64,000 bases of DNA. Source: Salpingoeca rosetta (lineage: Eukaryota; Protista; Choanoflagellata). Shown one piece after another: positions 1 through 64,000 of the stretch (the first letter of the stretch is position 1; each line of letters starts with the position of its first letter). The stretch lies in contig JAWQFM010000018.1 in NCBI GenBank assembly GCA_033442325.1, positions 512,617 to 576,616 on the forward strand. The letters are read 5' to 3'. The position numbers and the translations under genes were made by a program. The notes beneath the pieces were generated by a model that was given only the letters and a program-made list of their open reading frames with translations, was not told the DNA's origin and did no database searches.

Positions 1-669
1 GAGGAAAGGCCAAGCAGGCCAAGAAGTTGATGATGAAGTTTGTTGTGTAAGTGCGATTGCATTTGTTTGTCATATGCTGAAGAAGACGCTTTGATGAATT
101 AGACCGTGTACATATATGTGCACCCCACGGAGTTTACGTTACACTTGACACAATTGACTTTTACAAGAGGATTAAATCGATCGCCCTTGCCGTAACAGTG
201 TGAGTGTGAAAGGTTGTTTGATTGCAACATGTGGCCAGTTGATCGGATGTCTGTTTACACGAGTTGGAATGTGAATCGAGAGCGATACACACGAAGATGC
301 TCAAGCACGTACAGAAACAGAGAGAGATAGAGTGAAAACGCACACAAACACACACAAAAACGAAGAAGCACAAACACACAAACACACACACAGCACACAA
401 CAGCCCCCGCGCGTCATGCGGCAGGCCCGAGGCAGGGGAGCATGGCGCGTGTGCGGTCGTGCACGGCCTTCTTGAGCAGCGGCAGCAGCGTCGTGCCGCC
501 AACAATGGCGAGATCCTGCAGCCCCGCATACAGGTCACCGTGCACCCGCGATTTCATCTGCAGTCGCGCGGCGTGAACGTGGTGGTGGTGGTGGTGGATG
601 AGGGAAAAGAACCAGTCGTAAATGATGAAACACCACGAACAAACACGTCACACGCACACCACACACACG

Positions 670-717
<48 letters not shown>

Positions 718-728
718 ACACACCCACA

Positions 729-770
<42 letters not shown>
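1..770. repeat. Second copy of ~7037-7789 (GPATCH4 3' end, Rrp41 last exon and part of its last intron)
   Basis: ~250-700 is near-identical to ~7285-7740; 1-250 carries many substitutions and small indels, like a low-quality read end. Confidence 0.9.
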
Positions 771-773
<3 letters not shown>

Positions 774-781
774 GGGCTTAC

Positions 782-1015
782 GCGGTCCTTGAGCTCATCG
801 TAGATGTCGGGGTGAGGTGCTTTCTTGATGAGCGAGTGGCACTTGTCCGTGAAGCGGGGGAGACCGGCAACCACGCTCCTCCCTTCTGTAGTCGCGCGCA
901 AGAAAAGAGGCAGGCNNNNNNNNNNNNNNNNNNNNNNNNNNNNNNNNNNNNNNNNNNNNNNNNNNNNNNNNNNNNNNNNNNNNNNNNNNNNNNNNNNNNN
1001 NNNNNNNNNNNNNNN

Positions 1016-1063
<48 letters not shown>

Positions 1064-1254
1064 CTTAAACAACAACAACAACAACTTAAACAACAACAAC
1101 TTAAACAACAACCAACAACAACAACTTAAACAACAACAACAACTTAAACAACAACAACTTAAACAACAACAGCAACACCCCCCCCCCCCCCACTACTCCA
1201 TCCCCCGTGACCGTCCGTACCGCGAGCGAGGGAGCGAAGGATGGCGGAAGACAT
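782..1254 (-). CDS. Phosphagen (arginine/creatine) kinase N-terminus with putative mitochondrial presequence; 3' part missing here
   Basis: Exon 1254-1221 (MSSAILRSLAR, phase-1 GT donor) joins in phase to exon 885-782 (EGRSVVAGLPRFTDKCHSLIKKAPHPDIYDELKDR). This resembles the ATP:guanido phosphotransferase N-domain pattern (SLLKKxLTxExxDxLKD). The intron spans an N-gap. Confidence 0.55.
1016..1175. repeat. Compound (AAC)n / TTAAAC(AAC)n microsatellite in the kinase first intron
   Basis: Directly visible. Confidence 0.9.
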
Positions 1255-1814
1255 GATGGTGGTGAGAGACGACAGCCAGTGGTCTGTTGGCAAGCGCGAG
1301 ACAAAAGAATAAGGAAATGCGACAAACCCAACACAACAACAACACTGCGCACAAAACAACAACACAACAACAACACCCCGCCACTGAACGCCAAAACAAC
1401 AACAACAAGCTGGAGGAACCATGGATGATTTGGCAACTATTCTTTATTGAAATTATTTATGATAATTCTCCCGGACACCCGCACAATTCCTGAAGATTTT
1501 TTTCCTTTCGCTCTTTCTTTTTGGGCTTTTGCCTTCGTTCCTCTTCCCCTTCCAACCTTCGCTTGCTTGCTCGCTTGCACAAACGCACCGCCGCCACAAC
1601 GACCGTTCCACCGCACCAAACACTCCACCCACAGTATCAGCACCGCTTGCAGCAGCAGCGCCAACCACAACCCAGCAGCCCAGCCAGCCAACGCCGCCAA
1701 GTGCAGTTGGCTGTCTGTTTGTGTGTGTGTGTGTGTGTGTGGTGTGTTGACTCTCTGTTCCACTCGTGTCCGTTTCGTTCGTCCATATCACACCACGGAC
1801 AGCACACCATCATC

Positions 1815-2911
1815 ATGTTTCGCCCAGACGCGCACTCGGGCCATTCCACCGACTCCGAAGGTGTGTTGTGCTGGGTAGTGTTGTGTTGTGCTGTGTGTTC
1901 TGGTTCATCATGTTGTGCGTGTGTGCATGTGTGCGTGTGTGGGCATGATTGGCAGAGCATCAACACCCTGATCAGCTGCACGCGCAGGCCATCCAGTCAG
2001 CCAGCCATCATGATGTGTGTAACTTCATTCACTTGGACTGCGCCTTGAGCACACATTCACACACACGCACACGCACACGCACACACATCTTTCCTTGCTG
2101 GTTGGTAGATCCGCATGCTGATGAGCAGCTGCAGGCCCATCCTCGCAAGCGGGCACGCAGGCAAGCAAAGAACACCAGCAGCGCCAAGAACGCTGACGGC
2201 CCGCAATCACTGCAGAACCTCGACACATACGTGTTCCGCGCTGACCCCAACCTCATCGACTACCGTGCCAAGTGAGCTCCTTTGTTGTTCACTGCATGGG
2301 CTTGTGCTCTCTTGCGCATGCACTGTTCTTGCTTTGTTTGTTTCATACGTGTGAAGCTGCTTTTGCGCCATGTGAGCTGCACACGCTGCTCACAAGGCAC
2401 ATTGTTCCATGATCTCCGTTCGTGCTGCTGTTGTTGCTGCTTCTTCCTGTTTTGTGTGCGTTTGTGGCTGTGCGATGCAGGGCATTCAAGCACCAGAAGC
2501 AAGACGGCATCAAGGCCATCATTGCCACCCTCAAAGGTACACCTGGACCCCTGGTCAACAACTGCAGCCGCGGCTGCTTCTGCTGGTGGCGGTGTCATGG
2601 CTGCAGCCGCTGGCTGGTTGCTCGTGTTGCGACAGCGACAGCGACACCAAAACCTCACCAAGCCTAATTTTCGCCATGATTCCAACAAATTTTCGATGGC
2701 TGGTCCTGCCTTGCTGTTGTGCCTTGACGCCTCCGCTCATCCAAATCCACACACGCGCACACATGCAGGAGAGAGCTCGGAGTACCATCAGGCGTTGAAG
2801 GAAGAGGAAAAGGAGTTCAAGAGGCTATCCGCAGTCCTTGATTCGACAGCGTTGCGCTTTGTGAGTGAGGGTGCTCGTTTTGTTTGGGTGGGTTGCCTGT
2901 TCGAGTGCATA

Positions 2912-2944
<33 letters not shown>

Positions 2945-3153
2945 GTGTATGTGTACGTGTATGTATCTTCACAGTCACAGTGTGTTCTGTGCAGTTGCTT
3001 CGCGCATGTGCTCACCCTTCGCATCATTGCCGCCCTCGCCACCGTTGTGCTCATGAACATCTTGCACTAGGCGGAGAACATCGAGGAAGAGTTTGAAGCG
3101 GAGGTGGCAAGAGCAAAGGCCGAGCGAGAGGTGCGGTTCCTCGCTGCGCTGTG

Positions 3154-3235
<82 letters not shown>

Positions 3236-4273
3236 GCGTTGTAGCTGCTGCTACTGTTGTTGCGTTGTAGCTACTTGACTGTACGATGCCATTCACTGAC
3301 ACCGTTGTACGCGACACACACACACACACCCGTACACACGTGCAGAAGGAGCTGGCGGCGTGTCGGCAGCAGTTGGAGGCGGACCTTCGCAATGCGCTTG
3401 ACGGCGTTGAGAGCGCGCTGGCCGATCTCCAAGACGACAACGCCATCACCGTCGTCACCCAAGAGCTCTCCGGCATCCAGCCAGGAAGTGAGTCCTGAGT
3501 ATGGGGTGTTGGTTGTGTGTATGTGTATGCAGAGGCGCTGTGTGTGCGTGCGCGCGTGCTTGTGTGCGTTGTTTGCGTGCGCTGGATCATTGAACTGCTT
3601 TGCGCGATGCGTCTGTGCACTGTTCTTCCCGCTCGATTGCTATTCATGTTTGGGGATACTGCCTCTCGCATTGCAGTCACCAAGCGCACGCTGAGGAGCA
3701 GGAACGGAAAGTGAGTCGCAGTGTACTGTGTTTGGCGCCTCTGTCTGTCTTGTCTGTGTGTGTGTGTTTTTCAGGACTTGTAATCATGGCTCACCCAACA
3801 GGCACAAACACACACGCGCGCGCATCTAGTCAACCTCACACACTCACTCACACGTGCCTGTGTGCGCTTCAACGCATGCTTGCTTGCTTTGCGCGTTTGA
3901 AAGGAAAACCAACAAGCCAAAGCCAACCAAGCGACGGGTGCGTCGTGAGTTCAAGTACCGGCAAGCGGACTATCTCCTGCTGCCCGCACACGACCTTCAA
4001 GATGACCTCACTCTCCTCGCGGTGCGTGTGCGTGTGTGTGTGTTGGGGGGGTTGTGCCTGCGTGTGTGGGTGTCTGTGTGTTTCACTGCTTTCTTGTACC
4101 TTGGGTCTTGGGTTTGAACCGCTGCTCTTTGCCACTTTGTTCTGCGCTTGTTGAGTGAACTGTTGCGCTCACGTGCTCTCTGCTGTTACGGCCATGCGCC
4201 CGTGCAGTCAAACATGGACAAGCCGTTCAAGATGAAGCCCATCAGCACAACCAAGACCAGGAAGAACAAGTGA
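1815..4273 (+). CDS. Sds3/BRMS1-like Sin3-HDAC subunit (~9 exons)
   Basis: Exons approx. 1815-1860, 2110-2271, 2481-2536, 2769-2860, 3071-3131, 3346-3487, 3677-3710, 3904-4021, 4208-4273. Coiled coil followed by TKRTLRSR and DYLLLPAHDLQDDLTLL, like Sds3 TRKLRRR and NYLLTDEQIMEDL. Confidence 0.6.
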
Positions 4274-4936
4274 CACCGCACGTCGGCGCTGTCCTGTTGA
4301 CCAACTACTCTGTGTGCGTGCGTGAGCTTGTGCGCGTGCACGTGAGTGTATGTGCGTGAGTGTATGTGCGTGCGTGTATGTGCGCATCTCTCTCTTCTCT
4401 CTCTTCTCTCTTCTCTCTTCTCTCTTCTCTCTTCTCTCTTCTCTCTTCTCTCTTCTCTCTTCTTGCTTGCTTGTTTGCTTTGTTTATCTAACCAATTGCC
4501 GCGTGAACGACTCGAAATTGACTGCTTGCTTTGTCTATTGTCGTCAAAACATGCATGCATATTCCCCACTACGCTTGTCGTTCCTTTGGGTTGTTGTTGT
4601 TGTTGTTGTTTAAGTTGTTGTTGTTGTTGTTGCTGTTGCTGTTCCTGACCTCTTCGCTGTTTCCACAACTCCTGTTTGTGTGTTTGTGTTGATTATCATC
4701 CAGTGCTTTTTTTTTTTTTTTGAGTTGTCTTTACTCGTCTCTGTGGCGTGTGTTGCGTGTCTTGGCGTCTGCGCCTGGAGCGTGTGAGGATGGTATGCAT
4801 CAGGATGGCGCCTGTTCTGTGTCCTTTGTGTGGCAGCGCACCACCCGCAGTTGTCGATTCTGTGCAATTTTCACTAAAGACGACAGCAAAGTTGACTTTT
4901 GAACAAAGGCAAAATTGACCTCACACGTGCACGGAT

Positions 4937-6224
4937 ATGGATGTGCGAGCGCTGCTTCGTGCTCAAGGCTGGCAAGAAGGTGTGTCTGCGTGTGTGTCTC
5001 TGTGTCTGTGTCTGTGTGTGTCTGTCTGTGTGTGTGAGTATGACTCGTACGTCGCTACGTACGCTGTGGATTCACACACGCACACACACACACATACACA
5101 TGTTGCCTTACACTGTGGCAGGCCAAGGACTTGGACGCACGTTCAAAGGCCGCGCCAATGCGATCAAGCCCAAACTCAAGTTTGACAAGGCTGGGCTGGG
5201 CGGCGATGACAAGGAAAAGTTTACGTTTGCATGGTGGGATCACGCCTTCAACCGCGCCGCAGAGAACATCCAGATCTCCAACGGCAGCAGTGCAGGCAAT
5301 GGCGACAGTGACGACGATGATGATGAGGTGAGTGTTGCAACACCAAGAGCGAACTCTTGTTTGAACGTGTGTGTGTGTGTGTATATGCGCGTGTGCATTG
5401 AGCTGACTTGCGCTGGCGATCTGACCGTTGTTTATTTGCGACTCCAGGTGAAAGTGGTGAGCAAGGAGGAACTGGGAGAGTTGTCAACATCAGAACCGCG
5501 CAAAGTGCTCAAGGCCAGGTTCTACGGCATGTTCGTCAAGGTGAGCAAACACAATTCTGTGTGTTCATTCGTGAAGAGTGTTTGTGTGTATATGTTTGTT
5601 AGTGTGTGTGTGTGTGTGTGGGTGTGTGGGTGTGTGGGTGTGTGGGTGTGTGTTCGTTGGCTGTGTTCGTGGATCGGAGTGTGGTTGCAGCAACACGCGT
5701 GTCTCACGCCGATGATTGCAAATGGTGCTGCTTGTGTGCCATGCTGTGAACTTTACAGGCCAAGTACAAAGACGATGACACCGAGATTGTCCAGGAAAAG
5801 AAGGACAGGGACTTTTCCATGGCGTGAGTAGTGGTGTGTGTGCATATGTGTGTACTCTTGTATGCATGTGTGTGCTCGTCACTGTGCGTGTACTCTGTAT
5901 GCATATGTGTGCGTGTGTGCTTGCGCGTGTCAGTGTGCGTGGGAAAGAATCCCTCACCATGCTTGGTGTTATGTGTGCGTGTGGTACTCAGGATCAGCGA
6001 TGAAGAGCTCTTCAAGGCGTGCGGCGGCCTCACCGGCCACAAGTGCGTGTCATTGTGTGTATGTGCGTGTGGCGAGGAGCGTGCGGTGTTTTGATGCGTG
6101 GCACTAATGATGCAGTCCAGCAGCATGGGAGCGGCGCGCATACGTGGCGACAAGAACGCAGATCCATTCACACACCTTCTCCCTTTGCTGTTTTGTTTCT
6201 CTGTCTCACTCACAACCACACGTG

Positions 6225-6288
<64 letters not shown>

Positions 6289-7070
6289 ACGCTGCCAGGG
6301 CTGCGCGTCACGGGCTGGGTCTTGGCGGGAAACTGAAGCGGCTGGAGGAGGCCGAGGCGAAGATGGCGAAGAGCCGGGGTGCCGGTGTGCAGGGGAACGG
6401 CGCAGGCAAGCACACAAGCAGCGGTAGCAGCAGTGGCAGCAGTAGTGGTGGCAGTGGGGATGAAGATGGGCATGCGAGCAAGCGAGCAAAGAAGGAGAAA
6501 AGGGAGAAGAAAGACAAGGACAAGAAGAGGAAGGACAAGAAGAAATTGAAGAAGGCGAAGAAGGAGGAGGAGAGGAAAGGAAGTGGTGATGACGACGATG
6601 GTGATGGCGACGGTGAAATGAAGAGCAAACGGGCAAAGAGGACCAAGCAACACGATGCTGGTGGAGAGGAAGCAGTAGCGAAGAAGAAGAAGAACAAGAA
6701 GAAGCAGAGTAAGGCGAAGGAAGAGAAGAAGAAGGACAAGAAGGAAGGGAGGAGTACACAAGACCAGAGCAAGCAGGATGCAGAGAAAGAGAAGCAACAG
6801 AAGCAACAGAAGAAGAAAAAGGAGAAGAAGCAGAAGCAGAACAAGAGCAAAGGTGCGGAGGCAGAAGAGGTGAAGGAGAACGGCTGCAAGACGGACAAGA
6901 ACACGAAGAAAGGAAAGAAGGACAAAGGCAAGAAGGATAAGCAGAAAGAGAAAGGACCAAAGGGTGAAGGGAAGACCAGTGGTAGCGCTGAGGGCAAGAC
7001 GACGAAAGACGCAAGCACAAAGGGTAAGAAGAAGAAGAGGAAAGACAAGGCAGACAAGAAAGCTGAGTGA
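4937..7070 (+). CDS. GPATCH4: G-patch domain protein 4-like with Lys-rich C-terminus
   Basis: Spliced MDVRALLRAQGWQEG|QGLGR G-patch, then KFDKAGLG, FAWWDHAFN, ISDEELFKACGGLTGHK|AARHGL and a KKE-rich tail. Confidence 0.85.
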
Positions 7071-7449
7071 TGAAAGATTGGTGGTGTGACGTGCGATTGC
7101 ATTTGTTGTCGTTATGCTGAGGATGACGCTTTGATGAACTAGGCCGTGTACATATGTGTGCGCCCCACGAGTTACGTTACACTTGACACATTGACTTTAC
7201 AAGCGGATTAAATCGATCGACCTTGCCGTAACAGTGTGTGTGTGAAGGTTGTTTGATTGCAACATGTGGCCAGTTGATCGGGTTGACTGTTTACACGAGT
7301 TGGAATGTGAATCGAGAGCGATGCACACGAAGATGCTCAAGCACGTACAGAAACAGAGAGAGATAGAGTGAAAACGCACACAAACACACACAAAAACGAA
7401 GAAGCACAAACACACAAACACACACACAGCACACAACAGCCCCCGCGCG

Positions 7450-10092
<2,643 letters not shown>

Positions 10093-10202
10093 GCTGCGTC
10101 TGCTGCTTGTCCTCCTCGCCACATGTGGTTGCTGAAATGTGTTGGAAGATACGGCTATTCTTCACGAATGGTGACCGTTTTGGCGGTGGCGACGGACGGA
10201 GG

Positions 10203-13449
<3,247 letters not shown>

Positions 13450-13835
13450 AACATGTCTTCTGTCTGTGCTTGTTGTGTTGTAGTGCGTGTGTATGTGTGT
13501 GCCTGTGTGCATATGCCTGTTGTGTTGTATTGTGCGTGTGTGTGTGTTGAGTCATGATGTATTCTGGGCTTATGGCTGCGTGCTGGCTACGCCTGTCCTC
13601 TCCTCTCCTCTGCTCTTGTTGACATCTTTGAACACTTGCTGGCGAAGTGTATTAAAAGCTGTATTCGACCACAAATGAAACACGAAAGCATCAACACCAC
13701 ACGCACAACAACAACAACAACAACAACAACAACAGCAACAACAACTACTACTACTACAACAACAACAACTACAACAACAGCAACACCAAAAGCATATGGT
13801 ACAAGAGGTTCCCTAGCCGCCCACCTCCCTGGGCA

Positions 13836-15302
13836 CTACTGCTTCGCATCGCTGTCCGTCGTGCTGGTGCTGGTGTTGGTGTCGGTGTCGGTGTTGAGCT
13901 GCCCGAGGGAGCGCAGCACATCCTCCTCAAACGACAGCACTGTCGCCTTGTACGTCACCGCCGCAACAACATCCGCCTTCGTGTCCAGCGGCGACTCTAC
14001 GCGCACGTGTGTGTGCGTGAGGGGGGAGGAGGATGAGTGGATGGCACATCGTGCGGGAGCAAGGGTAAGGAGGTAGCGTAATGTGAAGAATGGGTATCAA
14101 CGAGTATGTTCAACACACACACACACGCGAACATACACACTTCAACACACACGCTCGCACACGCTCACACACTTAAACACACACACAAGAACACACACTC
14201 GCACACGTGCGCGCATGCGCTCTCCTCACCGTTGTATTCTGAGCGGGTAGCAAAGTCTCGCCTCTTCCACACGGGCTTGGGAATCGCAGTGTTGGTCCGT
14301 GTTGATACGCGCGCCTGACAGCAACAAGAGAGAATGAGAGCACCGCGAGCAAGCAAGGCGTGTTGTGAGTTAGGTGGGGGGGGGGCATGCAGAAGACACG
14401 GCAGCGGGGGACAGTCTCGATTGGCAGTACGATGCACTGAAGCTGTACCCGCTTGCCATCGTCGCCGACTTGGTAATCCACGTCGCATGGTTTGCTGAGA
14501 GGGAGAATGGTTGGAGAAGGGATGAAAAAGCAGGTGAGCTCCACGAGTGCAACGCAAAGGGCACTCGATGCACGAGCATGCATACAACAAGTACACACAA
14601 CACGACTGCGACGCACTTGTCTGTGGGGTCGATGAGGGAGACGTTTGTGTATGGCATGGGCACGGCCATGGACGCAAAGCCGCCGTCTGGGTTTTCCTCC
14701 GATGGCGGGATGCGGCGCGTCCGCTGCAACACAAAGTGAAAGGGGAAGGAGAGAGGTGAGTCAGGGCTGTGGTGGAGGCAAAAAGGGCAAGCATCAGGGC
14801 ACGCATCAGGGCAAGCAACAAGGGCAAGCATCAGGGCACGCGTGCGTGCATGACACTTGTCAATCAACCCAATCACAGAGAGAGAGAGAGAGAGCACAAC
14901 GCACACACATAATGTACACACGCACACACACACACACAACGCACATAATGCACACACCATGTTCACGCCCTCCACGACAAGGAGGTTCTTCTTGCGAATG
15001 ACTTCCTTCACGCGGCCGCGCTTTCCAATGTCCTTCATCCCAGCAACAACCTCAACCTAGGTGCGTGACATGCGTGACATGCGTGAGTGGATGATGAACA
15101 TGGATGCGGCTCCGTGAGGCAATGTGAAGCTCAACAAACGCACAAGCAAAGTGAAAGTGAACCAACACAAATCCCTTGGCGCACTCACGAGGTCGCCGCT
15201 GACAATGTCCCAGTTCTCCAAAGGAACGATTGGGGGCTTGAACTTGCGCCGTGCAAGCGACGCAGACATCTTAGCCGCTCGCGTCCAAGGGTGGCTGGCC
15301 AT
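13836..15302 (-). CDS. MRPL24: Mitochondrial ribosomal protein uL24m
   Basis: KOW motif WDIVSGDL|VEVVAGMKDIGKRGRVKEV...VVEGVNM, then PMPYTNVSLIDP and RVSTRTNTAIPKP. The start could instead be the second Met (~15269). Confidence 0.88.
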
Positions 15303-15621
15303 GGTGCTGGTGGTGGTGTGCACGAGTGGTTGTTGTGAATCGCTGGTCGCGACAGGATGAAATGAACTTCACAGTCAGCAGCCCAACCTGAGAGAACTGG
15401 ACACTCCCACCTGAGTGTGATGTTGTGTTCCTGCTTTCCTGCATGCATCGGCGTGTCGTGACAGCGTGACAATTGCTGTGTCTGAGGATTGCAGTTGCCG
15501 CTGGACTTGCTGCCTGTCTCCTACACCTTGTGTTCATCCCCAAAACCCCCAACAAGAAGATTGAAGTCGGCATCTCGGACAAGAAGAAAAGACGCAACAC
15601 TGAAACCCTGAACCCTGAGGG

Positions 15622-15630
15622 AAAAAAAAA
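15622..15630 (-). terminator. Pol III oligo-T terminator of the tRNA gene
   Basis: T9 run on the minus strand ~38 nt after the tRNA discriminator base. Confidence 0.65.
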
Positions 15631-15667
15631 GTCAGGCGCGCTGTTTGGGAACGCTTTCATTCCATGA

Positions 15668-15741
15668 TAGCGACTGTTGGTTTCGATCCAACGACCTTGA
15701 GATTATGAGACTCATGCGCTCGCCGCCTGCGCCAAGTCGCT
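15668..15741 (-). tRNA. tRNA-Met(CAU) with initiator-type acceptor and T arms and an elongator-type anticodon arm
   Basis: Reverse complement folds as AGCGACT TG GCGC AGGCGGCGA GCGC A TGAGT CTCATAA TCTCA AGGTC GTTGG ATCGAAA CCAAC AGTCGCT A: perfect acceptor, D and T stems, CAT anticodon. Confidence 0.93.
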
Positions 15742-16123
15742 GACTCGCGTCTTGGCAGCACGCCTTGTTGTCTGCACTGCGCGGAACTTCCCTTTTGAAG
15801 CACTCATGGAACTGCAATGGCCGTAACACTTGTCTGTTTTGCTATGTTTCACAGTTATGCGATCGGGAAATCAGCATGCCCATCACTGCGACTGTGTCAC
15901 ATTTTCATGTCTCTCACATCAAAAACCCGTTTATTGCCAGCTTAGTGCCCTTCAAGCAGTTTCAATAAGATGTCAAGTCACATCAAGTCGCTTTGGTCAC
16001 ATGAACGAAATGAACACACAGCACGCGCAGCTACCTCACTCAACCACCCACCCACACACACACACACACACGCGCAGCTGCCTCATTCACACCCCCCCCC
16101 CACACACATACACACACATGACG

Positions 16124-24145
<8,022 letters not shown>

Positions 24146-24323
24146 TGCTTGTTGCCCACGTGGAAGGAGGGAGTAAGGAAGGAAGGATGTCGAGACGTGT
24201 GTGCTGTGTATGGTGGTCTGGGATAAATGTGTGTCTGTGTGTAACACACACACACAACAACGACAACAGGACACCCCAGCTTTTGCGTTGCTTTGTTGCT
24301 GTCCTTCCTTTCTTCAGTTGTGG

Positions 24324-24337
24324 GACTGAATTCAGTC
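24324..24337. promoter_or_regulatory. Palindrome GACTGAATTCAGTC ~180 bp upstream of the HEAT gene
   Basis: Perfect 14-bp palindrome; the same core recurs at 27999, 28021 and 30541. Confidence 0.5.
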
Positions 24338-24674
24338 ATCAGGCAAATGTGTGAACTAGGGGTGCGTGTTTGCTCGCTCGCTGCACTCCACCCCACTACC
24401 TCCCCCTCTGCTATCAAGCAGTGTCTGTTCACTTGAGATCAACGGCATCTCTATTCACCGAGTGGTGTGCAAAAGATAACAAAGAGAAAGAAAAAAGGGC
24501 CAAGAACAAAGAACGACCTGAAGAAGAACAGAACCAGCGAGTGAACACAACCCCTAATTCAGCAGAACAAAAGCAAGAAACAGGTGAACAGATCAATCAG
24601 GTGAACAGATCAATCAAGCAAAGGAAAGTATTCCCTCGTCACAACACGCCCACCCTCCATGTTGCATACAACCA

Positions 24675-24763
<89 letters not shown>

Positions 24764-24831
24764 CAACACGACATGTGTGCTGCCTCGAAATCACACCCCA
24801 CGCACCAAACTTACACACTGCACCGCACACA

Positions 24832-27813
<2,982 letters not shown>

Positions 27814-27997
27814 CTGCGTGGATGTGTTTGTGTGTGTGTGTATGTGTGTTTGATCTTCTTGTCTTCTTGTCTTCTTGTGCTCTTGTCTTCTTGTCCGTGT
27901 GTGTGTGTGTGTGTCGATGTGAGACAAGCAACGCTGATGACACACGGCCGCCCACCAGCCAGCAGTGCTTGTCGTATTGGCGTGTGTTGCCACAGGC

Positions 27998-28033
27998 GAC
28001 TGAATTCAGTATTTCAAACCACTGAATTCAGTC
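27998..28033. promoter_or_regulatory. Two ACTGAATTCAGT palindromes 22 bp apart in the DHHC/ALKBH7 bidirectional promoter
   Basis: Copies at 27999-28010 and 28021-28032; the second ends 10 bp before ATG 28043. Confidence 0.5.
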
Positions 28034-28042
28034 AAGGTAGAG

Positions 28043-29307
28043 ATGACCAGCAACGTTCTGGGGCGAGTGGCTCGCCTGAACGGCACTGCGTCCGCTGTTT
28101 CGGCCGCTGCTGCTGCCACTGGGGCTGGTATTGGAAGGCGGTTGTTGTCGTCGATAGTGTGTGAAGGAACTGTACCACATGGCCTGGAGCTCTACCCAGA
28201 TTTCTTCACCCCACAAGAAGGTTTGTGTGAGTGCACGTGTTTGTTTGTGTGTGTGTGTGTGTGCGTTCGTTTGTTTGTGTGCGTGTGTGTGTGTTTGTTC
28301 GTTTGTTTGTGTGTGTTTGTTCGTTTGTTTGTGTGTGTGTGTGTTTCTTTGTTTGTTTGTGTGCCCCCACTCTGTCTCTCTCTGTCTCTATCTCTCTCTG
28401 TCTGTCTGTCTCTGTCTCTCTCTCTCTGTCTCTCTCTGTCTCTCTCCCTCCCTCCCCTCCCCTCTCTCTCTTTGTGAGTGTTTCGTTGGCATGCACCCAC
28501 AAGCATGCATTTGCTGCTTGTTCTGTTTTCGCAGTCTAACAGTACACCACTGGTTAGAAAAGGACATGCTGTCGGAGTTGACGAGAAACCGCTGGAGCAG
28601 CGAGCGCGATGATGCAGACGTCAAACGCAAGATGGCCAACCTTCTCGGGTGCGGTTGACGCGGTGTTGCACATGTGTTTCCAACAGCGCCCTTGCCCATC
28701 CACCTGCATCACCCGCATGTGTCCACAGCAACGTTCGCCACCCTTTCTGGTTTGCATGCATGGTTTATCGCTCACGCTCGTGCACTGCCGCAGGCGCACA
28801 CTCAAGACCTTGCCGGTGACACACCGCGTCATTCAAAGGTCTGCCTTGCTTGGTCACAAGCGCGAGCGTTAGGCTGCAGCTTGCATGGGCTTGTACTGTC
28901 ACTGCTTCCATCTCAAGTCGTGTTACTTTTTGCGTCGTTGCTGCGTCACTTTGCAGGGCGGTAGATCAGGGCTGCTTGCGGGAGTTTCCAGACGGATCCC
29001 AGCTCAACAAATATCCCAGCAACGGCTGCATCCCGTTTCATGTCGGTGCGTGTTCTCACATGTGTGTGTGTGTGTGTGTGTTTGTTCGCGTTGGTGGAGG
29101 GGAGGGTTGTGTATTGACTACAGGCCACCCTGACAACAACAACAAAAAACGCCACACGCGTACACAAACACATACTCTGCTTCGCAGACGCTCGGGGAAT
29201 TGGCGCTTCCATCTGCATGTTCAGTTTCCAAAGCTCGTCTCTCCTCGACATGATACCAACAACCGACCTCACAGGTGTTTTTGCATGTGTGTGTGTTTAT
29301 GTGTGTT

Positions 29308-29385
<78 letters not shown>

Positions 29386-29506
29386 NNNNNNNNNNNNNNN
29401 NNNNNNNNNNNNNNNNNNNNNNNNNNNNNNNNNNNNNNNNNNNNNNNNNNNNNNNNNNNNNNNNNNNNNNNNNNNNNNNNNNNNNTGTGTGTGTTGTTGT
29501 GTGTTG

Positions 29507-29587
<81 letters not shown>

Positions 29588-29942
29588 GCTGTTATCAACC
29601 ACGTTGCACGCATGCATGCATGTTAGGTCAAGTCGTTCCATAACCCCCCTTCCAAATTGCCGACGCGCGACAGATGAGCACAATGCGATGAGTGCAGAGG
29701 AAGTGCTGGCGCTAGGCGGCTGCAGGCTGTTGCTGGAGCCACGCTCTCTGCTTGTGCTGCGCCATGACGCGCGGTACCACTGGGCACACCGCGTGCCGTC
29801 AGCGCCAACCTTCACCATCAACAACCGCACGTATACGCGAGCAGAGCGCTTCTCCCTCGTCTTCTGGTCGACAAAGCTCGATCCCAACGCACCGCCCATC
29901 AAGCGGCACCCAGATGCCACGTCCCGCATCCGCCTCACCTGA
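28043..29942 (+). CDS. AlkB-family Fe(II)/2OG dioxygenase, ALKBH7-like, with mitochondrial-type presequence
   Basis: GLELYPDFFTPQE|EKDML, LNKYPSNGCIPFHV|D (HxD), LLLEPRSLLVLRHDARYHWAH, ERFSLVF. Confidence 0.8.
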
Positions 29943-30226
29943 GCATGCGTGCGTGTGTGTGTGTGTGTGTGCGCGCCTGTGTGCGTCTGCGTGCGTGTGC
30001 GTCTGTGTCTGACAGTGTTTGCTTGTCTTGCTCCTCTCTGACTCTGTCTTTCTCTCTCTCTCTCTCTGTCTCCTGTCTCTTTCTCTCTCTCTGTCTCTCT
30101 CTTATTCTCTCTCTCTCTCTCGCTGTGCTTTGCTTTTCCAAATTTTTTTCACGTTTTTCTGAGAACCCACAAGTGTGCAAACTGGTTTGGGTCTATGATA
30201 TGATCGCGACGCTGTGTGTGACGATT

Positions 30227-30444
30227 AGGATTGTACTCTTTAGGATCATTTCTATAGTAACTATCCAGCTTTAGTCCCTCAACTAAGGCAAAGCTTTGAA
30301 GCACGATGACGACAAAGAGGTCGTTGTCCTGAGCGTGAGGCAGGTGCACGTTGAATGGCTTTTGCCGCTCGCGTGAGCCCTCGATGATCGCGCGCTGCCC
30401 GCCGCTGGCGGAAAGCACATGGACTTCGGACCAGTCCGAATGCT
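30227..30444 (+). ncRNA. U3: U3 snoRNA
   Basis: Box A'/A TACTCTTTAGGATCATTTCTATAG (30234-30257), box C' GATGA (30305), box B GAGCGTGAG (30331), box C GATGATCG (30383), box D-like CCGA (30436), terminal AGCA/TGCT stem; ~218 nt. Confidence 0.88.
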
Positions 30445-30540
30445 CTTCTTCTTTTTTTCCAACCCAAATCAAAAGGAAACGTAGCGATTTGTGTGTGTGC
30501 ATTGTGGCGACACGTGTTTTCGTGGTGCGTGTTCGAATTC

Positions 30541-30552
30541 ACTGAATTCAGT
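30541..30552. promoter_or_regulatory. ACTGAATTCAGT palindrome ~40 bp upstream of the YjjX-like gene
   Basis: Same 12-mer as at 24325, 27999 and 28021; directly preceded by an extra GAATTC. Confidence 0.5.
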
Positions 30553-30593
30553 TGGTCCCCATTTCTCTGTCCTCTCGCGCAAACACAGAGAGG

Positions 30594-31608
<1,015 letters not shown>

Positions 31609-31900
31609 GTGTGTGTTGTGTGTGCGTGCTGCGTCTGTGCGTGTGTGGGTGTGTGCTCTGTTTGTGTTGTGTATGTGTATGTGTGTGTGTGTATGTGTAT
31701 GTGTGATGTGTATGTGTGTGTATGTGCGTGTGTGCACATCAGTGTACTCTGCTGTGCCGTCGTTCGACCTTCGTCTCTCCTTCACTTTAAGCAATGCCAA
31801 CGGAAGTGTTAGCCCTCCTTGTTCCGTTCATGGATGTGACACTTCCTGCTTTACTTGACACCAGTACATCGTTCTGCCATCTGCTGTATCCATCGCGGAT

Positions 31901-31966
<66 letters not shown>

Positions 31967-32066
31967 NNNNNNNNNNNNNNNNNNNNNNNNNNNNNNNNNN
32001 NNNNNNNNNNNNNNNNNNNNNNNNNNNNNNNNNNNNNNNNNNNNNNNNNNNNNNNNNNNNNNNNNN

Positions 32067-32223
32067 CCACAGCGGCCAGCGCAGCAATGACAGCAACAAC
32101 GGCGCTGCTGCCACCGCCGCTGCCACCACCACCGACAACGATGAGGGACAGCCACACAGCGCCGCAGCGACCTCACGTAGCCCCGGTGGCCTGGCCGCAA
32201 CAGAGCCCCCTGCAACTGTCTAA
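32067..32223 (+). CDS. Orphan 3' coding end directly after a gap (…GGLAATEPPATV*)
   Basis: GC-rich, coding-like open frame ending in TAA; no upstream exons are present in the assembly. Confidence 0.3.
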
Positions 32224-32743
32224 GCGACAGTCGCAGCACTACACATGAGCCTCGCACCGAGGCACTTGGTTTCTATCTATCTATCTATTGATTTACTTTT
32301 CTTTCTATCTATGTGGCGCCTGCTCTCACACCCATTCGCCCATGCACACCCCATCTCTGAGCGCTGGGAACAGTGTAAGATTTCAGCGAGTTTTCCCCAA
32401 TAAATCGAATCACATACACACACACGCATACACACACCATCACCATTGCGGAAGATTGCCAACTACATACACAATTTTCGTGCGTGCCAACAACAAAGAC
32501 AAACAGCCGCTGTTGTCCTTCCCATTCACCTTCCCCCCACCTCAAACACTTTGCCTTCTTCACATCGTTCACCTTCGTTCGTGCACCTGCATCGCCGCCG
32601 CGCTTCGACTGCACCCTTTGGTGGCAGCAGCAGTAGCAGTGAAATCGCACCCATAGCGTGACGCAGCGCGCCTGCGTGTGTACCAGCACCTACAACACAC
32701 ACACACGCACACATACTCAGCGCACACAACAGCGCACACAACA

Positions 32744-33952
32744 ATGACCTCGCAGCCGCAAGCTGCGCGCTCACACCGCATGGGGTTGGTGGAGCAGATA
32801 TTGCAGAAGCAGCACCGCCGACCGCTGTCCAAGCAGGACGAGGAGGACATCCTGAGCCACTTCCGGGACCTGGAAAGCGACCTTGAGCTCACCAAGCGGC
32901 GCATCACCCGGCGGTCGCAGTTTGTCAACCGAACAAAGGAGGAACGCGGCGAGCTGGTGGAACAGATTGCGTTCCTGCAAGAGGACATCTACGCCCTGCA
33001 GGAGCAGGTGTCGCTGCGAGAAGCCACCATCCGCAAGCAGAAGCAAGTCGAGCGCCAGCTCAAGGCAGACATCACCCGCATCGAGGAGGAGAAGGCCGCC
33101 ATCCTGTCCGAGCTGGAAGTGCTCAGCGCTCGGTATGCGCCCCTTGCGCAGTGCGACTCCATCGTCCTTTCCCGGGTCCTCACGCCATCACTCTCCCCGA
33201 CCACCAGCCAAGAAGGGCGCACACGCGGCAACACGTCCCTGGCCATGGCCAAGAGCACCAGCTCCACCAGCATTGCCAGCAACGGCCAGCGGAACGGCGG
33301 CGGGAGCAGCGACGCCGACGATGACGATGCTGCCTTCGGTGACGATGGCGGCGACGACCAGACCCTCAACGACAGCACAGTGAGCAGCACAGGCAGGGAC
33401 GGGGCGGGCTGCGGCGGCTTCATGCGCACACTTGCAGACTGCATCACCGCAGCGTCCTCGGAGGTGCTGGTCATGACGCAGACCTTCACCTCGCGTGCGC
33501 TCGCAGACGTGCTGGCGAGTGCCAGCCAGCGCGGCATCACGGTGCGCGTGATTGTGGACGCGTCCTGGCTCAACATCACGCTTCGCGCCTCTGGCGCCTC
33601 CCGCGACTACCAGTGCTGGCAGCGCGTGTACCGCCGCTTCAAGGCCGCTGGCGTCGAATGGGGCGCCCAGCGCGGCCGTCGGCACATCGCCCGCCCAACA
33701 TCAACGCACGTGCCCTTCACCCACAACGCCATCATCGTTGACGGCCTCACGCTCATCACGGGCCCGCTCAGGTTTGCCGATGAAGCGTGTGCAAACAGCG
33801 CGGAGAGCAGCCTTGTTGTTGTTCGCGGCACAAGTCGCAACGCGACCCCTTGTATCCAGTCCATGCACACCCTCTTCACCCAGATGTGGGGCTGTTTGGT
33901 CGAGGTGGACGTTCCACAAGAGATGACCCGTGTCCGTCTCCCAAAGATCTAG
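32744..33952 (+). CDS. Intronless coiled-coil protein with a degenerate PLD (Zucchini/PLD6/Nuc-like) domain
   Basis: N-terminal coiled coil; ITAASSEVLVMTQTFTSRALADVLASASQRGITVRVIVD; FTHNAIIVDGLTLITGPLRF...NSAE at the position of HxKxxxxD...GSxN...NxE. Confidence 0.75.
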   Translation: MTSQPQAARSHRMGLVEQILQKQHRRPLSKQDEEDILSHFRDLESDLELTKRRITRRSQFVNRTKEERGELVEQIAFLQEDIYALQEQVSLREATIRKQKQVERQLKADITRIEEEKAAILSELEVLSARYAPLAQCDSIVLSRVLTPSLSPTTSQEGRTRGNTSLAMAKSTSSTSIASNGQRNGGGSSDADDDDAAFGDDGGDDQTLNDSTVSSTGRDGAGCGGFMRTLADCITAASSEVLVMTQTFTSRALADVLASASQRGITVRVIVDASWLNITLRASGASRDYQCWQRVYRRFKAAGVEWGAQRGRRHIARPTSTHVPFTHNAIIVDGLTLITGPLRFADEACANSAESSLVVVRGTSRNATPCIQSMHTLFTQMWGCLVEVDVPQEMTRVRLPKI

Positions 33953-33994
33953 CTCCTTATGTGTGGCCGAGGGCGAGAAAACATGTGTGTTGTG

Positions 33995-34118
<124 letters not shown>

Positions 34119-34770
34119 ATGAGTATGACACCTGTGTTCATTGGATGTTAGTTTCTTTGCGTGCTGCGTGCACATTTGTATGCCGCCCGTGTGACATGCA
34201 TGTCGTTGTTGCTGTTGTTTATTCTTGTTTTTCCTTCCGCTTCTTCTGCACTGTCATTCTCCCTGCCTGATCTGCGGCTGCTGGCATCCGCGTTCCTCCT
34301 GTTGTTCTACATGCATGCATGTGCTGTACTGTGCCGTGGTTGTGCGTGCGTGCGTGTGTGTGTGCGTGTGCGTGTGTGTGTTTGTTGATGCATGCAAGCA
34401 TGTTTGTTGGTGCATGCACGCATGTTTGTTGGTGCTGTTTGCGTGCTTGTGCTCACCTCTTTGTGCCCTTGTTTGGCAATTAGATGGGGTGGTCGTTCCT
34501 CCACCCACACACGACGAAACTATTGTTGAATTTCTTTCGTTTGTACTGAAACATGACTATTAGACAACACTCGTAATCCAGACCCACAAATGGTGCTTAC
34601 CAACAAAACAACCATGTATCAACAACAACCTATTGTTCCTTGCTTGGGCGCAAATGTGAATGTGTGTGTTTACATGTGTGTGAAATGAACATGTGTGTGT
34701 GTGGTGTGGTGTGGACAAAACAGGTTTTCTGTTGTAGCCGTGTCTCCACAGTGTCGTCACACCTCATTGC

Positions 34771-34959
34771 TCACGCATCCTGCCGAACACTGGTGCCAGC
34801 AATGCCCGCCCTGCAGTGCCAAGATGAAACACAACATGGAGTGGGTGGAGACAGATGAGACAAAACAGCCAAGGAGGCAACCAATAAGCCAACGTGTACG
34901 ATGTATCACATACACAGACACACGAACACACGAACACACGCACACACGCACACACACAC

Positions 34960-35017
<58 letters not shown>

Positions 35018-37107
35018 ACACACGCACACACACACGCTCGCAAGCAAGCAAGCAAACCTGCGTGGCGGGGTGTGTCCAATGTACAGCAGCCCGGACGTCT
35101 TGAGGCGATCGAGTGCAGAGATGATCTTGCGTGACGCCACAGACTCAGAGTCGGTCGTGGATGACGCATAGCCGGAGAACTGGTGCTGCTGATGACTGGC
35201 ATCCTCATCGTGTCCACCGTGTCCCCTCTGCTTGTGGCGTGGTGGATAGAGTTTGCCCGCACATGGGCGCTCGTAGCCAATCACGCGCTTCAGAAACGCT
35301 TCTGTGTCCTCTGTTGACCGGGACACAGCGGAGCGCCCGCCCTCGTCCACATCGCCATTGTCACCATCATCGCCAGCACCGTAACCGGCAAGCACGTGGG
35401 CGGCTTCGTCGTACAACTGCTGCTGCACGTGCGCCCGCACAGCGTCCTGCTCTTGGCCCTCTTGCTGGCTGCGCTGCTGATGTTGGTCATGGGGGTTGTG
35501 CTGGCGTTTGTCGTCGTGGTGGTGGTGATGTTGGCGCATGCCACTGCTAGCCATCTCCTCCTGTAGGGCTGTGAGCTCGTTCCCCTCTGCTGCCAGCACC
35601 CGCTTGTGTGCATTGTGCAACTGCGCCTGCGCGTGCTGCAAGTCAAACAGCTGGCGCTTCAGCTTCTCCAGCTTCTGTTCGGGCGAGTGCACACCATGAC
35701 GACGCTGCTGCTGCTGTTGTTGTTGCTGTTGTTGTTGCTGTTGTTGTGGTTGTACCTCCTGATCAGCTGAGTGCGACTGCATGGCTGCGTGTCTTGTGTC
35801 CCGCGCCATCAAGCTGTCAACCTCAACATCACGTCCACCCATCTGCTGCTGCTGCTGCTGCTGCTGCCACTGCTTGAGCCGGTGCCGCTGCCTCTCGCCG
35901 CCACGACGTCCGTCCGCTCGCTGCTCGTCCTGGAGCTGCTGCCATTGCGAATGCTGGCGTCCACCGTGTCCAGCGCCGTCACCGTTGCTGTCGCCACCAG
36001 CATCCACAACACCACCACTCCGTGGAGCACCACTCATCCACGCACCCTTGCCTCCAGTGACATCAGCACCGCTCTCAGATGCGGCAGATGACAGGTCCGA
36101 CACGCCGCCAAAGGACAGCCCGCCTTCAACGTCGCCGTCTCCTTCGTCGCCTGCGTCTTCGCCGTCGTCGGCGTTGGACGTTGGCGCCAGCAGCTGGCGC
36201 GTTCGTCGCATGTAGTCGCCTGCAACAGGAGGCGCATGCTGTACGCTGATGGGCGCAGTGTCGCTCGGTGCGTCATCACCACCACGCATCTGTGATCGCG
36301 CTGCCGCCCCGCCACCACCTCCATACCCATCACCGATCCCACTCCCTTCACCCTCTCTACCATGGTTTGCACTGCCATCAGTGCCACCATCTCGATGCAG
36401 CACCCGCAGAGACGCCTTGTATCGCTCCAAAATGTCCTGTGCAGACTCCTTCTGTGATACCCGCGTGTGCGCGTGCAAACCCGTCGCCAGCCACGCTTGC
36501 GTCTGCTGCCAACTCGGCTGCGGCTGCTGTTGCTGCTGGTGTCGTTGTTGTTGTCGTCGTTGTTGTTGTTGTGCTGCTTGTGGTACCACCGCTGTGGCTG
36601 TAAATTCCATCTCTGCCTGTGTCGTAACGGCTTCGTCCTCGTTCTCACCGCTCGCGTGTCCACGTCCACGCTGCGTTGAGCGTGCGCTGCGTTCGAGAGA
36701 GGAGATGAGCGCAGATACGCGCTGCGTGTGCGCGCTCGCATCCTTCGCTGCCTGAATCGGTACAGAGACCGCTCGCACGCCCCTGTCACGCGCGTGTCGT
36801 CCTGTAAAGCTGCCGCCGCCGCCACCATCACCATCGCCATCACTGCTTGAAGCTTCGTGCGCACCGTGGTGGTTGATTGGCGACGATGATGCTGATGCGT
36901 CTGAGAGCGGCTCAGCAAACGTGCTGTACCACTCGTCGTGCAGCAAGGGCACGCGCGAGGTGGCTGCTGCTGCCACATGACTCCGTGACGTGTCAATCAC
37001 CTGCAAAAGGAGCGGGTGTAGGGCCAGTTATGCACAAGTGCGTGTAAGTATGTGTGAGAGTGCGAGTGTGTGCGTGTGTGTGTGTGTGTGCTTTTTTTTT
37101 TTTTTTT

Positions 37108-37188
<81 letters not shown>

Positions 37189-38072
37189 GTGCGCGCGCAG
37201 ATTTAAGCGTGCGTGTTGGTACCCCCCACCACTGTTCATGAGGCACAAATCCACGATCAGCACCAACACCACCACCCATTGTACGTCTCACCTGCCACGC
37301 AGAGTCGGTGCCTCCGAGCTGGACGGGAACGTGGCGACTGTGGTCCTCAACGCCAACAAAGCGGACACGCTCTGGTCAACGACAAGCAAAGGCGCGGAGC
37401 ACGTGTTTGTAAGTAGAAGGCGCGAAGTGTGGAGGTGAGAAAGTGACAGGCACGTGCATAGCATCATAGCCTGGCGTGTGACAAAGTAAGTCAGTGACGA
37501 ATGTCGCAATGCAACGCAAATCAGTGTACTCACGTCGAGTTCTGGCGGACATGGAGGCTGATCGAGCCGACTGCCAATCACCATCGTCGTCGTTGTTGCC
37601 ATCATCATCATCAACACCGCCGACACGTACATCATGGACCCTTTCATAGTGAACACGACGACCACCACGGCCAGCGTTGCTCACGTCATCATGATCATCA
37701 TCGTGAGCATCATCATCGTCACCATCGTTGTCGTTGTCGCTGATGGTGCCGACCAAAGGAGAAACGTGTTTGGCGTGAAATTGCTGCCGTAGGATGGAGA
37801 CGGGTGTGTGTGCTGCTGCTTTGCCTTTGTGGCGGCCTTTATTTGCTCCCTCATCCTCATCATCATCATCATCCTCGCCGTCGTAACGGCGGCGCAGGTG
37901 TTGACGCGGCTGCTGCTTCAGCTTCGCCCTTCGATGCTGTTGTCGTTGTTGCTGCCGCTGCCGCTGCTGCTGGCTTCGCTTCGTTTGCTGCTGGCGCTGT
38001 GAGATTGTCTGCACACGTGAGCGAATTGTGTTCCACGACATGTTGAGAGCCGCCTTCTCATCTTCTCGCTCC

Positions 38073-38150
<78 letters not shown>

Positions 38151-39781
38151 GCATCGGCTTCGTTCATGGCAGCGTGCATGTGCGAGAAGGCGGTGGCTGG
38201 TGTGATCTGGGGTGCCACATGCGGCGACTGCATGGGCGCACTCGCTCGTGGCATCCCCTCCATGTCATCAACATCATCATCCTCACCAACATCATCGTCA
38301 TCATCATCATCATCATGAGTTGCCGTGTGCTGCTGTGCCATGTGGTCGCCTGCGTCGCTTGTGCGATGGCCACCATCAACACCACCCCTCTGATGTTGTT
38401 GGCGCGGGTGCAAGCTGCCTCCGTCAACGCTGTCTGGCGCAACTGTTGTCGCTGTCATTGCTCGCTCCATTTCCTCCCGTGCAACCGAATCACCATCAAC
38501 ATCGTCCGCACTACCATCGCCATCATTCTCTTCGTCTGCATCATCATCATCATCATCAATGTCACCAGCCGGTGCAGCGGCAACAGGGCTGTCGCCTCTG
38601 CCATACCCGCTGGCGCTGTGCCCACCAGCAACAACACCACGTGCATCACCAGCAAAGCGGGTTGATTCGCCACCATGTGTGCTCTGCAGGTGTTGCGGCT
38701 GCTGCGACGTGACGCCGTGACGAAACTGCTTCATCCGGCCAGCCGTCGTCCTGGCCGGCGGTGCCGCTGTTGATGGCGGCTGTGCTGGTGTGGCGGCCGT
38801 GTGCTCTGCATGTTGGGGGGCGTTGTCTGTCTGAAGTGAAGTGCTGACCTGTTGTTGGCAAGGTGACCGTTGCTGTGACCACGGCATCCACGCCTGATGA
38901 GGGTGACGACGCACGTGAGCAGAGCGGCCATCTTCCCGGAATGTCGCTGTGTTCGCCGTTGCTGTTGCCGTGGTTGCTGTGTACTCTTCGCTTGACCCCT
39001 CGCTCGCATCTGAGAACGTTTGTGACGACTGGTCGTGGGCGTGTCCGCTCAGTCGCCGTTTTGCTTCGCGCGCCTTCAGCTGCGATGACGGCGACACTGG
39101 ACACGACGATGGCTCATCTGTGTGTATTTGTGTGTGTGTGTGTGTGTGAGTGTGAGTATGCATGTATGTGTGTGTGTGTGTGAGTGTGCATGGGCGTGTG
39201 GATATGATTGTGTTGTGCAGTTCACCAAGCGAGTGAGGCTGTTATTCAGTCAAAATCTGAGCAGCGACCACTAGATGCAACAAAGATCAACTAACATTGG
39301 CTCTCCAACAACAGGTCTTCGAGAGCGCGCTCCAGTGCTCGCTGCTTGGACTGATGCTCGCGTCTCCATTCGCGCGGCTGCAGCGTTGAGAAGACGGGTG
39401 GGTGGGTTGAGATGGGAGACCATGGCATGCAGCGATGAAAGTGCAATAGGTGCATGCAGAAGTGCAAGCTGCACGCAGCGGAGCACACGATGAAGCAAAC
39501 AGAATGTCACACACAAGCACACATGCACACACATACGCACACATCAATCGTGCCCTCCCACTACGTGAGCTAAACACATCAGTTTCATCTCACCTCTATG
39601 ACTTTGCCGGTGCGCTGCGAGAGCAGCATGAGGCGCTGCTGTGTTTCGATCCTCTCCGCGTGCTCCAATTCTTGCATCAGCTCCCGTCGCGTCATGTCCA
39701 GGTGGAGCCGGTCTGCTGCCCGCTGCCCACGCGTCCGTGCCGCTTTCCGCGCCTCTGCCATCTTGCGCTCCCGCTCCTGCG

Positions 39782-39872
<91 letters not shown>

Positions 39873-42073
39873 TATGTGTGTATGTGTGTATGTGTGTATG
39901 TGTGTGAACGAGACCGCGTGTGCGTGTGTATGTGTGTGAACGAGACCACGTGTTGTGCATGTGGTGAGAGCGTAAAAGTGTCGCTGTGACGTGTTCATCA
40001 TCACGACACACCTCTTCTTCCTCCCCTCTTCATCCTCACGATACGCAGCAACACTTCACCCCATACCTTCTGCTCCTGCTTGAGCTCCTCCTCCGTCTTC
40101 GCTGCGGCCGCCTCTGCATCCTCTTCCGCCTCCTGCTGCTCCCCAGCCAGATTGCGCACGATCATGTAGTGCGCCTTGCCCTGCGCGTGTGATCGTACGA
40201 GAGCACAAGTGCGCGCGTGCGTTTGCGTTTGTGTGTGTGTGTGTGTGTGTGAGTTTGCGCATGTGCACATGTGTTGCGTTGTGTCGAGCTGCACGCTTGA
40301 GAGCCCACACGTTAACAACACATGACATCCGGTCAACAGCAAGCCTGTCATGGACTCGAGGCTGTCTTGACATACGTAGGCGTTGTGGTGGTGGTAGGTC
40401 TTTGCATACGAGACGTGGCTGGTGCCTTGGTGCACGCTGCTTGTGGCCTGCGACGATGCCGATGATTCAGAGGCGGTGGTCCTGCAGGAGCAGCACATGG
40501 CACATGTGGTGTTGTGGTGGAACGTGAAAGCCAGAAAGGTGAAGATGAGCAGGGGTTGTCTCAAAGGTGTGGGGGAAATGAAGGGGAAGAAGTGTTGACA
40601 GTGGCAGGCAGCAACGGGGCATACCATGAGTCTCTTCGTGCTTGTGGATGGTTCTTGGCATATTCTGCAATCTGCAGACAAGACAAACACGCATGCAGTG
40701 AGTCACACAGGTTCAGCGTATCTTTGTCTCCTACGGCAGTACTTGCGGCAGTACTTGCGGCAATACTCAAGCAGTTACGCACACTCGTCCGCACACTCAT
40801 CCGCACACGCACACATCCGGACATACACAAATGCACGCAGACACAATTGCACATACGCAATGACCCGCATGCACACCCACCCACCTGCTCTGCGCGTCTT
40901 CGCTCAATGGTTCGCGCACGCTGAAGAGCAGCGAGACGCTGTCGCTCTGGTGCCGACTGCTGCCACGATTCTTGCCTGTTGCAGTGCACACCATGGTTTC
41001 ATCACCTCGAATTAGCTTGCGGGCAGGTTACAGAAGTCAAGTGTGCGAAGGGTGGAGCGGAAGCTTGGAGTACATGCCAGGTACACAAACACCACTGTGT
41101 ATCGAGAACAACTTGCTTGCACACACTTGTTCCTATCCTGCCGCCGACACACACACACACACACACACACTCACTCACCGCAAGTGTCGCAGTGCCATGT
41201 CGCTTCGTAGCTGTACTCGCCGCTCTTGCTCCTGCCAAAGACATGATTTGCAAGTGGTGAGATACTTGTTGGGGCTGCGTGTTCACCTTCTGCGTGTGGA
41301 TGCGTGCGTGTGTGTATGCGTATGTGCGTGTGTGCATGCGTGCAGTGCAGGCTTGGGTGGCAATGTGGCACGTAGGTTTCAGAGCACTGTGGTATTCTTA
41401 CCAGCTGCTGCTGTTTCCTGATGACGAGGCTGTCTTGCTGTGAGCGCAGCTCACGTGCTTGCTGATGTCCATCTCCAAACCGCGAGATGAGCTCCTCATA
41501 TCTGTCCGTCAGTTCGTGTTGTCGTCTCGCGCGTTCCTGCGCTTCTTGTTGCTGAGTTGCACGCATTGAGGCGAATGCAGGCATTGGGTGAGGTGAGCGC
41601 GTTGTGGTCACTGCACGCGTGAGCGGTTGCCCCATTCAACCACCAGAGACATCAAAGCACACGACGTGACGATTCACGTACAAGCTTTCAAGTCCACACC
41701 ACACGCACACATAAACGCACACATAAACACACGCGTATACATACGCACACACGTCCACACCCACACACCCTTCGCCAACCTGTTTTGCGCGCTTCTTTCT
41801 GCGGTCTGCAGAGCTCTTTTGTTGCTGATATGACTTGCGCAAACGCGCAGCAAACTCTTTCTCTTGTTGTCGCACCTGTCACCATCAGCACACACAAACA
41901 CACACACATGCACATTCAGTCACAGCCATCGTCAGCGTTCACATTGTGCCCGTACAATGCTGAGGGTGCATGCACGCAAACACACACGCAAACATACACA
42001 CAACCCACACGCGCGCGCAAAACAAGCTGACCTTTTGGAGGCGCAATCGCTTGGACTCTTGCACTGCCGACAT
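34771..42073 (-). CDS. CEP295: CEP295/Ana1 (DDC8-like domain) centriolar protein with long disordered C-terminus
   Basis: RLRLQK|VRQQEKEFAARLR, YEELISRFGDGHQQARE, ARTIERRRAEQI and ARTRGQRAADRLHLDMTRRELMQELE parallel the recalled CEP295 N-terminus. Large low-complexity exons at ~35059-37002 and ~37526-39080; the 3' boundary is approximate. Confidence 0.65.
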
Positions 42074-42282
42074 GGTGAGTGTAGTGCACAACAGGCGGGG
42101 GGGGGCTCGCTTCTCCTCTTCCCCGCGCTGTTGTCCTGTGTGTGTGTGGTGGTGTTGAAGGTCGTTCCAAGACGCAAGCCAAGGTCACCCCAAAGCCGTT
42201 TTTCAAAGTTGGCGGAGCGAATTTGGCTGGAATTTTATTTATATTTTCATCTACTTTTCCCAACTGGTGCGGTGGACCAACG

Positions 42283-43806
<1,524 letters not shown>

Positions 43807-43820
43807 GGCGCGCACGTGTG

Positions 43821-43866
<46 letters not shown>

Positions 43867-44133
43867 TGTGTATTTGCTATGTGCGTGCGTGCGTGTGTGT
43901 GTGTGTGTGATCTGCTCGCGTTATGAGCGGTTCAAGTTCTTTATGCGATGCCAGACGCGGCTTTCTGAGAGAGTTGGAGACAGAAAAGAGAGCCTTCAGA
44001 ACATTACAACCAAGACACGGCAACAGGAGAATTGTCACACATTACGATAGCGAGGAAGTGGAAGAAGCATGGAGAAACATGAAGATAAACACCAAGGCCG
44101 TACATGTGTATATATGTGTGTGTATTTGTGGAT

Positions 44134-48965
<4,832 letters not shown>

Positions 48966-49120
48966 GCTATGCTTGTTCGTGGGTGCGCTTGGTAGTTGTT
49001 GTTGAGGTGGTCAAAGTCGAAGGTGTGTGTCGTCGTCTTGTTGTGTGTTGTGGTGTTTGCTTGTTCCCGTCGTTATTTTCGTGTGAAATTTGAAATTCCT
49101 GCTGACTCAGCACAGGCAAT

Positions 49121-51948
<2,828 letters not shown>

Positions 51949-52435
51949 TCATGGCCACGGCCGCCACCATCGTCGTCATGTTCAAGTGTTGCTGGGATGG
52001 GCGAAGCAACGTCAGCCGTGTGTCTGATATGATGACACCAACGATAACCTGGTGATTGGTTGTGTGTGCCGTTTCACACCAACGAAGCCACATATGCCAA
52101 CGCCACATCATTTCTGTCGATGTTTCGACAATTCAACATCCCATCAACACGTGTCTGTGCTCGCAAGCATGCTCCATTGATATTCCTCTCCAACACAACT
52201 GCAGCATTTTACCGACGTTGTGCCAATAAACCCTCACGCACACAAACGTGACTCAGCTATGGTACCAACTTCAACAGCAGCAACCAAACAGAACATCCGT
52301 CCCTTCACACGTACACACACACATCACACACACGTACACACATCACACAACACACACACACACAACACACATCACACAACACATACACAACACACACACA
52401 ACACACACACAGCGCTCAACCATACACATCATCGA

Positions 52436-55400
52436 TCATTCCTGGTCGTCTGCATCGCCCTCCTGCCCCTGCTCCTGGCGCTCCTCCTGCATCCACTGGC
52501 GCCACTGCTTGAGTCGCCGTCGTGCTGCCGCCGTCTGCTTGTTGTCCTCTCCAAGCGCAGCTGTGCGAATGGCCACCGCTTGCTCCAGCACACCGCCCGC
52601 GTCCCTCCAGTGCGGCGAGTGCATGAGGCACTCTGCCTTCTGGAAGAGCGACGACGCGTAGAACGGGTGCTTGCGGCCCAGTGTTCCGGCGCGGATGGCG
52701 ATGCTGCGCTCAAACCACTGCAGCGCTCGCTCCTCCAAAGCCTCCATCGTGTTCAATGACTCCAGCCCAATCGCAGACGACGTGTTGCGGGACACGGGCC
52801 CGCTCCCGGTCCCTGTTGCCGTCGCTGTAGCTGATGACGATGGTGATGCTGACGATGGTGATGTTGATGCTGGGTGTCGCGCTGGCGATGGCGACAGCGT
52901 GGTTTTGTCGCTGCGAGCGTGCTGCTGGCGTTGACCGCGGCCGCGACTGGCACTGTGGTACCGCTCATCGGGGCTGCGAAGCACCGTGCGCTTGCCTGTG
53001 ACTTGCAGCCACCCACCACCATCATCATCGTCACCACCACCACCACCACTACCGGTACCGTTGTGGTGTTTCCTGTTGCCCTGGTGGTCCTTCTTCGCTC
53101 CACCACGACCACGGTCACGACCACGACCACTTTCATTGCTTCCATTTTCATCGGCTTGCTTCTTCTCCCGCCGCATGCGCCGCTTCAGCATCTGCATCTT
53201 GCGCACGCACAGCGAGCCAATGTCCCCGCACACGGTGGCGACCGAGGGGTGCTTCTTGCCAAACATGGCCTCGTGTGCCTGTATGGAGCAGTCGTACAGC
53301 TGCTCAGCGACATCGTGCTGGTTGAGAGACGTGATGGCAACAGCGAGGCGGTTGATGAGTGCCGGCAGGTAGTGGTCCAGCACACCGAGCGCGCTGCCCT
53401 CCGCACAGCACTTGCGAATGGCTGCAAACAGCTGCATCCAGTCTGCGCCCAGGTGGTGATCGGGCGTCACCTCCACCTCCAGCGCGTCCCTCTCGCGCAA
53501 CCGCTGCGTCTTGGCGAAGATGCCGTGTTTCAGCAGCGCAACAGCCCCGTCCGCGTGCTTGTACTTCTTGCGCACAATGGCCAGCCACGCAAGGTCGCCC
53601 AGCACATCAGACGTCGCCTTGTGGTTCACGCCCTGCAGCAGCAGCCGCAGCCGCAGCGACGCGCGAAACAGCATGATGGCCTGCATGCTCTCGCTCTTGT
53701 GCATGAGCAGGCGGGCGAGACGGTCGACCACACTCGCTGCCGTCATCAGCAGTGCCTCCTCCGTGTCTGTGCCGTACTCCTCAAACAGCTGCGTTGTCGC
53801 CGCCTGGATTGAGTTGCGGTCGTGCAGGCTCTCCCTCGGTCGCTTCGTGCCGGTCGCCTCCGCTGCACTGGCCGCAGACGTGACCTCTGTTGCTGGCGTT
53901 GCTGCTGTTGTTGGTGTTGTCGTTGTTGATGTTGCTGTTGATGCCATCGTTGTTGTTGTGGTGGAGTGCGGGGCTTGCTTTGGTGCTGATCCACCGTCAC
54001 TACTGCTGCTAGCATCGACATCATCACGGCCTGACTTGGCGTGCTGTTGGTGTTGGTGTTCGCTCCGCTTGACAATGTCGGTTAGGGACGATGATGATGG
54101 CGGCGGTAGCGGTGTGTTGGTTAACTTTGACAGCGCAGGTGGTGCCTGACCCTTGTGGGCAGCACGACCACCGCCCCTGCCACCTTTGCCACTGGTGGTG
54201 CTTGAGAACACGCGCAGCAGTGGCATCAGGCTGCGGTCGTGTCGCAGCTTCGACGATGACGATGATGATGATGATGACGACGATGATGATGATGATGAAG
54301 ACAACGGTTTGCCGTGACTGTCACCGGTATCGCCACCGCCTTCGTTCTCCTGCTCCATTCGCGCCTGCAGCGCGTCAATGCGCGCGTTGAGTGCGTCCAC
54401 CATCGACTTGACGGACTTTGACGCCGCCATGAGCATGGGCTGCATGCCATACAGACACGTGGCCAGCGCCCACACAAACAGCCGCTGCGCGTCCGTGTAC
54501 TCTGCCCACTCGTGCAGGCAGCGGGCGACGGCGGCGATTTCAAACGCCGCAATCACGCGCCGTTTGGTTGTGTCCTCAAGGGTGGCGCTAGCGTCCTGTG
54601 ACAGTGCACGTGCAAGATACGCGCGACGCGGCAGTGGCCGCGACGACGACGACGATGATGATGGTGATTGGGGTGCTGGGGATGTGGCTGGTCGGTGAGG
54701 GGTGGTGGCACCAGCAGCACTGGCAGCGGTTGTTGCTCCTGCTGCTGTGCCTGGTGGGTCGGACACGTGTGCACCTGCGATGGCGTTGCTTCGCCGGGCC
54801 ATGCTGGTGGTGGCGCCGCGAGCGAGGAGGTTCATGCGGCCCTCCAGCATGCGCTTGTAGCGGTCGCACGCCTGGTCCGTGCCCATCTGCCGCCAGAAGA
54901 AGGACAGCTCCAGCCGCGAGAAGTCTGACGCAATCATGGTGCTGAAGACGGTGTAGGTGGACAGAAAGTCCGCCAGCGTGGCCGTGGCGCGGAGGGCGAG
55001 CAGGTGGTGTGGCAGCTCCTCGTGCTTACGCGCGTTGTCGTCCGGCAGCTGCGAGAAGAATGCGGCGAGCGTGGCGTGGGCGTACGCGGGCGGGTGGCGC
55101 TTCATGAACGTTGCGTCGATGGACCGCTCAATGGAGGAGTGGGAGAAGATGAGCAGGCCAGACTGCGATTGCACAATCTCCTCCAACGCGTGGAGGAAAT
55201 GGCCAACGCGCGCCCGCTCGACGCCCAGCAGCGCCAGGAGCTCCGCCTCCTGTAGTCCTTGCCGTGACGCTCGCAGCAGGATGAGCGCGGCCTCTACCAG
55301 GTTCCAGCGGACACTGGACGGCGGCGCCGGTTCGCCGGGGAGGGGCACAAACGTCCACTGTTTGGGGGCAGCGAGGCGCGCAAAGGACTCTTCCCAGCGG

Positions 55401-55493
55401 GCAAATGTCACGCCCAGCAGCTCATGGATGTCTTTGGCAGCGAGAAGCGTGTCAATCTGCTCATCCAACCGGTTGAACGACCCTGCACCAGTG

Positions 55494-55567
<74 letters not shown>

Positions 55568-56258
55568 GGAAGAGACGAGGTGTTTGTGTGAGCATTATTG
55601 AGAGTGAACCTGAACACGGCTTGATGAACAAAGCACCTCGTCCTCGCTCCTCGCTCCTTCTCTTCCTCCCTCCAGTCCCACTGCACTCATCCACCCCCCC
55701 CCCACTCCCCCTCTCCACCTCCTTCGTACCGATGATTCGGAGTTCGTCGAGCAGCAGCGTCAAGTGCATCGGAGTTGACACGTGCGACGCCTCAATCAGC
55801 TGGCACCAACGCGACATGGTGTGTAGTGAAGCAAGATCAGAGGAGGAGGGGGAGGAGGAGGTGGTGGTGGTGGTAGTGGTAGTGGTGGTGATAGTGGGAA
55901 ATAAACACACGAAGGCACATGTGAGTATGTCATGTCACTGCAGCGTGAAAGCACATTCATGAAACCTTATCACTCACAGTACACAACAACAAAACACACA
56001 CACACAGACACACGCACATGAACTGCAGTTATCCCGCACCTTGTTGCGCTGGGCCTGTGCCATGTCCTTGCCGTAAGTGGAGAGGTACGATGCGATAAGC
56101 AGTTCGCGTTGGCGTGCGTCCATTGTCGGCACCTCCAGCACGGCATGCGACCACGCCACCTCGCTCGTCGCCGTCGCAATCACACGGAAGTTCTCCGGCC
56201 ACACCTGATTGCGTGTGTGTGTGTGTGTGTGTGTAAGGTGTGTGTGTGTGTGTGTGTA

Positions 56259-56353
<95 letters not shown>

Positions 56354-57691
56354 CATGTGGCTGACTCAGCGGATAAATCAAACCAAATACTGTACATGAC
56401 CCCTTAGCTGTAGTGGTACCTGTGGGAGCCAGTGGAGGGAGGTGGCACGATCAACCTGCTGCAGCTGATTCAGCGCATCGAGCACAATGTACACCGTCTG
56501 GGAGGAGAGGGTGGTTCGTGGGGGTGGGAGGGAAGAGGAAGCGAGAGGCAGAAGAGAAGAAGAGAGGGAAAAGCGTTAGAGTAGAAGAACAAAGGGCATC
56601 AAGCAAGCAGCGTGAATAACGTTGCTGTGATGGACAAACAAGCACGCACCAAGCAAACGCAGCAAGCAAAGTACAAAAGAAAACAAACACAGCAAGCAAA
56701 GCAAAGCAAGCAAACACAAATACACGCACACGCACACACACACACGCACACGCACACACACACACACACAAACACCCACCTGTCCCTTGAGAGCCTCTGA
56801 AGCGGCTGCAAGCCAGGATGGGAGGGCCTCCATCATCTTGTTGGGGCTGTGGGGCATGTCCTGTGTCACAGCACCGCCGGCCCACACGCGCAGGCGGTGA
56901 AGCAGCCGCTGCAGCACGTTGATGTAGTGTCCACTGCACCCGTGAACAAGGCAGGGCGGGGTATGGTGAGTGTGTGACATTGCGCGAATGAGCCGGGCAG
57001 ATGTGTGGGCATACAAGCACGAAGACAAGCAAGCAACCAGGCAGGCGGGCAGGCGGGCAAGTGGACGTACACACGGACACACACACACACACAAAAAAAA
57101 AAAAAAAACAACAAAAAAAAAAAAAAGACACACACATAATCAAACACACACACACCATACGCACACACCTCTGCGTGGTTTGGCCGATAAAGTGGAAGTG
57201 GCATCGGGTGTCTTTGCGGCGGGAGAGGTCGTGCACGATATGGGACATGAGCGACGACTTGCCAGCGCCCGACGGTCCGCGCACGAGCACGGGCTGTTCG
57301 TCGGCGGTGGCGAGCACGCGTTGCACAAACGTCTGCAGCGGTGGCGTCAGCACGAAGGTGGCAAGTCGCGCCCGCCCAAACGCGGCGTGGGAGAAATCCT
57401 CCTCCTCAAACTGGTCGCTGAACACGTGCAGTGGGAAGTCGCGCTCCACAATCGCCAGCAGGTCGTTCAGGATCGTGTCGGCAACAGCGTCTGGGTCGGT
57501 GTAGTGGCGCGTGGTGACGCCCTCGGTGTGGTCGATAATGGTCTTGAGGGTGGTCATGGCGTCGGCGTTGTTGCTGGCGGCGCTCTGCTCGCACTCCTTG
57601 CGCACGTGTGCAGGGAGGCAGTCGTCGCTGTCGCGGATATAAAACAGCGCCCGGCGCTGGTCCACCGGCTGCCGCAGCACACCGGCCTGGA

Positions 57692-57767
<76 letters not shown>

Positions 57768-58762
57768 GTGTGTGTGTGTGTGTGTGTGTGTGTGACGTGG
57801 TTGCGGGAGTTCGTCAGTGAGCATGCACAGAGGGTGAGTAAGATTGTGTATGAGCAATCACATGTGAGGGCAAGCGTGGCTCCCTCGATGCTTGGTGGCA
57901 CATCTTCGTCACTGAGCCTGTGTGTAGTACCTCGAGGTGGGTGATGCTGTTTCCTGCATGCTCCGGCATCCATGACAGGTCGAAGTTGGACACAGCAGCG
58001 GCCTGCTCCAGCTCATCCTGTAGTGTTGTGGAATTGACGTGTGTCAGACACAAGCTGTTGTGTAGGAGGTGCAGCACAAGATCGTGCGACTGCTAAGGCA
58101 CACAAGGCAGGAGGATGCAATACCAATACACAGAACACAAAGCACACATCACACGCAATTTTGTGCACAGCGCACAGCATTGTACAACGCAAACAGTAAA
58201 CACGCCAAAACATACCACACAAAGTTGTCCAGCACACAAACGACACACGCGTCAGTGTTGGTGATTACCTTGGTGGGGCACCATCCGTAGCGTGAGCCAA
58301 GGAAGCAGATGAAGTAAGGCGTGCACTGGAGCACCTCGCTGACGCAGGTGTCAATGACATCGGGCCCCGATGCATCTGCCTTTACGCCCCACCGCAAATC
58401 AACCTCATTCAGGATCAGCCCTCTTGCCTCGCACACACGCCTCAGCTTCGGAAAGACCTGCACAGTCCATATTCATGTGAGTGTGAGCCACAGCGCGACA
58501 TGAGAGGCAAACCGAACAACAAGGTGTAAAACCCCACGCATCACGACTCAAACCACGCGCATGGTTTCCACACACACACACACACACACACGCACACACA
58601 CACACACACACACTGTTTCCACTGGACCTTCTCGTGCAGGATTTTGCGCTCTGTTTGAAAGTCGAGGAAGGACGAAGACACAAAGAGCCTGAACGTGCGT
58701 GTGGACGCCAGCTCCCCGACCACACACTCAATCGACAGCGCCGTCGCAAAGAACGACGGCAT
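52436..58762 (-). CDS. DUF4062 + STAND (NACHT-like) NTPase + TPR protein (NPHP3/TEP1/TTC41-like architecture)
   Basis: FRLFVSSSFLDFQTER, VDLRWGV, FICFLGSRYGW (DUF4062); Walker A VRGPSGAGKSSLM; Walker B VYIVLDALNQL; kinesin-light-chain-type TPRs (FGKKHPSVAT, LGRKHPFYASSL). Confidence 0.85.
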
Positions 58763-58986
58763 CGTGGTTTGGTTTGGTTGTGAGGCGCCTTGTTGGCTGC
58801 TGATAAGGCGTGTTGGCGATTGGTGAAAGTTTTCGCTTATCTTTCGGTTCCAGTAAGAGCTTCAAGGAAGCGTCGCGATACTGCCTTTTTGCCATTCCAT
58901 GCACACTTTCGCTGTCCTCCCTCAAGCCAAGCCACAAGCCACAAGTCACAAGCACCAAACAGCTTGTTCAACGAAGCACAGCGACG

Positions 58987-59349
58987 ATGAACTTGGACGT
59001 GCTGGATGATGATGGGGTGGTGCTGGCCTCCGTGGCAGCCTGCCCGCCTCCATCACCTCGTCGCTTCCTCTCCTCCTCCAGTATACAAGCCCCGGTGAGG
59101 AAGGAATGGTGGTGGGGGTGGAGAAAGGAGGGGGGCTCAGATGCTGGTGGTGTGAGAGTGTGTGTGCTGGCGTTTGAAACGGTGTGTGTGTGTATTGAGT
59201 TGTTTCTCCCCCTTGGTTCTGCTTGTTGACAGGTGAAGCGATTGGAGCCCAGGGAGCAGGTGCGCGTGGTGCTGCAGCGGCAAGTCACGTTCGGGCTCTC
59301 TCTCAGTGGACCTGCTGATGAAGTTCATCCAACTGCCTTCAACCTCGGT

Positions 59350-59423
<74 letters not shown>

Positions 59424-61733
59424 CTGTGTCTATCTGCATGGTGCATTCCTTTCTCTCTGTCTATGTGTCTGTCAATGTGTGTTGAGATGCGACCTCAGCA
59501 ATCACTGCCATGTGACGCTTCAATCTCTCCAATTTCCACACGACTTCAGGCGTGTATGTGAAAGGGGTGGAGGCAAAGTCGCCGGCAGCTGAAAGCGGGA
59601 AGCTGTGTGCCGGTGTTCGGCTTCTCTCCCTCAACGGCGTAGACGTCTCCGACGCCTGCATGCCCGACTGCGGCCGCATTGTGAGTGCGCACCTGCCAAC
59701 AAGCAGGAGCGAAGGGCGACGTGTGCACCGTGCATACATGCCTGCAATGGTGGCAAACATGCGCTTCTTGGTGTCTCATGTCATTCTACTCACTCCCCAG
59801 CTCTCTGTTCCACCGTTGTGTGCACACATGCATACGCAGATGAAGCAGGCCCATGACACGCTGGAGGTTGTCGGTGTGTATGACCCCTATGGATACAAGA
59901 GCCACGATGCGGGCAACCTCCTTCGCAAGGTGACTGCGTGCGTGTGTGTGTGGTGTGTGTGTGTGTGGTGTGTGTATTTGACTGCTCCGTGTGTGTGTGT
60001 GCTTGATTGTGTGCACGATGCTCCTCCACTCTGTGTATTACACGCGTTGGAGTGAAGCCATCTCAAGATCTCACGTTGCATGGTGTTGCCATGTGCTGTA
60101 GGAGGTGATTCGTCGCTTGGAAATGTGCTCGCGCGAACAGGTATGAGTGTGCGCATACAAACGTGTGCGCATGCAAGCGTGTGCGCATGCAAGCGTGTGC
60201 GTGCGTGCTTGCAGGCAAAACCAATGCACTCATTTCTCATACATCACGTCTCCATTGCTTGACCTTCCACAGTCCAAACAGCTCGGCAAGGCATACCACC
60301 TAGGGTGCATTGATCTTGAAGGTATGAAAAGATGCTAAAACCAAGCGTAGCGCTCGTGTTTACAAAACCACAACGTGTCGTTGCATTGTTGCTGCTCTTG
60401 TACTTTGTCGCCATCTGCAAGAGTGCAGAGCGAAAACCTGCACAAACAAGACATCTTGCCTCCTTGTTGTAACTGCGCAAGCAACCCACCCCCTGCTTCT
60501 GTCTCCCTGTAAGCACTTCACCGCATCTTACACTACCTCCCACTCACGTGTGCACCGCCATGATTGCCCCGTCCCCCTTTCTTCTTTTCTTCCCCCCAAG
60601 ATCGACGTGGGCCGACTGTGGATGCCGCCGTGGGAGCGCTGGTCGCGTTCCCGGAGACGAAAGCGCAGGAGGTCGCCATCTCCCTCTCGGACCTGGCCCT
60701 CGAACTGGTATGGCAGACAGTCAGGCAGTCAGAAAAAGAGAGAGAGAGAGAGCGACACGCAGCAAGGATTGTGGTCGCGTCGCAGCGGTGTGCGTTTTGG
60801 TTCCTTTGTCCTTTCGCCATAGCGGTGCTCATCGCTCCCCTTCTCGTCCTGGTTGACACACGCGGCATGATACACCAAGATGCACACGCGCCGGAAGAGC
60901 GACGCCACAGCGACGGCGCCTCTCATGACACGGTCCTCCCTGGCCTATGGTGGAGCCATCACCATCCACGACATTTCAAACGTCTGGCTCCTCGGCAGGA
61001 AGAGCGTCGTCATCGGTGCGTCACCACCACCACCACCCAGCACAACACAACGCACAAGAGAAGAACAGACGGAAGAGACGGAAGAGACGGAAGAGACGGA
61101 AGAGATGAAGAGCTTGCAGCGGACTGGGTGTGAGCATTCGCGCGTACACACTCGGTGCGCGGCGCGCACTGTCTCAATCACAAGCAAACCAACAAATAGC
61201 GCCCACTCCCTTCATTCACTTTTTGTTCGCACATCCTCCACCTCTATTCTCTTCATGTCGTCGCAGTTGCGCGATCGATTGAGGGCGGGAACAGCAACCA
61301 CGGCGCCAGTGATGACGCACATGCGGAGATGCCGTGTGCAACATACGGCTGTCACGTCATCAAGTGCCGCAAGGCCAAGCACGTGGGTGGAAGCACCACT
61401 GAAACACTGAAAATGCAGTGCTCAAGAGTAGTGGAGGAGGAGGTGGTGGAGGAGGAGGAGGAGGAGTGTGGTCCGTGTGCTTCAGTGGTGAGAGCGTGAA
61501 CGCGCTGTTGTGCTGTGATAGCTTGTGGAGATTGTAGTGCTCATGCGCCCCTCTCAAATCACATCACCTCCCCTCTCACCTTACTTCCGTCACCCCCCAC
61601 CCACTTCCACATCACCACTTCACCCACACGGGACCTCTCGCAGGCTGTGGAGCTGAAGAACACCCTGCAGGCGGCGTGCCGCGCACATGTGCAGATGGTA
61701 CAGAGGGTGTTTGCATTCGACCTGGAAGTCTGA
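58987..61733 (+). CDS. PDZ + putative PTB domain adaptor
   Basis: PDZ: FGLSLSG, GVYVKGVEAKSPAAESGKLCAGVRLLSLNGVDV. PTB-like: AYHLGCIDL, EVAISLSDLALEL, ITIHDISNV, AVELKNTLQAAC. Confidence 0.65.
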
Positions 61734-62139
61734 CCCGCCATCCAAGCCATTGCAGCATTGCTTCACGTCATATCTTGTGCCTCTGTTACCCCTGTTTGGC
61801 ACAGAAGAACGAACTGGCACTCACTTGCACACAAGAGGAAGCAGCTGCGTCCTGTGAATTCCGTGAGCTCTTCCTTGCTGCTCATCTGTGCTTACGCTTC
61901 TCGCCTTCCCCCTCCCCCTAGCCGAACTGTCGCTTCTTGTGGTCTTGTTTAAGCGTGGTGTAACGAATCGTGTCGATGGTTGTGCTTCATACAACGACAG
62001 TGTCAAAATAAAGATACCAATCACATCCAGCAGACACATAGGGTAACAACAAGTGGACCCAAACAAATGGCGTCACCCAGCACAAACAGCGAGCAGCGAA
62101 GAGAGAGCGCGCACACACATAAACACACACACACACACA

Positions 62140-62230
62140 CACACTGGCATCCACACACACACATAACACACACACTGGCATCCACACACACACATAACAC
62201 ACACACTGGCATCCACACACACATAAACAC
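62140..62230. repeat. ~28-bp tandem repeat (CACACTGGCATCCACACACACACATAA-like) x3
   Basis: Directly visible between converging 3' ends. Confidence 0.75.
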
Positions 62231-62263
62231 ACACACACACACACACACGCACGTATGCTGGCT

Positions 62264-62806
62264 CTATTCGCGCTCATCTGCCTCCGGGATGCGGATGTCA
62301 ATGTTGTAGGTGTTGCCCTGCCAAGAAAAGAGGGTGGCGTCAGACCCAAACACCATGCGCCGGCTGAGCTTGATGGCCAGCGGTGATGCCACGAGATACA
62401 GCTCCTTGCCGTCCGGCGATGGGTGATACAAGCGCGCCGTCTCTGTCATGCACAGCTTGTCTGGTTCGAAAGGCCGCCGCAGGTTGCCAGCGTACACGAG
62501 TTCCCAGGGCTCGTCGCTCGCCTGGCCAGTGCCCGTGGCTGTTTCAGAGGAACCAGGGTTGGCGTCGCCTTGCTCGGCGCTCTTGATGTACTGGTCCAAC
62601 TGGTCCTTATCAGAGACGAGGGAGCCATGCGGCGGCAGCAACGTGTGGTACACCAGCGGCGTGTCGTCGCAGCGCAGAAAGTTGAACTCTCGGCCACACC
62701 GTGATAAGAAAGGAAACTCCTCCTCATACCGCCCAGTCGTATTGGGTTCCACCCGTTTGAAGAAGAAGTCCAGGAATGGCTTGTCTGCGATAGTGTGTGT
62801 GCATGC

Positions 62807-62876
<70 letters not shown>

Positions 62877-63356
62877 CAAGGATGGTCAAGAGGCACAACC
62901 AACGAGTGTAACAATATACAAGCAACATTGCACGCTTCCCCCTGCACCCCGTTCGCACGCACCAGGAATGCACACACACACGCATACACACACATACACG
63001 CATATGCACGCGTATGGCTCACCTTTGAGGCAGGATGTAAAGTTCTTCATCATGCTGTCGTCAAGGAAGAGAAAGCCGTTGTGATCAATGTAGTAGAAGT
63101 ACTCGCGTCGGCCTTTCACCGTCTGCCCTTGCGTGTAGTTCAAGGAACTGCGGTTCACCCTCGAACTGGCCGCCGTCGTCGCTGATGCTGCATCTGTTGC
63201 ACGTGCTGCTTGACCTGTAGTGTTCGATGAGCCTGATGCACTGCTTGCAGCGCGATAACAGGCAACTCGCGAAGCAGCAGCAGCAGTGGTAGCAGCGGCG
63301 GCGGCAGCGGCAGCGGCAAGTGTCGTTGGCCGCAACCCAGCCAACCTCATCATCAT
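62264..63356 (-). CDS. C8orf82: UPF0598 / C8orf82-like protein with presequence
   Basis: YTQGQ...REYFYYIDHNGFLFLDDSMMKNFTSCLK|DKPFLDFFFKR...GRYEEEFPFLSRCGREFNFLRCDDTPLVY. Confidence 0.9.
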
Positions 63357-63466
63357 CAAGTTCTGCTGTGCGTTCCGTTACTGACTTTTATGGTGTCGGT
63401 TACGAAAAGACAAGTCGCCAAAGCTTCCAGCAGCCACTCCACCATCACCTCGATCACCCATCACAA

Positions 63467-63729
63467 TCACCCACCACCCTCCTCCTGCCCTCGACCACCG
63501 CCGCCACTGTTTCCGGCCGCAGGGCGCTTCTGTGCGAGGGCGTGCAGGCGCTGCTGTGCGCGCTGGAGGGCCATGAGCTGCTGCAGTGGGTCCTGCGAGC
63601 CGGCCTGCCAGTCCACGTGCGATCGTCGTTGGCGTCGGGGCTGCTCGTCCCTGTGTCGCTGAGATTGGGGTGTGGGTTTGCCGGATGCCGACAAAGACGA
63701 GGACGCAGATGGTGTGCGATCACGTGGCG

Positions 63730-63773
<44 letters not shown>

Positions 63774-64000
63774 GCTCGCTGCTGTGTACCTGTAGTGCCG
63801 ATGTCCACATCACGGGCATCAACGCCAACACCAACACTGGTACCACTCGTCTCCCTCATGCCGCCAGCAGCCTGTCCTGCAGACGACGCTCGCTGCTGTC
63901 TTTCCTCACCTGCGTTATCATCATCACTATCATCATCATCATCATCATCACCATCACCATCATCATCATCGTTGTGATCGCCGTTATAAACACGTGTCCG
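63467..64000 (-). CDS. 3' end of an unknown low-complexity protein continuing beyond the window
   Basis: Open frame with poly-D and poly-Q tracts, ending QEEGGG*. Confidence 0.5.

What the first reader, a model, noticed from the sequence alone, without database searches (positions are those of the whole stretch)
15668..15741. Hybrid initiator/elongator tRNA-Met lacking the three G:C pairs typical of initiators
Seen: A1:U72, T-loop AUCGAAA (A54, A60) and T-stem U50:A64/U51:A63. The anticodon arm is UGAGU-CUCAUAA-UCUCA, with a U31/U39 mismatch and no G29-G30-G31:C39-C40-C41. Established: A1:U72, A54/A60 and the three G:C pairs mark eukaryotic tRNAiMet, while UCAGU-CUCAUAA-UCUGA with U31/U39 marks elongator tRNAMet. 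Stems are intact, with a compensated G28:C42 and an oligo-T terminator, so it looks functional. Inference: either an initiator that has lost the P-site determinant or a dual-role/third-class Met tRNA, implying unusual initiation rules in this lineage.
Basis: partly seen in the sequence, partly recalled or inferred. Interest (0 to 1): 0.8.

Follow-up and report, generated by a model that had tools for sequence, protein, structure and literature searches.

The report
Minor initiator-like methionine tRNA gene
This is a real, single-copy methionine tRNA gene of the choanoflagellate Salpingoeca rosetta, built like a start-codon (initiator) tRNA but with an anticodon stem like the ordinary methionine tRNA; it sits beside seven copies of a more typical initiator-type gene and three normal intron-containing elongator genes, so it is a third, minor class and not a sign that the organism lacks the usual two.

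Summary
A 74-nt tRNA-Met(CAU) lies on the minus strand at 15741..15668, with A1:U72, C3:G70, A54, A60, U50:A64, U51:A63 and anticodon stem UGAGU/UCUCA (U31/U39 unpaired). A T9 run lies 37 nt downstream.

The genome is Salpingoeca rosetta, by identical tRNA coordinates and spacing with a published table. It holds three CAU classes:
- E, 3 copies: a canonical elongator (G1:C72, T54) hidden by a 34-nt intron.
- I7, 7 copies: initiator-type, with an initiator D-loop and G28-G30:C40-C42, but also U31/U39 and C64.
- W: the window gene, single copy.

No gene has G29-G31:C39-C41. W differs from I7 at five stem pairs, all compensated, so its cloverleaf has been kept by selection.

Copia/Ty5-like primer sites (53 copies) match I7 and never W, which points to I7 as the main initiator. 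W alone has a purine at position 64, and a Rit1 homologue is encoded. Yeast initiators carrying exactly W's stem changes support normal growth.

Best reading (about 0.5): W is a minor initiator-class isodecoder. Expression is unproven, because the RNA-seq was uninformative.

The scan had already flagged I7 and the primer sites elsewhere in this genome.

The parts
15668..15741 (-). tRNA-Met(CAU) gene, 74 nt, class 'W' (single copy in the genome)
   Evidence: ARAGORN; Rfam RF00005 57.4 bits; unique in G000 by BLAST; listed as Met, 74 nt, not a pseudogene, in the published S. rosetta tRNAscan table (PMC6188563 Table S4b).
15735..15741 (-). 5' acceptor strand AGCGACU; A1 (pairs with U72) and C3 (pairs with G70) are initiator signatures
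   Evidence: Parse. Roles of A1:U72 and C3:G70 from PMC3950347.
15716..15732 (-). D arm: stem GCGC/GCGC with a 9-nt loop AGGCGGCGA. It has no A20 and is not the 7-nt initiator loop. It contains the A box
   Evidence: The seven-copy class has the 7-nt loop AGCGGAA.
15698..15714 (-). Anticodon arm UGAGU-CUCAUAA-UCUCA: U27:A43, G28:C42, A29:U41, G30:C40, U31/U39 unpaired
   Evidence: The elongator consensus stem UMAGU is given in PMC9023262.
15705..15707 (-). Anticodon CAU
15676..15692 (-). T arm GUUGG-AUCGAAA-CCAAC: A54, A60, U50:A64, U51:A63. It contains the B box GGATCGAAACC
   Evidence: This T-loop word occurs in only 8 tRNA genes of the genome, all of them Met.
15677..15677 (-). A64, the position that Rit1 ribosyl-phosphorylates in fungal and plant initiators. 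The seven-copy class has C here
   Evidence: Rit1 homologue in the genome. Rit1 acts on A64 or G64 (PMC7694415; PMC11301382).
15668..15675 (-). 3' acceptor strand AGUCGCU plus discriminator A73
15622..15630 (-). T9 run, the likely Pol III terminator, 37 nt downstream of the tRNA 3' end
   Evidence: Compared with other tRNA genes.

Best explanation
The window gene (W) is a functional but minor initiator-class tRNA-Met. It is a diverged paralogue of the seven-copy initiator-type gene (I7) of Salpingoeca rosetta.

Shown: the gene and its cloverleaf; its single-copy status; the two other CAU classes; the five compensated differences from I7; and the presence of a Rit1 homologue.

Inferred mechanism:
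- W is transcribed by Pol III from its internal A and B boxes, with a 37-nt trailer.
- It is charged by MetRS (CAU, A73).
- It is bound by eIF2 through A1:U72 and methionine.
- It is kept away from the elongation factor by the weak U50:A64 and U51:A63 pairs, and probably by Rit1 ribosyl-phosphate on A64.
- In the P site its A29:U41 and U31/U39 stem would make it a weaker, AUG-strict ('hyperaccurate') initiator, as the same changes do in yeast.

Bulk initiation is most likely done by I7, and elongation by the intron-containing class E.
For: Initiator marks on W: A1:U72, C3:G70, A54 and A60. Their roles are described in PMC3950347 and PMC6412873.

Selection on the cloverleaf: W and I7 share the acceptor stem (one pair apart), the T-loop, the anticodon loop and the variable loop. 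They differ at five stem pairs (6:67, 12:23, 29:41, 50:64, 51:63), each changed on both sides, with no broken pair.

No need for W in elongation: a canonical elongator exists in three copies (G1:C72, T54, C60, 34-nt intron at 37/38).

I7 as the main initiator:
- It has seven copies and the 7-nt initiator D-loop with A20 in six of them.
- It keeps G29:C41 and G30:C40.
- 53 genomic sites carry TTATGAGACCCA, the complement of its anticodon arm. In all eight sites that I fetched the match extends to 14 nt and directly follows an LTR end, with at least four different flank types, as in Ty5/copia.
- The W version of the site occurs only in W itself.

Rit1: a homologue is encoded (Rit1_C 85.6 and 72.2 bits, Init_tRNA_PT 34-37 bits). 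Of the CAU tRNAs with the initiator T-loop, only W has a purine at 64.

Yeast precedent: yeast tRNAi with G29A:C41U plus G31U:C39U grows normally and is hyperaccurate (PMC3950347).

Published call: tRNAscan-SE 2.0 called the 74-nt gene Met, not a pseudogene (PMC6188563 Table S4b).
Against: No evidence of expression or charging. Three RNA-seq runs gave at most about five reads over the gene, in one run only, and these libraries do not capture mature tRNA.

W lacks the initiator D-loop (A20, no residue 17) and two of the three G:C pairs. It has one gene against seven.

Its terminator is unusually distant, and it lacks the AAATTT-type upstream element seen before many tRNA genes here.

No retroelement primer site matches it.

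Conservation in other choanoflagellates could not be tested.

The second half of the Rit1 DUSP-like domain was not detected. Rit1's substrate in this organism is unknown.

Choanoflagellates are reported to use EFL instead of eEF1A (PMC6188563), so rules learned with eEF1A may not transfer.
Confidence: 0.5

Rival explanations
1. W is the dedicated, Rit1-modified initiator of S. rosetta. The seven-copy I7 class, with C64 and a G:C-rich T stem, serves as a second elongator or as a dual-purpose Met tRNA.
For: W is the only CAU tRNA with a purine at 64 and weak A-U pairs at 50:64 and 51:63. A Rit1 homologue is present. Rit1 acts on A64 or G64 of initiators and blocks eEF1A binding. I7 has G50:C64 and C51:G63, with nothing known to exclude it from elongation. 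W keeps G9 and the GCGC D stem, which I recall, from my own knowledge, as typical of yeast and animal initiators. PMC9023262 confirms only the GCGC stem, and for both Met classes.
Against: One gene would have to supply all initiation, while ten genes would serve about 2% of codons. I7 keeps more canonical initiator marks: A20 and the 7-nt D-loop, and G29:C41 plus G30:C40. Ty5/copia-type half-tRNA primer sites, which use the initiator in other organisms, match I7 in all 53 copies. Three canonical elongator genes already exist.
Confidence: 0.15
2. W works in elongation, alone or as well as in initiation: a true dual-role Met tRNA.
For: The anticodon stem differs from the elongator consensus UMAGU only at position 28. 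The D stem and D-loop length equal those of the genome's elongator class E. In yeast the initiator can act in elongation when position 64 is left unmodified (PMC11301382). AT-rich contigs, where the two checked have Pfam domains running in frame through TAA/TAG (ciliate-like), carry CAU tRNAs with A1:U72, A54/A60, an elongator-like D arm and the same G28-A29-G30-U31 stem. So this mix recurs in nature.
Against: A1:U72, A54/A60, U51:A63 and A64 with Rit1 present all argue against elongation-factor use. From my own knowledge, Drabkin et al. 1998 placed the vertebrate block at 50:64 and 51:63. A dedicated elongator exists in three copies, so nothing forces a dual role.
Confidence: 0.12
3. W is a silent or nearly silent gene copy with no present role: a relic of an old duplication of the initiator gene.
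For: It is a single copy. The T-run lies 37 nt away, against 20 nt or less for most tRNA genes here. The common upstream AAATTT-type element is missing. RNA reads were negligible. No primer sites match it.
Against: All five stem differences from I7 are compensated and no stem pair is broken, which decay would not produce. The A and B boxes are intact. A T9 terminator is present. tRNAscan-SE did not flag it as a pseudogene. Several I7 genes also lack the upstream element.
Confidence: 0.18

Closest known systems
Eukaryotic cytoplasmic initiator tRNA-Met (yeast IMT genes, animal tRNAiMet)
   Same: A1:U72, C3:G70, A73, CAU, T-loop AUCGAAA (A54, A60), GCGC D stem, A64 with U50 as in yeast, and weak 50:64 and 51:63 pairs.
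   Different: Only G30:C40 remains of the three G:C pairs: 29:41 is A:U and 31/39 is U/U. The D-loop is 9 nt without A20. Residue 26 is A.
Yeast IMT2 variant G29A:C41U,G31U:C39U (von Pawel-Rammingen 1992; Dong et al. 2014, PMC3950347)
   Same: Exactly the same states at 29:41 and 31:39 on an otherwise initiator body. In yeast this variant supports normal growth and lowers UUG initiation (hyperaccuracy).
   Different: That is an engineered mutant in yeast. W is a natural gene in a choanoflagellate, with further changes (D-loop, T stem) and untested function.
The seven-copy initiator-type tRNA-Met of the same genome (I7; G000 contigs C7 and C35)
   Same: 59 of 74 positions. Nearly the same acceptor stem, the same T-loop, anticodon loop, variable loop, U27:A43, G28:C42, G30:C40 and U31/U39.
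   Different: Five compensated stem pairs; A9 against G9; a 7-nt against a 9-nt D-loop; G29:C41 against A29:U41; C64 against A64. I7 has seven copies and is the retroelement primer; W has one copy and is not.
Eukaryotic elongator tRNA-Met (consensus stem UMAGU; here class E with a 37/38 intron)
   Same: U31/U39, A29:U41, G30:C40, loop CUCAUAA, variable loop AGGUC, GCGC D stem and a 9-nt D-loop.
   Different: W has A1:U72 instead of G1:C72, C3:G70 instead of G3:C70, A54/A60 instead of T54/C60, and no intron.

Membership tests
tRNA (Rfam RF00005) | Cloverleaf scoring above the family gathering score | tested here: met
   57.4 bits against 29, full-length match; ARAGORN.
tRNA-Met | Anticodon CAU with U33 and A37, and discriminator A73 | tested here: met
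   Charging by MetRS was not tested.
Eukaryotic initiator tRNA-Met | A1:U72 | tested here: met
Eukaryotic initiator tRNA-Met | C3:G70 | tested here: met
   Named a signature in PMC3950347.
Eukaryotic initiator tRNA-Met | Three consecutive G:C pairs G29:C41, G30:C40, G31:C39 | tested here: not met
   W has A29:U41, G30:C40 and U31/U39. The feature is listed as a main initiator feature in PMC6412873.
Eukaryotic initiator tRNA-Met | A54 and A60 in the T-loop | tested here: met
   T-loop AUCGAAA.
Eukaryotic initiator tRNA-Met | 7-nt D-loop with A20 and no residue 17 (from my own knowledge of the yeast and animal sequences) | tested here: not met
   The loop is 9 nt, AGGCGGCGA. I7 has AGCGGAA.
Eukaryotic initiator tRNA-Met | Anti-elongation determinant: purine 64 for Rit1 (fungi, plants) or weak 50:64 and 51:63 pairs (vertebrates) | tested here: met
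   U50:A64 and U51:A63. Rit1 homologue present. The modification itself is not testable here.
Eukaryotic initiator tRNA-Met | Delivered by eIF2 to the P site and used only at start codons | not testable with these tools
   Needs biochemistry or tRNA-seq of initiation complexes.
Eukaryotic elongator tRNA-Met | G1:C72, T54 and a pyrimidine at 60 | tested here: not met
   W has A1:U72, A54 and A60. Class E of this genome meets all three.
Eukaryotic elongator tRNA-Met | Anticodon stem UMAGU with U31/U39 | tested here: inconclusive
   UGAGU is one compensated pair away at 28:42 (consensus). The genome's own elongator has CAGGU.

The most novel reading that the evidence does not exclude
S. rosetta runs translation initiation with two diverged initiator tRNAs, neither of which has the 'universal' G31:C39 pair. 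The window gene, with A64, would be the Rit1-modified species restricted to initiation. The abundant C64 species would escape Rit1 and could also enter elongation, in a lineage that reportedly replaced eEF1A by EFL. That would be a natural rewiring of initiator/elongator discrimination and of start-codon stringency in a close relative of animals.
Probability: 0.15. Interest if true: 0.7.

Novelty: new variant of a known kind. Interest (0 to 1): 0.48.

Why it matters
The three G:C pairs of the initiator anticodon stem are taught as universal. Here a genetically tractable relative of animals appears to have no initiator-type gene with the full set. It carries two quite different initiator-like species, one of which (this gene) naturally reproduces a yeast laboratory mutant known to make start-codon choice stricter. 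If W is expressed, S. rosetta offers a natural system to ask three things: what the G:C pairs, A64/Rit1 and the T-stem pairs really do; how initiator and elongator are told apart when EFL replaces eEF1A; and whether tRNA isodecoders tune initiation. If W is silent, the finding reduces to an old duplicate. The lineage-wide loss of G31:C39 in the main initiator would still stand.

Tried and rejected
1. 'No elongator exists, so W or I7 must be dual-role.' I held this, which found no T54 CAU tRNA. Earlier notes about odd tRNA genes in this genome made me search for an intron-split gene. One search found three canonical elongators with a 34-nt intron, so the idea is rejected.

2. A canonical 3-G:C initiator. 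The pattern GGGCYCATAACCC with up to one mismatch gave 19 sites. The five that keep the CAT anticodon (L025, L027, L031, L036, L041) hold no tRNA.

3. The whole-genome Rfam tRNA census scored only 63 of 498 candidates, so it is not a census.

4. Expression. Three raw RNA-seq runs of 2026 plus one contig run were laid on 15400-16000. At most about five reads covered the gene, in one run only, some running past the terminator. This is uninformative for a mature tRNA.

5. Retroelement use of W. The half-tRNA site for W occurs nowhere outside the gene. The 3'-end site TGGTAGCGAYTG gave 18 I7-type hits against 1 W-type hit, but the total is not above the control count.

6. Relatives in metagenomes. 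No clear choanoflagellate orthologue was found. L130 and L135 have an animal-initiator-like body with a CUUGU/UCAAG stem, but they share flanks (a repeat family?) and L135 has a G5/A68 mismatch. One group sits in dense viral-type tRNA arrays. Another group lies in AT-rich, ORF-poor contigs; in the two that I checked (L116, L107), Pfam domains continue in frame through TAA/TAG, which looks ciliate-like. Function is unknown for all of them.

7. The MFE fold of W is not the cloverleaf (z -1.17), but the cloverleaf is within 1.2 kcal/mol of it, so this says nothing against the tRNA.

8. The second half of the Rit1 DUSP-like domain was not found in downstream frames.

9. Marck and Grosjean 2002, Kolitz and Lorsch 2010 and Drabkin 1998 are not held. 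Statements that rest on them are from citing papers or my own knowledge.

Full report
**1. The observation**

ARAGORN reports a single tRNA in the 64-kb window, tRNA-Met(cat), at 15668-15741 on the minus strand. Rfam's tRNA model matches it end to end at 57.4 bits (gathering score 29, E 9.5e-10). I parsed the 74 nt into a cloverleaf:
- Acceptor stem AGCGACU/AGUCGCU, giving A1:U72 and C3:G70.
- U8 and G9.
- D stem GCGC/GCGC with a 9-nt loop.
- A26.
- Anticodon arm UGAGU-CUCAUAA-UCUCA: U27:A43, G28:C42, A29:U41, G30:C40, U31/U39 unpaired.
- Variable loop AGGUC.
- T arm GUUGG-AUCGAAA-CCAAC: A54, A60, U50:A64, U51:A63.
- Discriminator A73.

A T9 run follows 37 nt downstream. The cloverleaf (-22.1 kcal/mol) lies within 1.2 kcal/mol of the computed minimum-energy fold.

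**2. Which genome**

The window is G000:C18:512617-576616 of a 55.4-Mb, 68-contig assembly. The published tRNAscan-SE table for Salpingoeca rosetta (PMC6188563, Table S4b) lists these Met genes:
- A 72-nt pair 216 bp apart. This is the same spacing as the pair on G000:C7.
- Two 108-nt genes at 961-1068 and 6245-6352 of one contig. I find them at the same coordinates on G000:C12.
- A third 108-nt gene.
- One 74-nt gene.

So the genome is S. rosetta. The window gene has already been predicted, as a plain 'Met, not pseudogene', without comment on its build.

**3. All CAU tRNAs of the genome**

The T-loop word GGATCGAAACC occurs 14 times in the genome. Eight of those sites are tRNA genes, all Met: the window gene and seven others.

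The seven others (class I7: two on C7, five on C35) are identical except for one copy with G20. They read AGCGAUU-UA-GCUC-AGCGGAA-GAGC-G-UGGGU-CUCAUAA-UCCCA-AGGUC-GGCGG-AUCGAAA-CCGCC-AAUCGCU-A. Their features are:
- A1:U72, C3:G70, A54 and A60.
- The 7-nt initiator D-loop with A20.
- Three consecutive G:C pairs shifted to 28-30:40-42.
- U31/U39 unpaired.
- C64.

Patterns for an intron-less T54 CAU tRNA found nothing. The canonical initiator arm GGGCYCATAACCC, with up to one mismatch, hit no tRNA.

Earlier notes on this genome describe permuted and oddly split tRNA genes. I therefore searched for a CAU tRNA with an intron after position 37. One search found three copies on C12. Fetched, they are a textbook elongator:
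- G1:C72, G3:C70, T54 and C60.
- Stem CAGGU/UCCUG with U31/U39.
- A 34-nt intron at 37/38.

So S. rosetta has three CAU classes: E (3 copies), I7 (7 copies) and W (the window gene, 1 copy; unique by BLAST). Nothing forces a dual-role Met tRNA.

**4. What W is relative to I7 and E**

W matches I7 at 59 of 74 positions and E at 46 of 74.

W and I7 share an almost identical acceptor stem, the T-loop, the anticodon and variable loops, U27:A43, G28:C42, G30:C40 and U31/U39. They differ at five stem pairs (6:67, 12:23, 29:41, 50:64, 51:63). Every one is changed on both sides, so the pair is kept. Neutral decay of a duplicate would break pairs. Five compensated changes out of five mean the cloverleaf of W has been maintained by selection over a long time.

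My inference is that W and I7 are old paralogues, descended from an initiator that already had U31/U39, or that were later partly homogenised.

**5. Which one is the main initiator**

Evidence for I7:
- Copy number: seven against one.
- It has the initiator D-loop.
- It retains G29:C41 and G30:C40.
- Retroelements use it as primer.

On the last point, the 12-mer TTATGAGACCCA is the complement of I7 positions 27-38. It occurs 53 times outside tRNA genes (61 hits in all, against 1+2 for the control). The W version TTATGAGACTCA occurs only in W itself, and the canonical-elongator version never occurs.

I fetched eight of these sites. All have the 14-mer GATTATGAGACCCA, the complement of I7 positions 27-40, directly after an LTR end (seven end in ...ACA), with at least four different flank types. 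From my own knowledge, this is the Ty5/copia 'half-tRNA' arrangement, which in other organisms uses the initiator.

An 18:1 skew towards I7 also appears at the 3'-end site TGGTAGCGAYTG, but the total is not above the control.

An earlier follow-up of this scan reached the same view of the primer site (s1-433389). I count that as a lead that I re-tested, not as support.

**6. Evidence that W is nevertheless initiator-class**

- A1:U72 enhances eIF2 binding and is required for initiator function in yeast. C3:G70 is a conserved initiator signature. A54 and A60 act in start-codon stringency (PMC3950347; PMC6412873). W has all four.
- The genome encodes a Rit1 homologue at G000:C24, about 90.7-93.9 kb. 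Rit1_C scores 85.6 and 72.2 bits on two exon-like ORFs, and Init_tRNA_PT scores 34-37 bits, all above the Pfam cut-offs.
- In fungi and plants, Rit1 adds ribosyl phosphate to A64 or G64 of the initiator and so blocks eEF1A binding (PMC7694415; PMC11301382; PMC7954030). Of the two initiator-type classes, only W has a purine at 64; I7 has C64.
- W also has A-U pairs at 50:64 and 51:63. From my own knowledge (Drabkin et al. 1998, cited), these are the positions that block elongation in vertebrate initiators.
- The missing G:C pairs do not exclude initiator function. Yeast tRNAi carrying G29A:C41U plus G31U:C39U, exactly W's states, grows normally. It lowers UUG:AUG initiation by about half, a hyperaccurate Ssu- phenotype (PMC3950347).

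**7. What remains open**

Expression is unproven. Three 2026 RNA-seq runs, with about a quarter of each read, gave at most about five reads over the gene, in one run only. Some of those reads extend past the terminator. Such libraries do not capture mature tRNAs.

Compared with about 40 other tRNA genes of this genome, W has an unusually distant T-run. It also lacks the AAATTT-type element at about -30, though several I7 genes lack that element too.

The distal half of the Rit1 DUSP-like domain was not detected.

Choanoflagellates are reported to use EFL instead of EF-1A (PMC6188563), so the eEF1A rules may not transfer.

I could not read other choanoflagellate genomes. The published table shows that Monosiga brevicollis has at least two 72-nt Met genes and one 73-nt Met gene.

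**8. Wider occurrence**

One metagenome scan looked for U31/U39 plus CAU plus the AUCGAAA T-loop. It returned 46 stretches:
- About 28 carry a CAU tRNA with A1:U72, A54/A60, an elongator-like D arm and a stem N27-G28-A29-G30-U31. Each is followed by a T-run. The contigs are AT-rich and ORF-poor. In the two that I checked (L116, L107), Pfam domains continue in frame through many TAA/TAG codons, which suggests a ciliate-like genetic code.
- Two contigs (L130, L135) carry an animal-initiator-like body with a CUUGU/UCAAG stem. They share flanks, and one copy has a mismatch.
- Several hits lie in dense, virus-like tRNA arrays.

So initiator marks combined with a stem lacking the G:C triplet recur in nature. 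Their function is unknown there too, and none is a clear orthologue of W.

**9. Verdict**

The strong interpretation, that this gene reveals the lineage's initiator or a needed dual-role tRNA, is not supported. The weaker one, a third class of Met tRNA and a lineage that departs from the 3-G:C rule, is supported.

My estimates:
- Minor initiator-class isodecoder: about 0.5.
- W is the dedicated Rit1-marked initiator and I7 a second elongator or dual-purpose tRNA: 0.15.
- Elongator or dual role: 0.12.
- Silent relic: 0.18.

It is a new variant of a known kind, of moderate interest. The more general point, already flagged elsewhere by this scan (s1-432627), is that I found no initiator-type gene of S. 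rosetta with G31:C39.

Noticed in passing
window 30227-30444 (+): A full-length U3 snoRNA gene (Rfam RF00012, 90 bits, E 2e-18).
   Followed up: no
L093-L095 (G000:C12:~960-1068 -, 6245-6352 +, ~187118-187226 +): All three elongator tRNA-Met genes carry the same 34-nt intron at 37/38, the layout that I recall for plant elongator tRNA-Met genes. The intron opens with ATCCGC, which resembles the 3' exon start ATCCTG.
   Followed up: partly
L004, L011, L013-L015 (G000:C7:437952-438239; C35:508538-584916): Seven initiator-type tRNA-Met genes have U31/U39 in place of G31:C39, a shifted G:C triplet (28-30:40-42) and C64. One copy (L004, the C7 copy at 438168-438239) has G20 instead of A20. The v1 assembly table lists only two of the seven.
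   Followed up: yes
L081 (G000:C24:90681-93866): A Rit1 (initiator tRNA phosphoribosyl transferase) homologue in a choanoflagellate. From my own knowledge, animals lack this enzyme. The distal half of its DUSP-like domain was not detected.
   Followed up: partly
G000, 53 sites listed; eight read as L142-L149: Copia/Ty5-like LTR elements with at least four flank types share the 14-nt half-tRNA primer site GATTATGAGACCCA. It contains an ATG and matches positions 27-40 of the seven-copy tRNA-Met.
   Followed up: yes
L044-L073 and others: Many S. rosetta tRNA genes share an AAATTT(T/C)-type element about 25-35 nt upstream and a CAA(C/G)(A/C)A-type motif about 5-12 nt upstream. All Gly(GCC) genes seen are about 108 nt long, so they contain introns.
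   Followed up: no
L098, L103, L107, L110, L112, L116, L120 and similar (metagenome contigs): AT-rich contigs carry a tRNA-Met(CAU) with A1:U72, A54/A60, an elongator-like D arm and a CGAGU/UCUCG stem. In the two checked, Pfam domains continue through in-frame TAA/TAG: ABC transporter in L116, acyl-CoA oxidase in L107. That suggests a ciliate-like code. Whether this tRNA is their initiator or their elongator is unknown.
   Followed up: partly
L097, L101, L115, L124 (metagenome contigs): Dense arrays of 9-25 tRNA genes (virus-like) include a G1:C72 tRNA-Met with the AUCGAAA T-loop and a conserved U5/U68 mismatch. They also hold tRNAs with stop-codon-reading anticodons: tta in L097 and cta in L115.
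   Followed up: no
L130:713-784 (-), L135:676-747 (+): Two related loci from one metagenome carry a tRNA-Met with the animal initiator acceptor stem AGCAGAG, A54/A60, A-U pairs at 50:64 and 51:63, A26, and a stem CUUGU/UCAAG with only one G:C pair. The build is W-like, on conserved flanks. L135 has a G5/A68 mismatch.
   Followed up: partly
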